A DNA stretch of 63,963 nucleotides, filler included, from an uncultured archaeon (lineage in GTDB: Archaea > Iainarchaeota > Iainarchaeia > Iainarchaeales > 1-14-0-10-31-34), in NCBI GenBank assembly GCA_964442255.1. It is 3 parts of 3 records of this genome, joined end to end, with 100 filler letters (N's around TTAATTAATTAA, not from the genome) between each part and the next. Parts side by side here need not be neighbours in the genome. Positions count along the whole stretch, not along the records: positions 1 to 28,579 come from CAYTYC010000015.1; 2 more parts are not named here. One strand, given 5' to 3'. The notes under the pieces are model-generated. The model was not told the DNA's origin and ran no database searches. It worked only from the letters and a program-made list of their open reading frames with translations. The position numbers and the translations under genes are program-made. Of the stretch, positions 1 to 63,963 are shown one piece after another; position 1 is the first letter of the stretch, and each line of letters starts with the position of its first letter.

Positions 1-117
1 GGGCCGCCTTCGGCGGAGAAACTTTTCAAAAAAGTTTCATCAAAACAAACTTTTTTCCAAAAAGTTTGATTAAAAAATTGCCTTCGGCAAGTGGCTTACG
101 CCATGCGGTTTCGCCGT
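1..117. repeat. Modular hairpin repeat (AAACTTTTT-N-AAAAAGTTT-ATCAAAA modules plus GCCTTCGGC, GGCTTACGCC and CGGTTTCGCCG mini-hairpins)
   Basis: The same modules recur at 28358-28465, 28511-28579, 28680-28772 (inverted) and 32292-32331. Nt 1-31 match the reverse complement of 28680-28710 with one mismatch. Confidence 0.85.
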
Positions 118-127
118 TGACGGGAAT

Positions 128-176
128 TGACGTCCATGTTTGGGAAACCCCGCACTTCAGTGCGGGGAGGACGTCA
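128..176 (+). mobile_element. IS200/IS605-like terminal hairpin remnant, no transposase in window
   Basis: GAAACCCCGCAC-TTCA-GTGCGGGGAGGACGTCA resembles typical IS200/IS605/IS1341 end hairpins. Outer stem TGACGTCC/GGACGTCA. Confidence 0.55.
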
Positions 177-271
177 TTCAATGGTATTCCCTCAAATGGA
201 AAAGGCTTGCACAATTATTAAAGGTTTTGATTTAAATTGTTAATGAGGTTTATTTGACTTAGGTAAGAAGC

Positions 272-1249
272 ATGAATTATCTGATTACAGGAATAAGCGG
301 TTTTGTGGGCCCGCATTTGGCAAACCTTTTGCACGAAGAAGGGCACAAAGTTTCAGGGCTGGTGAGGGAAACCAATGGAACAGAGACAGATATCAGGGAC
401 GTTGTGCGGGATAAAGTTTTCTCTAAAATTAATTTTTTTTATGGCGACATCACAAGCAGCGACGGAATGGAAAAACTATTCAAAAAACAAGAATTTGACG
501 GCGTCTTCCACCTGGCTGCGCAAAGCCATCCCCCAACAAGCTTTGAAATGCCTGTTGAAACATTTAAAATCAATGCACTTGGCACAATTAACCTTGCAAA
601 GGCAATTGAAAAGCACCAGAAAGACTGTAAAATGATGTTCTGCTCAACTTCAGAGGTTTACGGTGCGGTGCCGGAAGAGAAAGGCCCGATTGATGAAACC
701 TTTCCCATCGCCCCAATAAATCCTTACGGGGTAAGCAAGGCTGCAGCAGACTTGCATGTGAGGGAAAGAGCCAAATCTTTGGGTTTAAATTTTTTTGTCA
801 CGCGTGCCTTCTCGCACACAGGGCCAAGAAGAGGAAAAATTTTTTCAATCTCTTCTGACGCCTATCAGATTGCAAGAATTTTGAAGGGAATGCAGAAAAA
901 GGAAATCAATGTTGGAACCCTTTCAAGCAAGCGTGTGGTAATGGATGTGAGGGACTGCGTTAAAGCTTACTATCTTTTAATGCAAAAGTTTTCCCCGGGG
1001 GAAGCATACAATGTTGGGGGAGACGGCCTGCACTCAATGCGGGACTTTTTGGATAAAATGCTTGAATTAAGCGACCTGAAGGAAAAAGTGGAGCTAAAGC
1101 TCGACAAAAGGCTGGTCAGGCCTATTGACATTCCGGTGCAGGTATGCAATTCAGGAAAATGCAGGGCTCTTACCAACTGGAAACCTGAAATAAAGACTGA
1201 AAAAACCTTGCGGGACTTGCTTGATTACTGGATGGAAAAAATAAAATAA
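272..1249 (+). CDS. GDP-mannose 4,6-dehydratase / GDP-sugar reductase (extended SDR)
   Basis: GISGFVG NAD-binding motif, HLAAQSH, STSEVYG, YGVSK, FSHTGPRR. Confidence 0.85.
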   Translation: MNYLITGISGFVGPHLANLLHEEGHKVSGLVRETNGTETDIRDVVRDKVFSKINFFYGDITSSDGMEKLFKKQEFDGVFHLAAQSHPPTSFEMPVETFKINALGTINLAKAIEKHQKDCKMMFCSTSEVYGAVPEEKGPIDETFPIAPINPYGVSKAAADLHVRERAKSLGLNFFVTRAFSHTGPRRGKIFSISSDAYQIARILKGMQKKEINVGTLSSKRVVMDVRDCVKAYYLLMQKFSPGEAYNVGGDGLHSMRDFLDKMLELSDLKEKVELKLDKRLVRPIDIPVQVCNSGKCRALTNWKPEIKTEKTLRDLLDYWMEKIK

Positions 1250-1323
1250 TCTTTTCAGTTTGCTTTTGCACAACTATTAAAGGTTTTCCCCTGATTCTTT
1301 TTGCACAGGGAGAAGGTTTTATT

Positions 1324-2283
1324 TTGCTGCACCCAAAGTACGCGAAAAGGGTTTACAGGAATTCACTTGGTTTGAAGGAATACGAGACTGTCCTGATTAT
1401 AACTGACGAAAAAATGCGGAAAATAGGCAGGGCTTTCTTTAAGGCTGCAAGGGAACTGGGGAACGAAGCGGTTTACGCGGAAATGGTTTCCCGTTCAATT
1501 GACGGGGAAGAGCCGCCAAAAATTATTTCGGATGCGATGAAAAAAGCGGACGTGATTGTTTTGGTCACGAGGCGGTCGCTTTCTCACACCAAGGCCAGGA
1601 GGGACGCAAACAAAAAGGGCGCAAGGATTGCATCCATGCCGGGCGTGACTGAAGGAATGCTTGAAAGAAACTATTACGCGGACTACAGGAAAATAAGGAA
1701 ACGCACAAAGGCAATAGCCCAGTATTTGAACAACGCAAAAAACGTGCGCATTCAAACAGACGCGGGAACAAACATTTCAATGAGCCTGGAGGGAAGGGGG
1801 CACGGAAACATTTTCAGCGGGCTTTACCGGAGAAAAGGAATCCGCGGAAACGTTCCCGCGGGGGAGGCGAGGCTTGCGCCGGTTGAAAAAACCGCTGAAG
1901 GCGTTTTTGTTGTTGACGCGTCCATGGCGGGAATAGGGAAAGTGCGTTCCCCCATCACCATAACCGTGGAAAAAGGCTATGCGACAAAGATTGAGGGAAA
2001 AAAGGACGCCGAAAAACTGAAAAGAATGCTGCAGGGAAAGCCAAAGGCCGCGTACAACATCGGTGAACTCGGGATAGGGACAAATGACAAGGCGGAAATA
2101 TCCGGAAGGGTTTTGGAGGACGAAAAAGTCCTTGGAACCGCGCACCTTGCATTGGGTGACAGCACTTCCTTCGGAGGAAAAGTGAAGACTTCCACGCACC
2201 TGGACGGGGTTTTCATGGATCCAACCATTTGGGTGGACGAAAAAATGGTTATGGACAAGGGAAAGCTTTTGGTTTTCGATTAA
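1324..2283 (+). CDS. M29 (AmpS/aminopeptidase T-like) metallopeptidase, copy 1
   Basis: GNVPAGE, GELGIGTN, LEDEKVLGTAHLALG, HLDGV; TTG start. Confidence 0.85.
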   Translation: MLHPKYAKRVYRNSLGLKEYETVLIITDEKMRKIGRAFFKAARELGNEAVYAEMVSRSIDGEEPPKIISDAMKKADVIVLVTRRSLSHTKARRDANKKGARIASMPGVTEGMLERNYYADYRKIRKRTKAIAQYLNNAKNVRIQTDAGTNISMSLEGRGHGNIFSGLYRRKGIRGNVPAGEARLAPVEKTAEGVFVVDASMAGIGKVRSPITITVEKGYATKIEGKKDAEKLKRMLQGKPKAAYNIGELGIGTNDKAEISGRVLEDEKVLGTAHLALGDSTSFGGKVKTSTHLDGVFMDPTIWVDEKMVMDKGKLLVFD

Positions 2284-2301
2284 CTTGGAGGTTTTTTTCC
2301 G

Positions 2302-3648
2302 GTGAAAAACGGAAAGAAAAACGGAAAAAAAAGGAAAAAGATTTTCACAATTGGAATGGAAATTGAAATGATGCTTTTGAACAGCTCAGGGCATGTTGTT
2401 GGAAAAGCGGACGAACTGCTTAAAAGAATCAATGAAAAGCATCCGGAAGTTGACGCGGTAAAGGAATGCGGAAGGCACATGATTGAATTAAGGGTAAAGC
2501 CTTTTGAGGACGTGGCCAGAACCTCGTTGAATATGGTGGAAGGCCTTGAAAAAACCTCAGAGGTTGCAAGGGAGATGGATTTGCATTTGTTTCCGCACGG
2601 CACCTATCCCGGAGACTTTGACCCTCCAATGCGCTTGAAGGGAAAGTACGCTGCACAGGTAAAGGTCTTCGGGCCGAGAAGGTGGAACATTGCCGGGCGC
2701 TGCACGGGCTTTCACTTCCATTACCGTTTGCCTTTTGGGGTGCTGGACAGCAGGACAAGGAAAATCAGGCCTTTGGCTGACTCAAAGGAAAAAGACGCAA
2801 TGATTAATTCCTATAATTTGATGCTTGCAATGGACCCCGTTGTTTCAACTTTAATGCAGTCCTCTCCCTTTTACAGGGGAAAATTTTACGGAAAAGACTC
2901 CCGTGCAATCTGGTACCGCGGGGATCCGGTATTCCGGAACAGGAAATCCCTTTACGCCAAACTCCCTCAACTTGGCGGGCTGCCGCTTTACATTTACACT
3001 GTGACAGACCTTATTGACAGGTATGACCTGAATTTCAGGAAATGGAGCGAAGCTGTTTTGGGCCTGGGAATGGATGTTAAAACACTCAGGCATTACAGGG
3101 ATGTTTCCGACACCTCCTGGAATCCTGTAAGGGTGAATGATTTGGATACGCTTGAGCAGAGGGGAATGGACATGAACCACCCCAAGTACCTTATTGGTGC
3201 GACTGTCTTGCTTAGCTCTGTGCTTAAAAAAAACCAGGAGCAGTATTGGGAAGTTAAGCCATCCGATATCGGAATAAAAGAGCCTTTTAAGAAAGAGGGA
3301 AAAACCATTTACCTCCCCCCAAGGACCCCGCTGAGGAAAAAGCTTCAGCTGCTTTCCGCAACAAAGGGATTTGAAAGTGGGGAAGTTTACCATTACTGCA
3401 AAAGGTTTTTTTCTTTTGCAAGGAAAACAGTCTGCAAGAAAGACCGCACTGCGCTGCGCAGGCTGGAATACCTGTTCAGGAGAAAGAAAACCGTTTCAGA
3501 TATTGTCATCAGAAGGGCGAAAAGAAAGGGTTACGGAGTGAAGGAAGTTCTGCCGAATGAAGTGGCGGCTGAAATGGCGTTAAAGAGCGCGGAACAGGTT
3601 TTGGTTGAAATTCGGCAGGTAAAGCGCGTTATAGAGAAGATGTGCTGA
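2302..3648 (+). CDS. Glutamate-cysteine ligase family 2 (GCS2) carboxylate-amine ligase, copy 1
   Basis: TIGMEIE, MIELRV, GFHFH, SSPFY-G, WNPVR, TLEQRGMD. Confidence 0.8.
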   Translation: MKNGKKNGKKRKKIFTIGMEIEMMLLNSSGHVVGKADELLKRINEKHPEVDAVKECGRHMIELRVKPFEDVARTSLNMVEGLEKTSEVAREMDLHLFPHGTYPGDFDPPMRLKGKYAAQVKVFGPRRWNIAGRCTGFHFHYRLPFGVLDSRTRKIRPLADSKEKDAMINSYNLMLAMDPVVSTLMQSSPFYRGKFYGKDSRAIWYRGDPVFRNRKSLYAKLPQLGGLPLYIYTVTDLIDRYDLNFRKWSEAVLGLGMDVKTLRHYRDVSDTSWNPVRVNDLDTLEQRGMDMNHPKYLIGATVLLSSVLKKNQEQYWEVKPSDIGIKEPFKKEGKTIYLPPRTPLRKKLQLLSATKGFESGEVYHYCKRFFSFARKTVCKKDRTALRRLEYLFRRKKTVSDIVIRRAKRKGYGVKEVLPNEVAAEMALKSAEQVLVEIRQVKRVIEKMC

Positions 3649-3693
3649 AAAGCCTTGCAAGCTTATTAAGGATTTTGGTTTTCTTTTTCTTGC

Positions 3694-4653
3694 ATGCTTC
3701 ACCCCAAATACGCGAAAAGGATTCTCATTAATTCCCTTGGGTTAAAGGAAGGCGAAACCGTCCTGGTTGTGACTGATGAAAAGCTGCGCGTAATCGGAAA
3801 GGCTTTTTTTAAGGCAGCGAGGTCCATGGGAAACGTCGCGGTTTACAGTGAAATGCCGCCCGGAAAAACAAACGGGGAAGAGCCGCCCAAAATGGTTGCA
3901 GAGGCAATGAAAAAGGCGGACGTGATTGCAATGGTTACCCGGACTTCTTTGACCCACACCAAGGCCAGGAGGGACGCAAACAAAAAGGGCGCAAGGATTG
4001 CTTCAATGCCCAACGTGAACGAGGAAATGCTTGAAAGAAATTATTACGCGGACTACCGGAAAATAAGGAAAAGGACGAAGGCGATTGCGGAGTACATTGA
4101 CAGGGGAAAAAGCGCGAGAATCCGGACAGACGCGGGAACAAACATTTCAATGAGCATTGAAGGCAGGGAACACGGCCCGATTTTAAGCGGATGGTATCAC
4201 AGGAAAGGAGTCCGCGGAAACATTCCCGCAGGGGAAACCCATGTTGCGCCTGTGGAGGGAACAAGCGAGGGGGTGTTTGTTGTTGACGCTTCCATGGGCG
4301 TGATTGGAAGGGTTCGTTCGCCAATCACGATTACCGTGGAAAAAGGCCATGCGACAAAGATTGAGGGAAAAAAGGACGCCAAAAAACTGAAGAGGCTTTT
4401 GCAGGGAAAGCCGAAGGCCGCGTACAATGTCGGCGAATTCGGAATTGGAACAAATGACAAGGCTGAAGTGCATGGAATTGTTTTGGAGGACGAAAAAGTC
4501 CTTGGAACCGCGCACCTTGCATTGGGTGACAGCACTTCCTTCGGAGGAAAAGTAAAGGTTTCCTCGCATCTTGATGGAGTGTTCCACGATCCAACCATAT
4601 GGGTTGACGAAAAAATGATAATGAAGAAAGGAAAGCTGTTAATACAGTACTAG
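3694..4653 (+). CDS. M29 metallopeptidase, copy 2
   Basis: Close paralog of 1324-2283 with the same length and motifs. Confidence 0.85.
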   Translation: MLHPKYAKRILINSLGLKEGETVLVVTDEKLRVIGKAFFKAARSMGNVAVYSEMPPGKTNGEEPPKMVAEAMKKADVIAMVTRTSLTHTKARRDANKKGARIASMPNVNEEMLERNYYADYRKIRKRTKAIAEYIDRGKSARIRTDAGTNISMSIEGREHGPILSGWYHRKGVRGNIPAGETHVAPVEGTSEGVFVVDASMGVIGRVRSPITITVEKGHATKIEGKKDAKKLKRLLQGKPKAAYNVGEFGIGTNDKAEVHGIVLEDEKVLGTAHLALGDSTSFGGKVKVSSHLDGVFHDPTIWVDEKMIMKKGKLLIQY

Positions 4654-4658
4654 TTTGA

Positions 4659-6011
4659 GTGGTGAAAAGGTTGGCAAACAACGGCAAAAAAAAGAAGAAA
4701 GTCATTTTCACTATTGGAATGGAAGTGGAGATGATGCTTTTAAACAACTCAGGGCACGTTGTTTCCAAAGCGGATGAACTGAAAAAAAAGCTGAAAAAAA
4801 AGTTTCCGGAAGTTGACGCAACAAAGGAAGCCGGAAGGCACATGTTTGAACTCCGCGTACTGCCGCACCACGAGGTTTCCCGAACGGCGCTGAATTTATT
4901 GGACGGCTTGGGGAAAACCGCGGAAGTCGCGCGCGAAATGGATTTGCATTTGTTTCCTCACGGCACTTACCCGGGGGAATTTGACCCGCAGATGAGAAGC
5001 ACAGGGCAGTACGCGGTTAAAGAAAAGATTTTTGGGCCAAGAAGATGGAGGATTGCTGGAAGGTGCACCGGGTTTCATTTCCATTACCGCGTTCCGTTCG
5101 GGGTGCTGGACAGAAAAAAGCTTATGCTCAGGCCCTTGACGAAATCCAAGGAAAAAGAGTCCCTGATTAATTCTTATAATTTGATGCTTGCAATGGACCC
5201 CGTTGTTTCAACTTTAATGCAGTCCTCTCCCTTTTACCAGGGAAAATTTTACGGAAAAGATTCAAGGGCGATTTGGTACCGCGGCGACCCCGCACTCAAA
5301 AACCCGAAAGCCCTTTACTCCAAGTTTCCAAGAATGGGGGGCCTGCCGGTTTACATTCAAACCGGGGCTGACCTAATCAACCGCTACAGGGGAAACTTCC
5401 GGAAATGGAAGGAAATAATGGTTGAAGCGGGGCTGAAGGAAAGCATGATACGGCGCTACAAAAGTTCTTTGGATACTGCGTGGAATCCTTTGAGGGTGAA
5501 CAAGCTTGGAACGCTTGAGCAGAGGGGAATGGACATGAACCACCCAAAATACATTATCGGCTCAACCCTTCTTTTGAGTTCAGTCCTTAAGCACAACCAG
5601 GAAGAGTACTGGAATGTAAAGCCCTCGGATATTGGAATAAAGGACCCGTTCAAAAAAGAGGGAAAAACGTTGTACATTGCCCCCCGCACTGAGGTAAAGC
5701 AAAAACTGCAGATGCTTTCCGCTTGCAAGGGTTTTGAAAGCAAAGAGGTTTACCATTACTGCAAGCATTTCTTCAAGTTTGCGAGGGGCTGCATGAAGAA
5801 AAAAGACCGCACGGCTTTGAGGAGGGTAGAGTACTTGTTCAGGAGAAAGAAAACGGTTTCCGATATCCTGATTAGGCGCGCCAAAAAAATGGGTTACTCC
5901 AAAAAGGATTCCCTTCCAAAGGATGCCGCGGCTGAAATGGCTTTGAAGAGCGCGGAACAGGTTTTGGTTGAAATTCCGCAGGTTAAAAGGGTAATGGAAA
6001 AGATGGTGTGA
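4659..6011 (+). CDS. GCS2 carboxylate-amine ligase, copy 2
   Basis: Paralog of 2302-3648 with the same catalytic motifs. Confidence 0.8.
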   Translation: MVKRLANNGKKKKKVIFTIGMEVEMMLLNNSGHVVSKADELKKKLKKKFPEVDATKEAGRHMFELRVLPHHEVSRTALNLLDGLGKTAEVAREMDLHLFPHGTYPGEFDPQMRSTGQYAVKEKIFGPRRWRIAGRCTGFHFHYRVPFGVLDRKKLMLRPLTKSKEKESLINSYNLMLAMDPVVSTLMQSSPFYQGKFYGKDSRAIWYRGDPALKNPKALYSKFPRMGGLPVYIQTGADLINRYRGNFRKWKEIMVEAGLKESMIRRYKSSLDTAWNPLRVNKLGTLEQRGMDMNHPKYIIGSTLLLSSVLKHNQEEYWNVKPSDIGIKDPFKKEGKTLYIAPRTEVKQKLQMLSACKGFESKEVYHYCKHFFKFARGCMKKKDRTALRRVEYLFRRKKTVSDILIRRAKKMGYSKKDSLPKDAAAEMALKSAEQVLVEIPQVKRVMEKMV

Positions 6012-6012
6012 A

Positions 6013-6936
6013 ATGGTTCTCAACAGGGCGGTTGCACTGGTTTCCCTTGCCAGGCCGCTTGAATGGAGCAAAAGCCTGAACAACATGCTCATAGCGGCGC
6101 TTTACGCGTCATTTATTGTTCTCGCTTTGGGGGAAATTTTTTTTGAGAAACTTGAATTGTTTGCCTTGGCTTTCATTGTTGTCGGCCCAATGCTTTGGGG
6201 CGGGTTGTACGCCCTGAATGATTACACGGACAGGCACAAGGACAGGCTGCACCATGCCAAAAGGCATCGCCCGCTGGCTTCGGAAAAGCTTTCGCCCAAA
6301 CTTGCCCTGGCTTTTGCTTTGCTGTTGATTTTCTCTTCTTTGCTGCTCGGATTTTTTGTTGGATGGCTTTTTTTTCTGTGTTTGGTTGCGATGCTTGTAA
6401 ACCAGCTCCTGTACACGCATCCCTCCATTCACCTGAAGAAAAGGAAGGGCTGGGATTTGGTTTCAGGCTCGCTTGTTAACCCTTTTTTCAGGTTTTACGC
6501 TGGATGGGTTTTGTTTGTTCCCGCATTCAATGCGCCGGTTCTTTTGCTTTTGTTTGTTTTGGGGATTCAGTTTGCGGGCTTCACCCTTTACAGGCTTAGC
6601 GCAAAAGACCATGAAAAGGAGCTTGAGTTCAGGAGTTCGGCTGTGGAATTCGGGGAAAGGAATTTAAGGCACCTTGCTTACGTTGTTGGCGGAATCGGGG
6701 GATTGGGCTTTTTGCTGATGGTTTTGATTCCGGTTTTTGTTCCTTCACTTAAGTTTTTGGGGTGGCTGCCTTTAAGGTTTGCGTGGATAATTGTTTTCAG
6801 CGCGCTTCTGGCGCCATTATACTGCCGCGCGGCCAGGGACCCCAAAAACATGGACCTCAAGAAAATGCATAAAACGATTTACTGGCACAATATTGCGTTT
6901 ATTGTGCTTTTCGCAGCCCTTTTTATTTTATTTTAA
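6013..6936 (+). CDS. UbiA-family prenyltransferase (decaprenyl-phosphate phosphoribosyltransferase-like)
   Basis: ARPLEWSK, YALNDYTDRHKDRLHHAKRHRPLAS, multiple TM helices. Confidence 0.8.
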   Translation: MVLNRAVALVSLARPLEWSKSLNNMLIAALYASFIVLALGEIFFEKLELFALAFIVVGPMLWGGLYALNDYTDRHKDRLHHAKRHRPLASEKLSPKLALAFALLLIFSSLLLGFFVGWLFFLCLVAMLVNQLLYTHPSIHLKKRKGWDLVSGSLVNPFFRFYAGWVLFVPAFNAPVLLLLFVLGIQFAGFTLYRLSAKDHEKELEFRSSAVEFGERNLRHLAYVVGGIGGLGFLLMVLIPVFVPSLKFLGWLPLRFAWIIVFSALLAPLYCRAARDPKNMDLKKMHKTIYWHNIAFIVLFAALFILF

Positions 6937-6990
6937 TCGTTTGCGGTATGTTTAAATATGGGTTTGTGCAATAGTTTTTTGTATTATCTC

Positions 6991-7016
6991 CCTGCCATTG
7001 CTTCGGCAACGGCAGG
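6991..7016 (+). promoter_or_regulatory. 5' leader hairpin (TTGC-TTCG-GCAA) of the NYN gene, downstream of TATA box TTTAAATA (6951-6958)
   Basis: CCTGCC-A-TTGCTTCGGCAA-C-GGCAGG. The same 12-nt core precedes the second NYN gene. Confidence 0.5.
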
Positions 7017-7034
7017 CATTTTTCTGGTTTTAGG

Positions 7035-7574
7035 ATGTTTTTTAGGAAAAAGAAAACCATTGTTTTTGTTGACGGCAGCAACTTATACCGCGGTTTGTTG
7101 GAAAACTTTGGAAGCGCAAATATTGATTTTGGCGCTTTTATTTCTTTTCTTGTCGCTAAAAATAAGCTGGTTAAAACATACTACTGCAATGTTCCGGTTA
7201 ACAGAAACGATAAACCGGAAGAGTATAAAAGGCAGCAAAAGTTTTTTTCAGCGTTGCGAAGGATTCCGCGGTTTGAAGTCAAGCTTGGGCGGCTTGAAAA
7301 AAGGCCTGGTGCGCCTCCTGTGGAGAAAGGAGTTGATGTTTGGATGGCAGTAGATATTGTGACGCACGCGTATTCAAACATCTTTGATGTCGCTGTTTTG
7401 GTTTCAGGGGACTCTGATTTTGTCCCTGCCATTGAAGCGGTCCAGGATTTCGGCAAAAAAGTGATAAATGTTTGCTTTCCTAAAACCAAGTCCTTCCACC
7501 TAAACCAGGTGTGTGACGAAACGATAACTGTGAATAAAGCAGTATTTGGGAAACTTGCCTGGAAAAAACGGTAA
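7035..7574 (+). CDS. NYN (LabA/DUF88) domain putative RNase
   Basis: FVDGSNL, EKGVDV, LVSGDSDFVP. Confidence 0.9.
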   Translation: MFFRKKKTIVFVDGSNLYRGLLENFGSANIDFGAFISFLVAKNKLVKTYYCNVPVNRNDKPEEYKRQQKFFSALRRIPRFEVKLGRLEKRPGAPPVEKGVDVWMAVDIVTHAYSNIFDVAVLVSGDSDFVPAIEAVQDFGKKVINVCFPKTKSFHLNQVCDETITVNKAVFGKLAWKKR

Positions 7575-7588
7575 AACTGGCGTTTTAA

Positions 7589-7720
7589 TCAGCTTTTTGC
7601 CCTCTTTTTGAGGTATTTTTTCTTTCTGCGCTTTTTGCGCATTTTCTTTTTTTTCCATTTCCAGCGCTGCCTGGCCTTGGTTTTCTTGAACCTGCTGGAA
7701 TCCTTGCTTTTTGTGCTCAT
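7589..7720 (-). CDS. rpl41e: Ribosomal protein L41e (eL41/eS32)-like, 43 aa, below ORF-track cutoff
   Basis: Manual translation MSTKSKDSSRFKKTKARQRWKWKKKKMRKKRRKKKYLKKRAKS fits the archaeal L41e pattern (RWKW-KK-MR). Confidence 0.75.
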   Translation of the reverse strand: MSTKSKDSSRFKKTKARQRWKWKKKKMRKKRRKKKYLKKRAKS

Positions 7721-7771
7721 CTTTTTTGCCTTAAAACAGTTAACTAAAAGTATTGGGAAACCTTTAAATTC

Positions 7772-7948
7772 CTACCTTGTGCGCATGAACACGCTTGCCA
7801 AAAGCATGACAAAAGTGAAAGCCATTCCTTTTGTTGTGTAAAAAACCTGCGGAAAAAGCTGCACTCCGCCCATTACCAGAATGTTTGCCAGCGCGTAAAC
7901 AAAAACCGTGAGAAGCAGCGCCCAGTACATGTCCTTTATTAGTCTCAT
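7772..7948 (-). CDS. Small two-TM membrane protein
   Basis: MRLIKDMYWALLL start directly follows the upstream gene's stop; hydrophobic. Confidence 0.55.
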   Translation of the reverse strand: MRLIKDMYWALLLTVFVYALANILVMGGVQLFPQVFYTTKGMAFTFVMLLASVFMRTR

Positions 7949-7952
7949 TCTT

Positions 7953-8330
7953 TCACCCGGTGGCAGTGAGTATAAGCCAGACATTGAATCCAATGAACAC
8001 TATCCAGAACTGCGTATTCAAAACCAACGGCATTCTTTCCCTGAGTGCGGGGTATTCTTCCGCCATCACCGCCGCAAACACCCTTGTGACATAGTGCAGC
8101 CCCAAAAAGCCTGCGCCCAGTATTACCCACCCGGTCATCATTGCCCAGTCCAGGTTGGCCCAGATAATGAAGCAAATAAGCCAGAAAAAAAGGAAGGCCT
8201 TTTTTCCTCCTGTAAAGTAGTATCCGGCTGCGGCTGCAATAAAAAGCCCAAATATGTTGAGTTCCACGAATTCAAGCAGCCAGCCCAAATCCAGGCTGAG
8301 CACAGCCCGGACTACCTCAAAAAAGACCAT
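7953..8330 (-). CDS. Hypothetical membrane protein (paralog of 8433-8789)
   Basis: Hydrophobic; shares the MV-x2-E-x5-L-x-LDLGW-x3-F-x2-LNI N-terminus. Confidence 0.7.
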   Translation of the reverse strand: MVFFEVVRAVLSLDLGWLLEFVELNIFGLFIAAAAGYYFTGGKKAFLFFWLICFIIWANLDWAMMTGWVILGAGFLGLHYVTRVFAAVMAEEYPALRERMPLVLNTQFWIVFIGFNVWLILTATG

Positions 8331-8432
8331 ATATTATGTATAAACTGGAGAGTATTTAATATTAACCCTTTATCGTGACAAGGTGAAAAGCTTATAAAGG
8401 GGGAAAGCAGCAATATATACAAGGGTTCAGCG

Positions 8433-8789
8433 ATGGTTTTAATGGAGGCATTCTGGCATTTCCTTGCACTGGATTTAGGCTGGTGGATGGCTTTCTTAGG
8501 CCTGAACATAATGTTTGTTTTTGCCCTGCCCGCAATGTGGCACTATTTTGAGGACGGCAAGCCATTGTTTCCCGCTTTTATCCCGTGGGTTTTGGTCATG
8601 TGGGGGGTTGTTTCTTTTCTTGGTTTAAGCGGGTTGACTTTTTTCAGCCAGAATCATTTGGGCGAATGGGCTGTAATAGTGTTTCTTGTGACAATTTTCC
8701 TTGCCGGAACAAGGCTGAACAAGTGGTCGTTTGCGGTACTGATTTCAATCTTCCTTACTTTGAGCTGGCTTGTTTCGCCCTGGGGCTAA
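8433..8789 (+). CDS. Hypothetical membrane protein (paralog of 7953-8330)
   Basis: Hydrophobic; LDLGW motif; divergently oriented. Confidence 0.7.
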   Translation: MVLMEAFWHFLALDLGWWMAFLGLNIMFVFALPAMWHYFEDGKPLFPAFIPWVLVMWGVVSFLGLSGLTFFSQNHLGEWAVIVFLVTIFLAGTRLNKWSFAVLISIFLTLSWLVSPWG

Positions 8790-9003
8790 AGCAGTTTCCT
8801 GGATTCTTCTTTTGTTAATCCCATTGACTTGATTATTGAATCAGGGTTCCTTTTTTGAGAGGCCTTTTTTCAGGGATTACAAGGATCTGTTCTTCCCTAT
8901 TTTTAAGTATTACATGGCTTCCCTTCTGCCTTACAAAACGGTAGCCAAGAGTTTCCGCGACTTTAATCACTTTCTTTGAGGAAACAGCAGGCAGCTTAGG
9001 CAT
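8786..9003 (-). pseudogene. hicA: HicA toxin with 1-nt frameshift near C-terminus
   Basis: MPKLPAVSSKKVIKVAETLGYRFVRQKGSHVILK...LKKGTLIQ stop. The expected tail SIIKSMGLTKEESRKLL is in the adjacent frame. Confidence 0.8.
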
Positions 9004-9226
9004 AAGCCTTCACATGCGCTTTCTCTATTGAAACAGTTTTGAGGAGTTGTTTAAGTTTTGTTTTTCTTGTTTCCTCAAGATACAACAAAATTGCTTCCCT
9101 AATGTTTTTCCTTGCCTCTGATTTTGTTTCACCTTCAGAAATGCACCCAGGCAACGCTGGAACATAGGCAGTAAATCCGCCTTCTTTTTGCTTTTCCAAT
9201 ACAATATCTAAATCCATTTCTTTCAC
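8996..9226 (-). CDS. hicB: HicB family antitoxin
   Basis: GGFTAYVPALPGCISEGETKSEARKNIREAI. Confidence 0.9.
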   Translation of the reverse strand: MKEMDLDIVLEKQKEGGFTAYVPALPGCISEGETKSEARKNIREAILLYLEETRKTKLKQLLKTVSIEKAHVKAYA

Positions 9227-9278
9227 CTATGAAATAGCGTTGCCGGGGTATAAAAATCTTTCCTTACGTCAATTGGCG

Positions 9279-9698
9279 CTACAAAAATGACCTGATTTTT
9301 TCCTTCATTTCATCCATTTCCTTTGTTTCCTTTTTGTATTCTTCCCTTTTCCACTTTGTTTCATGCGCGTCATGGTCAAACCGCGGAATCACGTGAAAAT
9401 GCAGGTGCGGAACCTCCTGCCCGGCCGCCTTTCCGTTCAGCTGGATGACGCTTACGCCGTGCGCTGAAGTGGCTTTTTCCACGGCAACGGAAACCCTCTG
9501 CGCCAGCACAATCACTTCTTTCAGCTCGTCTTCCGGAACATTGGGAAGCCGTTCGTAATGCTTTTTTGGAATCACCAAAGCATGGCCCTTGTTTGCGGGC
9601 TGAATATCCAGAAACGCGATTGCATTTTTGGTTTCGGCGAGCCTTGCGGAAGGGATTTCGCCCTTCACTATCCTGCAAAAAATGCATTCTCCAGCCAT
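9279..9698 (-). CDS. hit: HIT family hydrolase
   Basis: CIFC, HALVIPKKH, HLHFHVIPR. Confidence 0.95.
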   Translation of the reverse strand: MAGECIFCRIVKGEIPSARLAETKNAIAFLDIQPANKGHALVIPKKHYERLPNVPEDELKEVIVLAQRVSVAVEKATSAHGVSVIQLNGKAAGQEVPHLHFHVIPRFDHDAHETKWKREEYKKETKEMDEMKEKIRSFL

Positions 9699-9758
9699 TC
9701 CAACCAAACAATCTTTTCCGGAAAAAGCTTTTATTTGTTTTCTGCTCGCGTGATCCCC

Positions 9759-10088
9759 TTACTGGCTGAAGATTTCCTCTCTCTTGATTTTCTTCGCTAC
9801 CTTTTCCCCAAACTCTTGCACAGAAGCACTCAAAGGAGGCTCTATTTTCCTTTTCTCCAATTCTTTCAGAAACCCAAAAAAACTCAGCCCACTAAGCTTC
9901 CACGCCTTCTTCAGGCCTATCCTGCCTTTTGCATACAAGTTGATTGACTCATTAACCAAGAATTTTTCCATTGCCTCCAAGAAGATTTTCTTAGCCAAGG
10001 TAGTGTGCGGCAAATGCTCCTCTTTTGCAAAAAACTCCAGGGCATCAACCTTTTCAGCTTGGAGCAACATATTCAATTGTTTTCCCAT
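9759..10088 (-). CDS. UPF0175-like putative antitoxin
   Basis: INLYAKGRIGLKKAWKLSGLS-F-ELEKRKI. Confidence 0.7.
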   Translation of the reverse strand: MGKQLNMLLQAEKVDALEFFAKEEHLPHTTLAKKIFLEAMEKFLVNESINLYAKGRIGLKKAWKLSGLSFFGFLKELEKRKIEPPLSASVQEFGEKVAKKIKREEIFSQ

Positions 10089-10090
10089 AC

Positions 10091-10139
10091 CCTATAATTT
10101 ATAGAGAAATATTTATAAGTTTATCCTATAATCTATAGG
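10091..10139. promoter_or_regulatory. Bidirectional promoter with two palindromic operators (CTATA-N3-TATAG)
   Basis: CTATAATTTATAG (10092-10104) and CCTATAATCTATAGG (10125-10139) flank a central ATTTATAA. Confidence 0.55.
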
Positions 10140-10141
10140 TT

Positions 10142-10615
10142 ATGCTTGCGGTTGACACCTGCTCCTGGTTTAAGATTAAACTTATTGAAAAAGAGCTCGG
10201 CGAAGATTTAATTGCCTTCTTTAAGAAGAGCGGCCTGAATCTATTTTTCACTTACCCCCTTCACGAAGAGCTGGCCCATTTTTTTCCCGGACTAAAAACT
10301 TTCATTAAAAACTACCCTCTTTTGCCCCAAGGGGCCAAATTCAAAGAATTTCTGTCCCTTGGTTTTGATGAAGCTGATTCCTCCTTGTTGGAGTATGCTG
10401 CCATTCAAGATGCAATTGTTGTGAGCGAAGACCCGGAAATGAGGACCTTTGCTAAAATAAGAAAATTTAAGGTAATTCCCTTGGCACAGTTGGTTTTCTT
10501 GTTCTTTAAGTGGAAGAAAATAAGTCCAGAGAGAAGCAACAGGATAATAAATTTTTTAAGAGAAAAGAAAAACATTGGAAAAAGAGAGCACGAAAAACTA
10601 ATCAAAAAGTTTTAG
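10142..10615 (+). CDS. PIN-domain (VapC-like) protein
   Basis: AVDTC, E in helix, DEADSSLL, VVSED. Confidence 0.7.
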   Translation: MLAVDTCSWFKIKLIEKELGEDLIAFFKKSGLNLFFTYPLHEELAHFFPGLKTFIKNYPLLPQGAKFKEFLSLGFDEADSSLLEYAAIQDAIVVSEDPEMRTFAKIRKFKVIPLAQLVFLFFKWKKISPERSNRIINFLREKKNIGKREHEKLIKKF

Positions 10616-10977
10616 GGCTTGTTTTTCATTTCCGTGCCCTCAACGGTGAATGCCGGCACGCATATGCAATAAAACTCTAACCCCTCTTCACCAGTGTTTT
10701 CAATGAAGTGCCTGCTTTCTTTTGGGATAAGGACAGCTTCTCCTTCGATTATTTCTTCGGTTTCTTCATTGATGTGCATTTTTCCTTTTCCTTTTTTCAC
10801 CAGATAAATTTCCGTGAAATGGTGGGTGTGTTCTTCTGTTTTTTTCCCCGGGAAAACTTTTGCGAGCGCAAGGCTCACCTCTTTTGTGCCGGTGGAAGGG
10901 ATTCCGATTAATTCAATTATTTTGCTTGAGTCAACCGCGGTAAAAAAGCCTTTTTCATTTGCCCGGGAAATTTTCAT
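10612..10977 (-). CDS. Cupin domain protein
   Basis: HTH-x2-TEIY-GKG and GEAVLIP-HFIEN. Confidence 0.9.
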   Translation of the reverse strand: MKISRANEKGFFTAVDSSKIIELIGIPSTGTKEVSLALAKVFPGKKTEEHTHHFTEIYLVKKGKGKMHINEETEEIIEGEAVLIPKESRHFIENTGEEGLEFYCICVPAFTVEGTEMKNKP

Positions 10978-11017
10978 TACAACCACAAGACTTATTGTTA
11001 ACAACCCGAAGAAATAT

Positions 11018-11434
11018 TTAATGCTTTACTGCCGCTTCCGGGGCATTGTTTACCACAATTCTGTCGTTTTCCAGCAGGCCTCTTGGGCAGACGAAAACAA
11101 TGACCATCGGGCTGTCCCCTGTGTTTTCCAGGCAGTGCGCGTGTCCAGCCGGAATCCTGAACACATCGCCTTCCTTGACTTCAAAGGGCTCCTCCCATTC
11201 CGTTAGGTATTCTTTGCCTTTTTTGTTGACTTTTCCCTGAAGCATTTTTCCGTGCCCCTGAATGATGTGGTAAATTTCGTCTCCTTTAAAGTGCACGTGG
11301 GACTGCACTTTTTCGGCTATTTCCGCTGCATGGTATTCAAAGCCGGTGCTTTCAAAAAGCTTGATTCGGATGATTTTTACTTTTGGGTCTATTTCCGCCT
11401 CGTTCAGTTTCTCGAAAATGTTTGTTTTTTCCAT
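11018..11434 (-). CDS. Cupin domain protein
   Basis: HVH-x3-DEIY and GDVFRIPAGHAH. Confidence 0.9.
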   Translation of the reverse strand: MEKTNIFEKLNEAEIDPKVKIIRIKLFESTGFEYHAAEIAEKVQSHVHFKGDEIYHIIQGHGKMLQGKVNKKGKEYLTEWEEPFEVKEGDVFRIPAGHAHCLENTGDSPMVIVFVCPRGLLENDRIVVNNAPEAAVKH

Positions 11435-11453
11435 TCCTTTCCCCGTAAAAAAT

Positions 11454-11617
11454 TGCTCCGACCGGGATTCGAACCCGGGTTATTGGCTTTCCTCAAAGCG
11501 CCTGAGAAATATTATCGGGATATCAAGCGTAAGCGAGATATCCCACGTATCTCGGCACACCCGACCGAAACCGGGTTTGAAAGGCCAATGTGCTTAACCG
11601 GACTACACTATCGGAGC
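11454..11617 (-). tRNA. tRNA-Glu(TTC) with 89-nt intron at 37/38 (11489-11577)
   Basis: Acceptor GCTCCGA/TCGGAGC, anticodon arm TTGGC-CT-TTC-A|A-GCCAA, T-loop GGTTCGAATCC. Confidence 0.92.
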
Positions 11618-11717
11618 ACATGGTTTGGCTGTTATTGAAGAGTGCTTTGCAAGGTTTTTAAATCTGTTGCCTTTAAAATTATTGAATTAAAGCACGATTT
11701 TTTTTGGGGAAAAAGAG

Positions 11718-11885
11718 ATGGCAAAGTTTGAGCAGGCAGAGAAAAGGCTTTTCGCGAACGTATGGGTCTGCATGAAATGCAACGCAAAGAACAGGAGCAC
11801 GCCTGGAAAAAAGCCGGAAAGGTGCAGAAAATGCCACGGCAAAAACCTGAGGCTGAAAAGAAAGGCTTCAAAGAAGGCAAAGTAA
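11718..11885 (+). CDS. rpl40e: 50S ribosomal protein L40e, 55 aa, not in ORF track
   Basis: [25 protein letters not shown]...[15 protein letters not shown]. Confidence 0.9.
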
Positions 11886-12769
11886 TGCCCTTAATTGATT
11901 ACTGGAAAATTCTGCGCCCAAAAAACTGTGCAATCGCGTCTTTCGGCGCGTTCATAGGCTACTGCCTGACTCACGGAATAATGGCCTTCAATCCCCTGAT
12001 CGGGCTTGGAATGGCAACCGTTTTCATTATTTGCGGCGCAGGACAGGCAATAAACGACTACTTTGACCTGCAAATTGACAGGAAAATAAAGCCCCAAAGG
12101 CCGCTTGCAGCCGGAAGAATGAAACCGGAAAACGCCTATTATTTTGCTGTGGCACTGTTTGTGCTTGGAATAATTTTGTCTGCGTTCATTAATTACACCG
12201 CGCTGGCGATAGCCGTGGTGTTCAGCTTCCTTTTGTACGCTTACTCGGCTTTCCTTGGAAAATACAAATTCATCGGAAACTGGGTTGTTGCCTCCGGAAC
12301 AGCCTTCACCCTGGTTTTTGGTTCAGCGGTTGCAAGAAATTATTTCTTTTATTTTTTTCTTCCAAAGGGAACAATTCTTTTGGGGAGGCCTGCGGCGGAG
12401 GCGTTTTTTCTTCCTCTGGTGCTGGCGTTTGCCGCGCTGTTTGCGAACGCGGCAAGGGAAATCATAAAGGATTCGGAGGACTTAAGCGGCGACAAGGGAA
12501 AAAAGAAAACCCTTCCGCAAATGGTTTCCCGGAAAACGGTTAAGGCGGTTGTAGCCTCTCTTTATTCCATGACAATAGTGGCTGCGTTGATTCCGCTTTT
12601 CCTGGGGATTTTCTCCAACGTATTTTACCTTTCACTGGTTTCGCTTTCAATTCTTGCCTTTATTTATTCTTTTATTTTGCTGCTTAAAAATTCCCTCCAC
12701 AAAAGCCAAATTTCTTCCAAGGCAGGAATGTTTTTGGGGCTGACTGCGTTCCTATTGGGTTTAATTTAA
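11885..12769 (+). CDS. Digeranylgeranylglyceryl phosphate synthase (UbiA family)
   Basis: LRPKNC, AINDYFDLQIDR-KPQRPL, REIIKDSEDLSGD; start coupled to the L40e stop. Confidence 0.85.
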   Translation: MPLIDYWKILRPKNCAIASFGAFIGYCLTHGIMAFNPLIGLGMATVFIICGAGQAINDYFDLQIDRKIKPQRPLAAGRMKPENAYYFAVALFVLGIILSAFINYTALAIAVVFSFLLYAYSAFLGKYKFIGNWVVASGTAFTLVFGSAVARNYFFYFFLPKGTILLGRPAAEAFFLPLVLAFAALFANAAREIIKDSEDLSGDKGKKKTLPQMVSRKTVKAVVASLYSMTIVAALIPLFLGIFSNVFYLSLVSLSILAFIYSFILLLKNSLHKSQISSKAGMFLGLTAFLLGLI

Positions 12770-12790
12770 ATTAACCTTGAAGGACAATAC

Positions 12791-13729
12791 TTGTTCATGC
12801 GCGAACACGTTTTGGCGAAAGCCTTTGCGGTTCTCCAAAGTAAAGGGTTTGGCGTAAGTTCTTTCCTTCACACAAACTCGTGCTTTGATTTGCTTGCAAA
12901 GCGGGGAAAAACAATTTTTTTGCTGAAGGTGTTTGAAAACATTGACGCCTTAAGGGAGGACCAGGCAAGGGAGTTAATGCATTTGAGCAGCGCATTCAAC
13001 GCCCATTCCCTTGTGTTGGGGGAAAAAACCAAGGCATTTGAATTAAGGCCGAACACGGTTTACGAGCGCTACTCCCTTCCGGTTGTTTCGGTTGAAACAT
13101 TCGGAAAGCTTTTGGATGACTCCTTTCCGGAAGTAAAATACTTCAAGGGAAAAGCGGTTGTGGAGCTGGATTCAGAGGGCTTAAGGAAAGCGAGGCAAAG
13201 GCTTTCACTGAGTTTGGAGGAAGTTGCCGACAAAATACATTCATCCAGGGAAACCCTGTACAGGTACGAGCACGGGCACTCCGCTTCTTTGGAAACAGCA
13301 AAAAAACTGGAAAAGGTTTTGAAGGAGAACCTGATTAAAAGCGATTCCTCTTTGAGGGACTTTTTTGGGGACTTTGAAAAGGATTACGGGTTTGCGCTTG
13401 ACGAATTCCCTGAGTTCTCGGATTCAGCGCTGGAGAAAATCCACGAACTTGGCTTACGGGTATCGGTTTTCAAGCACGCCCCTTTCCGTGCGTTTTCGGA
13501 TTCAGAGGAAATGCTTTTGATTGGAAGGGGACGGGAAAAAAGCGAGTTAAACCGGAAAGCGGAAAGCCTGCAAAAATCAAGGGAAATGCTTGGGCCGCAT
13601 TCAATGCTTGTGGCAAAAAGGTTTGGCCACGAAAAAATCGGGTTCATTCCGGTCATAAGGGAAGAGGAACTGGACTCTTTTTCCAAAGGAAAAGACCTGT
13701 TAAGGGAAGTGAAAAAAAGGGAAAAATAA
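12791..13729 (+). CDS. Archaeal Cro/C1-type HTH transcriptional regulator
   Basis: CFDLLA, LLKVFENID, VYERY, HTH LSLEEVA-SRETLYRYE, HAPF. Confidence 0.8.
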   Translation: MFMREHVLAKAFAVLQSKGFGVSSFLHTNSCFDLLAKRGKTIFLLKVFENIDALREDQARELMHLSSAFNAHSLVLGEKTKAFELRPNTVYERYSLPVVSVETFGKLLDDSFPEVKYFKGKAVVELDSEGLRKARQRLSLSLEEVADKIHSSRETLYRYEHGHSASLETAKKLEKVLKENLIKSDSSLRDFFGDFEKDYGFALDEFPEFSDSALEKIHELGLRVSVFKHAPFRAFSDSEEMLLIGRGREKSELNRKAESLQKSREMLGPHSMLVAKRFGHEKIGFIPVIREEELDSFSKGKDLLREVKKREK

Positions 13730-13736
13730 AAAGGGT

Positions 13737-13860
13737 TTGAAGCAGGAAAGGGGGAAAAAGAATGGAAGTAGGTTTTGAATTGAAGGGAAGGCAATCGTTG
13801 AAGCAGGAAAGGGGGAAAAAGAATGGAAGTAATTGATTTTGAATTGAAGAGAAAACAGCT
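13737..13860 (+). repeat. 61-bp imperfect tandem duplication of the pcm 5' end
   Basis: TTGAAGCAGGAAAGGGGGAAAAAGAATGGAAGTA at 13737 and 13798. Confidence 0.85.
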
Positions 13861-14479
13861 GGTTGAATTCATGAAGTCTTCAGGGGTTTTGAGGAGCCCG
13901 GAAGCTGAAAGGGCTTTTTTGAATGTGAAAAGGGAACTTTTTTTTCCGCATCAGTCGGTTGAGTTTGCGTACGCTGATGACGCGTTTCCCATCGGCTTGG
14001 GGCAGACGATTTCACAGCCTTCAACTATTGCGGTGATGCTGGAAATGCTTCAGGCAAAAGAGGGAATGAATGTTTTGGAGGTTGGCTCGGGATGCGGTTA
14101 TGGGCTTGCATTGCTTTCCGAATTGGTTGGGGAAAATGGCTGGGTTTTCGGGACGGAATTATTGCATGGGCTTATGGAAAAAAGCAGGCGCAATCTTGAG
14201 CTGCAGGGCTGCACGAATGTTGAGGTTGTGGAAGGCGACGGCTCCCGGGGATTGTCGGAAAAAAGCCCTTTTGACAGGGTTTTGGTTAGCGCGGCCTGCC
14301 CTTTCCTGCCGAAGCCGTTGTTTGACCAATTGGAGGAAGGCGGAACTGCGGTTGCGCCAATTGGAGACAGCTTCACGCAGCAAATGGTTTCAGTCCGCAA
14401 AGTGAAGGGAAAGCCCCTGAAAAAGCCCTATCTTCAAAGCATGTTCAGGTTTGTTCCGTTGAAACTGGAGATGCCTTAA
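13823..14479 (+). CDS. pcm: Protein-L-isoaspartate O-methyltransferase
   Basis: GQTISQP, VLEVGSGCGY, GDGSRG, PFDRVLVSAA. Confidence 0.95.
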   Translation: MEVIDFELKRKQLVEFMKSSGVLRSPEAERAFLNVKRELFFPHQSVEFAYADDAFPIGLGQTISQPSTIAVMLEMLQAKEGMNVLEVGSGCGYGLALLSELVGENGWVFGTELLHGLMEKSRRNLELQGCTNVEVVEGDGSRGLSEKSPFDRVLVSAACPFLPKPLFDQLEEGGTAVAPIGDSFTQQMVSVRKVKGKPLKKPYLQSMFRFVPLKLEMP

Positions 14480-14921
14480 AGCCGCAGCCCAAGCCCTTTA
14501 AGCCTTTCTTCGCTTTTTTTAAGCCACAAAAATCTTTCCGCGTGGGTTTTTTTAAGAAGGGATTCAACCAATTCCAGTTCCCTTAGGCGTTTTCTTTCTT
14601 GAGGGCTTATTTTTTTAAATCTGCTTTTCATTTTGCCCCTTTTCAAACATTGTTTCCTGGATTTTGATGACGCTGACTTATTTTTTTAAATCTGCTTTTC
14701 ATTTTGCCCCTTAGCCCCTCAATCTCTTCCAAGGCAGCGTCAACCTTTTGTTTTTCAAAATCTTCAATAAATCTCTTGATGATGCCCCTTTTGGCGGGAA
14801 GCCCAAAGTATTTCCTGCCAACACTTTTTTTTTCTTCAATTCGGCGGAGGGTCTCTTCAGAAGGCTTTTCAGCCTTTGGCTTCTTCTTTTTTCCCCTCAG
14901 CCAGCCAAAGAATTTGCTCAT
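14476..14921 (-). pseudogene. Hypothetical gene apparently split by a 71-bp-period duplication (ORFs 14643-14921 and 14476-14631)
   Basis: 36-bp repeat at 14606-14641 and 14677-14712, encoding GKMKSRFKKIS twice. Confidence 0.5.
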
Positions 14922-15847
14922 ATTTTTCCCAACAGCCACAGCATTATTGCCTTCTGCGAGTGCAGGCGGTTTTCCGCTTCATCGAACACAATGCTTTGCT
15001 TTCCGTCAATCACTTCATTGGTCACTTCCATTCCCCTTTGGGCGGGAAGGCAGTGCATGAAGACTGCGGAAGGCTTTGCTTTTCCCATTAGTTCGGCGTT
15101 CACCTGGAAAGGCCTGAAGGCCTTAACCCTTTCCTCTTTTTCGTTTTCCGGAATGTTGTAGCTCATCCAGGAGTCAGTGCAGACAATGTCCGCGTCCTTC
15201 ACCGCTTCCTCCGCTTTGTGCAGAACTTCAACACTTGAATTGTTTTCTGAAGCAGATTTTTTCGCTTTCTCCACGGTTTCCGGGAAAGGCTCAAATTTTT
15301 CTCCCTGCGGGCAGCCGATTGAAATGCTTATTCCCGCAAGCGTGCACCCAAGCAAAAGCGAGTTAGGCATGTTTGTGTGCCCGTCCCCGAGGAACGCGAG
15401 CTTCAATCCCGCAAGCTTTCCGAATTTTTCCTTCACCGACTGCAGGTCAGCGACCACCTGGCACGGGTGAAAGGAGTCCGTCAGGGCGTTGATTACCGGA
15501 ACGGAAGAATTGGCCGCAAACTCCTCTATCTGCGGGTGTTCAAAGAGCCTTGCCATGACAACGTCAACGTAGCGGGAAACCGTTTTCGCGGTGTCGGCAA
15601 CGGATTCCTTTTTTCCCATTGGAGATGTTGAAACATCGTAGTATATTCCGTGCCCGCCGAGCTGCGTCATGCCTGTTTCAAAGCTTACCCTTGTGCGCAG
15701 GGAGGGCTTGGCGAAAACCATCAAAAGGGTTTTGTCCTTCAGTGCGTCGGAAAACCTTTCAGGGCTTTTCTTCACTTCAATTGATTTGTCTATAAGGAGT
15801 TCCAGTTCTTCAGGCTTCAGGTCCCCGAGAGTCAAAAAGTGCCTCAT
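14918..15847 (-). CDS. argF: Ornithine carbamoyltransferase
   Basis: SLRTRVSFE, HPCQ, DSWMS, FMHCLP, EAENR. Confidence 0.95.
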   Translation of the reverse strand: MRHFLTLGDLKPEELELLIDKSIEVKKSPERFSDALKDKTLLMVFAKPSLRTRVSFETGMTQLGGHGIYYDVSTSPMGKKESVADTAKTVSRYVDVVMARLFEHPQIEEFAANSSVPVINALTDSFHPCQVVADLQSVKEKFGKLAGLKLAFLGDGHTNMPNSLLLGCTLAGISISIGCPQGEKFEPFPETVEKAKKSASENNSSVEVLHKAEEAVKDADIVCTDSWMSYNIPENEKEERVKAFRPFQVNAELMGKAKPSAVFMHCLPAQRGMEVTNEVIDGKQSIVFDEAENRLHSQKAIMLWLLGKI

Positions 15848-17166
15848 TGTTTTCCCCCCATTACGCCGTTCAAAACCTTTTCAAGGCTTAATTCACCGAT
15901 TTCCTCCAAATCATACCTTACCCTGACAACCTTTTTGTTCGGGTTAATTAATTTGGTTAAGTCAATTGGCGTGCCGCTCAAAACAAGGTCTGCGTCTGAT
16001 TTGTTTATTGTTTCTTCCAAATCCTTTAGCTGCTGGTCGCTGTAACCCATTGCCGGCAAAATTTTTTCAAGGTGCGGGTATTTTGCGTAAGTTTCCTTTA
16101 TTGTTCCCGCCGCAAAAGGCCTTGGGTCAATCACGCTTTCCACCCCGTTTTGCTCCGCCGCAAGGAAGGCCGCGCCGTACTTCATTTCGCCGTGCGTGAG
16201 TGTGGGGCCGTCCTCTATAACCAAAACCTTTTTGCCCCTGATTTCCTCCGGCTCCTCAACCTTTAGCGGAGAGTTTGCTTCCACTATTTTTGCGCCGGAA
16301 TTCATTTTTTTGATGTTTTCCTTGAGTTTTTCAATGTTCTGCGGTTCCGCGGTATTCATTTTGTTTATTACCACAACATCCGCCATCCTGACATTTGTTT
16401 CCCCGGGATGGTAGCGGCTTTCGTGCCCCACCCTGTGCGGGTCAGCAACAACAATGTGCAAATCGCTTTTGTAAAAGCTGACGTCATTGTTGCCGCCGTC
16501 CCAGAGGATTACGTCGGCTTCTTTTTCCGCTTCCCGCAGAATGGCTTCAAAGTCAACCCCCGCGTAAAGGATTGTGCCTGCCTCGATGTGCAGTTCGTAT
16601 TCCTCCATTTCCTCAATCGTGCAGTTGTGCTTTTTCATGTCATCGTATTTTTCAAACCTCTGCACAGCCTGCTTCGCCAAATCCCCGTAAGGCATGGGGT
16701 GCCTGATGACTGCGACCTTTTTTCCCTTTGATTTCAGTATTTCCGCAACCCTCCTCGTTGTCTGGCTTTTTCCGGAGCCCGTTCGGACAGCGCAGATTGA
16801 AACAACTGGCTTTGAGGACTTTAACTGCATGAATTTTGGCCCAAGCAGCTTGAAGTCCGCGCCCAAAGCCAAAACCTGCGACGCCTTGTGCATCAGGTAT
16901 TCGTGTGAAACGTCGGAGTAAGAGAATACAACCTCATCAACGCTGTGCTCTTTAATTAACTCCTCCAGTTTTTTTTCCCCGTGAATCGGGATTCCTTCAG
17001 GGTAAAGCTTTCCCGAAAGTTCCGGTGGATACGGTCTTCCTTCAATCCACGGAATCTGCGTCGCAGTGAACGCGACCACCTCATAGTTTTCATTGTTTCT
17101 GTAGTATGTGTTGAAGTCGTGGAAGTCCCTGCCTGCCGCTCCCATAATCAAAACCTTTTTCTTCAT
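15844..17166 (-). CDS. arcE: P-loop protein of the cDPG-synthetase-like family; probable arginine synthetase
   Basis: GAAGRDFH, AVRTGSGKS, RHPMPYG, WDGGNND, EDGPTLTHG; overlaps the OTC start. Confidence 0.75.
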   Translation of the reverse strand: MKKKVLIMGAAGRDFHDFNTYYRNNENYEVVAFTATQIPWIEGRPYPPELSGKLYPEGIPIHGEKKLEELIKEHSVDEVVFSYSDVSHEYLMHKASQVLALGADFKLLGPKFMQLKSSKPVVSICAVRTGSGKSQTTRRVAEILKSKGKKVAVIRHPMPYGDLAKQAVQRFEKYDDMKKHNCTIEEMEEYELHIEAGTILYAGVDFEAILREAEKEADVILWDGGNNDVSFYKSDLHIVVADPHRVGHESRYHPGETNVRMADVVVINKMNTAEPQNIEKLKENIKKMNSGAKIVEANSPLKVEEPEEIRGKKVLVIEDGPTLTHGEMKYGAAFLAAEQNGVESVIDPRPFAAGTIKETYAKYPHLEKILPAMGYSDQQLKDLEETINKSDADLVLSGTPIDLTKLINPNKKVVRVRYDLEEIGELSLEKVLNGVMGGKQ

Positions 17167-18192
17167 TCAAGTCCACCTCCCAAGCGTTGACTGCTCCCCT
17201 TTTTCGTCCAGTTTTTTTTGGAGCCTGTTTAACGCGTTTTCCACGCGTTCAGCGGAAAAGTCGTGCTCTTCGCACAAAAATTCCCTGACTTTTTCCCTGT
17301 CAACGGAAGAAAAATCCATTCTGTAATCCTTATCAAAAGAAGGGTTCAAAAAGATTTCCTCTATTTTGCGGTAATCGAATTCCGGCTCATGCCGGGTTTC
17401 CTTCACAATTTCCTCAAAGGAGTCATGTGACTTCACCAGGTTGAGCGCGGTTTTCGGCCCGACTTTCGGAAACTTTTTGTTGAAGTCCGTTCCGATTAAA
17501 ATTCCGAGCCATACCAGTTTTTTCCTGTCGATTTCCAGTTTTTCCAGGGTTTTTTTGAGTTCAATTCTTTCGGGCTCAACGTCAACGTAAAAGTCTTTTC
17601 CGGGAACCTTTCTTTTTCCGCTTACTGTGATGTTCCGCAAAAGAATTGGCGTGCCAAACAAAAGCGCGTCAAAATCCTGGCTCACGCACCCGTACAAGTC
17701 TCCTTTTTCAACCATTTTCGCTATCTGCGCTTCGCCTTCCCCGGGCGCATTGACTACAGGCAAACCCATGTGCTTTGCGAGTTCCTGCGCCTCCTTTATC
17801 ATTTCCTCCGTGAGCACGGATGCCTGCTGCGCAAACTTTTTTGCCTCCGCATCTTTTCCCTCTTTTTTTGCTTTCTCGAATTTTTCTTTTGCGTCAGTCC
17901 TTATTCTTTTCCTTTCCGCCCGGGTTTCTTCCTTGAGTTTGCTTGGCTTTCCGTCAAAAACGAAAACCGTTTTGACGTCTTTTTGGATTAAATTTATTGT
18001 GCGGTAGAATAACCCGGTTAAATGTGAGGTAATCCTTCCCCGGGAGTCAGTTAACGGCGTTCCGTCCTGCCCGCGGATTGAGGAAAGGAACTGGTAAAGG
18101 ATGTTGAATGAATCCACGCCCACTTTTTTTGCGGTTAAGGCGTCAAGTGGAATGGCCTCTTTTTCAACCAGTTTGCCTATCGCCGTGCCCAT
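17167..18192 (-). CDS. fen: Flap endonuclease 1
   Basis: YQFLSSIR-DGTPL, GEGEAQ, SQDFDALLFG, GTDFN, C-terminal PIP box QSTLGRW. Confidence 0.97.
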   Translation of the reverse strand: MGTAIGKLVEKEAIPLDALTAKKVGVDSFNILYQFLSSIRGQDGTPLTDSRGRITSHLTGLFYRTINLIQKDVKTVFVFDGKPSKLKEETRAERKRIRTDAKEKFEKAKKEGKDAEAKKFAQQASVLTEEMIKEAQELAKHMGLPVVNAPGEGEAQIAKMVEKGDLYGCVSQDFDALLFGTPILLRNITVSGKRKVPGKDFYVDVEPERIELKKTLEKLEIDRKKLVWLGILIGTDFNKKFPKVGPKTALNLVKSHDSFEEIVKETRHEPEFDYRKIEEIFLNPSFDKDYRMDFSSVDREKVREFLCEEHDFSAERVENALNRLQKKLDEKGEQSTLGRWT

Positions 18193-18459
18193 TTTTTTCC
18201 CCCAAAAAATTTGGTTCAAAGGAATTAAAAAAACTCGGCAGGGAAACATTTAAATAGAACATAAGCAACAATATATACGTCAATAACCGAACTTAGCAAA
18301 GGTGAGCCTATCCCAATTCTCTTCTAAGTTCGACCAACTCTTTGGCGGAAGGAAAGGATTCCTTTCCTTCTCCTAATTCCTTTTTTTGGCTTAAAATCTG
18401 CTTTCAATCCGCTGCGGAAAAAAATACCCTTTAAAACCATTTTTAAAGTAAGTTTTTTC

Positions 18460-18846
18460 ATGGAGTGCGAAGTCTGCGGCCGGCAGACCGCAAAACTGAA
18501 CATAATCCTGATCAACGGAGTTGAGTACAGGGTGTGCCGGGGATGCAGGGGCCTTGAGCAGAAGCAGAGGGACGAGATTCCAAAGGCAGTGCGCATGGAA
18601 AGGCCTGCCCCAAAAAAATCCTTCAGGGAGCCTTCTCTTGAAAACTACGATTTTGTGGACGAGTACGGAACAATTATACGCAAGGCAAGGGAAGCTAAAG
18701 GCCTGACTTTAAAGGAACTGGGAATGAAGCTCTACGAAAAGGAGTCCACCCTTAACCGGGTGGAAAACCAGAGAACATTTCCCGATGAAAGGCTTGCGCG
18801 CAAACTTGAAAAATTTTTTTCCATCAGGCTGTTTGAGCAGGGCTGA
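18460..18846 (+). CDS. Archaeal multiprotein bridging factor aMBF1
   Basis: CEVCG...VCRGC Zn ribbon plus Cro-HTH IRKAREAKGLT. Confidence 0.9.
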   Translation: MECEVCGRQTAKLNIILINGVEYRVCRGCRGLEQKQRDEIPKAVRMERPAPKKSFREPSLENYDFVDEYGTIIRKAREAKGLTLKELGMKLYEKESTLNRVENQRTFPDERLARKLEKFFSIRLFEQG

Positions 18847-18901
18847 GGCTCACAAAAAAATATCCTTATTAAATGCTTTGGTTTTCAATTTCTCTGGTTA
18901 A

Positions 18902-20338
18902 ATGGACGGAACAATTTTGGGCGGCCTGCTGAACAACTGGGCCGCAATTCTGCTGCTTTTCCTTGCGTTGAGCGCGGTGGTGACTTACGCGCTGAAAAAA
19001 GCCTTCAACGCGAAAACATTTTATGTTGCCTCAATGGTGAAAACCAAAAAAGCAAACAACTTGTTCAAAAAATTTTCCAGGCACAAAAAAATCATTTCCT
19101 TTGTTTCGGTTGCCGGGCTGATTATCGGTTTTGGCGCAATTGCAGTGGACTATTACTTCGGGAAAAGCCTTTCAAGGGGCAAAAGGCTGATGCTTTTCTT
19201 TTTTTCCGCCGCATTGTTGTACGCTTTTTTCAGCATTTTTTTTGGGGGATTGATGGCAAACAACCCGCTTTCCAGGGATTTGGCTGTGTGGTTTGGAATC
19301 GTTTTCGCGTTCACTGGTTCCGCGGGATTCGTTGTTTCCTCGCTTTTAATGCAGGCCGCTGACATTATCATTAAATTTTCGCAGGGAATAAGGCCCTGCC
19401 CGGGTGTTGCGCCCGTCATTCCCGGGGTTCAGGTGCCGAATGTCCCCATTTTCATTCCGGTTCATGCGTGGGTTTCAATCCTCATCATTCTTGTGGTGCA
19501 TGAAGGCTTCCACGGGATAACTGCCTTAAAGGAAAAAATCAGGCTCAAATCCTCCGGCCTGCTTTTGTTCGGCTTCCTGCCGATTGGCGCCTTTGTTGAA
19601 CCCAATGAAATTGGGCTTAAAAAATCCGGGCCAAAAAAACAGCTCAAGGTTTACAGTGCGGGGCCCGCCGCAAACATTTTTTCAATGGCTTTCTTTTTTC
19701 TGCTTATATTGTTCGGGTATTTTTTCTTTTTTATTCCCTTTGTTGCGCCGTGGGCGACTGCGATTGAAAAACAGGCTTACAGCGGAGTGAAGATTGTGCG
19801 CGTGGACCAGAATTTTTCCTTTTGCGGGGAATTCTATGAAAGCCCTTCTTACGGGGTATTGGACGCGAATTCGCGGATCCTTGCGGTGAATGGCGCGGAA
19901 ATTTCAACGCTTTCGGATTTTGAAAGGCAAATAATTTTCAACCGCGGCGACCCCCTTACGCTGAGGCTTGAATCTCCTTCAGGGGAAATAACCGAAAAAA
20001 CGGTTGCGCCCACGGAAATCGGGTGGCATGGGTTCACGGCGTCAAAAATACCCAACCCCGATTACGCCAAACCCCGGGAATTTGTTTTCTTTGAGGAAAC
20101 TGCGGCATTCCTTGACAGCTTTTTTGGGTGGCTGATTATTTTGAGTTTGTTGATTGCGTTAATCAATTTTCTTCCGGTTGAGCCCTTTGACGGCGGAAAA
20201 ATCGCGAAAATAATTTTTCCCTCCTACCTTGGCTTCTGGAATGCGCCGGCAAAAAGAAAGGAAAAAATTGTGGGCAGAATCTTTGTTTACTTCATTTTAA
20301 TTCTTGTAATCATTAATGCGTTGCCCTTATTTTTCTGA
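18902..20338 (+). CDS. Site-2 protease (M50) with PDZ-like insert
   Basis: HEGFH, GAFVEP, AGPAAN, NFLPVEPFDGG. Confidence 0.92.
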   Translation: MDGTILGGLLNNWAAILLLFLALSAVVTYALKKAFNAKTFYVASMVKTKKANNLFKKFSRHKKIISFVSVAGLIIGFGAIAVDYYFGKSLSRGKRLMLFFFSAALLYAFFSIFFGGLMANNPLSRDLAVWFGIVFAFTGSAGFVVSSLLMQAADIIIKFSQGIRPCPGVAPVIPGVQVPNVPIFIPVHAWVSILIILVVHEGFHGITALKEKIRLKSSGLLLFGFLPIGAFVEPNEIGLKKSGPKKQLKVYSAGPAANIFSMAFFFLLILFGYFFFFIPFVAPWATAIEKQAYSGVKIVRVDQNFSFCGEFYESPSYGVLDANSRILAVNGAEISTLSDFERQIIFNRGDPLTLRLESPSGEITEKTVAPTEIGWHGFTASKIPNPDYAKPREFVFFEETAAFLDSFFGWLIILSLLIALINFLPVEPFDGGKIAKIIFPSYLGFWNAPAKRKEKIVGRIFVYFILILVIINALPLFF

Positions 20339-20515
20339 TTTTTCGCCATTGCTTTCTTCGCCTTTTTCCGGAGCCATTCCAAGGTTCACCACGTACACGA
20401 GGAGAACTGCCAGCATCATAAGGAAGAAAAAGTTGTTCCATTCTGGCTTTTCCCAGAAGAAAACCGCCACAGCCAATAGAATCACAATAAGTGAAACAAA
20501 CACCACGGGCTTCAT
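20327..20515 (-). CDS. Small two-TM membrane protein
   Basis: Two hydrophobic segments; ATG start. Confidence 0.55.
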   Translation of the reverse strand: MKPVVFVSLIVILLAVAVFFWEKPEWNNFFFLMMLAVLLVYVVNLGMAPEKGEESNGEKSEK

Positions 20516-20549
20516 AGTACTTTAAATGGAAAGAAAAAATAAAAAAGGG

Positions 20550-20577
20550 AAGGCGGCAAAAAACCGCCTTTTTTTTT
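20550..20577. terminator. Hairpin with flanking T/A tracts after ftsZ
   Basis: AAGGCGG-CAAAAAA-CCGCCTT followed by poly-T. Confidence 0.45.
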
Positions 20578-20584
20578 GGGAAAT

Positions 20585-21670
20585 TTACTTTAATTCGTCT
20601 ATTCCGAGGTCGCCTCTTTTGGAGGAATAAGATTTGTTTGTGAGCTTGGCTTCCTCGTAGGCCGGCCCCCGTATGTAGGGGCTGTGGACTCCCGTGAAAA
20701 TGGTTATCACTTCAATTTTGTTTTCAAAGGTCGGGTCAACCCTTGAGCCCCAGATTACCTGCGCTTTCGGGTCAATTCTTTCAGTGAGGAGCTCGCCCAC
20801 TGCGTTTGCTTCCCCCAACGTCAGTTCCGGGCCTCCTGTGATGTGAATTAAGGCTCCGCTTGCCCCTGAAATGTCCACGTCAAGCAAGGCATTCTTTAAT
20901 GTGTCCTCCACTACCTCGTTCACTTTGTCCACTGACTTGCTTTCGCCCACGGCTATAACGCTTAATCCGTGGGTGCTCATTACCGCGCGAACGTCCGCGT
21001 AATCCAGGTTGATTAAGGAGGGCTGGGTGATTGTTTCCGTTATTCCGCGCACTGTTCTTGCAATCACTTCGTCCGCGACCTTGAATGCGTCCTGGATTGG
21101 AAGGTTTGGGACTAACTCCACCAATCTGTTGTTGTCAATCACAACAACCGTGTCGGTGTGCTTCCTTAGTTCCTCAATTCCTTCTTCGGCTTTTATGAGG
21201 CGGGCCTTTTCCAGTGCAAACGGGTATGTGACAATTCCAATCACAATTGCTCCCTGTTCTTTGGCTATTTCCGCGATTATCGGGCTTGCTCCTGTCCCTG
21301 TTCCTCCGCCCATTCCCGCGGAAATGAAGAGCATGTCAACTCCGCTTAAAACTTCCTCCAGGGCAGAGCGCGAAACTTCGGCGGCTTTTGCGCCAATTTC
21401 AGGGTATCCGCCTGCTCCAAGCCCGCGGGTAACGCTTTTTCCGACCAAAATCTTTGTCAACTCATCGTTTATCAGCGCGAGGTGCTGTTTGTCAGTGTTT
21501 ACCCCGACCAATTGTGCTCCTGAAACCCCCATTGAGGCAAGCCTGTTTACTGCATTGCATCCTGCCCCTCCTGCCCCGATAACCATTATTTTCGGGGTTC
21601 CGAATTCCTCTAATTTGTCTTCAACGCGGGTGGTTTTCTCCATCGCGTCTTCTACAATTGATTTTATCAA
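20585..21670 (-). CDS. ftsZ: Cell division protein FtsZ
   Basis: GAGGAGCN, GGGTGTG, NLDYAD. Confidence 0.97.
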   Translation of the reverse strand: MIKSIVEDAMEKTTRVEDKLEEFGTPKIMVIGAGGAGCNAVNRLASMGVSGAQLVGVNTDKQHLALINDELTKILVGKSVTRGLGAGGYPEIGAKAAEVSRSALEEVLSGVDMLFISAGMGGGTGTGASPIIAEIAKEQGAIVIGIVTYPFALEKARLIKAEEGIEELRKHTDTVVVIDNNRLVELVPNLPIQDAFKVADEVIARTVRGITETITQPSLINLDYADVRAVMSTHGLSVIAVGESKSVDKVNEVVEDTLKNALLDVDISGASGALIHITGGPELTLGEANAVGELLTERIDPKAQVIWGSRVDPTFENKIEVITIFTGVHSPYIRGPAYEEAKLTNKSYSSKRGDLGIDELK

Positions 21671-22039
21671 AAAATATCACCCCTTTTTAAAGATAAAAAT
21701 CAGTAATATTGGTGCAGACTTCCTTAATATAGGTTTGGTTTAAAAAATAAACCCAATTAAACGCTTTTATTGGAAAAAGGGGCTTAAAAAACGGATTAAA
21801 TGTTATGTATAGGTTTTGTGTTTTTTCTTTAAAACGCTACCATTGGCCAGATTAACCCCTTGTTTGGCCTAAAAAGGTTTTTTTCAGGCACTGGTTTTTC
21901 CTTAACACGGGCATTAAAAAGAAAAAAACCGTAGTTATGCCTTTTTTTTGGCTTTAACCAACTTTTATTCGTTTTAAATTAATTAGGGGCAATATTCTTT
22001 GTTTTTATGGGTTCCTAAATTATGTAGAAGCTGAAATTT

Positions 22040-22570
22040 CTAAGCTTTTCCGCGCGGTTTTTCGTTTTTTCCTGCTTGTTCCAGTATCCAGCCAACAAGT
22101 TCAGGCACTTTAATTGTGCAAAAAGGGAAACGTGCATCTTTGAATCCTTTGTTTTTAGCCCCCTTTCTGACTACTTCGTTTAGCCCTCCCACAACGGCGC
22201 TGAATGATCGTGTCTCTGCTAAGTTTTTCTCCGGCAAGCTGCGCTGACCTTCTATCACATGAGTCAAAAATAGTTTGGCATTCTCCGGTTTTACTTTAGT
22301 TCCGCTGATTGTTTTTACGCTGATTTCAAGCAAGGTTCTTAACTCCTGCACTGCTTGCAGATGCCCTTCTCTTCTTAGAATCGCAAGTTTTACTTCAATG
22401 GTTGGGTTCCGTGAAGACCTGACCCGTCTGCCTGGCCTGGCATTTAAAGAGGCAATCCTTGTTTTCCCGGATAATTCCAAGGGCTCTTTTTCCCGGATTA
22501 TTTTGCTTCTTTGCGATTCCCCCTGCCTTGTTCCCGGCCTTGTCTTCCTTTTGCAGGTTATTGCCTTCAC
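22040..22570 (-). CDS. Hypothetical protein with basic N-terminus
   Basis: 176-aa ORF with GTG start; no motif recognised. Confidence 0.55.
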   Translation of the reverse strand: MKAITCKRKTRPGTRQGESQRSKIIREKEPLELSGKTRIASLNARPGRRVRSSRNPTIEVKLAILRREGHLQAVQELRTLLEISVKTISGTKVKPENAKLFLTHVIEGQRSLPEKNLAETRSFSAVVGGLNEVVRKGAKNKGFKDARFPFCTIKVPELVGWILEQAGKNEKPRGKA

Positions 22571-22638
22571 TTAAACCATCTAATTTTATGCATGGAGCCT
22601 TTAAAAAGTTTTACCGCATGAATTTCTTACTGCATTAA

Positions 22639-22795
22639 GCCCCGGTAGCTTAGCGGTAGAGCAGNNNNNNNNNNNNNNNNNNNNNNNNNNNNNNNNNNNN
22701 NNNNNNNNNNNNNNNNNNNNNNNNNNNNNNNNNNNNNNNNNNNNNNNNNNNNNNNNNNNNNNNNCAGGTCAGCGGTTCAAATCCGCTCTGGGGCG
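22639..22795 (+). tRNA. tRNA with anticodon arm lost in a 100-N gap (possibly tRNA-Asn, possibly intron-containing)
   Basis: 5' GCCCCGGTAGCTTAGCGGTAGAGC and 3' CAGGTCAGCGGTTCAAATCCGCTCTGGGGCG. Identity is guessed only from the GCC start and G discriminator. Confidence 0.8.
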
Positions 22796-22831
22796 ATCGA
22801 TTCACTTAAGAAACCAAGTTGCTGAAAGATA
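22790..22831 (+). repeat. Repeat A (tRNA 3' end plus flank); second copy at 24362-24403
   Basis: GGGGCGATCGATTCACTTAAGAAACCAAGTTGCTGAAAGATA vs GGGGCGATCAGTTCACTTAGGAAACTGTGTTGCTAAAAGATA. Confidence 0.8.
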
Positions 22832-22832
22832 T

Positions 22833-24197
22833 CTATTTCAGGTCTTCTGCAGTTATCCCTGCTTTTTTCAGGGCACTCCTTGCAGTGTTTCTTGTTCCTT
22901 GTTGCGATAGCCTTACACCTGCGTGTTCTGAAACTTCCTTGATGCTTTTCCCTTCTGCAATCAAGCGGATTATTAGTTGGTCTCTTTTTGAAACCCCTGC
23001 GGTTTCCAATGCAGAAATTATTCTATTAAGTCCTAGTGATGCGTCAGTTTTGAGAGTTTCTTGAGCGGCAATTCGCTTTGAAACGCTTCTTCCAGTTTTC
23101 GGTACTTCAACTGATTTTTCCCTTCGGATTCTTGTGATTTCCCTGCGTATTTCACTTCTCAACCCCCCCTTTACTGCAGCGTAAATAAATGTGGTTATTT
23201 TCCCTCGTCGTGGGTCAAAATCGTCTAAGGCCTTAAAACATAAACCGTATGCCGTCTGGTGTATGTCCCTTAAATCAAGTTCTGGAAAAGATTTCAAATA
23301 GTTTTTTGCATAGCTTTTTGTTACGTCCCTAAGTGCCCCAATGTTGTCTATTAAAAGTCTGCGTTTTTCTTCGGCTGTGTGAATTCCTTGAATTCCTTGT
23401 TTTCGGTTTTCTTCAGCCACCTTTTTTCCGCTAACATCCAAGAATTCGTCAATGAATTTAATGTGCGTGAATCTGCCGTTCACTTCCCTGGAGATTTGAA
23501 GGTAAAGTGCCCTCCTGTCCCTGAACTCATGCTTTCTTTTTTTTAGCAGTCTGATCAGAGAGTTCCTTTCTTCAACGGAATATATCGATGAAATTATCCT
23601 AATCGCTTGGTTCCGTTCTTTGGTTCTGCACCCTTGTTTAGCATTTAACTCAAAAACTGTTTGGTAACCTATCCCAACAGTTTTCCGAATTTCCTCAAAA
23701 TTCAAGAGGCTTTTTCTCAACAAATCCAAAGCCCTGGTGCGTACTTTGATTGGGAGCCTTGAAAGTTTTCCCCTGACAACTCCCTTTCTGCTGTGCCCCT
23801 TAAACAACTCATTGTATCTTTTGCTCACTACATGAGGGCTTACGTTGTGGCCTTGTGCTGAGAGTCTTTCAGCGATTTGTGCATTTGTTGGAAGGAGTTT
23901 TCTCCCCCTTTCCTTGAGAACAGAGTCAACCAGTGCCACTATTTCTTTTGGTGCCCCCCTCCTTTGCGCCTCTGCCTTAATTGCCTCTTTGGCGATTGCG
24001 GCTTCTTCTTTTTTGGTTCTGGCGCCTGTTTCTCTTACTATCCTGGTTATGGCGGGGCAGCTGACTCCAGTAAGCCTTGAAATCTTTGACTTAGAATCCC
24101 TTGAACCCGCTAGTTCACTGTAAACAACAAACCTGACTTCAGGCGGAAGCCCTCCGGTCCTTTTCCTCTTAATGGCTTTCCTTTTTCCAGGCATCAA
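22833..24197 (-). CDS. Multi-HTH protein with C-terminal sigma-70 region 2 and region 4-like domains
   Basis: LLIDNIGAL...DIHQTAYGLCFKALDDFDPRRGKITTFIY (r2-like); VSKRDQLIIRLIAEGKSIKEVSEHAG (r4-like). Confidence 0.7.
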   Translation of the reverse strand: MMPGKRKAIKRKRTGGLPPEVRFVVYSELAGSRDSKSKISRLTGVSCPAITRIVRETGARTKKEEAAIAKEAIKAEAQRRGAPKEIVALVDSVLKERGRKLLPTNAQIAERLSAQGHNVSPHVVSKRYNELFKGHSRKGVVRGKLSRLPIKVRTRALDLLRKSLLNFEEIRKTVGIGYQTVFELNAKQGCRTKERNQAIRIISSIYSVEERNSLIRLLKKRKHEFRDRRALYLQISREVNGRFTHIKFIDEFLDVSGKKVAEENRKQGIQGIHTAEEKRRLLIDNIGALRDVTKSYAKNYLKSFPELDLRDIHQTAYGLCFKALDDFDPRRGKITTFIYAAVKGGLRSEIRREITRIRREKSVEVPKTGRSVSKRIAAQETLKTDASLGLNRIISALETAGVSKRDQLIIRLIAEGKSIKEVSEHAGVRLSQQGTRNTARSALKKAGITAEDLK

Positions 24198-24322
24198 AAG
24201 AATTAAGCATTTGCTTGAATATTAACATTTCGTCGAAGTTAGCAGGGAGTTTAGCAGCAAAAATTAGCCCTGCTTCAAAAAAACCTGAAAAATTAAGCCA
24301 AGAATTCCGCCTTAAAACCGTT

Positions 24323-24355
24323 GAAAGCCGTTGAATGTTACTTTGCATTCAGGTT
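24323..24355 (+). repeat. Repeat B; second copy at 26041-26073
   Basis: GAAAGCCGTTGAATGTTACTTTGC(A/G)TTCAGGTT, one mismatch. Confidence 0.85.
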
Positions 24356-24431
24356 CGTTCCGGGGCGATCAGTTCACTTAGGAAACTGTGTTGCTAAAAG
24401 ATACTGCGAATCGGGGAGTTACTTGGAGCTA

Positions 24432-24578
24432 TTAACCAATAACTGGTTTGACTGGTTCTGTTGGCTTTGATTTGCATGTGCCGTTAGTTTGACAGCTCAT
24501 TCCGGTTGGACAGCCGCATGCCTGGCAGTCTGAAACCAATGTTCCATTGTCACAGTATGTTGGCTTGTTTTTATCAGC
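24432..24578 (-). pseudogene. 3' remnant of a Cys-rich (surface-protein-like) gene
   Basis: Manual translation NKPTYCDNGTLVSDCQACGCPTGMSCQTNGTCKSKPTEPVKPVIG*; no 5' part. Confidence 0.65.
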
Positions 24579-24619
24579 CTAACTGGGACGAAATAGTTGC
24601 GTGGTTTTTTTTGGCGGTT

Positions 24620-25843
24620 TTAAGCGTATTTCAGTTTTTGGTTTGTTTGCTTTAGTGAATGCAGTGCCAGTTGTTTCATGAATAATTCGAAGTGTTTGTC
24701 GTTTCTTTTCTTTGAAAGCTTGGTTAAGCCCATGTATTGTTCAATGAAGCCCGCGGGAAAAGCTATTAAAGGAAGACCTTTCGCTATCAGGGTGTGCGCA
24801 AAGGTTGCTCTTGCGGTTCTTGAGTTTCCGTCAACAAAGGGGTGGATTCTCTGGAATTCGCTGTGCAAATAGGAAGCCAGTTCGATTGCTTCAAATGATT
24901 TCAATTTTTTGGAAATGTTTTCCGAATAAAAGGTAAACAAGTCATTCAGTTTTGCTGGAACTTCTCTCCAGTCAGCTGTCTTAAAGTCAGGGTTTCCCTT
25001 TATTTTCACGTTTTGTTTTCTTATTGTTCCGGCCCCTTTTTTAAGGGAATTCATTGCAATTCCATGGAACAGCAAAACTATTTTCAAATCCAAGGCAGTT
25101 TTGTCGGCAATTAAGCTGTCCAAGGCCTTCTTGTAATCCATTGTTTCCTGCAGTTCCCTGAATGTAGCCGTTTTCGGGGGAATGTTTTCTTTAATCAGGC
25201 GCTCTGTTTCAGGCAAAGTTAAAGTGTTTCCTTCAAGTGAAAGGCTCCTGTGAATAAACCTGACTTCATCATCAATGCTAACCTGCTTTGACGACTTTTT
25301 AAAGACAGAAAATTCCTTTTCAACCAGTGAATTCAGCTTTTCTTCGTTGACTTCCTCAAAGATTTTGCCGCATCCCAACTTCACTTTTGGTTTGAATAAT
25401 TCCACCACGTTCTCCAGAAAAGAGGAATAAACGATTCTTGCAGTGAAAGGCTTTTTGGATTCAATTAAAATAAAGCCGTGTTTTGACAAAAAAGCTGCAA
25501 TCCTTGAAATTGTTTTGTTGTCAAAAGGTAAACCAGTTAAAAGCTTATTTTTCAAGCCCAATTCAATGAATTCTACTGTTTTCTCCATGAACAATTCATT
25601 GTACGAAATGCGGTTTCTGAAACAGAAGTCAATTGTTCCAACGAATTTTTTTGCCTCATCAGTTTCTCTAAGAAAGAACTTCTTTTGCCTGGCTTCAATC
25701 AGGCCATCTTCTTCCAGCTGTTTCAGGTGCTTGTAAAACTTGCCATACTCAAGCTGCGTCTTGCCCAATTTTTTGACCAGTTGCGAAGCAGTCAATCCCC
25801 CATTAAGAAAAACAGAGTAAAGCAAGTCATATTTTGAAACCAT
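24620..25843 (-). CDS. Fic family protein with N-terminal winged-helix
   Basis: HPFVDGNSRTAR, SLSLEGN. Confidence 0.92.
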   Translation of the reverse strand: MVSKYDLLYSVFLNGGLTASQLVKKLGKTQLEYGKFYKHLKQLEEDGLIEARQKKFFLRETDEAKKFVGTIDFCFRNRISYNELFMEKTVEFIELGLKNKLLTGLPFDNKTISRIAAFLSKHGFILIESKKPFTARIVYSSFLENVVELFKPKVKLGCGKIFEEVNEEKLNSLVEKEFSVFKKSSKQVSIDDEVRFIHRSLSLEGNTLTLPETERLIKENIPPKTATFRELQETMDYKKALDSLIADKTALDLKIVLLFHGIAMNSLKKGAGTIRKQNVKIKGNPDFKTADWREVPAKLNDLFTFYSENISKKLKSFEAIELASYLHSEFQRIHPFVDGNSRTARATFAHTLIAKGLPLIAFPAGFIEQYMGLTKLSKKRNDKHFELFMKQLALHSLKQTNQKLKYA

Positions 25844-26122
25844 GTACCAAAATATAAGCCAAAAACCATAAAAACGTTCCTATTAAGGATACAAATTCCA
25901 TATTTTATGGAAGTTTAGCCCTATTTAGGACTAACAATAAGACCGCCCATGTTTTAAGGGATTTTTCAGGCGACCACCTTTTTACGTTTGCCCCTAAACT
26001 CTGGCCTTAAAAATCACCCAAATCCACACTCAAATCCGTGGAAAGCCGTTGAATGTTACTTTGCGTTCAGGTTTGCCCTTCTGCAAAAAATTAAATAATT
26101 CAAAAACTTACTCTTATCTGAA

Positions 26123-26500
26123 ATGCCCCGTTACCCCAATATTTCCGGCACCCCTGACAGGGTTGATTCAGAGGGAAACAGGCTTTGCAGGAACTGCGAC
26201 AATTTGGTTGCAAAGGGAAGGCAGCATTATTGCTCGGAAAAATGCATGGACGAATTCTTCCGCAACAACACCTGGCATTACGTGAGAATGGACGTTTTGA
26301 AGAGGGACAGGTACAGGTGCAGCAGCTGCAACCAACGGTTCAGGAAAAAAGAATTGGACGTGGACCACATTATTCCGGTTAAAATGGGCGGAAGCCTGTT
26401 CAATAAATCCAATTTGAGGACCTTGTGCAGAAAATGCCATAAAAGAAAAAACCGGCAGGATATTGCGGCTCTGGAAAGATTAAAAAACCCAAAGAATTAA
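26123..26500 (+). CDS. HNH endonuclease
   Basis: RDRYRCSSC, DVDHIIP, NLRTLCRKCH. Confidence 0.9.
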   Translation: MPRYPNISGTPDRVDSEGNRLCRNCDNLVAKGRQHYCSEKCMDEFFRNNTWHYVRMDVLKRDRYRCSSCNQRFRKKELDVDHIIPVKMGGSLFNKSNLRTLCRKCHKRKNRQDIAALERLKNPKN

Positions 26501-26521
26501 CCGGAAAGCATTGAATCTTCT

Positions 26522-27007
26522 TCAGTCCCCGAGCTTTCCCAAATGACTGTACGCCAGCCAGAACATTAAAGAATTAACTATCAGGCTGAATGCGTCAATT
26601 TCCCTGAAGTAAACGGAAATAATTGCAATCACTATCCCCAGCAATGTTACCACTATCCCTAAAAGGCCGCCCAAAACCTTTCCCTTAAAAAACGCTATCC
26701 CTGAAACCAGGTAAACCGCACCCAAAACCATTGCAAAAATTCCGTACAAAAAATAAAACTGGAAAGGCGTTTCGCCGATTGAAAAAAAGAAAAAAGAAGA
26801 GTCAACCCCGAAAAACTGGGGAAACAAAAACAAGGCTGAAGCAATAAGGTAAACAACTGAAATCAAAACCATCATCAGGCCGATAAAGGACACGCCCAAA
26901 GGCCTCTTCACAGCCACCAAAGCCTCCACCGCGGACTTTTTTTTCTCCTGCTTCTGTTTCTTCAACAAGTCTTCCAAAAGCTCTTCTTCCGCGTCACTTA
27001 AAGGCAT
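26522..27007 (-). CDS. Hypothetical membrane protein
   Basis: KRPLGVSFI followed by about four TM helices. Confidence 0.7.
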   Translation of the reverse strand: MPLSDAEEELLEDLLKKQKQEKKKSAVEALVAVKRPLGVSFIGLMMVLISVVYLIASALFLFPQFFGVDSSFFFFSIGETPFQFYFLYGIFAMVLGAVYLVSGIAFFKGKVLGGLLGIVVTLLGIVIAIISVYFREIDAFSLIVNSLMFWLAYSHLGKLGD

Positions 27008-27117
27008 TGCACAATTAAATGGCTTTCACCGTATAAAAAGCTTTTCCTTTCCCGCCCTCTGCAAAAAAGGCGCCTGAAAAGGTTTATTAAGTTTGTTTGA
27101 ATAATTCCATATAAACT

Positions 27118-27290
27118 GCAGGGGTGGCGGAGTGGTTTAACGCGGCAGCCTGCTAACGCGGTTTCGCCCGCGTGCGACGAGATACGTCAAGGGGTTTCCC
27201 TTTGGTCAACCCCTTATAAATATGTTTTTTGTTGCAAGGCAGAAAGCTGTTGCCCTTATGGGCGCGCGAGTTCGAATCTCGCCCCCTGCG
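27118..27290 (+). tRNA. tRNA-Ser(GCT) with 89-nt intron at 37/38 (27156-27244)
   Basis: Acceptor GCAGGGG/CCCCTGC, arm GCAGC-CT-GCT-A|A-GCTGT, long variable arm, BHB helix CTGC/GCAG. Confidence 0.92.
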
Positions 27291-27293
27291 TTT

Positions 27294-27797
27294 ATGCCGG
27301 CTTTCCACAAAACCAAACGAAGAAAACCCGCCCCAAAGTTTGGGGAAGACTACTTTCAAGCCAACAAAAAAGACTTTAATCCGGCGTTTTTCGTAAAAAG
27401 CCTGCGAGAACGCTCTGGAATGCTGGCAAAAAACCACAGGAAGGCAGAGCAGGTAGCAAATACCCTTACAGGCGTTTTATCATACTTACTGAGAACTGCT
27501 AGCAACCCTGAACCTTTGAAAAAGTCTGATTTGATAAAGCTTAGAGAATTAGATTGGAAAACGCAAAAAATACATGAATCGTTTTGGGAAGACATGCAAA
27601 AGATTTTTTCAGACGGGTATCTGCAAAGAGCCGGATTCGGGAGGGGAGGGCATGCAATAGATGAACACCGCAAAAATATTCACGAGATTGCTCGCAGAAA
27701 AAACGAGATTAGAGCTGCAATGAATGCCCTTTGGTCCACTAAAAATCATCAACCGGTTAGGCCGCCAAGCAAGATACGGCCTATTGACGAAGGATAA
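27294..27797 (+). CDS. Hypothetical helical protein with basic N-terminus
   Basis: MPAFHKTKRRKP start lies 3 nt after the tRNA 3' end; the longer ORF-track start overlaps the tRNA. Confidence 0.6.
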   Translation: MPAFHKTKRRKPAPKFGEDYFQANKKDFNPAFFVKSLRERSGMLAKNHRKAEQVANTLTGVLSYLLRTASNPEPLKKSDLIKLRELDWKTQKIHESFWEDMQKIFSDGYLQRAGFGRGGHAIDEHRKNIHEIARRKNEIRAAMNALWSTKNHQPVRPPSKIRPIDEG

Positions 27798-27854
27798 AAC
27801 ATAAAAACCAAACCTTGAGTACAGATTGTTGCGGAAGGCGCAAAGTGGAAAAAA

Positions 27855-28091
27855 ATGGGCTTGAGGATAATAAAACACGCGAGAGAAAGAATGCATGAAT
27901 ACGGCATAACCGAAGAACAAATCAAAGAAACCCTGCAAAACCCGGACATATTGTCGGAGGGAAAACAAAAAAGAAAGATCGCCCAAAAAAGGTTAAATAC
28001 TTACATATTAAGGGTTATATATGAAAAAAACGGGGAAACCAAAACAGTTATCACGGCCTACAAAGCAAAGAGGGAAAGGTATGAAATATGA
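27855..28091 (+). CDS. DUF4258-like putative toxin
   Basis: HARERM-YGIT, LRVIYE, VITAY. Confidence 0.8.
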   Translation: MGLRIIKHARERMHEYGITEEQIKETLQNPDILSEGKQKRKIAQKRLNTYILRVIYEKNGETKTVITAYKAKRERYEI

Positions 28092-28287
28092 GTACGACAA
28101 GGAATCCGACATCTTAACCATTAAGCTGAGGGACGAAAAGCCTGATTTCGGGGAACAGACAGGCAATGTAATCACCCACTACAACAAGGAAAACAGGCCC
28201 GTGGAAATCGAGATACTGGATGCAAGCGAAACCGCCCTGGAAATGCTCAAGGCAATGCTGCCCAAAAAGGCGGTTGCCAAAGCTTAA
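28081..28287 (+). CDS. DUF2283-like putative antitoxin
   Basis: MKYEYDKESDILTI, VEIEILDAS. Confidence 0.85.
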   Translation: MKYEYDKESDILTIKLRDEKPDFGEQTGNVITHYNKENRPVEIEILDASETALEMLKAMLPKKAVAKA

Positions 28288-28319
28288 TAACTTTTTCTTG
28301 CCCAACTAAGAACAGGCAC

Positions 28320-28511
28320 GGCGGGATACCGAAGTGGCCAAACGGGTCAGACTCAAGTGAACTTTTTTAGAAAAAAAGTTTAATCAAAAAAAGCTTTTTG
28401 AGAAAAAGCTTTAGCAAAAACCTCCGCTTACGCGGAGAAAAACTTTTGATGAATTGTTTGGAGAGATCTGATGGCTTAGTGCCTTCGGGGGTTCGAATCC
28501 TCCTCCCGCCA
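28320..28511 (+). tRNA. tRNA-Leu(CAA) with 108-nt repeat-derived intron (28358-28465)
   Basis: Acceptor GGCGGGA/TCCCGCC, arm TCAGA-CT-CAA-G|A-TCTGA, variable arm, GGTTCGAATCC. Confidence 0.9.
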
Positions 28512-28579
28512 AAACTTTTTTGGAAAAAAAGTTTTATCAAAAAAATTCTGCCTTCGGCAGTAAAACTTTTTGGAAAAAA
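28511..28579 (+). repeat. Modular hairpin repeat at contig end
   Basis: AAACTTTTTTGGAAAAAAAGTTTTATCAAAA and CTGCCTTCGGCAG. Confidence 0.85.
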
Positions 28580-28679
28580 NNNNNNNNNNNNNNNNNNNNN
28601 NNNNNNNNNNNNNNNNNNNNNNNTTAATTAATTAANNNNNNNNNNNNNNNNNNNNNNNNNNNNNNNNNNNNNNNNNNNN
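28580..28679. other. Artificial contig linker (N-TTAATTAATTAA-N)
   Basis: Six-frame-stop spacer inside Ns; identical at 57000-57099. Confidence 0.9.
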
Positions 28680-28772
28680 TTTTGAAAAGTTTCTCCGCCG
28701 AAGGCGACCCTTTTTGATCAAACTTTTTTGAAAAAAGTTTGTTTTGATGAAACTTTTTCCCAAAAAGTTTCC
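28680..28772 (-). repeat. Modular hairpin repeat, inverted, truncating the NYN gene
   Basis: Reverse complement matches the modules at 1-72. Confidence 0.85.
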
Positions 28773-29121
28773 CCCTTAAGGAAGCCGTCTACTTTTCCAA
28801 CACAGGAACCACAAAAACCTGCAGATTTTTTCGCGTCTTCCACTCTTTTGTCCACTTTGACGTATTTGAGTTTTCTGTGCCTAATCACTAACCCAGGAAT
28901 CTGTTTCTTTAGTTTTTCATGGAATTTTTGCTGGCCCGCATACTGTTCCGGCTCTATTTTAAGACTTTTAATCGCGTCATAGAAGAAAGACCTTTGAATG
29001 TTAAACTTTTTTGACAGTTCTGAATAAAACCAGCCGTATTCAAAACAACCAAATATTTTGTTTTGCTTCAACCCATGGTAAAGGTTTGAACCGTCAATAA
29101 ACAAGTAGCTTTTTTTTTCAT
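28718..29121 (-). pseudogene. Truncated NYN domain gene
   Basis: FIDGSNLYHGL present, EKGVD and SGDSD absent. The C-terminus reads into the repeat. The ATG at 29121 is out of frame across an A9 tract. Confidence 0.75.
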
Positions 29122-29337
29122 GATGAAAATGAGCCCGGGTTTGCCGAAGCAACCGCGGGGCTGCAATAAAGACTATTATATGTTTCATCATTTTTAAAGC
29201 TTTCTGGTAAGGCAAAAAACGAAAAAACCCCCAAAATAAGCCAAATAAGGAAGAAAGCCCCTTAAACCAATCCGTGCTTTCTTGGCTTTTTGAAGGCGTG
29301 CATATAATTTAATTATTGGTTACCCTAATGCTTATTT

Positions 29338-30219
29338 ATGCCTGGCAAAATTAAAAAGCCAAAGCCTGCAGCAAAAAATAAAAGGGAAAGGTATTTGGGG
29401 CTGAAAAGGCTTCCGGAAGGATTTTCCTGGTTCAGGGCAAAGGCATACGAAATGGTTGTAAGCACTGCGGAAGCAAAACGCTTTATCCCAGGCAACTGGA
29501 ACTTCAAGAGCCTTGCGCCCGCAGAACCGGTGCCTGTTGAAAGCGTGCCGCAGGCTGTCAGGGGCTTCACCAAAAAAACAGGGAAAAAGGTTTTCGGCTT
29601 TTTCCTTAAGCCAGTTAAAGAGGCCGCCCAGTTGGAAGACCTGCTTGAATTAAAGAAAAGGGTTAAAGTAGAGGAGCCGCTTGGGTTGATTGTTTTTTGC
29701 GGAGGCCTGCAGCCAAGAAAAAGAAAGAAAGCGGCTGAACTGATGAAAGCCGGGCAGATTTACGCGATAACAAAATTTGCGGAAGGCTCTTTGCTTGGTG
29801 ACATAATATGGGTGATGTTTCCGGAAAAAAGAAAAACAAAGATAGTCGGGGACCTGGGAAAATGGATGTCTGACTTTCACAAATCTGGCAGGGTCCACGG
29901 CGACGTGCACCCTTGGAATTTCATTGTCCCTGAAACGGAGTTAATTTACGAGCGAAGGAGGCTTAAGCCCATAACGCTTGACCCTGAAACGATTCAAAAT
30001 ATTGGCAAATGGAGGGAAAGGGACAAAAGGCATGCATTCGTGGCAGAAATAAGGAAGTTTATGGAAAAATGCAAGGAAATCGGCTTGATTTCCGGCAAGA
30101 GGGAAGCACTGGAATTTGCAATTGAATATTTTGGGAACATGTATAAGGAAAACGAAGCTAAAAAGTTAATCAGCCAGTTTATGAAAAGCAATTGGGCAAA
30201 AAAAACTTTCCCTTTTTGA
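29338..30219 (+). CDS. Protein kinase-like (Kdo/WaaP/Bud32-type fold) protein
   Basis: FFLKP, EEPLG, FHKSGRVHGDVHPWNF, LDPE. Confidence 0.7.
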   Translation: MPGKIKKPKPAAKNKRERYLGLKRLPEGFSWFRAKAYEMVVSTAEAKRFIPGNWNFKSLAPAEPVPVESVPQAVRGFTKKTGKKVFGFFLKPVKEAAQLEDLLELKKRVKVEEPLGLIVFCGGLQPRKRKKAAELMKAGQIYAITKFAEGSLLGDIIWVMFPEKRKTKIVGDLGKWMSDFHKSGRVHGDVHPWNFIVPETELIYERRRLKPITLDPETIQNIGKWRERDKRHAFVAEIRKFMEKCKEIGLISGKREALEFAIEYFGNMYKENEAKKLISQFMKSNWAKKTFPF

Positions 30220-30221
30220 AT

Positions 30222-30380
30222 TCAGTCCGCCAGCATTACGGGAATGCCGCCTTCCACTTTGTACTCTTTTTTGCATTTAATGCAGACAAGCATGTTTTCT
30301 TTTTTCAGGTACTTCACGTCCGATTTGCATGCAGGGCACGCCAAAACTTCCAAAAGCTCTTTTGAGAGTTCTTCAGCCAT
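30222..30380 (-). CDS. Trm112 family protein, 52 aa, not in ORF track
   Basis: LLEVLACPACKSD...LVCIKCKKEYKVEGGIPVML. Confidence 0.9.
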   Translation of the reverse strand: MAEELSKELLEVLACPACKSDVKYLKKENMLVCIKCKKEYKVEGGIPVMLAD

Positions 30381-31448
30381 TCAAACACCTTCCGCAAGAG
30401 AACGGTAAAGGTTCTCCAGCTTTTTGCTGACAACATTAACATCAAATTCCTTTAAAACCTTCTTGCGCGCACTGGAACCAAGCTTTTTCTGCAGTTTTGA
30501 ATCGGAGAGAAGCAGGGAAATTTTTTCCCTTAAATTTTCCGCGCTGTTTTCCTTGAGCACAAACCCGTTCACGCCTTCATCCAACTGGTCTTTTATCCCG
30601 AAAGCGTTTCCCGCAATCACAGCGCAGCCTGAGCTCATTGCCTCCAAAACTGCAAGGGGCATTACCTCAAATTTTGAGGGAAGAACGAATATTCCTGCTG
30701 CAGAGAATTCCTTTGCCAGCTCGGAATGCTTCACTGCCCCAAGGAATTTTGCGTTCAGTTTTTTTTCTTCCGCAAATGTTTTGAGTTGTTTTTCCAACGG
30801 CCCGGAGCCGGCAACCTTCAGCCCGAAATCCTTCATTCCTTCAAGCGCCTGCAAAAGCATTAAAGGGTTTTTTTCCTTGTCCAGACGTGCCGCGAAAAGA
30901 ATCCTTTTGGAATTTTTTTTCCCGGGTTTGAATGTTGATGTATCCACATAGTTCGGAATTAAATGGATTTTTTCTTTTGCAACTTTTTTTTCCATTACTT
31001 TTTTCATTTCGCTGCTCAGGGCTATCACTGCGTCGGCTTTTGCGTAAACCTTTTTCTGCGCCAAGTCAAACACGCGCGTGAATGGAGTGCGGTGAAAGTC
31101 CATTCCGGGAAGGTTGTACCAGTTGTGCTCGGTGTAAACAAGCGGGGCTTTTCCAAGGAAGGGAAGCGCGGAAAGCGGGTGGTGGCAGTGCACCACCTCT
31201 GCATCCAGTTTTTTGCTTGCAGGAAAGCATTTCAGCATTGAGGCAAAGGACTGGAGTTGCGGGGGCTTAAGTTTTTCCAGGCCGATTTCCACTGCGTTTG
31301 GAATTTTTGCGCGGGAACAGAAAACCTGCACCTGGTTTCCGCGCGCAGCCAGGGCGTTATGCAAATCCCACACCAGCTGCTCCACCGCGCCCTGCGAAGG
31401 CGGAAGAACATCATTCGGCGAACAGTTGCTTACAAGCGCGATCTTCAT
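30381..31448 (-). CDS. Glycosyltransferase family 4
   Basis: ARLDKEKN, FVLPSKFEVMPLAVLEAMSSG. Confidence 0.9.
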   Translation of the reverse strand: MKIALVSNCSPNDVLPPSQGAVEQLVWDLHNALAARGNQVQVFCSRAKIPNAVEIGLEKLKPPQLQSFASMLKCFPASKKLDAEVVHCHHPLSALPFLGKAPLVYTEHNWYNLPGMDFHRTPFTRVFDLAQKKVYAKADAVIALSSEMKKVMEKKVAKEKIHLIPNYVDTSTFKPGKKNSKRILFAARLDKEKNPLMLLQALEGMKDFGLKVAGSGPLEKQLKTFAEEKKLNAKFLGAVKHSELAKEFSAAGIFVLPSKFEVMPLAVLEAMSSGCAVIAGNAFGIKDQLDEGVNGFVLKENSAENLREKISLLLSDSKLQKKLGSSARKKVLKEFDVNVVSKKLENLYRSLAEGV

Positions 31449-31494
31449 TCCGGGGCCTCCATCACTTGCCTCTCCTTTGCCTGAATAACGCAAA

Positions 31495-31848
31495 TCAGCT
31501 TCTTTTGTATCCTAATTTTCTTTCGTAATCCTTGTGCGAAATCCATTCAATCAGGATGGAAATTATTTCAATTTCATTTCCTCTAATTGTGTAAAGTAGC
31601 CGCCAGCCGTTTGGCAAATCGTACTTGCGAAGGTTGGTTATGCGGTATTTTTGGATGTATTCTTTTGGCCATTGTTTGGATGGCACCCTGATTCCGCATA
31701 ATGGGTTTTGCTTGAGGTCTTCCATGGCCCTGTTCAAATACTTGGCAAGCTGTCGGTCTTCATATTTACCGCTTTTGAGTTCTTCAAAGGCTTTCTTCAA
31801 AGAAGGTTCAATAAAGGCAATGCCTTTGATTCGCTCTTTTTGGCTCAT
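31495..31848 (-). CDS. RelE-like putative toxin
   Basis: NLRKYDLPNGWRLLYTI, HKDYERK. Confidence 0.7.
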   Translation of the reverse strand: MSQKERIKGIAFIEPSLKKAFEELKSGKYEDRQLAKYLNRAMEDLKQNPLCGIRVPSKQWPKEYIQKYRITNLRKYDLPNGWRLLYTIRGNEIEIISILIEWISHKDYERKLGYKRS

Positions 31849-32138
31849 TTAACCACAAGCCCCTTCTTCTTAAGCTTTTCAATTTCTTTTGGCGCCCAAA
31901 TCCAAATCGGGTGCTTCTCATTGTCAATAAGAATCTTGCCGCTATACTCCAGGTAATCCAATGTTGCCATGTATGTTTGCCACATTACCTGTTTCGGCAG
32001 CTTTTTCCAAAGCGCTCTCACAGAGTAGTCGCCGCCGGCATCCATTAGCGCCTTTTCAATCATCAGCACAGTATCAAGCCTTGGAAAACGCAAAACCTCA
32101 TTTTTGAAAATTTGCATCTCTTTTTGCACAATAACCAC
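31845..32138 (-). CDS. Winged-helix putative antitoxin
   Basis: PRLDTVLMIE, LDYLEYSGKI; overlaps toxin start; palindrome TATATCA-AA-TGATATA at 32141-32156. Confidence 0.65.
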   Translation of the reverse strand: MVIVQKEMQIFKNEVLRFPRLDTVLMIEKALMDAGGDYSVRALWKKLPKQVMWQTYMATLDYLEYSGKILIDNEKHPIWIWAPKEIEKLKKKGLVVK

Positions 32139-32291
32139 TATATATCAAATGATATACAAATGTATTTAAGCTTATCTTTCGGTTGAATTTTCTTCACAAC
32201 AGGGACTTAGCAAGCTTAAAAACCCGGTTATCGCCACGCTTTTTCGGGCAATAACCCCATCATTGCCGTTATGAGTGGGTGTTAATGACAA

Positions 32292-32331
32292 AAACTTTTA
32301 GAAAAAGTTTTATCAAAAAATGCCTTCGGCA
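32292..32331 (+). repeat. Short copy of the modular hairpin repeat
   Basis: AAACTTTTAGAAAAAGTTTTATCAAAAAATGCCTTCGGCA. Confidence 0.85.
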
Positions 32332-32358
32332 ATTAAAAAATAATACGCTATCTAGGCC

Positions 32359-33183
32359 TTACAGCAGGATATTAGTGGGTCGATATATTTTTTTATAAAA
32401 AAGTATTGAAGTTATTATATCAACTCCAATCAACAAAAGCCACCATAAATTATTTGTCACGAATGCTAAATACGCAGAAAAATAAGCCGTTGTCAGAATA
32501 ACAGCAATTCTGTGAAGTTTAACAGAGTTATAGAAAAAGAGCAAAAAAATAAGCAAAACCAGTGGAACCAACAAGGCTATTTGTGGAATGTGTAAAAAAG
32601 AAAGATACCCTGCAGCAATTAACAAGGTAGCCGCAATGATTTTTGAAAAGGTCATTCCGGCAACTATCGGCAAAGTTACTTTGTCCACATTAATGTCGCG
32701 GAAATCAGCAATTAAATTGCGTGCTGCAGTAAATGAAAAAACTATCCCAATAAACAAAATTGGCACAGACTCTAATTTTTCACCCGCAAAAAAGAACACT
32801 GTTAAAAATAACAGCACTTGCTGCATTCCACGAATAATGAATGAAATCAGCCCAAAATACCGCTTCTTTTTCTGGGCATATGCAATTGAAACTAGCACAA
32901 AAGAAACAAGCAATAGCAATGCCATTAAATTATCCGAAATCACAAAAGCAGATACAACTAACAATATAACGGGAAATAAAATTGGGATTCGCGGCCTGCC
33001 TTCGTCCTTATGCACATACTCCAAAATAAGAATAAGCAAAAACCAGAGAATTAAACCTAATGCAAGCCCTAATGCGAGTGAACCCGAAACTGCAAAATGA
33101 ACTGCAAGGGTTGCCAATAATAATAAATTAATCCAAGAATACGGTCGCAAAAGTCAGAGATAACTTTTAATTAAATGGAACAA
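32359..33183 (-). pseudogene. UbiA-family prenyltransferase-like membrane gene with in-frame TGA at codon 10 (or restart at 33150)
   Basis: (M)FHLIKSYL*LLRPYSW; ARNLIADFRDINVD motif; AT-rich. Confidence 0.55.
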
Positions 33184-33193
33184 TTATATCAAC

Positions 33194-34045
33194 TCATAAA
33201 TTATTTTTATCGCCTGCCAGTTTTTTCCTTTTCGTTTGTTCTGGTTCCTGCAAATAGTTTTCTTGTGTTGCTATTTTTTCGCCTGATTCTATTTCCAGTT
33301 TTTTTCTTGCGTCTCCGGCAATTTTTCCGCCTAATCTTGCGGCTTTCTTGTTTTGAGTGAATCCTTGCGCGTCTTTGCTTCTGGCTATTTTGGTTGTCGA
33401 GGCTTCCCCAAGCATTGTAAAAATTAGCTCCAAGTCAGTCATATGGTCGCGCAGGTTTTGTCTTTTCAGTTTCTTGAAGTTCTTGTATTCTTCCACTGTT
33501 TTGCCAAACGTTGCCTCGCTTATTTCATTCGTTAAAATAGCGTACTCTTTTTCTTGCTTGATTCCTCTGTTTTGCCATTCATCAGTTAATTCCTGCCTTA
33601 CTGCAATTCCTCTAACTCTTTTCTCAACCCAGCTATTAGAGTAGCCTTTTGCTTTGTATAATTCTTTCATTCTTGCTTGAGCTAATTCTGGGTTTTCTAT
33701 TTCCTGCACTCTTTCATAACCCACTTTTGAAAGCCATAACTTGAAGGGCTCTGCTTTTGGGGAGGGAATGGATTGAATTATCCTGAATGCTCCGGCAGTG
33801 TTAACGCTGTTTACTTTCCTTTTTTTGCCGTCTAAAGCAGTCATTTCAAGAAGGGTACAAATTGTACCCCAGTTGGAATTAAGCGGTTCATCCCTTTGCC
33901 TCATTTTCTTAACATATTGTTTCGGGTCTGTACTGTCTGTTAAAACGCTTACAATATCCAATACTGAAAACCACCATTCTTCATTATGCCAAGTTCGCCT
34001 GATTTTTCTGCCCTGAAACACAATCAAAGCATTTTCCTCACTCAT
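33194..34045 (-). CDS. Bro-N domain protein
   Basis: IRRTWHNEEWWFSVLD, RIIQSIPSPKAEPFKLWL, NLRDHMTDLEL. Confidence 0.9.
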   Translation of the reverse strand: MSEENALIVFQGRKIRRTWHNEEWWFSVLDIVSVLTDSTDPKQYVKKMRQRDEPLNSNWGTICTLLEMTALDGKKRKVNSVNTAGAFRIIQSIPSPKAEPFKLWLSKVGYERVQEIENPELAQARMKELYKAKGYSNSWVEKRVRGIAVRQELTDEWQNRGIKQEKEYAILTNEISEATFGKTVEEYKNFKKLKRQNLRDHMTDLELIFTMLGEASTTKIARSKDAQGFTQNKKAARLGGKIAGDARKKLEIESGEKIATQENYLQEPEQTKRKKLAGDKNNL

Positions 34046-34265
34046 TTTTTCACCTAATTTATTCGCTATTTTTATATTTTATCTTCAAACCTTTTAAAGC
34101 TTTTTTGAGAGCGCCTTTCCGGTGAAACTTATTCCAAAAAATCAGTAAAGAGGGTCTTAACTTCGGGTTGCGTCGTTAACACCTTCCAATATTGGTTTTC
34201 ACCTCATCATTGCCAACAGAAAGGTGTAGGGATTATGTGCTAAAATTAATGGTTTTGGGGGTGCT

Positions 34266-34583
34266 TTAAAGCATCTGGCCCCAGAATGCCACAAAGTAGC
34301 CGCCTTCACAGCTTGCGACGTATCTCCCGAAAGGCAGCCAGTGCACTTTGTAATCGCAAATTAGGATGCCGTCGGTTATTCCCAGCCTTCTGCTAGCTTC
34401 TTCCATCTGCCGCAAGGCTTCCTCGTTTCCAATTATTCTGTCCTTGGAAACTATTGTGCCGTCCTTTCTGCCTTTCTCTTGCAGGATCTTGTCGTGTAGT
34501 GCTTGGTCGTTAATCCAAGGGGCCCAGGCAAGCAAAAGCAGGGGCAAAAGAATTGCAGCCGCTGCAACTGTTTTTCATTTCAT
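34266..34583 (-). pseudogene. Small secreted/membrane protein with in-frame TGA at codon 3
   Basis: ATG 2 nt after the upstream stop gives MK*KTVAAAAILLPLLLLAWAPW. Confidence 0.5.
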
Positions 34584-34585
34584 GC

Positions 34586-35701
34586 TCAGCCCCTTGCATT
34601 AACGCGCTTGTCATACAATTCCTTGATGATTTTAACAAGGAGAGAGGAAAGCAAAAGCTGGACTCCGATTAAAACCAGAAGCAGGCCTGCAAACGAAGAA
34701 ATCCAGTGCTCTGCGGGATAAGAGAAAAGGCTGATAATTCCCCCCACAATCATCAGGAAAAGCCCTGCCAGATTGAAGTAGGCGAGAAGATAGCGGTTGA
34801 ATGCCCAGCGGTAAAAAAAGGATTCATCCAATGCATTGTAGAAGAGCTTTACCGCAAAATTTGCGAGAAAGCCAAAAAAGAAGAGGTTTAATCCGGAGAG
34901 AAGGAAGGCAAGGGTAAGAAAATAGTTTCCGGAAACCAAAAACTGGTTGAACAGCCCGCACAAAAAAAGGAATGCCCCCGCAAAACCAAACAACTTCAGG
35001 GGATTGTATAATTTCACCTGATCCACCACAGAAAAAAAAAACCTTGGGCCGTGGCGGAAATAATTGAGTTTGGATGTTCCAACGCGGGCAAAATAATTCA
35101 CCGGCACCTCCTTAACGGGATGGCCTTCCTCCACCGCCATTGCCGTCATCGCGGGAGTGAACTCCAGCCCGGAGGGAAGGTGAAAGAGTTTTGGGGTTAA
35201 GTGCGAACGGAAAACCCTCATTCCGGAGGCAGAGTCACTTACAGTGCTTTTCGTTAAGGAGGAAAGAAAAATGTTGAGCGCACGGTTGGCGTAAAGCCTT
35301 TTCCTTTGCATGCTTTCCCTGGTGCTGGCCCTTGCGCCAATCACCAAATCATTTTTGCCTTTCACCAGTTCTTCCACCAGCTCAGGCAGCTGCGCAACAG
35401 GGTAGGTGCCGTCCGCGTCATAGAATGCAATCAATTCCCCTTTCGCGGACTCAAAGCCTTTCTTTAATGCCCCCCCGTAACCGTGGTTGGATTTCAGGTC
35501 CAGAATTTTCAGGCCCTGCTCCAAAAATTTTTTCATTTCATTCAGGGAAGAGTCCGTGGAGGCGTCGTTTACCGCGATTACCTCAAAGCCTGATATCAGG
35601 CGGGCTGCAAGAAGTTCATCCCTTGCGCGGAAGGTTTCCTGCAGGGTTGAGGCAATGCTGTTTTCCTCGTTGTAAACCGGGATGACAACGCTTAATTTCA
35701 C
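34586..35701 (-). CDS. GT2 glycosyltransferase (DPM1-like) with C-terminal TM domain
   Basis: VVIPVYNEE, VNDASTD, YDADGTY, DSASGMR. Confidence 0.9.
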   Translation of the reverse strand: MKLSVVIPVYNEENSIASTLQETFRARDELLAARLISGFEVIAVNDASTDSSLNEMKKFLEQGLKILDLKSNHGYGGALKKGFESAKGELIAFYDADGTYPVAQLPELVEELVKGKNDLVIGARASTRESMQRKRLYANRALNIFLSSLTKSTVSDSASGMRVFRSHLTPKLFHLPSGLEFTPAMTAMAVEEGHPVKEVPVNYFARVGTSKLNYFRHGPRFFFSVVDQVKLYNPLKLFGFAGAFLFLCGLFNQFLVSGNYFLTLAFLLSGLNLFFFGFLANFAVKLFYNALDESFFYRWAFNRYLLAYFNLAGLFLMIVGGIISLFSYPAEHWISSFAGLLLVLIGVQLLLSSLLVKIIKELYDKRVNARG

Positions 35702-35771
35702 GGTTTCGCCTGCAAAAAATATGGGCTGATAAGCTTTTAAACAATTAAACGGTTATTTTAAGCGGTTTGAA

Positions 35772-36506
35772 ATGGCTTTTGCACTGGAGGCTGAAGGGCT
35801 TTCAAAGGAATACAAGAAAAAGCGGTTCACTGGAAACAGGTTCAGGGACTTTTTCTTTCCCGGCACAGAAAAATTTTTGGCTGTAAAGGACGTAAGCATT
35901 GGGATTCAGGAAGGCGAATGCTTCGGCTTGCTTGGGCCGAATGCAGCAGGAAAAACCACCCTTATACGGCTTTTGACGGGTTTGCTGGAGCCTTCCTCCG
36001 GAAAAACCGGGGTTTTCGGGAAAAGCCCGGAGCAGGGCAAGCAGGATTTGGGGCTGATGATGGGCAACGACCTCATTTACTACAGGCTTTCAGGAAAGGC
36101 AAACCTTGAATACTATGCAAGCCTTTACGGCTCGAAAAACGCCGAAGAAAGGGCCGTTTCCCTTTTGGAGGAGTTCGGCTTAAAGGAAAGAATGAATGAT
36201 TTTGTGGAGGATTATTCACTGGGAATGAAGTCCCGGCTTGCTTTGGCGAGAGCCTTGGTTAATGACCCCAAAATTGTTTTTCTGGATGAGCCGACACTCG
36301 GCCTTGACCCGGTTGCGTCACTGCAGGTAAGAAAGTACATTAAGTCGCTGGACAAAACAGTTTTCCTTACCACGCATTACCTGGAGGAAGCAATTGAATT
36401 ATGCGACAGGATTGCGGTAATGGACAAAGGAAGGATTGCAAAAGTGTTTGAAAGGCCCTCAAAAAAAGAAATCGAGGAAGAATTTCTTGCAATGGTGAAA
36501 CCGTGA
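35772..36506 (+). CDS. ABC transporter ATP-binding protein
   Basis: GPNAAGKTT, YSLGM, FLDEPTLGLD, TTH. Confidence 0.95.
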   Translation: MAFALEAEGLSKEYKKKRFTGNRFRDFFFPGTEKFLAVKDVSIGIQEGECFGLLGPNAAGKTTLIRLLTGLLEPSSGKTGVFGKSPEQGKQDLGLMMGNDLIYYRLSGKANLEYYASLYGSKNAEERAVSLLEEFGLKERMNDFVEDYSLGMKSRLALARALVNDPKIVFLDEPTLGLDPVASLQVRKYIKSLDKTVFLTTHYLEEAIELCDRIAVMDKGRIAKVFERPSKKEIEEEFLAMVKP

Positions 36507-37297
36507 ACCTAAAACAACAGATTCTGGCTGTAGCGTTAAAGGAAATCCGCCTGGAGCTGAGGTTTAAGGTATCCTATTTTTTGAACTCCTTGATCGGGCC
36601 GGTGCTTACAACCTTTCCTTTTTTCCTTGTTTACTACGGTTTTCTCCATTTTTCGCCTGCACAAAGCTTTGCCGGAATCGGCCTGGACAATTACATTAAT
36701 TTCCTTGTGCTTGGAATGACTGTCTACGCTTTCTACAATGTGGGCCTGCATGTGTTCAAGAAAAAGTTTTTCGAGGAAAAGTACTGGAAAACACTGGAGG
36801 GATTGTTTGCCTCGCCTGTAAAGCACATTTCAATTGTGCTGGGCTTTAGCCTGAGTGAAACCGTGAGGCTGGTTCCCGCGCTTGTGTTGTTTATGCTTAT
36901 TGCATCCTACTTTATCCTGCCTTCCGCCGGGGCATTTATTCTGGCGCTAATTGCATTGTATCTCGTGTTTTTGCTGTGTTTGGGTGTGGGATTATTCAAT
37001 GGGGCGCTTGCAATAAGCAATGAAAACTATCTGCCGGTTTTAGAGTATTTTTTCATGGCATGGACTTTTGCGAGCTGCTTCTTTTACCCTGTCGGGATTT
37101 TCCCTGACTGGTTCAAACCGCTTGTTCTGGTTAACCCTGTTTACCAGGGACTGTTTTTCATAAGGGAGGCCTGGATAAGCAACATGCTTTACTGGAATTC
37201 ATTCATTTACCTGCTTGGCTTTGCGATGGCAATGCCGATAATCGGGATGCTTTTCTTCAGGAGAACCTGGAAAAAGAAAGGCATTCAGGGATATTAA
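36503..37297 (+). CDS. ABC-2 type permease
   Basis: Six TM helices, FYPV-IFP, VNPVY. Confidence 0.88.
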   Translation: MNLKQQILAVALKEIRLELRFKVSYFLNSLIGPVLTTFPFFLVYYGFLHFSPAQSFAGIGLDNYINFLVLGMTVYAFYNVGLHVFKKKFFEEKYWKTLEGLFASPVKHISIVLGFSLSETVRLVPALVLFMLIASYFILPSAGAFILALIALYLVFLLCLGVGLFNGALAISNENYLPVLEYFFMAWTFASCFFYPVGIFPDWFKPLVLVNPVYQGLFFIREAWISNMLYWNSFIYLLGFAMAMPIIGMLFFRRTWKKKGIQGY

Positions 37298-37438
37298 AAT
37301 TAGATTTTTTTTGGGGCATTAAGCCAGAATGGAAAAGAACGGGAAAAAAGACTGCCCCAGGGCGGGGAAAAAAAGACTGAAGCAATAAACAAAAACTTAA
37401 AAAGCCCGGAAGATTTGTTGGAGTTAAGGCGGAAAAAA

Positions 37439-38407
37439 ATGGCTGAAGCCAGTGTGATTGTGTGCGCAAGGAACGCGGAAAAAACCCTGAAGGAGTGCGT
37501 GGACTCAGTTCTTGTGCAGGAGTTTAAAGACTTTGAGTTAATTGTTGTGGACGACTGTTCAACTGACTCAACCCCGCAAATAATGGAAAAATTTTCCAGC
37601 AACCCGAAAATGAAATACATTAGGTTAAAAGAATGCGTTTCAATAGGAAAGGCAAGAAACACTGGAATAAAAAACGCGAAAGGAGAGTTTGTTGTCTTCA
37701 TTGACTCGGACTGCGTTGCGGAAAAAAACTGTTTAAGCGAACTGCTGAAGGGATTTGGGGAGGAAAAAATAGCGGGAGTCGGGGGCGTGAACCTCACCCC
37801 AAAAAAGCAAAACGAAAACGGGAAGATTGCGGGAAAAGTTTTGGAAAGCCTGAGTGGGGCGGGCTCACTGTACATCAAAAAGCCTTCCTCGCCTGAATTT
37901 GTTTCCCACATCGCGAGCTGCAATTCAGCCTACAGGAAAACCGCATTGGAAAGCGCTGGCGGATTCAATGAAGGGATTGCAAGCAACGAGGACCCGGAAC
38001 TGGATTACAGGCTGACACGAAAAGGCCTTCTCCTGCGGTTCAACCCAAAAGCGGTTGTGTGGCATTACCGCCGTGACACAGTTAAAGGGTTTTTCCGGCA
38101 GGCTTACTGGTTCGGGAAAGGCAGGGCGCAAATAACCAGGATTCACCCGAAAATGCTGGAATTTTTCCGCATTCTCCCAAGCCTTGCGGTAATATGGTTT
38201 GCCGCTTTCCTGTTGCTTGGCTTTTTTGAGCCCCTTTACTGGCTTGCCTTTGCCGGGTCATTTTTGGCCGTATTGACTGGAATGCTGGTTTTTTCCATTT
38301 ATTTAGCCTCTAAAACTAAAATGGTTTTCCTGCATAAATTCTTTGCAATGCTTTGCGCATGGCTTCTCGGCTATGCGCTGGGGTTTCTTGCAGGGTTGAG
38401 CAAATGA
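37439..38407 (+). CDS. GT2 glycosyltransferase
   Basis: VVDDCSTD, FIDSD, NEDPELDYR. Confidence 0.9.
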   Translation: MAEASVIVCARNAEKTLKECVDSVLVQEFKDFELIVVDDCSTDSTPQIMEKFSSNPKMKYIRLKECVSIGKARNTGIKNAKGEFVVFIDSDCVAEKNCLSELLKGFGEEKIAGVGGVNLTPKKQNENGKIAGKVLESLSGAGSLYIKKPSSPEFVSHIASCNSAYRKTALESAGGFNEGIASNEDPELDYRLTRKGLLLRFNPKAVVWHYRRDTVKGFFRQAYWFGKGRAQITRIHPKMLEFFRILPSLAVIWFAAFLLLGFFEPLYWLAFAGSFLAVLTGMLVFSIYLASKTKMVFLHKFFAMLCAWLLGYALGFLAGLSK

Positions 38408-39459
38408 AAATAGGCGTGACTTCCTTTTACTACGGTTCAGGCTACGGGCAGGGCCTTTGCGTGAAAAGGCTTTCAGAGGAGCTGGCAAAAGCCGGCCACG
38501 GTGTGGAGGTTTTTCACTCTTCCCGGGAGTACGGAAACTCAAAGCAAAAAAACCTGAAACTGAATTACCTTTCCTCATCGGGTGTGAGGGGACTGGAGTT
38601 CCTTGAATTTGGCTTGAAGCTGAACAATGCCCTGAAGGAAAAGGATTTTGACTTGCTTTACGCGCATTCACCTGAATTTGGGCTGGTGAAAAATGAAACG
38701 CCTTTTGTTTACCATGCGCGCGGAACCGCGAAAGGAATCTCCTTCCACAAAGGATTTTTTTCAAGAAACCTGTTTTTTCCGTTATGGGAAAAGCTTGACA
38801 GGAAATGCAGTTCCAATGCAGGAAAAATCATCGCGGACAGCACAAAAGTGAAAAACGAGATTACGCGCTTTTACGGGATTCCGGATGAAAAAATTTTGGT
38901 TCTCCCCGACGGCACAGACCTCAAAAAAACCGGAAAAAAAACTGCAGGCAAAAGGGTTTTGTTTGCGGGAAGGATTGTTCCGCAGAAAGGCCTGCACTTT
39001 GCGGTTGAGGCCTTCCCGAAAGTGCTGGAAAAGTTTCCGGAAGCCGAACTGCTTGTGCTCGGAGGGGGGGGCTGGGAAAAAAAACTGAAGGCAGGGGCGC
39101 AGAGGCTCAATTTAAGCGAAAAAATTGTTTTCGCGGGATACAAGGAACAGGAAGAAATTGCCAAATACATTGATTCCGCGGATGTTGTGCTGTGCCCCAG
39201 CACTTACGAGCCTTTCGGGATAATTTCATTGGAGGCCGCGGCAATGGGAAAGCCTGTCGTGTGCTCGCATAATGTGGGGGCAACGGAATTTTTGGGCGAA
39301 GCCGTTAGGAAAGTTAACCCAAAAAACAGCGGAGAGTTTGCCGAAGCGATTATTCAGTCTTTTTCAGGGAAGAAAAAGAGTTCAGCGGATTTTTCGGTTT
39401 TTGAATGGAAAAACCTTGCAAAAGAAGTTGAATCAATTCTTCAGGAGGCCTTAAGGTGA
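38404..39459 (+). CDS. GT4 glycosyltransferase
   Basis: GRIVPQKG, EPFGIISLEA. Confidence 0.9.
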   Translation: MKIGVTSFYYGSGYGQGLCVKRLSEELAKAGHGVEVFHSSREYGNSKQKNLKLNYLSSSGVRGLEFLEFGLKLNNALKEKDFDLLYAHSPEFGLVKNETPFVYHARGTAKGISFHKGFFSRNLFFPLWEKLDRKCSSNAGKIIADSTKVKNEITRFYGIPDEKILVLPDGTDLKKTGKKTAGKRVLFAGRIVPQKGLHFAVEAFPKVLEKFPEAELLVLGGGGWEKKLKAGAQRLNLSEKIVFAGYKEQEEIAKYIDSADVVLCPSTYEPFGIISLEAAAMGKPVVCSHNVGATEFLGEAVRKVNPKNSGEFAEAIIQSFSGKKKSSADFSVFEWKNLAKEVESILQEALR

Positions 39460-40415
39460 AAAGGCTTTCGGTTGTTGTTCCCGCATTCAATGCGGAAAAA
39501 ACTTTGCGCCGCACGCTTGAATCGCTTTCAAAGCAGTCCTTGAAGGGAATGGAAGTGATTCTGGTGGACGACGCGTCCACGGACAAAACCCCCCTTATCG
39601 CCAAATCCTTTCCGAAGGTGAAGTATTTCAGGCAGGAAAAGCTCGGCGCCTCTGCAGCCAGAAACCGTGGGGCAAGAAAGGCTTCAGGGAAAATTGTCGC
39701 TTTCCTGGATTCGGATGTTGCTGTTGAAGGGAAATGGGCAAAAAAAATCCTGGAAGAATTTGAATCAAACCCCGCACTCTTTGGGGCAAGCGGAAGGCTT
39801 TCCTCGCAGAAGGATGGCTCGCTTTCCTCGGACTTTTTTGCCTTGACTGTCTCTTCCTCAAGCTTTCAGGCATACAATTCCGCGTTCAGGAGAAAAGAGT
39901 TCCTTGAATTGGGGGGATTTAATGAAGGCTTTCCTTACGGCGCAGAGGAAGCGGATTTAAGCCTTAAAGCGGTTGAGGCAGGCAAAAAACTCGGGTTTTC
40001 CGGGGCAGGGTCTGTGCACAGGGCGGAAGGGCTTGCGGAAAGGCTTAAGCGCAACCTGCGTTACTCCTTTTTTGACGGATTTTTTTTCAGGAAAAACTTT
40101 TTTCCCATTCTCCAAAACCTCGGAAAAATTTCCTGCAGCAACTCCGGGATACTGAAGTATTCAATCGCGTTTTACTCGGTTTCCTTTCTGTCCTACACAT
40201 TGCTTGCGCTCGGAAGCTTCCTGGTTTCGCCTGTTTTTCTTTTCCTTTTCCTTGCGCCGGGGGCGGCGGGGGCATTTAAGGCATTTAAGGAAAGCAAGCA
40301 CCTGAAATTCAGGAACAATGTTTTTGCGGTGGCGGCTTACGCGTTTTTTGCGGTCTCCTTGTTTGCTTTTCTGAAAGCCGGGGCTTTCCTTGCGGGGGCG
40401 GTTTTTAAATGGTGA
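39456..40415 (+). CDS. GT2 glycosyltransferase
   Basis: VDDASTD, FLDSD, GGFNE. Confidence 0.9.
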   Translation: MKRLSVVVPAFNAEKTLRRTLESLSKQSLKGMEVILVDDASTDKTPLIAKSFPKVKYFRQEKLGASAARNRGARKASGKIVAFLDSDVAVEGKWAKKILEEFESNPALFGASGRLSSQKDGSLSSDFFALTVSSSSFQAYNSAFRRKEFLELGGFNEGFPYGAEEADLSLKAVEAGKKLGFSGAGSVHRAEGLAERLKRNLRYSFFDGFFFRKNFFPILQNLGKISCSNSGILKYSIAFYSVSFLSYTLLALGSFLVSPVFLFLFLAPGAAGAFKAFKESKHLKFRNNVFAVAAYAFFAVSLFAFLKAGAFLAGAVFKW

Positions 40416-41035
40416 ACAACTACTGGTCTTTGAAGGAAACACGGAAAGCGATAAGCGGAATTTTGAATGAATTGAATCCGGAGAACGCAAGCATCCTGAA
40501 TGCCGGCTGCGGCCCGAAAAACCCGGAGTACGTTGAAGCCCTTCACAGTTCAAACACAGTTTTTTCCTTTGACCTTTCTTCCGCAGTGCTGATGGACAAT
40601 TCCCTGAACTCAAAGAAAAAAAGCTTTATGGTGCAGGCGGAAGGGGAAAGCTTGCCTTTCAAAAAAGAATCATTTGATTTGGTGCTTTGCTCCGAGGTGC
40701 TGGAGCACAGTTTTTTGCCGGAAAAAATGCTGGGCGAATGCGCGCGCGTCCTTAAGCCCGGGGGAAGGCTGGTTTTTTCAACCCCGAACAGCTTTGGGGA
40801 GCGGCTTTCATGGGGATGGCAGTTTTTGGCGAAAGGAAAAATTGACAGGTGCGGGCATGGCAGGCTGTTCTCCGGGCGCGGGCTGAGAAAACTGGTGGAA
40901 AAAGATTTTTTGGTTGAAATGCATTTCACAACCCCTTACTTCAAATTCAATAATTCCGTTTACGGAAAACTGAATTCTTTCCTTGCCTCCCGCGGTTTTG
41001 GGAGGACGCAAATACTTGTGGGGGTGAAAAAGTGA
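40409..41035 (+). CDS. Class I SAM-dependent methyltransferase
   Basis: LNAGCG, FDLVLCSEVLEH, RVLKPGG. Confidence 0.9.
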   Translation: MVNNYWSLKETRKAISGILNELNPENASILNAGCGPKNPEYVEALHSSNTVFSFDLSSAVLMDNSLNSKKKSFMVQAEGESLPFKKESFDLVLCSEVLEHSFLPEKMLGECARVLKPGGRLVFSTPNSFGERLSWGWQFLAKGKIDRCGHGRLFSGRGLRKLVEKDFLVEMHFTTPYFKFNNSVYGKLNSFLASRGFGRTQILVGVKK

Positions 41036-41988
41036 AAGCAAGCGTTGTTATCCCTTCATTTAATTCCGCGGAAACGCTGGAGGAATGTTTGAGCGCACTG
41101 CGCGCACAGACTGCAAAAAATTTTGATGTTGTTTTGGTGGATGACTCTTCCACTGACGCAACGCAAAAGGCTCTGGAAAAGTTTTCCGGATGGAAAGAGC
41201 TCACAGTTGTGCGGAATTCCAAAACTCTTGGAAGCTCCGCTTCACGGAACATCGGGTGGAAAAAATCAAAGGGAAGCGTTGTTTTGTTTACGGATTCGGA
41301 CTGCGTTCCCGAAAAAAACTGGGTGAAGGAGTCAGTGAAAGGCTTTTTCGGGGACGGCGCAGTGCAGGGCATGGTTTTAAGCCCTGAAAGGGGCGTTTTC
41401 ACGCATTTCAATGAAATCCTTGGCCCTGGGCCGGGATGCCAGACCTCCAACCTTGCGGTGAAAAAAACAGTTTTGGAGGAATTGGGGGGATTTGATGAAA
41501 GGTTTAACCGTTTCAGGGAGGACATTGACTTCAGGCACAGGCTCGGGAAAGCGGGAAAAAAATTCGGCTTCAACCCCGAAGCAAAAGTTTTGCACCCCTC
41601 AAGGGAAAGGGGTTTTTGGGGGATAGTGAAATTCCAGAAGCGCTACATGAATGACCCGCTTCTCTTCAAAAAGCACCCGCAGAAATACAGGGAAACCGAG
41701 CTGCAGGGCAGGGGCTTTGAGCTGCATCAGGTGAACAGGCACAGGCTGGTTAATTTCTTTTTTGCGGGAACCGCAGTTTCTTTTCTGGTTAACCCTTTTT
41801 TTGCGGCATACTTTGCAGGCGCGTATTACCTTGCAGGCGTTTTTGGCGGGGCGCTTTACCTGCGGAAAACAGGGAACGCAAAACCTTCAACAAGGCTTGC
41901 GTTAATTTTCCTTAACCAGCTTGTTTTCCTTGCGACATGGTTCTGGGTCTGGCGCGGTTCGCTTAAATTCGGGAAAGTGATTGTTTGA
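41032..41988 (+). CDS. GT2 glycosyltransferase
   Basis: VDDSSTD, FTDSD, GGFDE, REDIDF. Confidence 0.9.
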   Translation: MKASVVIPSFNSAETLEECLSALRAQTAKNFDVVLVDDSSTDATQKALEKFSGWKELTVVRNSKTLGSSASRNIGWKKSKGSVVLFTDSDCVPEKNWVKESVKGFFGDGAVQGMVLSPERGVFTHFNEILGPGPGCQTSNLAVKKTVLEELGGFDERFNRFREDIDFRHRLGKAGKKFGFNPEAKVLHPSRERGFWGIVKFQKRYMNDPLLFKKHPQKYRETELQGRGFELHQVNRHRLVNFFFAGTAVSFLVNPFFAAYFAGAYYLAGVFGGALYLRKTGNAKPSTRLALIFLNQLVFLATWFWVWRGSLKFGKVIV

Positions 41989-43115
41989 CGGAAAAAATCA
42001 GGGTGTGCGAGGTTTACCCTCCGCTCTTCAATGAAATGGGCGGAATCGAAACATTTTTGCTGAATTTTCTGGAAAAATTTTCGGGCAAAAACGTGGAACT
42101 GACCGTGCTTTGCGGAAAAACAAAAAACAAAATTCCCGCGGGGTTGAAAGTCAGGCAGTTCCCTTACCTTAAGAGATTCACCGCCCTAAACAGGCTCCTT
42201 GACAGAATTTCCCCAAGCTGGGTTACGCCTTTCCAGGTTGAAGAATTTTCATTTTGGCTGGGCGCATGGACGCATTTTTTGAGGAACAAATACGATGTCG
42301 TCCACTTCCACCAGCCCTCCGACGCCTTTTTCCTGAATCCCCTGAAAAGGCTTTCAGGATTCAGGACAGTTTTGACTGTGCACGGCTTTCCAACCGCAAA
42401 AACGGAAAAGGCGATGCGGAAAACTGACAGGATTGTCTGCGTAAGCGAAACCGCAAAAAGGCATTTGGAAAAAAATTTTAATTTGAAGGCGGAGGTTTTG
42501 CATGACACGGTTGACACGGCCTTCTTCAGGCCCAAAACAAAAAACCGCGCGCTGGCAGAAAAGCTCGGGCTGAAAAACAAAAGAATAATTCTGACTGCCT
42601 CGCGCCTGACCGCATGGAAAGGCATTCAGTACGCGATTGAGGCATTCCCAAAAGTGCTTGAGAAGTTTCCTGACGCTGTTCTCCTCGTCCTTGGAAGCGG
42701 GGAATTTGAAAAAGAGCTCAAGAGAAAAGCCCTTGAACCCGGATTGGCGGAAAAAGTTGTTTTCCTCGGGGCTGTTCCAAGGGAAAACCTGCCGGAATAC
42801 TTTAACCTGGCGGAATTCGCGGTCCAGCCCAGTGTTGCGGAGGAATCCTTTTGCCTCAGCGCCGTGGAAGAAATGGCGTGCGGAAAGGCTGTCCTGGCGA
42901 CAAAACTGGGCGCATTCAATGAAGTCATTGAAAACGGAAAAACCGGTTTTCTGGTGAAGCCTGAAAACAGTGCGGAGCTCGCGGAACGAATGCTGTTCCT
43001 TCTCTCAAATCCGGAAAAGGCAGGGTCGCTTGGAAGGAATGCAGGGAAAAGAGTTGAGGAAAGGTTTTCCTGGAAAAAACTGGAAAAGGATTACCTTAAC
43101 TTTTTCTTTTTCTGA
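41985..43115 (+). CDS. GT4 glycosyltransferase
   Basis: SRLTAWKG, EESFCLSAVEEMACG. Confidence 0.9.
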   Translation: MTEKIRVCEVYPPLFNEMGGIETFLLNFLEKFSGKNVELTVLCGKTKNKIPAGLKVRQFPYLKRFTALNRLLDRISPSWVTPFQVEEFSFWLGAWTHFLRNKYDVVHFHQPSDAFFLNPLKRLSGFRTVLTVHGFPTAKTEKAMRKTDRIVCVSETAKRHLEKNFNLKAEVLHDTVDTAFFRPKTKNRALAEKLGLKNKRIILTASRLTAWKGIQYAIEAFPKVLEKFPDAVLLVLGSGEFEKELKRKALEPGLAEKVVFLGAVPRENLPEYFNLAEFAVQPSVAEESFCLSAVEEMACGKAVLATKLGAFNEVIENGKTGFLVKPENSAELAERMLFLLSNPEKAGSLGRNAGKRVEERFSWKKLEKDYLNFFFF

Positions 43116-44140
43116 AAAAGAGAAGCATAAAGTTCAAGGTAAAGCGGAAAAATTTTTCCGGAACTGAATTTTTCGGATGTCTTCTTTCCTTGTGATGAAA
43201 GTTTTTTCCTAAGCAAAGAATCTGAATTCACTCTTTCAATTGCTTTTGCAAGCGCCCCTGAATCGCGGGGCTCAACCAGCAGACCGTTCACGCCGCTTTC
43301 AATGAATGAGGGAATTCCGCCGACTGTTGTGGACACAACAGGCTTTGAGAAAGCCATTGCCTCAAGCAAAACCAGGCCAAAAGCCTCTGTGGAAGTGGAA
43401 GGCAAAACAAAAAGGTCAGCGGAGGCATATGCTTCAAGCAGTTCTTTTCCCTGCCTTTCCCCTGCAACGGCAATTTTTTCCCGCAGGCCTTTGTCCTTCA
43501 CCTTTTTTTCAAGGAATTCTTTTGTGCAATCTTCAAATCTTGTGTCCTCTCTTCCAACTATCGCAAGCTTTACTGAAGGGTTTTCAATTTCCTTGAATGC
43601 GTCCATCAAAACCCCCAAGCCCTTGTTTGCCGCAAACCTTCCGACAAACAGCACAAGAAAATCCTTTTCACTGAAGCCAAGCGAGGAACGGAATTTTTTT
43701 CGGTCAACGCCTTCCGGGGAGAAGCGCCGCAGGTCAACAAAGTTTGGAATCAGCCCAAGCTTTTTGAAGCCTTTTTTTGAGAGAAAGTTTTTTTCCCTTT
43801 CGGTTAAAACGGTTAACGCGTCGCAGGGAGTGAATCGGTTCAGCAGAAAAACCGCGTTTTCCCGGAAAGAATTAAGCTCAAAGTCAAAGTGCGGGGTAAC
43901 AACAACCCCTGAGCCGAAAAGTTTTGCAAGAATGGCGAGAAAAGGGGTTTGCAGCCTGAAGCCATGCAAATGCACTGCATCCGCTTTCCTTATTACAGGA
44001 ATTAACGGCAGAAAATTGAATGAAAACCCTTCTGCACTGGACTGAATTCCGCTTTCATTAAGCTGCCCTGAAAGTGTTTCCGCAACCGATTCAATTCCCC
44101 CCCGCACAGAGCAGTCCTTGAAAAGGTGCAATACCTTCAC
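43091..44140 (-). CDS. GT4 glycosyltransferase
   Basis: GRFAANKG, EAFGLVLLEAM. Confidence 0.9.
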   Translation of the reverse strand: MKVLHLFKDCSVRGGIESVAETLSGQLNESGIQSSAEGFSFNFLPLIPVIRKADAVHLHGFRLQTPFLAILAKLFGSGVVVTPHFDFELNSFRENAVFLLNRFTPCDALTVLTEREKNFLSKKGFKKLGLIPNFVDLRRFSPEGVDRKKFRSSLGFSEKDFLVLFVGRFAANKGLGVLMDAFKEIENPSVKLAIVGREDTRFEDCTKEFLEKKVKDKGLREKIAVAGERQGKELLEAYASADLFVLPSTSTEAFGLVLLEAMAFSKPVVSTTVGGIPSFIESGVNGLLVEPRDSGALAKAIERVNSDSLLRKKLSSQGKKTSEKFSSGKIFPLYLELYASLFQKKKKLR

Positions 44141-45357
44141 GGAATCAGCTCCCCGTAAAAGTCTTCGGTTTTCTTTCCAACTGTCCTCCAGTTAAGCTCT
44201 TCCCGGACAGCTTTTGCGGCGTTTGCCTCAAGCCTTTTCCTTAAGGCAGGCTTTGAGAGAACCTTCACCAAAAGCTTTCCCAGTAAGGAGCTGTCGCCCG
44301 CAGGGAAAAGCAACCCGGTTTCTCCGTCCTTCACCAAATCAGGGAATCCGCCTGTTCTGGAGGCAATCAGGGCTGTGCCGGCAACCATTGCCTCTGTCGC
44401 AATCGAGGAGCAGGGCTCTGGCCAGAGGGAAGGCAGGACAGCCGCATCCGCCGCCGGAAGGAATTCTTCCATTACTTTTTTGTGCGGAATTTTTTCAAAA
44501 AAGAAAACCTTTTTTCTTAAGCCAAGGCCCTGAACTTCTTTGCGGAAAGCTTTCTCAAATTCTTTCCCGGAGTTTGCGTACAAAAGCCATAATTCCGTGT
44601 TTGAAATTTTTTTGCTTGCCTCTGCAAATGCTTTAAGCAAAATGTGCGGCCCTTTTTCCTCAAACATTCCGCCAACAAACAAGGCAATTTTTTTGTTTGA
44701 CGCCGTTTTGAGTTTTTTTCTTGCCGCGGTTCTGGAATTTTTCACTTTCGTGTAGCCGGAAACATTCGGGAGAACAACCTGCCTTGCTTTTGACCCCGTT
44801 TTAAGCGACTTTTTCACGTCCCTGCTCACGGAAATAATGCCGTCCGCAAACTTCAGGGAATTCTCAAGCGCAAATTGTTTTGCCTTCACTTCTGTCCGGC
44901 TTTTTCCCAGGCATTTTGCGCATTTTTCCGGCGCGTAAGTATTGCAGATTTTTCCGTTGAAGTATCTCCTTCCCTTAATGCAGTTCACCCAGTTTCCGTG
45001 GATTGTCACCGCAAGCTTTGCCCCAAACAAAACCTTTGCTGGAATGGACGCAAGCAGGGTGAAAGGGCAGTGGGAATGGATTAAATCGAATTTTTCTTTT
45101 CTTTGCATTGAAAGGATTTCCATTGCCATTTTTGGAACCATTTTTCTTCCTTTTGTTGCGAGCTCCGGGTAATTTTTTATTCCCACTTCAAGCCTTGAAA
45201 CGTTTTCCTCTTTTTTTGGTTTTTTTGCTTCAATTTTGGTGGTTAAAACCCTTGCTTTGTGGCCGTCTTTGCGGAGCTGTTCAGACAAAAACTTCACGTG
45301 CTGCTCTATTCCGCCGATTGAAGGCGGGTACACGGGCGAAACCATCAATATCTTCAT
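44137..45357 (-). CDS. GT4 glycosyltransferase with Cys-containing insert
   Basis: EEKG, WPEPCSSIATEAM; C-x10-C-x7-CxxC insert. Confidence 0.9.
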   Translation of the reverse strand: MKILMVSPVYPPSIGGIEQHVKFLSEQLRKDGHKARVLTTKIEAKKPKKEENVSRLEVGIKNYPELATKGRKMVPKMAMEILSMQRKEKFDLIHSHCPFTLLASIPAKVLFGAKLAVTIHGNWVNCIKGRRYFNGKICNTYAPEKCAKCLGKSRTEVKAKQFALENSLKFADGIISVSRDVKKSLKTGSKARQVVLPNVSGYTKVKNSRTAARKKLKTASNKKIALFVGGMFEEKGPHILLKAFAEASKKISNTELWLLYANSGKEFEKAFRKEVQGLGLRKKVFFFEKIPHKKVMEEFLPAADAAVLPSLWPEPCSSIATEAMVAGTALIASRTGGFPDLVKDGETGLLFPAGDSSLLGKLLVKVLSKPALRKRLEANAAKAVREELNWRTVGKKTEDFYGELIP

Positions 45358-45402
45358 TCCCTTTCACCTGCCGCTGTTTTTCCATGTAAAACCCGGGTTT
45401 TT

Positions 45403-46503
45403 TCATTTTCCATCCGCTTCACCCGCGTAAACCTTTTCGTGCTCTGAAATGAATTTCCGCATTCCAAACCTTTGCACGCTTGCAAGCGCGTTATGGGCAA
45501 GCTCTTTCCTGTCCAAAGGGTTTTGCCACATGAAACGGATTTTTTCCTGCAGGTCTTCCGCGTTCCCGGGCTCAAACAGCAGGCCGTTGTGGCCGTTTTC
45601 CACTATTTCAGGAATCCCCCCGGTATTTGACGCAACCACCGGCTTTCCGCACGCCATTGCCTCAATGTTCACCATCCCGAATATTTCATAATTTGACGGC
45701 ACAACCGCAAACGCGCACTGCCGGAATTGCTCAGCCAGTTCTTCCGGGGAAAGCCATCCAGACAATTCAACTTCTGCACGGAAATTCCTGTTTTCGGATT
45801 TTTTCTTTACCAGGTTTTTCATTTCCCCTTCCCCTGCGAACTTCACCTTCAAATCAAGGCCTTTCAGTGCCTTAAGCAGGGTTGGAATTCCTTTCCTTTG
45901 GCTCAGCCTTCCGGAAAACAGGATAAAGTCTTCAGTGCTTTGCTTTGATGGTTTGAAAACTTCTGTGTCAACGCTGTAGTAAATCGTGGAAGGCGCTTTT
46001 TTCAGGAGATAGGTTTTTTTTGCCTCCTCTGTGAGAAACCTGCTTGTCGTTATCACCTTTCCTGCCCTGTGAAGGGAAAAAAGTTCCAGAAAATATGAGT
46101 TAATTATGCGGGAAAGGCTACGGATTGTTAAAGAGCCCTCAAAAAAAACCGCCTTCAATTCGCCGAAGGAAGTGCCGTGCGCCGTGACAACAAAGTCTTT
46201 CCCCGGCATAAATGCCGCAAGTGAAGGCGAACAGCAGTGCATTACATCAAAGCCTTCCGCGGAAACCTTTTTCGGAATGTTTTTCACAAAACGGTAAAAT
46301 CCCCGCGAAGTTCCGGGATTCAGGCCAAAGGAAAGCCTTTCAACCCCGAATCCTTTTGCATTGGTTTCCCCTGAACCAAAGTCCATCGCAAAAACCTTCA
46401 CATCATGGTTTTTGCTTAAGCCTTTTGCAAGGTTCACCGCATATGTTGTGCCTCCCCCGCCGTGCTCCGGGGGAAAGCGGTCTGCAATCAATGCAATCCT
46501 CAT
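45403..46503 (-). CDS. GT4 glycosyltransferase
   Basis: GRLSQRKG, EIFGMVNIEAMACG. Confidence 0.9.
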   Translation of the reverse strand: MRIALIADRFPPEHGGGGTTYAVNLAKGLSKNHDVKVFAMDFGSGETNAKGFGVERLSFGLNPGTSRGFYRFVKNIPKKVSAEGFDVMHCCSPSLAAFMPGKDFVVTAHGTSFGELKAVFFEGSLTIRSLSRIINSYFLELFSLHRAGKVITTSRFLTEEAKKTYLLKKAPSTIYYSVDTEVFKPSKQSTEDFILFSGRLSQRKGIPTLLKALKGLDLKVKFAGEGEMKNLVKKKSENRNFRAEVELSGWLSPEELAEQFRQCAFAVVPSNYEIFGMVNIEAMACGKPVVASNTGGIPEIVENGHNGLLFEPGNAEDLQEKIRFMWQNPLDRKELAHNALASVQRFGMRKFISEHEKVYAGEADGK

Positions 46504-46593
46504 TTTTCTGCCCCCGCACCTGAAAGCCGGGAAAAAGTTTCCGGCCTCATTTTTCCGTCCCCTTTTTCAGCTGCCCCAAAAAAACGGCTGGCT

Positions 46594-47307
46594 TCATTTT
46601 TTCCCCCTTTTTCCGGCAAACCCGCCTGCCCCGGCTTTTTCCGCTTCCACAATCAGGTTCAATGAAAGCGAGGGAAAAAAGTCTGCGAACGCCTCCGCCA
46701 GCTTCTTCAAAATTTTTGGCTCAAATTTGTCGGTTAAGCGGAGCAAATCTGCTTTCTTTGTTTTAATGGTAAAACCGTTTTCCCTCAGCTGAGAGCAAAG
46801 CAGCTGCAATGTGTAAGCGCGGATGTGGCCTCCGCCTTTATCGTAATCCAGGTTGAACGGCTTTTTTCCCGCCAGCATCCTGAACCTGTTTCCGATTGCC
46901 GCGGTATTCGGGGTGGAAACAATTAGTTTTCCGCCTTCCTTTAGCACGCGCCGGCACTCGGAAACAAATTTTCCGGTGTCAAACAGGTGCTCAATTATTT
47001 CCCCTGCAACCACCACATCAAAGAATTCATTTCGGAAGGGAATGCCTTTCTCCAGGTCGGCTTTAACGCACTTTATTCCTTTTTTTTCGGCTTTCCTTAA
47101 CTCCGGGCTTGCGTCAACTCCGTAAACCCCGAATCCCTTTGGAATGAACAGTTCCGCAAAGCTTCCGTCCAAACAGCCGGCATCCAGCAGCCTTCCCCCT
47201 CCAGCTGATTCAGCCAATTCAAACATTTTTTTGAGCCTCTCGTTTCCCTGTTTGTTTGGGTCAACTTCCCGGTATCTCGCGGACTGAAATTCAAGCCGTG
47301 AACTCAT
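46594..47307 (-). CDS. Class I SAM-dependent methyltransferase
   Basis: LDAGC-DG, FDVVVAGEIIEH. Confidence 0.9.
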   Translation of the reverse strand: MSSRLEFQSARYREVDPNKQGNERLKKMFELAESAGGGRLLDAGCLDGSFAELFIPKGFGVYGVDASPELRKAEKKGIKCVKADLEKGIPFRNEFFDVVVAGEIIEHLFDTGKFVSECRRVLKEGGKLIVSTPNTAAIGNRFRMLAGKKPFNLDYDKGGGHIRAYTLQLLCSQLRENGFTIKTKKADLLRLTDKFEPKILKKLAEAFADFFPSLSLNLIVEAEKAGAGGFAGKRGKK

Positions 47308-48452
47308 TTTTTCACCAGTTCCCCAAAAAATTCAGTGTAACGTGACGCGATTTTTTCCCATGTAAGGCTTCCAAAAACCTTTTTTTTCGCGTTTTTCTCT
47401 ATCTCTTTTCTTTTTGCGCCCCCCTCAATCAACCCGGAAACCGTTTCAGCCCATTTCCCTGAGTCAACTCCCTTTAAGGCGATTCCCGCGTTCCCTTCAA
47501 CCAAGTCCCGGTTTCCCGGGACATCGGAGACAACGCAGGCTTTTTCCATCACCATTGCCTCAAGCAGGGAAACGGGCGAGGACTCAAACAGCGAAGGCAA
47601 AAGGTAAACGTCCGAAGCCTTCAAAAGGTTGAGCCTTTCTTTTCCCTCAAGCCACCCCAAAACCCTGACGTTTTTTTGCAGCCCTTTTTTTTCAATTCTT
47701 TTCTCCAGCCTTTCCCCGAGGTTTCCCGCGCCGGCGAAAAGAAAAACGCTGTCCTGTTTTTGCACAAGCTTTTCCGCAACCTCCAGCGCAAAGAAGGGGT
47801 TTTTCTGCAGCTCAATCCTTGACATGAAAAGAGCAATCGGCTTTCCGTAAAAATCCCTTAACTCTTTTACCGCACGGGGGCTGAAGGAAATCTTTTCAGG
47901 GCTTATTCCGTTGGGAATGAACGCGGTTTTTGCCTTGAGTTTTTTTCCGCGCTTATTGAATTCTTGCTTGTTGTGAAACACCACCCCGTCGGCCTTGCGC
48001 AAAGACTTTCTTTGCGCGCGCAGGTCCAGCATTACCCCGAACTTTGTCTGCATGGGAAAAGGCAAACCCAAAGGCGAGCGCTTAAAGCCCGCAGCAAGCG
48101 GGGTGTGCTTCATTCTCCGGTAAAAGTCGTCCTGCACCATCACAGCCTTCGGCGCCTTCACTGAATCCAGATGGTAAATGCCTTCAGGCAAAGACGAGAA
48201 AATTAAGTCAAAATTCTTTCCTTTAAGTGATTCCGCGACAGCCCGGCTGTACCTGAACCTGTTGAATGCGCCTGTGGGATAGTCCGCTGTTTTCCTTGTT
48301 TCAACCTTTTCACAGCCCATTTTCCCGAAGCTTCCGGTTTCATTGAAAACCGTTAGGCTGTGCCCGTCCTTTTCCAGCTGTTCAGCCAGTTCAAAGTAGC
48401 ACGGGCTGACAACCTGCTCCTTTGATTCGCGTATAAGGTAAGCAATGTTCAT
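47304..48452 (-). CDS. GT4 glycosyltransferase
   Basis: SRIELQKN, ESSPVSLLEAM. Confidence 0.9.
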   Translation of the reverse strand: MNIAYLIRESKEQVVSPCYFELAEQLEKDGHSLTVFNETGSFGKMGCEKVETRKTADYPTGAFNRFRYSRAVAESLKGKNFDLIFSSLPEGIYHLDSVKAPKAVMVQDDFYRRMKHTPLAAGFKRSPLGLPFPMQTKFGVMLDLRAQRKSLRKADGVVFHNKQEFNKRGKKLKAKTAFIPNGISPEKISFSPRAVKELRDFYGKPIALFMSRIELQKNPFFALEVAEKLVQKQDSVFLFAGAGNLGERLEKRIEKKGLQKNVRVLGWLEGKERLNLLKASDVYLLPSLFESSPVSLLEAMVMEKACVVSDVPGNRDLVEGNAGIALKGVDSGKWAETVSGLIEGGAKRKEIEKNAKKKVFGSLTWEKIASRYTEFFGELVKK

Positions 48453-49213
48453 TTCCCTTCACCTTTTTCCGCCGTAATGCGGGCCTTTTTAGTAAAGCCT
48501 TTTTCCAAAAAGCTTTTTTCCAGCACCAGCTCGTATCCCGCGGAAATGAATTTGTGCAAAAAGTCTTTTGGCTTTGACTCCTTAACCCTGAAATGCGGCC
48601 TGAAGAAACCGCCAAAACCCACTTCCCAGGGCCAGGGCACGGAGCAATGCGTCCTGTCAGGATTGAACTGAACCCTGAATTCGCCTATCCTGAGGTTAAA
48701 AAGTTTCCTGTTAAGTGACTCAATCCTTTCCCTTTCCCAGTTCAAAAAACGGGGAAACTGGAACAGTTTCGTGGGAAGATCCACGAACAGCAGGCCGCCG
48801 TCCTTCAAACACCGCGCGGCCTGTTCCAGGCTTTTTTTCGGCTCCCGAAAATGCTCCAATGAATGCTCCATTAAAATCACGTCAAAAAATTTTTCCTTAA
48901 ACGGCCATTTTTTTGCCGCATCCAATGCAAACACATTCCTCAAACCCTTTTTTCCTGCCTCTTTCACGGCATGCGTGCTCACATCAATTCCGTAAACCTC
49001 AAACTCTTTTTCCATTGCCTTCAGGTAATGGCCGTACGCGCAGCCCACATCCAGAAATTTTCCGCCTTTCCTGTGCTTCAGAATTTTTTCCCTGACCTCC
49101 TTCAGCCTCCTGTTTCCCCCATTGCCCGGAAAAAAGTTTTCCGCATAGGAAACACGCTTTCCGTTCCTTAAGCCATAGTTCCTGAAGTACTCTTCCTCAA
49201 ACCCTTTTTTCAT
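48449..49213 (-). CDS. Class I SAM-dependent methyltransferase
   Basis: LDVGCAYG, HSLEHF; likely start MKKGFEEEYF. Confidence 0.88.
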   Translation of the reverse strand: MKKGFEEEYFRNYGLRNGKRVSYAENFFPGNGGNRRLKEVREKILKHRKGGKFLDVGCAYGHYLKAMEKEFEVYGIDVSTHAVKEAGKKGLRNVFALDAAKKWPFKEKFFDVILMEHSLEHFREPKKSLEQAARCLKDGGLLFVDLPTKLFQFPRFLNWERERIESLNRKLFNLRIGEFRVQFNPDRTHCSVPWPWEVGFGGFFRPHFRVKESKPKDFLHKFISAGYELVLEKSFLEKGFTKKARITAEKGEGK

Positions 49214-49226
49214 CCGCCAGCACCTT

Positions 49227-50387
49227 TCAAAACCTTTCCGGATTTTTTTTTTCCTCCGCAAGCGCCCTCAAAAAGGATTCAATTTTTTCCGCGTTTTTTT
49301 TCAGGTCCAGTTCCTTTACGGCTTTTTTTCTTGCAATTCTTCCAAGTTTTTCCAGTTTGCCTTCACTTAACTGCATTCCTTTCCTTAACTCAATTCCCGC
49401 TTCGCCTGCCTGCTGTTTCGGGCCGGCCATGTCAGGAACAATCACCGGCCTTCCGCTTGCAAGGCACTCTGAAATCTTCATCATGTAGGACGCGTCACCC
49501 AAGGGATAGCCAAACCTTTTCAGGTAAGCGCCTGCGTCGCATGCGTTAATTAATTCAATGTACTGCCTTAACGGAAGAAAGCCGAAAAACTTTGTTCTCT
49601 CCAGAAAACCTTTCCTTGCAAGAAATTTTCTTGTTCGGTTATCCGCATTTCCTGTGACAGCGACATTAAACTCATCCGGCAGGCATTCAAACAATTCCAG
49701 CAGTTCCCTTTTCCCTGAATAAGGGGAAGAATACAAAACAGTCGCCTCATTTAGCCCGAATTTTTTCCTCAGCTTTTCCCTGTTTTGCGCCGGGAAAAAA
49801 AGCGAGGTGTCAACAGGCGAAGGCCAGGTTGTTGCCTCCCCTCCAATGCCCTCGTTCCTTAAAATTTTTATTTGCGCGTCGCTTAACGCGATTATTCCGC
49901 CGGCCTTTTTCAGCAGCTCCAAATGCGCTTCCCTTGTGTTTCCCATGAAAAAGGAGGGAAAAGAATTTTTTTCGGTTATTCCGTCCAGAAGGGATATATA
50001 GGGAATTCCGTTGTAACTGGCCTTTTCAAGCACTTTTTCTTCAAAGGGTTCCCTGCTCTTTTTCCACAGGGCCGGCAGCTTGTCCCAGAGGCTGCCGGAA
50101 GGAAAGTGCAGGAAAAGCTTGGAAACCAGGCAGTCAAACCTTTTCTTCCTTAATGCGGATTCAACTGCCTCAAGCGCAAGCCTGTCCGCATAACGCCTGC
50201 TGCGGGCATTTGAATATATGCTGAATTTCCAGGGGGAAACTACTTCCACTCCCTGCGCTTTCCCGTGCGCAACCGCGCTCACCTCGTTTCCAAGTTGTGC
50301 GAGGGCTTCAACAAGCCTTTTTCCGTTTACTGAGTCCCCCTGCAGGCGGTCAAAATTTATTCTTTCCATTGCAAACAGGCAGTTCAT
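49227..50387 (-). CDS. GT4-like glycosyltransferase
   Basis: MKISECLASGRPV. Confidence 0.75.
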   Translation of the reverse strand: MNCLFAMERINFDRLQGDSVNGKRLVEALAQLGNEVSAVAHGKAQGVEVVSPWKFSIYSNARSRRYADRLALEAVESALRKKRFDCLVSKLFLHFPSGSLWDKLPALWKKSREPFEEKVLEKASYNGIPYISLLDGITEKNSFPSFFMGNTREAHLELLKKAGGIIALSDAQIKILRNEGIGGEATTWPSPVDTSLFFPAQNREKLRKKFGLNEATVLYSSPYSGKRELLELFECLPDEFNVAVTGNADNRTRKFLARKGFLERTKFFGFLPLRQYIELINACDAGAYLKRFGYPLGDASYMMKISECLASGRPVIVPDMAGPKQQAGEAGIELRKGMQLSEGKLEKLGRIARKKAVKELDLKKNAEKIESFLRALAEEKKNPERF

Positions 50388-51613
50388 TTTTTGGGCTCCG
50401 CAAGGCTTTTTTCACTTAATCCAAAGCCTTTTTCCTTTTCATCTTTTCCTTCTTCCTTTATCCGTGCGCCGGCTCCCGGCTCTTCAAGTTCCTTTTCAAT
50501 TAATGCAAAGCTTTTGCCCAATTCAAACTTTTCCTCAACCCTTTGCCTTCCGTTTAACGCGAATTCTTTTCTTTTCCTTTCGTTTTCCGCTAATTCCGTG
50601 GCTTTTTCCGCCAAAGCCTTCACGTTTCCTTTCTGCAAAAGCCAGCCGGTTTCGCCGTGCGAGACAACCTCGTTCACTCCCAGAACATTCAACGCAATTG
50701 GCGGAGTGAAGGAAGCCATTGCCTCCGCCAAAACCAGGCCAAACGCTTCCTCGGTTGAAGGAAAAATGAAGAGCGAGGATTCCCTGAACTCTTTCAGCAG
50801 CTCTTCCCTTTCCAGCCGGCCCAGGAATTCCACGTTTTTTCCTGAACGCAAAAAGAGTTTTCCTTCCCCCGCGCCCGCAATCCTCAGAGTCCAATCAGGC
50901 AGCTTTTTCTCAAGCAGGTCCGCGAACACGCTTAATTCGCTTAAGCCCTTTTCTTTTTGCATCCTGCCCACGAAAAGCATTTGGTTCTTTTTTTCCGGAA
51001 ACTGTTTTGGGTGCTCTTCAAGGTTCACGAAATTCGGGATCACCCTGACTTTTTCTTCCATGACGCCAGCACCTTCAATAATCTTTTTCTTTATTCCCTG
51101 TGAAGGGCAAAAAACCAAATCCGCTTTTTTCACGGACTGAATGGAAAGCCTGCTGTTCAGGAAATCCCTTTCCCTTATCCAGGGGAGGTGGTTGAATTCA
51201 TGGTAAACAAGCGGAATTTTTTTGATTTTTGCGAGGGCATAAGCCGCGGGCAAAAGCGAGCATCCGGTCAGGTAAATTAAGTCAAATTTTTTCCTTAACG
51301 AGTTCAGGAAAACAAAAGCATTGAAGTTCACTCCGGAAGTTTTTTGCGAGGGATAGCGTTTTATTTCAAGGTTTTCTGTTTCATGCCTTGGGCCTTTAAC
51401 AGAATAGTAAACAACCTTGTTTCCCTTTTCGTGTTTGCGGAGAACTTTTTGCCCGTCCCCTTCCACTTTAACAGAATAGTAAACAACCTTGTTTCCCTTT
51501 TCCGCGAATTTTTTCGCGAGCTCGAATGAAAGCCATTCAAGTGCCCCGCCTTTTTGCGCGGGCACTCCGGTGAATTGGGTGCCTATCATGCAGATTCTTT
51601 TTCCGGGAGCCAT
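50384..51613 (-). CDS. GT4 glycosyltransferase with in-frame 72-bp internal duplication
   Basis: EAFGLVLAEAM; EKGNKVVYYSVK twice (51394-51430, 51466-51502). Confidence 0.9.
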   Translation of the reverse strand: MAPGKRICMIGTQFTGVPAQKGGALEWLSFELAKKFAEKGNKVVYYSVKVEGDGQKVLRKHEKGNKVVYYSVKGPRHETENLEIKRYPSQKTSGVNFNAFVFLNSLRKKFDLIYLTGCSLLPAAYALAKIKKIPLVYHEFNHLPWIRERDFLNSRLSIQSVKKADLVFCPSQGIKKKIIEGAGVMEEKVRVIPNFVNLEEHPKQFPEKKNQMLFVGRMQKEKGLSELSVFADLLEKKLPDWTLRIAGAGEGKLFLRSGKNVEFLGRLEREELLKEFRESSLFIFPSTEEAFGLVLAEAMASFTPPIALNVLGVNEVVSHGETGWLLQKGNVKALAEKATELAENERKRKEFALNGRQRVEEKFELGKSFALIEKELEEPGAGARIKEEGKDEKEKGFGLSEKSLAEPKK

Positions 51614-51672
51614 GTATTAATGAAAATGCTTAACCTAATTTAAAAGGATTTTCACGGGTATTTTGGAATGGA

Positions 51673-52431
51673 ATGGACTTTTTGCAGGCAGTTGTTTTGG
51701 GGGTTTTGCAGGGCGTGTTTGAATGGCTTCCCGTCAGCAGCCAGGGGCAGACAATCGGAATCGCTGTAGGGTTTTTTGGAATCAGTTCAGCTGAAGCATT
51801 AAAGCACGCGGTTTTCCTGCATGCGGGAACTCTGCTTGCGGCAGCAATTTATTTCAGGAAAGAAATCATCCAAATAATCAGCGGGCAGCTCTCAGAAACC
51901 CGGAACTTTATTTTCGTCGCGGTCCCTGCCACAGCCGTTACGGCCCTTCCAAGCTACCTGCTTTTGAAAAGCTTTTTGTTCAGCTCTTTTGCCCTCCTTG
52001 TTTTAATTGGCTTGCTTCTTCTTTTCACAGGCTTCATTCAAAGAATTAAGCCCAAAGGAATCAATGGGGAGTTAAACAGGAAGAATTCAGTTCTCCTCGG
52101 CCTTGCGCAGGGCTTTTCAGTCCTTCCCGGGGTCAGCAGGAGCGGAATCACTTCCTCCGCTCTCCTGTTAAGGGGCTTTTCTCCTGAAAAGGCGTTTCGC
52201 TTGAGTTTTTTGTTAAGCATTCCCTCGGTTTTTCTCGCCGAAATTTCTTTCGGCTTTTTGGAGGGCTTTTCTTTTGAATTCAATTCGCTTGTTGCGCTGG
52301 CATTTGCGTTTGCGTTTGGGCTGCTTTCCATTGACTTGCTTTTGAAGGCCGCAAAGAGAATCAGTTTCTCAAAGTTCTGTTACGCGTTTGGCTTAATTTA
52401 TTTGGGGATTGCGGTTGCAAGTGTTCTCTGA
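51673..52431 (+). CDS. uppP: Undecaprenyl-diphosphate phosphatase (BacA family)
   Basis: QGVFEWLPVSS, LPGVSRSG, SFLLSIP. Confidence 0.92.
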   Translation: MDFLQAVVLGVLQGVFEWLPVSSQGQTIGIAVGFFGISSAEALKHAVFLHAGTLLAAAIYFRKEIIQIISGQLSETRNFIFVAVPATAVTALPSYLLLKSFLFSSFALLVLIGLLLLFTGFIQRIKPKGINGELNRKNSVLLGLAQGFSVLPGVSRSGITSSALLLRGFSPEKAFRLSFLLSIPSVFLAEISFGFLEGFSFEFNSLVALAFAFAFGLLSIDLLLKAAKRISFSKFCYAFGLIYLGIAVASVL

Positions 52432-52572
52432 AATCAGACAAGCATTTTTTTCGATGTCTTTCCCGCCTTCAACCCTGTGCCCTCCTCCAGTTGCGAAGGA
52501 ACCTAGTGAAAAAAAGTTTAAGAAAACTAAAAGAAAAACCAAACCCGCAAAGGTTTTATTTTCCCGTTTCAT

Positions 52573-54393
52573 TCACCCCACCAGAAAGCTCCACCACGGC
52601 TTTTCAATTCTTTTCACTCCCCCTGTCTGCGCGTTCACTTCCGCCTTGATTTCCATTTGAAGCGGAAACACCCAAAGGAAAACCGCATTCTTTACCGCGC
52701 TTATCTCGTAAACCGGTTTTTCTTCCAGGACTTTTAATCTAATGTTTTTTTCTTCCACCGCCCCAAAGACTTTTTCAACTGCATTCATTGCAGTGTTTGG
52801 AAGGAGGCCGACTGGCTTATTTTTTACTTTAAAGCCTTCTTCATCTATCAGGATTTCATCGCTCACTTCAGCCCTTTTTCCTTTGCTGTCCTCAAGTTCA
52901 ATGGATTCAGCGCTTTTTTTTGAAATCTTTATTTTCTCCTTTCCCCCTCCCAAAGGCAACTCGACTTCAATCGGCTTAACTGCAGCCGGAGCGGCTTCCT
53001 CACCGCCTTCTTTTTCCCCCGCAGCAGGGTTCACTGCAATGCTTGTAACCGCCGCGCACTCCATTCCCCCGCCGCTTGCCTCAGTGCACATTTTAAAGGA
53101 AAAATTTTCCCTCCTTTGGGGGGCCCCGTTTTCGGGAACAGGCTGTTCTTCGCCTGAAGCAATCGCAGCAAAGGCTTCCGCAAACTTGCCGACCGGCGCG
53201 TTTCCCGCAATCCTGTAATCGTTTACGAAAAAAGTCGGAGTCCCTGCAATGAGCTGCAACTCAAAGACTTTATCGCGGCCGGCTTTCAGCGCCTCCAAAT
53301 GGTTTCCTGAATCCAGGCATAAAGCAAACCGCGTTGAATCCAACCCAAGTTCTTCCGCAAAACTTTTCGCCAATGCGGAGCCAATTGCCTGCCCTGAAGC
53401 AAAAAGCTTTTCCTGCATTTCAGGGAATTTTTCCTGTTGTTTCGCGCACTCCGCAGCCTGTGCCGCAAGGTAATCGCTTTCCGTTTCCTTTAAAGGGAAG
53501 AACACAAACATGTACTCGAATAAGTCGCCGTATTCCTGCATTAATTCATTGAAAGTGGTTGAATGAAATTTTTTGCAGAAAACGTCCCCGTAACTGCAGT
53601 ACTCTGTAACGGTTATGTGTTTTGCGCTTGCAATAACTTTTTTCCTTACCTCTTCAACAGGCAAAGGCTTGCCCCCGCCTCCTGCAGCCACGCCGCTTCC
53701 GCCCCAGCCAACTCCGCTAATGGCGGGCTTTCCAGCCGGAAGCAATACGCTCACCTTCCCGCCCCACGCTTTACTTACAGAAGCCACGAACCCCCCGCCT
53801 GAAGCTTTCCCCTGCTGCTCTGAACCTTCCGTTCCGCTTTCAACGGAAGTGAATCCAGTTGAATTTTCCCCTCCGGACACCTTAACTTCCCCGACAGCCG
53901 CAGTTGAAGTGATTTTTCTTTCAACAATGAAATCAAATTCGTAAAGGTTTTCCTCCACTGTCTTTGTGCGGGCTTCATCGCAGTTGTTTTTAACCAGCTT
54001 GTGCAATACCCGGAAAGAGTAGCCCTGCCCTTTGAGTGCGCCGACGTTAAACCGCAGTGTTTCAGTGTAAGGCGCCCTGTACTCCGCTGTTGTTGCACAG
54101 TGTTTTCCTGTGCCAATTGACTCAATTTCCGCCTGAATCATGTTTCCGTTTACAGCCGCTTCACTTGTTTTCTTCAGGCCCCTGGAAAAAAGCCGTGAAC
54201 TGATTTCAAAAACAACGGTCACCTCTTTTCCTTCAACCGGGCTGGCTGGCTCAAGGCGAAAGCTGTAAAGTGGTTCCTTTTCAACCGCTCCGCCTCCTCC
54301 TTCCCCAATTACTTCAATTGATTCAGCGGCAGCCGAATTCAGAAAAAGAACAAGTGCAGCGCCAAAAAAAAACAGTTTTGCCCCTTTCACCAA
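52573..54393 (-). CDS. Secreted protein with DsbA/thioredoxin-like domain
   Basis: Signal peptide; AAQAAECA, GTPTFFVN; C-terminal KPWWSFL domain. Confidence 0.75.
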   Translation of the reverse strand: MVKGAKLFFFGAALVLFLNSAAAESIEVIGEGGGGAVEKEPLYSFRLEPASPVEGKEVTVVFEISSRLFSRGLKKTSEAAVNGNMIQAEIESIGTGKHCATTAEYRAPYTETLRFNVGALKGQGYSFRVLHKLVKNNCDEARTKTVEENLYEFDFIVERKITSTAAVGEVKVSGGENSTGFTSVESGTEGSEQQGKASGGGFVASVSKAWGGKVSVLLPAGKPAISGVGWGGSGVAAGGGGKPLPVEEVRKKVIASAKHITVTEYCSYGDVFCKKFHSTTFNELMQEYGDLFEYMFVFFPLKETESDYLAAQAAECAKQQEKFPEMQEKLFASGQAIGSALAKSFAEELGLDSTRFALCLDSGNHLEALKAGRDKVFELQLIAGTPTFFVNDYRIAGNAPVGKFAEAFAAIASGEEQPVPENGAPQRRENFSFKMCTEASGGGMECAAVTSIAVNPAAGEKEGGEEAAPAAVKPIEVELPLGGGKEKIKISKKSAESIELEDSKGKRAEVSDEILIDEEGFKVKNKPVGLLPNTAMNAVEKVFGAVEEKNIRLKVLEEKPVYEISAVKNAVFLWVFPLQMEIKAEVNAQTGGVKRIEKPWWSFLVG

Positions 54394-54470
54394 AACCAGC
54401 TCCCCTTAAAATCCCATGGCAGTAAACAGCTTTTACTGCGCGCACGCCCCCATATTATTGCCCCTGAAAC

Positions 54471-54679
54471 CTATTAATATGCGTTGGTTTAATTGGATTC
54501 CTGACATCTATTAATATGCGTTGGTTTAATTGGATTCCTGACATCTATTAATATGCGTTGGTNNNNNNNNNNNNNNNNNNNNNNNNNNNNNNNNNNNNNN
54601 NNNNNNNNNNNNNNNNNNNNNNNNNNNNNNNNNNNNNNNNNNNNNNNNNNNNNNNNNNNNNNTTAATTGGATTCCCAAC
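54471..54679 (+). repeat. 37-bp tandem repeat spanning a scaffold gap
   Basis: CTATTAATATGCGTTGGTTTAATTGGATTCCTGACAT at 54471, 54508 and 54545 (partial), resuming after the Ns. Confidence 0.8.
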
Positions 54680-55167
54680 ATGGAAAGCATTTAAGTGTTT
54701 CTGTTCGCTGAAAAGCGAAACTCACACGATGCCGGTCTTTATTGGCAACACCGGTTTTTGCCAATGCCCCGGAAAAGGCTTCCTGAACAGTGAACAGTTT
54801 CCCGAACAGGAAACAAGCCAATCAGGAATACCACGCATATTCTGAATTTTTCGGCTAATGCTGAAAGCGCGCAGCCGCCCCCAAAAGCCCCAAAATTATC
54901 TCCGGATACAACCCGAAAAATTTGCACATTATTACTGGTTGGGCCCCGAAAAATTTTGTCCCTTTCAACGGCCAAAGACTCTGAAAATATGTCCGTTGTG
55001 ATAACCATGCGCAAAAACAGGAAAAGACAAGCAAGACATTCAAGAACTGTTAAAACTGGAAATCAACGAAAAAAAATTGAATGAATTGCTTGAAAAAACA
55101 GGATTCAAAAAAACTCTTCAGCGAAACAATAAAAGAACCTGAAAACAATTAAACTGCCTTCACCTTA

Positions 55168-55284
55168 ATTAAAGGCTTTGGCTTCACAGGCTTTTCCCCG
55201 GGCTCAAACACGACACTCAAATTGTCTATAACCAGTTTTCCCGCGCTTTCAGAGTAAGCCTGAACCGGAATTTCACAGGTTTGC
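55168..55284. repeat. 117-bp exact direct repeat (copy 2 at 56883-56999) encoding a gene 3' end on the minus strand
   Basis: Identical sequence; translates QTCEIPVQAYSESAGKLVIDNLSVVFEPGEKPVKPKPL. Confidence 0.9.
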
Positions 55285-55379
55285 CCAACATAACCGCATT
55301 CCGGGCAATCGCAGTGATAAGACAAGTCATCACGTGGAGAACAACAGGCCTATTGGGATAGGCTCTTAAGAAATACTTA

Positions 55380-55432
55380 AACTTACTTTAAGATTACTTT
55401 AAATACCGTTTTATTTAAATTTAAAGTAAGTT
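55380..55432. promoter_or_regulatory. 12-bp inverted repeat around the TATA region of the AlbA-domain gene
   Basis: AACTTACTTTAA ... TTAAAGTAAGTT. Confidence 0.5.
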
Positions 55433-55438
55433 GGTTGC

Positions 55439-56815
55439 ATGGATATTGAAAACCTGAAACGAATAATTGCCGAAGGTGAAAACGCAGAGATTGAGTTAAA
55501 ACAGTCTTTTCACGGCATCCAAGAGATTGCAAAGATAATCTCTGCTTTCGCCAACACGCAAGGCGGCCTAGTGGTTTTGGGAGTCAGCGACAAAGGCACA
55601 ATAGAAGGAATAAAAGAGAACCCTGACTTAATACAACAAAAAATCGCAAACTCCAACGCAACAATCCACCCTTCACCAACAATAAATGTGGACATCCATG
55701 CAATTGACAAGAAAAAAGTCGTCGTAATTGCAGTCCACAAAGCAGATTCCACGGTTTTCCACTCAGTAGAAGGAGTTATTCATGTACGGATAGGCAGCAC
55801 CATCCAAAAGCTTGAAGGCCAAAGCATTTTAGAGTTTTTAAGAAACCGCCAAATTCTGCTATTTGAAGAATCAATAGAACCCACGGCAAAAACAAAGGAC
55901 ATTGATGCCGCAAAAGTAACAGAATACCTCAAAAAAAGAAGCCAGCAAGACTACTTAAACAACCACTCGTTAAAAGATTTTCTTGCAAGCAAAAAACTGG
56001 CTTCATTCCAGCCAGACTTAAAAATCAAGAGCGCAGCAATATTATTCTTTGCCAAAGACCCACAACAATTCTACCCCCACACCCAAATAAAACTCGTTCG
56101 CTTTGACGGCAACCAACCAATAAAAGTACTCGCATATGAAGACGCAAAAGGCAATTTGCCACAAATAATAGAACACACGATGAACTTTGCAGGAAGATTC
56201 ACTCCAAAAGAATTCGTAATAACTGGCACAAAAAGAACAGAAATACCTGCACTACCCGAAGAAGCCGTCAGGGAAGCCATAATAAACGCAGTTGCACACA
56301 GAGACTACTTCAACAAAAACGAAACACAACTAAGCATTTTCGACGACCGCCTGGAAATAACCAACCCAGGAGGCCTGCCAGAAGGAATGACCAAAGAACT
56401 TTTAGGGATGCTTTCAATACAAAGAAACCCAGTCATTTACCAACTCCTGAAAGACCACGGCTACATGGAAGGAATTGGCTCAGGAATCTCAAAAATCATC
56501 AGAACAATGAAAGAAAAAAACCTCAAAGAACCAACATTCCTGATTTCAAAAGAATTTTTCAGAATAATTTTTGAAATGGCAACAAAAAAAACAATTGAAA
56601 AACCCGCACTCAACAAAAGACAAGCTAAAGCACTGAAACACATTAAATCACGCAAAAAAATAAGTTCCAAAGAATACGCCAAAATAAACAAAATATCAAT
56701 TCCAACAGCAATCAAAGACCTCCATGAACTAGAAAAGAAAAAAATGCTTAAAAAAATTGGAAAATACCGCGGAGCATACTACACAACAAACGAAACAACA
56801 AAACAACCCAGTTAA
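55439..56815 (+). CDS. AlbA_2 (Schlafen-like) plus HATPase_c_4 plus HTH protein
   Basis: IELK, SAFANTQGG-LGVSD, REAIINAVAHRDY, ITNPGGL, EGIGSGI. Confidence 0.9.
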   Translation: MDIENLKRIIAEGENAEIELKQSFHGIQEIAKIISAFANTQGGLVVLGVSDKGTIEGIKENPDLIQQKIANSNATIHPSPTINVDIHAIDKKKVVVIAVHKADSTVFHSVEGVIHVRIGSTIQKLEGQSILEFLRNRQILLFEESIEPTAKTKDIDAAKVTEYLKKRSQQDYLNNHSLKDFLASKKLASFQPDLKIKSAAILFFAKDPQQFYPHTQIKLVRFDGNQPIKVLAYEDAKGNLPQIIEHTMNFAGRFTPKEFVITGTKRTEIPALPEEAVREAIINAVAHRDYFNKNETQLSIFDDRLEITNPGGLPEGMTKELLGMLSIQRNPVIYQLLKDHGYMEGIGSGISKIIRTMKEKNLKEPTFLISKEFFRIIFEMATKKTIEKPALNKRQAKALKHIKSRKKISSKEYAKINKISIPTAIKDLHELEKKKMLKKIGKYRGAYYTTNETTKQPS

Positions 56816-56999
56816 CTAAAAAAATGGCGGCAAAAAAAAAGGCTATCCCGCAAAAACCCTTTTTCAACCCAAAACAGGCTTCATTAAAGGCTTTGGCTTC
56901 ACAGGCTTTTCCCCGGGCTCAAACACGACACTCAAATTGTCTATAACCAGTTTTCCCGCGCTTTCAGAGTAAGCCTGAACCGGAATTTCACAGGTTTGC

Positions 57000-57099
57000 N
57001 NNNNNNNNNNNNNNNNNNNNNNNNNNNNNNNNNNNNNNNNNNNTTAATTAATTAANNNNNNNNNNNNNNNNNNNNNNNNNNNNNNNNNNNNNNNNNNNN
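57000..57099. other. Artificial contig linker
   Basis: N-TTAATTAATTAA-N. Confidence 0.9.
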
Positions 57100-57202
57100 G
57101 CATTTACCCTGCGCTGAGGGTTTTCACGTTTGTTTTGTTCGGCTTTGCAATGTTTCACGGCCTGATTTTCTATTGCAGTTGGCTGGACAGGAACCGCGGG
57201 CG

Positions 57203-58138
57203 TTAATCCTGCAGGCGCAGGGTTCGCCTTTCATTCATTGACTTGACCGCATACTCGATTGCCTTGACTACCCCAAACCCTGTTTCCCCGTCGGTGAAGG
57301 GGCGGGAGTCTTTTTCAATCGATTCGGTGAAGTCCACCAGCTCTTCCCTCAGGGAATTGCTTGGGGCGACATCCAACTTTATGGTTTCCTTTTTTTCGGC
57401 GTCAAACAACTCGAATTCCTGGGTCAGGCAGTCAATGAATGCGCTTTTCCTTTCCCCAACAAGCGCAAGGGTGCGGGTTTTTTTCGGGGTAACCCAGCTT
57501 ATCTCAAGGTTCACGAGGATTTTGCCTATTTTTGCGTTTATGAACGCGGCTTCGGTAACATTCCTCCGGAAGCCTTCCCCGATGCAGGAAATTTCGTCAA
57601 AATTTTTGTCCGTCAAAAAATTCACCATGTCAAATGCGTGCGGGGCAAGGTCAAACAGCACTTCCCTGCCAAAAAAAATCGGCTCAAGGTTTGCCCAGGT
57701 GAGCTTTATGAGGTAAATTTTTCCGAACTCGTTCGCGTCAATCATTTCCTTCAGTTTCCTTAAGGCGCTGTTGAAGCGGAAGATGTGGCCGACCGCAAGG
57801 AGGAGGTTTTTTTCCTTTGCAAGCTCAATGAGTTTCCGGCATTCCTCCGAAGAAAGCGCCATCGGCTTTTCAACCAAAACGTTTTTTCCGGCATTCAAAA
57901 GCTTTTCCGCCACAGGAAAATGCAGTTCATTGGGCACGCAGACGCTTGCGCCGCGGATTCCTTTGTCGTTCAGGATGTCCTCGAGTTTTGCCATTGTTTT
58001 AATGCCCGGAAATTCTTTCTTTCGGAGCCCAAGCTGCTCCCGGTTCAGGTCGCAGACCGTGACCTCGTGGCCAAGCGAAAGGTAATCGCGGATGTGGTTT
58101 TTTCCCCAGTAGCCAGCGCCGATTACAGCCAGCCTCAT
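57203..58138 (-). CDS. Gfo/Idh/MocA oxidoreductase (WbpB/WlbA-like)
   Basis: GAGYWG, VEKP, DLAPH. Confidence 0.9.
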   Translation of the reverse strand: MRLAVIGAGYWGKNHIRDYLSLGHEVTVCDLNREQLGLRKKEFPGIKTMAKLEDILNDKGIRGASVCVPNELHFPVAEKLLNAGKNVLVEKPMALSSEECRKLIELAKEKNLLLAVGHIFRFNSALRKLKEMIDANEFGKIYLIKLTWANLEPIFFGREVLFDLAPHAFDMVNFLTDKNFDEISCIGEGFRRNVTEAAFINAKIGKILVNLEISWVTPKKTRTLALVGERKSAFIDCLTQEFELFDAEKKETIKLDVAPSNSLREELVDFTESIEKDSRPFTDGETGFGVVKAIEYAVKSMNERRTLRLQD

Positions 58139-59241
58139 TTCCTGGCCCCCAGCTTTCCGCAGACGAATTCAATTTCCTCTTCCGTGAGCTCGGGGAACAT
58201 GGGCAGGGAAAGGATTTTTTTTGCGGCTTCTTCGGAGACAGGGAAGCTTCCCTCGCCGTACCCCAAAAAAGAATAGGCTTTCTGCAGGTGTATGGGCACA
58301 GGGTAATGGATTCCGGTTGCAACGCCTTCCTTTCCCAGCCTCTCACGCAGGGAATCCCTGTTTTCGGTTTTCACAACGTAAAGGTGGTAAATGTGCTTTG
58401 CGTAATCCGCTTCAGTGGGGGCAGCCAAATCGCTTCCCGAAAGAAGCTCATTGTACAGCGCCGCGTTTTTTCTTCTTTTTTCGTTCCATTCGTCGAGATG
58501 CGGAAGTTTCGCATTCAGCACCGCGCCCTGCAGGCCCTCCATCCTGTTGTTGTAGCCTATTACCGCATGGGAGTTTTTCGGGTTTTCCCCGTGGCCCCTC
58601 AGAAGCGCGACCTTTTCCTTCACAGCCTCATCCCTGCATACAACCATTCCGGCTTCACCGAATGCGCCCAGGTTTTTTGCAGGGTAAAAGGAGAAGCATC
58701 CCGCGTTCCCCATTGAGCCGCACTTTTTTCCCCTGTACTCGGAACCGTGGGCCTGGCAGGCGTCCTCGACAACCTTCAGGCTGTGCTTTTCGGAGAGCTC
58801 AAGAATTGGCTTCATGTCGGCCGGCTGGCCATAAAAGTGCACAGGAACCACTGCCTTTGTTTTCCGGGAAACCTTTTCCTTCACTTTTTCGGAGTCAATT
58901 GTGAGCGTTTTTTCGTTTACGTCAGCGAAAACCGGCGTTGCCCCGGCCAAAGAAATCGCCTCAGCGGTTGCAAAGAAGGTGTTTGCGGCTGTTATCACTT
59001 CATCGCCTTTTCCGATTCCAAGCGCAAGCAGGGAAAGCGTCAATGCAGAGGTGCCGGAGTTCACCCCAACGGCGTGGGCTGTTCCGAGGTATGCGGCAAA
59101 GTTTTTTTCAAAGTCCTCAACGCCTTTTCCGAGAATGAAGGAAGTGCTGTTTATTGTTTCGGAGACGGCGGAATCAATTTCTTCCTTAATGGAAAGGTAA
59201 TTTCTTTTCAAATCCACGAACGGAACGCCTGAGACAGCCAT
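58135..59241 (-). CDS. DegT/DnrJ/EryC1/StrS sugar aminotransferase (WbpE-like)
   Basis: NSGTSAL, EDACQAHG, SFYPAKNLG. Confidence 0.93.
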   Translation of the reverse strand: MAVSGVPFVDLKRNYLSIKEEIDSAVSETINSTSFILGKGVEDFEKNFAAYLGTAHAVGVNSGTSALTLSLLALGIGKGDEVITAANTFFATAEAISLAGATPVFADVNEKTLTIDSEKVKEKVSRKTKAVVPVHFYGQPADMKPILELSEKHSLKVVEDACQAHGSEYRGKKCGSMGNAGCFSFYPAKNLGAFGEAGMVVCRDEAVKEKVALLRGHGENPKNSHAVIGYNNRMEGLQGAVLNAKLPHLDEWNEKRRKNAALYNELLSGSDLAAPTEADYAKHIYHLYVVKTENRDSLRERLGKEGVATGIHYPVPIHLQKAYSFLGYGEGSFPVSEEAAKKILSLPMFPELTEEEIEFVCGKLGARK

Positions 59242-59247
59242 AAAAAC

Positions 59248-59724
59248 CTAGTCCTTCACTTTCCCCACAACCTTTGCTGGTGCGCCGGCAACAATTGAGT
59301 TTGCGGGAACGTCTTTTGTGACAACAGAGCCTGCGCCGACCATCGCGTTTTCGCCTATTGTAATGCCCGGCAGGATTGTGGCGTTTGTCCCGATGGAGGC
59401 ACGCCTTTTTACGACGGTTTTTTCGCACTCCCAGTCCTTTTCGTCCTTCATGCTTCCGTCTGCGTTTGTTGAACGCGGGTAGCGGTCGTTTGTGAACTTT
59501 GCGCCGTGGCCCACCAAAACCTCGTCCTCAATTGTGACGCCCTCGCAGATGAACGCATGGGAGCATATTTTGCAGTTTTTTCCGACGGAAGCGTTTTTCT
59601 GGATTTCCACGAAAGGGCCTATCTTCGTGTTTTCCCCTATCGCACAGCCGTAAAGGTTCACAAAACCGAAAACTTTCACGGAATCAGCCATTTTCACGTT
59701 GCTTATTTTCGAGAATTCAGCCAA
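59248..59724 (-). CDS. Hexapeptide-repeat N-acyltransferase (WbpD-like)
   Basis: [26 protein letters not shown]. Confidence 0.9.
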
Positions 59725-59835
59725 TCAGTTGTCCCCCTTTTAACGGAGAGCCTAAAACTTTGCCCATAAATCAAATCAAGGCATTAAATATAAAAGGTTA
59801 ATCAAAAAAACAGGGGGGACATCAGACTGAAGCAA

Positions 59836-60246
59836 TCAAAGAATTCCAACTGTTTTTTCCATTTCCGCTGTTGTTTTGACTTTGATTCGGTTCTGATTTT
59901 TGAATTCTTTGTCGTTGCTCCAAACCACAGTATCTTCCTTTAAAGCACATGCCAGGTAAAGCCAGTCTTTAGGGTCTTTAAGCAGAGAGGCGGCAGCAGG
60001 CATATAAGGCTTCAGCTCTGAATCCGGAACCAGTTCAACTTGCGCCAAAACGAGGTTCAACAATTTTTTGAAATCAGCTTCCTTGCCAGAGGATTTCCTC
60101 TCAACAGTTTTCCCATACTTCAAGAATTCGACAACAATAAACTTTGGGGCAAACAGGCGCAACTCGGGGTTAAACCAAATCCGCCTCGTGCAGCCATTCT
60201 TGATGAGGCAGGCAAAAAGGATATTGGCATCAACCGTTACTTTCAT
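59836..60246 (-). CDS. PIN domain toxin
   Basis: VDANIL, DPKDW-YLACAL, WSNDK. Confidence 0.9.
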   Translation of the reverse strand: MKVTVDANILFACLIKNGCTRRIWFNPELRLFAPKFIVVEFLKYGKTVERKSSGKEADFKKLLNLVLAQVELVPDSELKPYMPAAASLLKDPKDWLYLACALKEDTVVWSNDKEFKNQNRIKVKTTAEMEKTVGIL

Positions 60247-60472
60247 GCAACAGCCTCAAGGAATGCTTCCCGGAGGCAGACTCAATTTTGCCTGAAATCT
60301 TCTCAAAATCTTCAATTTTCAGATTGCTTTTCTTCGCAAGCCGCTCTGCCTCCTCGAAATCATCAAGCTTTTTATCAATAATTGACCTGACCACATTTGA
60401 CCATCTTACAGAAGGGTGTGAATCCATTCTCTTCTTAGTTTCATCCACTATGGACAAAGTGACATTAGCCAT
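60230..60472 (-). CDS. RHH-type putative antitoxin
   Basis: MANVTLSI, VRWSNVVR; palindrome TCACATAA-CAA-TTATGTGA at 60479-60497. Confidence 0.8.
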   Translation of the reverse strand: MANVTLSIVDETKKRMDSHPSVRWSNVVRSIIDKKLDDFEEAERLAKKSNLKIEDFEKISGKIESASGKHSLRLLHESNG

Positions 60473-60601
60473 ATTAAATCACATAACAATTATGTGACAA
60501 AACGTATTTTAAACTTATTGTTTAGTTCGAAAGCCCGGGGAGAGAGATGCAGGGAAAGCGGTTTAAAGAATTTAAAACCTTTGCCTTCCCAAATGGTTAA
60601 G

Positions 60602-62032
60602 ATGAAAAAGCGCAAGGTTTACCTCTTCCAGCCCGGCGAAAAAACAGAGTTTGCGCCCCTGCCTAACTCGCTTTTGCCTTTGGCTGCAACACTAAAGAAA
60701 GCAGGCTATGCGGTTGACTTGGTGGATACGCGGATAAGGGATTACACAAAGCTGGAGCTAAAGGACGCGCTGTGCTGCGGCATCACCTCGTTCACCGGAA
60801 GCCAACTGAATCACGCGCTCAAAATAGCGGAATTCATCAGAAGCAGGGACAAAAAGATCCCCATAATCTGGGGCGGAATCCACGCGTCGCTTCTCCCAAA
60901 ACAGACCGCGGAACACCCTTTGGTTGACATCGTGGTGAAGGGGGAAGGCGAGGAAACTTTGCTGGAGCTGGCCGAAAAGCTGGAGAAAAAGGAAAGCATT
61001 GAAGAAGTGAAAGGAATCCTGTTCAAAAAAAACGGGAAAGTAATTCAAAACCCTGAAAGGCCTTTCATGGACATGAACAAGGTGCCTTTCTACCCTTTTG
61101 AATTCCTTAACCTCAAAAGGTACGCGAAAGACACTGTTTCACTGCAGTCAAGCCGGGGCTGCCCCCACAACTGCGCGTTCTGCTTCAACCAGAACTACAA
61201 CAAGTTTTCATGGAGGCAGAAAAAGCCGGAAACAGTGGTTGAGGAGATAGAGGCCGCGGTAAAAAAAACCGGGATAAAGTTTGTGGCATTCAATGACGAC
61301 AACTTTTTTGTGGACCCGAACAGGGTGAAAGAAATCGCAAAGGGAATAATTGAAAGGAAACTGGAAATTGAATGGAGCGGAATGTGCAGGGCGGAGTACA
61401 TTGCGCGCTGGGACAATGAAATGTTTTCGCTGCTCAAGAAAAGCGGGCTCAAAAATTTGGGGATAGGGGTTGAAAGCGGCTCCCAAAAGATTCTGGACAT
61501 GGTCAACAAGGGGACAAAGGTTGAAGACAACTTAACTGCCATACGGCGATGCGGGGAGGCGGGCATTACGCCGATTTCAAGCTTCATGATAGGGTTTCCG
61601 GATGAAACCGAGGAAGACCTCAGGGAAACGCTGGAATTCGTTGACAAAATGACCGAAGCAAACCCGAAGGCAAAAAGCAACGGAATATTTGTGTTCACCC
61701 CTTACCCGGGAACACGGCTGTACGAGGAAGCACTGAAACGCGGATTCAGGGAGCCAAACAGTTTGGAGGAATGGGGGAAAAGCTATTTTAGCGACACAGC
61801 GCAGAGCCCTTGGCTGGAGAAAGGCTACGCAAAAAAACTTGAAACCATTTCCTCAATCGGCTGGCTTTTGTTTGACAACCCCGCAAAGCTGAGGCTTTCC
61901 GCGAAACAAATGGTGAAGTATGTGCTCAAGGCCATCTTACTGGCTTCGGCAAGGGCAAGGTGGAGGCTGAAGTTTTTTTCTTTTCCGGTTGAATGGAAGG
62001 TTTACGGCATGGTTTCAAGGGAAATGAGGTGA
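60602..62032 (+). CDS. B12-binding radical SAM protein
   Basis: WGGIHAS, GEGE, SRGCPHNCAFC, DDNF, GVESGS. Confidence 0.92.
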   Translation: MKKRKVYLFQPGEKTEFAPLPNSLLPLAATLKKAGYAVDLVDTRIRDYTKLELKDALCCGITSFTGSQLNHALKIAEFIRSRDKKIPIIWGGIHASLLPKQTAEHPLVDIVVKGEGEETLLELAEKLEKKESIEEVKGILFKKNGKVIQNPERPFMDMNKVPFYPFEFLNLKRYAKDTVSLQSSRGCPHNCAFCFNQNYNKFSWRQKKPETVVEEIEAAVKKTGIKFVAFNDDNFFVDPNRVKEIAKGIIERKLEIEWSGMCRAEYIARWDNEMFSLLKKSGLKNLGIGVESGSQKILDMVNKGTKVEDNLTAIRRCGEAGITPISSFMIGFPDETEEDLRETLEFVDKMTEANPKAKSNGIFVFTPYPGTRLYEEALKRGFREPNSLEEWGKSYFSDTAQSPWLEKGYAKKLETISSIGWLLFDNPAKLRLSAKQMVKYVLKAILLASARARWRLKFFSFPVEWKVYGMVSREMR

Positions 62033-62036
62033 AAAA

Positions 62037-62657
62037 GTGGGGGAAAAGGATTACATTAATTTCACGAAAAACAGGCCGCAAAAAAAGGTTAACGTGGTTT
62101 ACAGGGAAATAAATTCAACGAAGTTCATCGACAAAAGATTCAAGTTCAGCGGAAATGTCCTGGACTTTGGTTCCGCAATCGAATCCCCCAACTACGAAAA
62201 GACTGTGAGGGACGGCGGAAAATATTGCGGGTTTGACATCGACAATGAAACAATCGGCTGGCTCAAAAAAAAGGGGTTCTTTGAGGACTTCTGGAACACA
62301 AAAAAAAAATTCAACACCATTGTTGCGTCGCAGTCCTACGAGCACCTTGATTTGCGCACAAGGGAAAAATTTGTTGAAAAAAGCTTTCAGATCCTGAAAA
62401 GCCCGGGAACCCTTATCCTTGAATACCCGCACATAAAGAATTTAGGGGGAATGCAGTACTGGCACGACAAATACCACCAGCACCCTCCCGCCGTGGAAGA
62501 CGAAGGAACACTGCTGGAATTGAAGGGATTCAAGGCGGAAGTGCATTTGGTTGGCTTAAGTGTCTGGCCCCCTTATTATTCTTTTAGGTTGCTTTTGAAT
62601 GTTTTGCTTGGGTTCAGGCCCCAGCACAATGTGGTGATAGTGGGAAGAAAAAGTTGA
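62037..62657 (+). CDS. Class I SAM-dependent methyltransferase
   Basis: VLDFGS, GFDID, YEHL. Confidence 0.75.
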   Translation: MGEKDYINFTKNRPQKKVNVVYREINSTKFIDKRFKFSGNVLDFGSAIESPNYEKTVRDGGKYCGFDIDNETIGWLKKKGFFEDFWNTKKKFNTIVASQSYEHLDLRTREKFVEKSFQILKSPGTLILEYPHIKNLGGMQYWHDKYHQHPPAVEDEGTLLELKGFKAEVHLVGLSVWPPYYSFRLLLNVLLGFRPQHNVVIVGRKS

Positions 62658-62708
62658 TTTCTTGCCCCATGCCCCGGCGCAACGCCGCCACAGCGGGAAA
62701 AAAAAAGT

Positions 62709-62909
62709 TTAAGGGGAAAAAAGGAATCCGGAAAAGAAGTCCATCACCTTTTCTTTCCCAAATTATTTTGCCCCAGTTAAGGGGAAAAAAGGAATCCGGA
62801 AAAGAAGTCCATTGCCTTTTCTTTCCCAAATTATTTTGCCCCAGTTAAGGGGAAAAAAGGAATCCGGAAAAGAAGTCCATCACCTTTTTTTTCTCAAATT
62901 CCTTTGCCC
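62709..62909. repeat. 68-bp tandem triplication of the GT4 gene 3' end
   Basis: TTAAGGGGAAAAAAGGAATCCGGAAAAGAAGTCCAT at 62709, 62777 and 62845. Confidence 0.9.
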
Positions 62910-63948
62910 TTTGGAGGGCATTGCGTGAGAGCACCTTATGCCTTGAGCGCATTTCCCTGATTGCCTCCGCGATTCCGGAAACGTTTTCAGGGTCAACCGT
63001 TATTCCCGCGTTTCCCACGACCCATGGAATGGGCTGAACCGAGCTTGCAACAGCGGGCTTTCCGCTTGCAAAGGCTTCGGTTAAAACCATTCCAAACCCT
63101 TCGCTCAAGGCAAGCAAAACAAAGGCGTCCGCGGAATTGTACAATTTCGGGAGGGTTTCATCGGAAACAAAGCCAAGAAACTTCACCCTTTCCCCCAGGC
63201 CCAGTTCGTTTGCAAGCCTTTGGTAGTCTTCGCCTTCAACCTCCCTTCCCGCGAGAAGAAGCCTGACGTCCTTGCCTGTCTTCTGCATTGCCCGCAAAAG
63301 GAAGGGAATTCCCTTGAGGCGGGAAATTCTCCCGACATGAAGCAAGGTAAAGCTTTTTTCCAGGCCGAATTTTTTAACAAGCGCCTTGTCTTTTTTTCCG
63401 GGCCTGAACCTTTTCAAGTCAACAAAGCCGGGGGTAAGGAAAACATTTTTCATCGGCACGCCGAAACTTTCGGAAACCATTTTTCTTGTGGGCTCCGCAA
63501 GGGTGGAGATTTTAATGTTCCGGAAAAGGGGCTTAAGGAAACTTAATTTGGAGATTCTTTTGCAGGCGTTGGGCTCGTAAATTGAAACCCTGCATTTTTT
63601 TCCAAAAAGCTTTGCCAACAAAATGGAGGCAATTGATGGAGGCAAAGTGTAAACTCCATAAAACAATCCAACCCTATTACGTAACGAAAAAAGAAAAACA
63701 CTGAAAAAATAAGCAAGTGTCCTTACAAAAGGATTGAAAAGGAATGGACTCCAAAAAAGTTTTACTTTGATTCCTTCTTTTTCCCATATTTCAGTTTCCC
63801 TTGAAGTTATTTTCCTGTTCCAGTTCGGGGAAAAAACGAACACGTTGTGCCCTTCCGATTTAAGCCTTTTTGAAACCTCAAAAATGAGGTTGTTTGTGCC
63901 CTCCATGTGCTTTGCCGCGGAAAACTCAACCAAAATGAAGACATTCAT
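62845..63948 (-). CDS. GT4 glycosyltransferase
   Basis: GRISRLKG, EGFGMVLTEAFASG. Confidence 0.9.
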   Translation of the reverse strand: MNVFILVEFSAAKHMEGTNNLIFEVSKRLKSEGHNVFVFSPNWNRKITSRETEIWEKEGIKVKLFWSPFLFNPFVRTLAYFFSVFLFSLRNRVGLFYGVYTLPPSIASILLAKLFGKKCRVSIYEPNACKRISKLSFLKPLFRNIKISTLAEPTRKMVSESFGVPMKNVFLTPGFVDLKRFRPGKKDKALVKKFGLEKSFTLLHVGRISRLKGIPFLLRAMQKTGKDVRLLLAGREVEGEDYQRLANELGLGERVKFLGFVSDETLPKLYNSADAFVLLALSEGFGMVLTEAFASGKPAVASSVQPIPWVVGNAGITVDPENVSGIAEAIREMRSRHKVLSRNALQRAKEFEKKKVMDFFSGFLFSP

Positions 63949-63963
63949 TTTTTCACCAGCCTT

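Follow-up and report, generated by a model that had tools for sequence, protein, structure and literature searches.

Two tRNA genes of different amino-acid specificity, one for glutamate and one for serine, each carry an 89-nt intron in a 63,963-nt stretch of DNA from an uncultured archaeon (hereafter the window, meaning the whole stretch analysed). Archaeal tRNA introns are mostly short spacers, which can be circularised by RtcB once excised, and to our knowledge the only well-understood functional ones are carriers of box C/D guides. A first-pass annotation had proposed that the two introns are homologous and share a covarying fold, and that they may represent a new structured or mobile RNA family. 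We therefore asked whether the introns are what they were taken to be, how they are related, and what might have conserved their structure.

The tRNA genes and their inserts

The tRNA-Glu(UUC) gene lies on the minus strand at 11454-11617 (exon 1, 11578-11617; intron, 11489-11577; exon 2, 11454-11488), and the tRNA-Ser(GCU) gene on the plus strand at 27118-27290 (exon 1, 27118-27155; intron, 27156-27244; exon 2, 27245-27290). The Rfam tRNA model scores 53.1 bits on 11454-11617(-) and 43.8 bits on 27118-27290(+), and in each gene it leaves an insert of 91 nt unaligned in the anticodon loop. With introns allowed, ARAGORN called tRNA-Glu(ttc) with an 89-nt intron, at coordinates identical to those of the first-pass annotation, and wrongly labelled the unspliced Ser gene as Ala. 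In its default mode it called no gene at all in the window, so that the introns of such tRNAs are invisible unless the intron mode is used. Excision of 11489-11577 in silico gave a 75-nt tRNA-Glu(ttc) and excision of 27156-27244 an 84-nt tRNA-Ser(gct), both of which ARAGORN called as clean cloverleaves. In both genes the 89-nt insert sits between tRNA positions 37 and 38, the canonical site; the original placement is thus borne out by the Rfam inserts, by the intron-mode call for Glu and by the spliced products. The Ser splice register admits a one-A slide that leaves the product unaltered, and a covariance model built from the two introns aligned 27155-27244. The Glu tRNA belongs to class I and the Ser tRNA to class II, and both genes lie on the first piece of the window (1-28579), a single scaffold. 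Runs of N, which mark assembly pieces and linkers, occupy 22665-22764, 28580-28679, 54563-54662 and 57000-57099.

Two further tRNA genes lie on the same piece. ARAGORN with introns allowed finds tRNA-Leu(CAA) at 28320-28511 on the plus strand, with a 108-nt intron at 28358-28465; the gene is missed by Rfam, and its spliced form is a clean 84-nt tRNA-Leu(caa). The Leu intron folds at -27.7 kcal/mol (z -3.72) and begins, right at the 5' splice site, with a hairpin. It is unrelated in sequence to the Glu and Ser introns, and the covariance model built from these gives no match to it at E<=10. Its first 33 nt recur in a second copy, 31/33 identical, just 3' of the gene, and its AT-rich hairpin units are also found in intergenic DNA. 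A 9-mer, CGCUUACGC, is common to the tip of a Glu-intron stem (P3, below) and the Leu intron hairpin, and is present four times in the window, where 0.27 copies would be expected; its remaining two copies fall where ORFs were listed, and we build no conclusion on it. The fourth gene, at 22639-22795 on the plus strand, has a readable acceptor, D arm and T arm, with its anticodon arm in the 100-N gap at 22665-22764. Among the matches listed, Logan contigs overhang this gap by 42 and 65 nt; because of these overhangs, the gene probably holds a long insert, far above the 15 nt of an intron-less gene. All four tRNA genes of the window would then carry long inserts, the fourth by this reasoning.

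The genes around the introns are ordinary and include cupins, a HIT protein, a PCMT methyltransferase and a Fic protein. A prenyltransferase of the DGGGP-synthase type (11762-12769) and a PRK04140-type regulator (12791-13729) lie close to tRNA-Glu. In a collection of 5.8 billion proteins, the closest relatives of the regulator are at most 51% identical, and those that are named come from Diapherotrites, Micrarchaeota or plain 'archaeon' metagenome-assembled genomes. These relatives mark the host as a poorly sampled DPANN archaeon.

Relatedness and common fold of the Glu and Ser introns

In a MAFFT alignment of the two introns, 47 of 90 columns are invariant, and 26 of these fall in columns 2-33. 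The ungapped register gives the same picture: intron nt 1-32 are identical at 26, rather than 27, of 32 positions (81%), and the remaining 56 nt at 17 (~30%), for a whole-intron identity of 43/88, or ~50%. The window contains two instances of the pattern of this 5' block; 100 shuffles produced none. The GGUUUCG and CGAGAUACGU runs are identical in the two blocks, and all six mismatches lie in P1, in or beside the P1 loop, or in P2, the first two helices of the fold described below. The mature tRNA bodies, by comparison, are identical at 44 of 86 positions in a global alignment and are not close paralogues. Since the bodies differ to this extent while the 5' blocks match at 26/32, duplication of a whole gene does not explain the likeness; because the host tRNAs are unrelated, an intron was more plausibly copied or exchanged between the genes. 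The 5' block and the common fold uphold the proposed homology, and we are highly confident that the Glu and Ser introns are homologous spliced introns.

Folded alone, the two introns adopt one layout: a P1 hairpin from nt 1-2 onward, P2 right behind it, an internal loop in which UACGU faces a strand containing AAUAU, an 8-bp P3 with a 2-bp hairpin at its tip, and a 9-nt 3' tail. In Glu (minus strand), the 5' block (nt 1-33, 11545-11577), in which the 26/32 identity to Ser is counted, comprises the P1 hairpin (11559-11576), the 5' strand of P2 (11550-11558) and the invariant UACGU (11545-11549). P3 and its tip hairpin follow at 11517-11544 in the minimum-free-energy (MFE) fold. The 3' part (11489-11516), delimited by the fold, the pair count and the splice-site threading described below, consists of the AAUAU loop strand (11508-11516), the 3' strand of P2 (11498-11507) and a tail paired to the anticodon loop (11489-11497). 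In Ser (plus strand), the 5' block spans 27156-27188, with P1 at 27156-27173, the 5' strand of P2 at 27174-27182 and UACGU at 27183-27187; P3 and its tip lie at 27189-27215 by fold and pair count. The Ser 3' part (27216-27244) holds the AAUAU loop strand, a U-rich 3' strand of P2 (27225-27235) and a tail (27236-27244) that, together with the anticodon loop, makes up the 4-bp central helix. The P3 tip had been described as a conserved cap, and the layout stands with one small correction, namely that the Ser loop can be drawn with 3 or with 4 nt.

The Glu intron folds at -35.2 kcal/mol (z -3.54, matched by 1 of 200 shuffles) and the Ser intron at -33.2 kcal/mol (z -2.96, matched by 0 of 200). 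Counted in the structural register, with two sequences to compare, all 25 pairs are kept: 11 are the same, 5 differ on one side, 9 differ on both sides and none is broken. RNAalifold on the MAFFT alignment gives 23 pairs, likewise with nine two-sided changes and none broken. P3 has been rewritten most heavily, as 6 of its 8 pairs differ on both sides between Glu and Ser and all still pair. P1 holds one compensatory exchange, C-G to G-C, within the conserved 5' block, and P2 keeps its 5' strand while the 3' partner drifts to U and makes G-U pairs. The claim that stems change in compensation while loops stay fixed is thus supported by both counts. Both introns also fold better in the sense than in the antisense direction (-35.2 vs -31.2 kcal/mol for Glu, -33.2 vs -30.7 kcal/mol for Ser), and the Ser P2 vanishes in antisense because of its G-U pairs, in agreement with the earlier suggestion that such pairs favour the sense strand.

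To gauge how readily chance would complete the fold outside the 5' block, we drew 20,000 dinucleotide-preserving shuffles of nt 33-80 of the Ser intron. A P3-like 8-bp stem appeared at the right place 562 times and a complete 9/9 P2 173 times, and the two occurred jointly in 6 shuffles; this null leaves aside any pressure that might make long introns in general form hairpins. Covariation statistics of the R-scape type are out of reach because there are only two sequences. Taken as a whole, it is likely that the RNA fold is under selection. In sequence terms, UUUCG in the P1 loop complements CGAGA, an invariant part of P2, so that the two could form an alternative pairing or a pseudoknot, which, if real, could help account for the sequence conservation.

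Splice-site anatomy and readings of the conserved fold

Threading of the pre-tRNAs onto the bulge-helix-bulge (BHB) form gives 4/4 central-helix pairs in each (CG, UG, UA and UG in Glu; CG, UA, GC and CG in Ser), formed in both by tRNA positions 32-35 and the 3' tail of the intron. The 3' splice site lies in a 3-nt bulge, AAA, after the anticodon stem in both genes, and the 5' splice site in a 3-nt strand, CAA in Glu and UAA in Ser. Folds constrained to this form come within 3.2 (Glu) and 2.4 (Ser) kcal/mol of the MFE. The strict hBHBh' form calls for an outer helix h' of at least 2 bp, and of four candidate pairs just one is contiguous in either intron. Because only this 1 bp of h' is possible, and P1 begins there, we class the site as relaxed and similar to a bulge-helix-loop (BHL). 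The 5' site instead sits in a three-way junction with joining strands of 3, 0 and 3 nt in both introns: P1 starts at intron nt 2, P2 follows P1 without a linker, and 3 nt lead back to the central helix. Relaxed motifs (hBH, HBh' and BHL) are cleaved by EndA of the (alpha-beta)2 and epsilon2 types, and DPANN alpha4 EndAs with an L3 loop are reported alongside more tRNA gene disruption, according to the available portion of PMC5829648.

Our best reading, to which we give slightly better than even odds, is that these are paralogous introns spliced by EndA, with a fold selected mainly to present a relaxed BHB site. Long ago, one intron would have been copied at the DNA level into the other tRNA gene, or exchanged with it, and selection would afterwards have maintained the RNA fold. 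The archaeal splicing endonuclease would excise both introns at the canonical 37/38 site, where the P1-P2-P3 scaffold may act in cis, compacting an unusually long insert and fixing the geometry of the relaxed, bulge-helix-loop-like site for the enzyme. The excised 89-mer would then probably be circularised by RtcB, like other archaeal introns. That the cis role is the main reason for the conservation we put at an even chance. We counted in its favour that the unrelated Leu intron likewise opens with a hairpin at the splice site. Against a purely cis role stands the invariance of the loop and junction letters while P3 is rewritten, a combination that would be expected at least as much if a protein or another RNA recognised the sequence specifically.

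This last point leads to the strongest of the alternatives, in which the excised 89-mer is functional in its own right and its invariant loops (GGUUUCG, GAGAUACGU and AAUAU) bind a protein or an RNA, the tRNA genes being mere hosts for expression and processing, as for the tRNA-Trp C/D guide and the tricRNAs of animals. Invariant loops beside rewritten stems are the classic signature of such an RNA; the conserved 5' strand of P2 with its U-drifting, G-U-pairing partner and the preference for sense-strand folding point the same way. Precedents for the mechanism are provided by the tRNA-Trp C/D intron (PMC4090602) and by metazoan tricRNAs (PMC4536317), as far as the accessible parts of these two sources go. 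The motif, moreover, is explained by no known family: in Rfam 15, tRNA alone passes the gathering threshold in the window, and at E values up to 10 the best non-tRNA match in the intron regions reaches at most 19.6 bits, far below threshold, with several matches on the wrong strand. The view that the introns match no already described Rfam family therefore holds at both settings. The same is true of the reported absence of C/D boxes, with no UGAUGA and no CUGA in either intron, so that a box C/D sRNA is rejected.

Other known classes fared no better. An H/ACA guide RNA was rejected, as ACA occurs in neither intron, and a K-turn was rejected by eye, there being no tandem G-A pairs conserved in both copies. 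Coding antisense ORFs were rejected as well, since translation of the conserved block yields the only stretch they share, of nine residues. The exons of the four tRNAs are no more complementary to the 5' block than to shuffled versions of it (z -1.8 to +1.2 over 16 comparisons). The lack of C/D boxes, of an ACA box and of K-turn G-A pairs in both copies, together with this shuffle-level complementarity, weighs against a functional excised RNA, as does the failure to find a copy outside tRNA genes in the 64 kb or a homolog in the three collections described next. On balance, we consider it unlikely that the 89-mer acts in its own right.

The search for further members began from the covariance model, run unfiltered over the whole window, where it gave 102.8 and 99.3 bits for the two introns and found no third copy, the next best match reaching 14.7 bits. 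For larger collections we used an exact scan pattern of 21 conserved loop and junction positions, GGTTTCG-N11-13-GAGATACGT-N25-40-AATAT, which as a positive control recovers both window copies. The 21-position pattern hit 3 loci, all bacterial, in 185,579 GTDB species genomes; the same positions with the gap widened to N24-42 hit 8 loci in JGI metagenome contigs; and a looser 16-position pattern hit 30 loci in IMG/VR viral contigs. All 41 loci are chance matches: none has the P1/P2 context, covariance-model scores stay at or below 12.5 bits, and 3 matches come at E<=1. ARAGORN found no tRNA in the 11 genome and metagenome loci, and a locus search in IMG/VR by way of the neighbouring regulator protein gave 103 pattern matches, of which none was confirmed. 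These blanks carry little weight, because the scans demand exact matches and a conserved protein shares only ~50% identity with its counterparts in the nearest relatives sampled. The first-pass annotation had named a lack of further homologs as the result that would speak against a family; none was found, yet the scan looked for an exact motif and the relatives are distant. Its proposal of a new RNA family thus stands in part: a structured, homologous pair with no Rfam match is there, and these searches found no third member, so that the family stands at two. We describe the pair as a small candidate family of structured tRNA introns, with two members so far, rather than as a proven new functional RNA.

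The broader form of the functional proposal, that P1-P2-P3 defines a new structured RNA class drawn from several DPANN tRNA introns, which would be released by EndA, circularised by RtcB and active in trans through its loops, as a protein platform or a pairing partner, seems to us doubtful. If it were true, the other long tRNA inserts (in 4 of the window's 4 tRNA genes, the fourth probably) would belong to a wider, unexplored repertoire of intron-borne RNAs.

A more improbable account sees the introns as scars left by recombining mobile or integrative DNA, their modules joined near AUACGU by site-specific recombination at tRNA genes. Logan contigs of one sequencing run break inside the Ser intron, one ending at 27211 and the next starting at 27240, and at least three other Logan contigs match from 27182 onward and are unlike the sequence before it, a boundary that falls 5 nt short of where the block in common with Glu ends. 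The 30 nt from 27182 to 27211 would match the overlap that branching in a 31-mer assembly graph produces. The runs listed as holding this sequence, however, were two DNA runs of one study and no RNA run, and the contig evidence comes from one run that may be the window's own source. The scar account also draws on the fourth tRNA, in which an assembly gap falls right on the anticodon arm, and on the Leu intron, whose AT-rich hairpin units are also intergenic and whose first 33 nt recur at 31/33; intron gain by integration of mobile elements has been proposed for Caldiarchaeum, according to the part of PMC3293823 available. A scar, however, has no need of the compensatory changes in P1-P3, which speak for long-term selection on the RNA fold, and neither tRNA adjoins an integrase or other mobile-element gene. 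In blastn searches against phage and plasmid records, three of four gave no match, and the fourth gave only a 29-nt match (E = 0.7) to four Sinorhizobium plasmids, which we take as chance. Nor is there any sign of the current mobility that had been suggested: the copies are ~50% identical, their neighbour genes are ordinary, and the phage and plasmid searches returned nothing meaningful.

Least probable of all, and in our view very unlikely, is that the likeness is functionless, arising from recent partial gene conversion of the first third plus the generic hairpins of long BHB introns: the sharp fall in identity after nt 33 (26/32, then 17/56), the likewise strong structure of the unrelated Leu intron (z -3.72), by which structure alone is not family-specific, and the lack of known homologs would suit it, but the two introns agree in length (89 nt), helix lengths, junction lengths and tip layout, P2 and P3 arise jointly in only 6 of the 20,000 shuffles, the supposedly converted block itself contains the compensatory P1 change, and the tract would have to begin exactly at the splice site despite unrelated exons. 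That the unequal divergence (81% vs 30%) could stem from partial gene conversion nevertheless counts against the preferred reading of cis-selected, EndA-spliced paralogues.

Relation to known tRNA introns and significance

The closest parallel to the Glu and Ser introns is found in the Thermoproteales, where similar introns in different isodecoders have been ascribed to intron transposition at the DNA level (PMC4090602, accessible part), the 'large-scale intron transposition' of Fujishima et al. 2010 as described in the available portions of PMC4090602 and 10.64898/2026.10.13.758758. As in those families, the introns here reside in unrelated tRNA bodies and keep the BHB context; they may likewise count as a case of similar intron sequence across amino-acid types within one genome, with 26/32 identity in the 5' block and 43/88 over the whole intron. 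Unlike them, the present introns belong to a DPANN host and are 89 nt long, whereas median lengths of archaeal tRNA introns are mostly 12-25 nt (PMC4090602, in the part accessible). They also differ in their divergence: only the first third exceeds 80% identity, and the overall ~50% lies under the 70-80% full-length identity at which Thermoproteales intron families are clustered, by the available portion of 10.64898/2026.10.13.758758. This shortfall also weighs against the preferred reading. There are, in addition, only two members, and the copies are old enough for compensatory stem changes, which indicate a selected fold rather than recent spread. Because cross-isotype introns are already established in the Thermoproteales (same sources, to the extent accessible), the novelty of sharing between Glu and Ser is lowered; the present case departs from it in lineage, in how long the introns are, in how old the copies are and in the clear constraint on structure. 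In the literature covered (bioRxiv and PMC, supplements aside), we found no account of DPANN introns that are long, structured and shared between isotypes.

Like the C/D intron of tRNA-Trp, the two inserts occupy the canonical site, are long, conserved and structured, and amount to more than a spacer; unlike it, they lack UGAUGA and CUGA, have no sense-orientation match to an Rfam snoRNA, and form a module that spans two isotypes instead of being tied to one. They resemble the introns with relaxed BHB or BHL sites (those read by epsilon2 EndA of ARMAN-2, by (alpha-beta)2 enzymes and by DPANN alpha4 enzymes with L3) in the 3-nt bulge and 4-bp helix, in a second splice site placed in a loop or junction without a strict bulge closed by an outer helix, and in having a DPANN host. 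They differ in that a conserved P1 closes a three-way junction at the 5' splice site, an arrangement of which we found no description in the relaxed-BHB passages covered, those of PMC5829648 among them. Metazoan tricRNAs, too, are structured RNAs from tRNA introns made by a pathway of the EndA/RtcB type, which is here predicted; they are, however, eukaryotic and known as stable circles (PMC4536317, accessible part), whereas circularisation of the archaeal introns described here is predicted and their accumulation conjectural.

The claim to a functional RNA family rests on two sequences. To judge from their letters, the invariant loops leave room for action in trans or for protein binding, and a trans function of the excised RNA is possible in the same sense. 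If the Glu and Ser introns do share a module whose fold has been maintained, then intron copying between tRNA types would not be confined to the Thermoproteales, and some introns would have been selected for a specific three-dimensional shape, either as a relaxed site that DPANN endonucleases can read or as a stable excised RNA. With P1 abutting the 5' site and joining strands of 3, 0 and 3 nt, the Glu/Ser locus offers a substrate for probing how a broad-specificity EndA reads sites of the junction type. More generally, the first contig, with its Glu and Ser pair, a Leu intron built of dispersed intergenic hairpin units and a tRNA interrupted by a gap, is a useful place to study the origin of long tRNA introns.

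Complementarity and context of the Glu and Ser introns

Within both 89-nt introns, those of tRNA-Glu(UUC) and tRNA-Ser(GCU), the invariant loop of P1, the hairpin at the intron 5′ end, reads UUUCG and is complementary to the invariant CGAGA that begins helix P2b (11566-11570 with 11550-11554 on the minus strand in the Glu intron; 27162-27166 with 27178-27182 on the plus strand in the Ser intron). As read from the sequence, this complementarity makes an alternative pairing or a pseudoknot possible in the two introns.

In the Logan contigs (assembled contigs of sequencing runs) from run X1, a possible source of the window, the assembly breaks within the Ser intron, where one contig stops at 27211 and the next begins at 27240. 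Three other contigs of the same run align from 27182 on, with unlike upstream sequence; therefore, the part of the Ser intron that starts at AUACGU may be present in other sequence contexts of the source community. A gene at 24620-25843 (minus strand), 1.3 kb upstream of tRNA-Ser, encodes a Fic/DOC-domain protein of 407 aa; the N-terminus of this protein weakly resembles an F-93-like winged-helix domain, with a score under the Pfam cut-off.

Scaffold gaps and a fourth tRNA gene

The window is a concatenation of MAG contigs and no single natural contig. Of its four N runs (22665-22764, 28580-28679, 54563-54662 and 57000-57099), two are scaffold gaps of 100 N and the other two are contig joints built as N44 + TTAATTAATTAA + N44. 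The first gap interrupts a fourth tRNA gene (22639-22664 and 22765-22795, plus strand) precisely at the anticodon arm. Because Logan contigs reach 42 and 65 nt into this gap, the fourth gene probably also carries a long intron, possibly one that is repeated.

A ~42-nt unit is repeated in tandem at 54480-54562, running into the second scaffold gap, and a 121-nt direct repeat (55164-55284 and 56879-56999, 99% identical) has a second copy that stops at a contig end. At 62709-62912, a 68-nt unit is repeated three times in tandem, the copies sharing 90-100% identity. A two-gene cassette, consisting of a 319-aa ORF followed by a YbdK/GshA-like carboxylate-amine ligase of ~450 aa, is duplicated in tandem at 1324-3648 and 3694-6011 with 73-80% DNA identity.

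The Leu intron and related intergenic units

Run in intron mode, ARAGORN places tRNA-Leu(CAA) at 28320-28511 (plus strand), a gene unmatched by the Rfam tRNA model even at E ≤ 10. Removal of its 108-nt AT-rich intron at position 37/38 (28358-28465, plus strand) leaves a clean tRNA-Leu of 84 nt. The intron contains three hairpins and several T runs. UGAUGA lies near its 3′ end (28447-28452) and is followed 15 nt downstream by CUGA, already within exon 2 (28468-28471); weak Rfam matches of C/D-snoRNA type fall there (17.9 bits, E 4.2), and the motifs may be due to chance or form a cryptic C/D-like element.

The intron's initial 33 nt (28360-28392) recur immediately 3′ of tRNA-Leu (28513-28545) with 31 of 33 positions identical. 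Units like this intron start, an AT-rich hairpin followed by a AAAAAGTTT-A/T-ATCAAAAA-like run, are also scattered through intergenic DNA and contig ends, at 21-80, 28690-28775 (minus strand), 32294-32323, 48480-48540 (minus strand) and 63596-63625. These units look like terminator or promoter regions, a resemblance that suggests that the Leu intron was assembled out of intergenic sequence.
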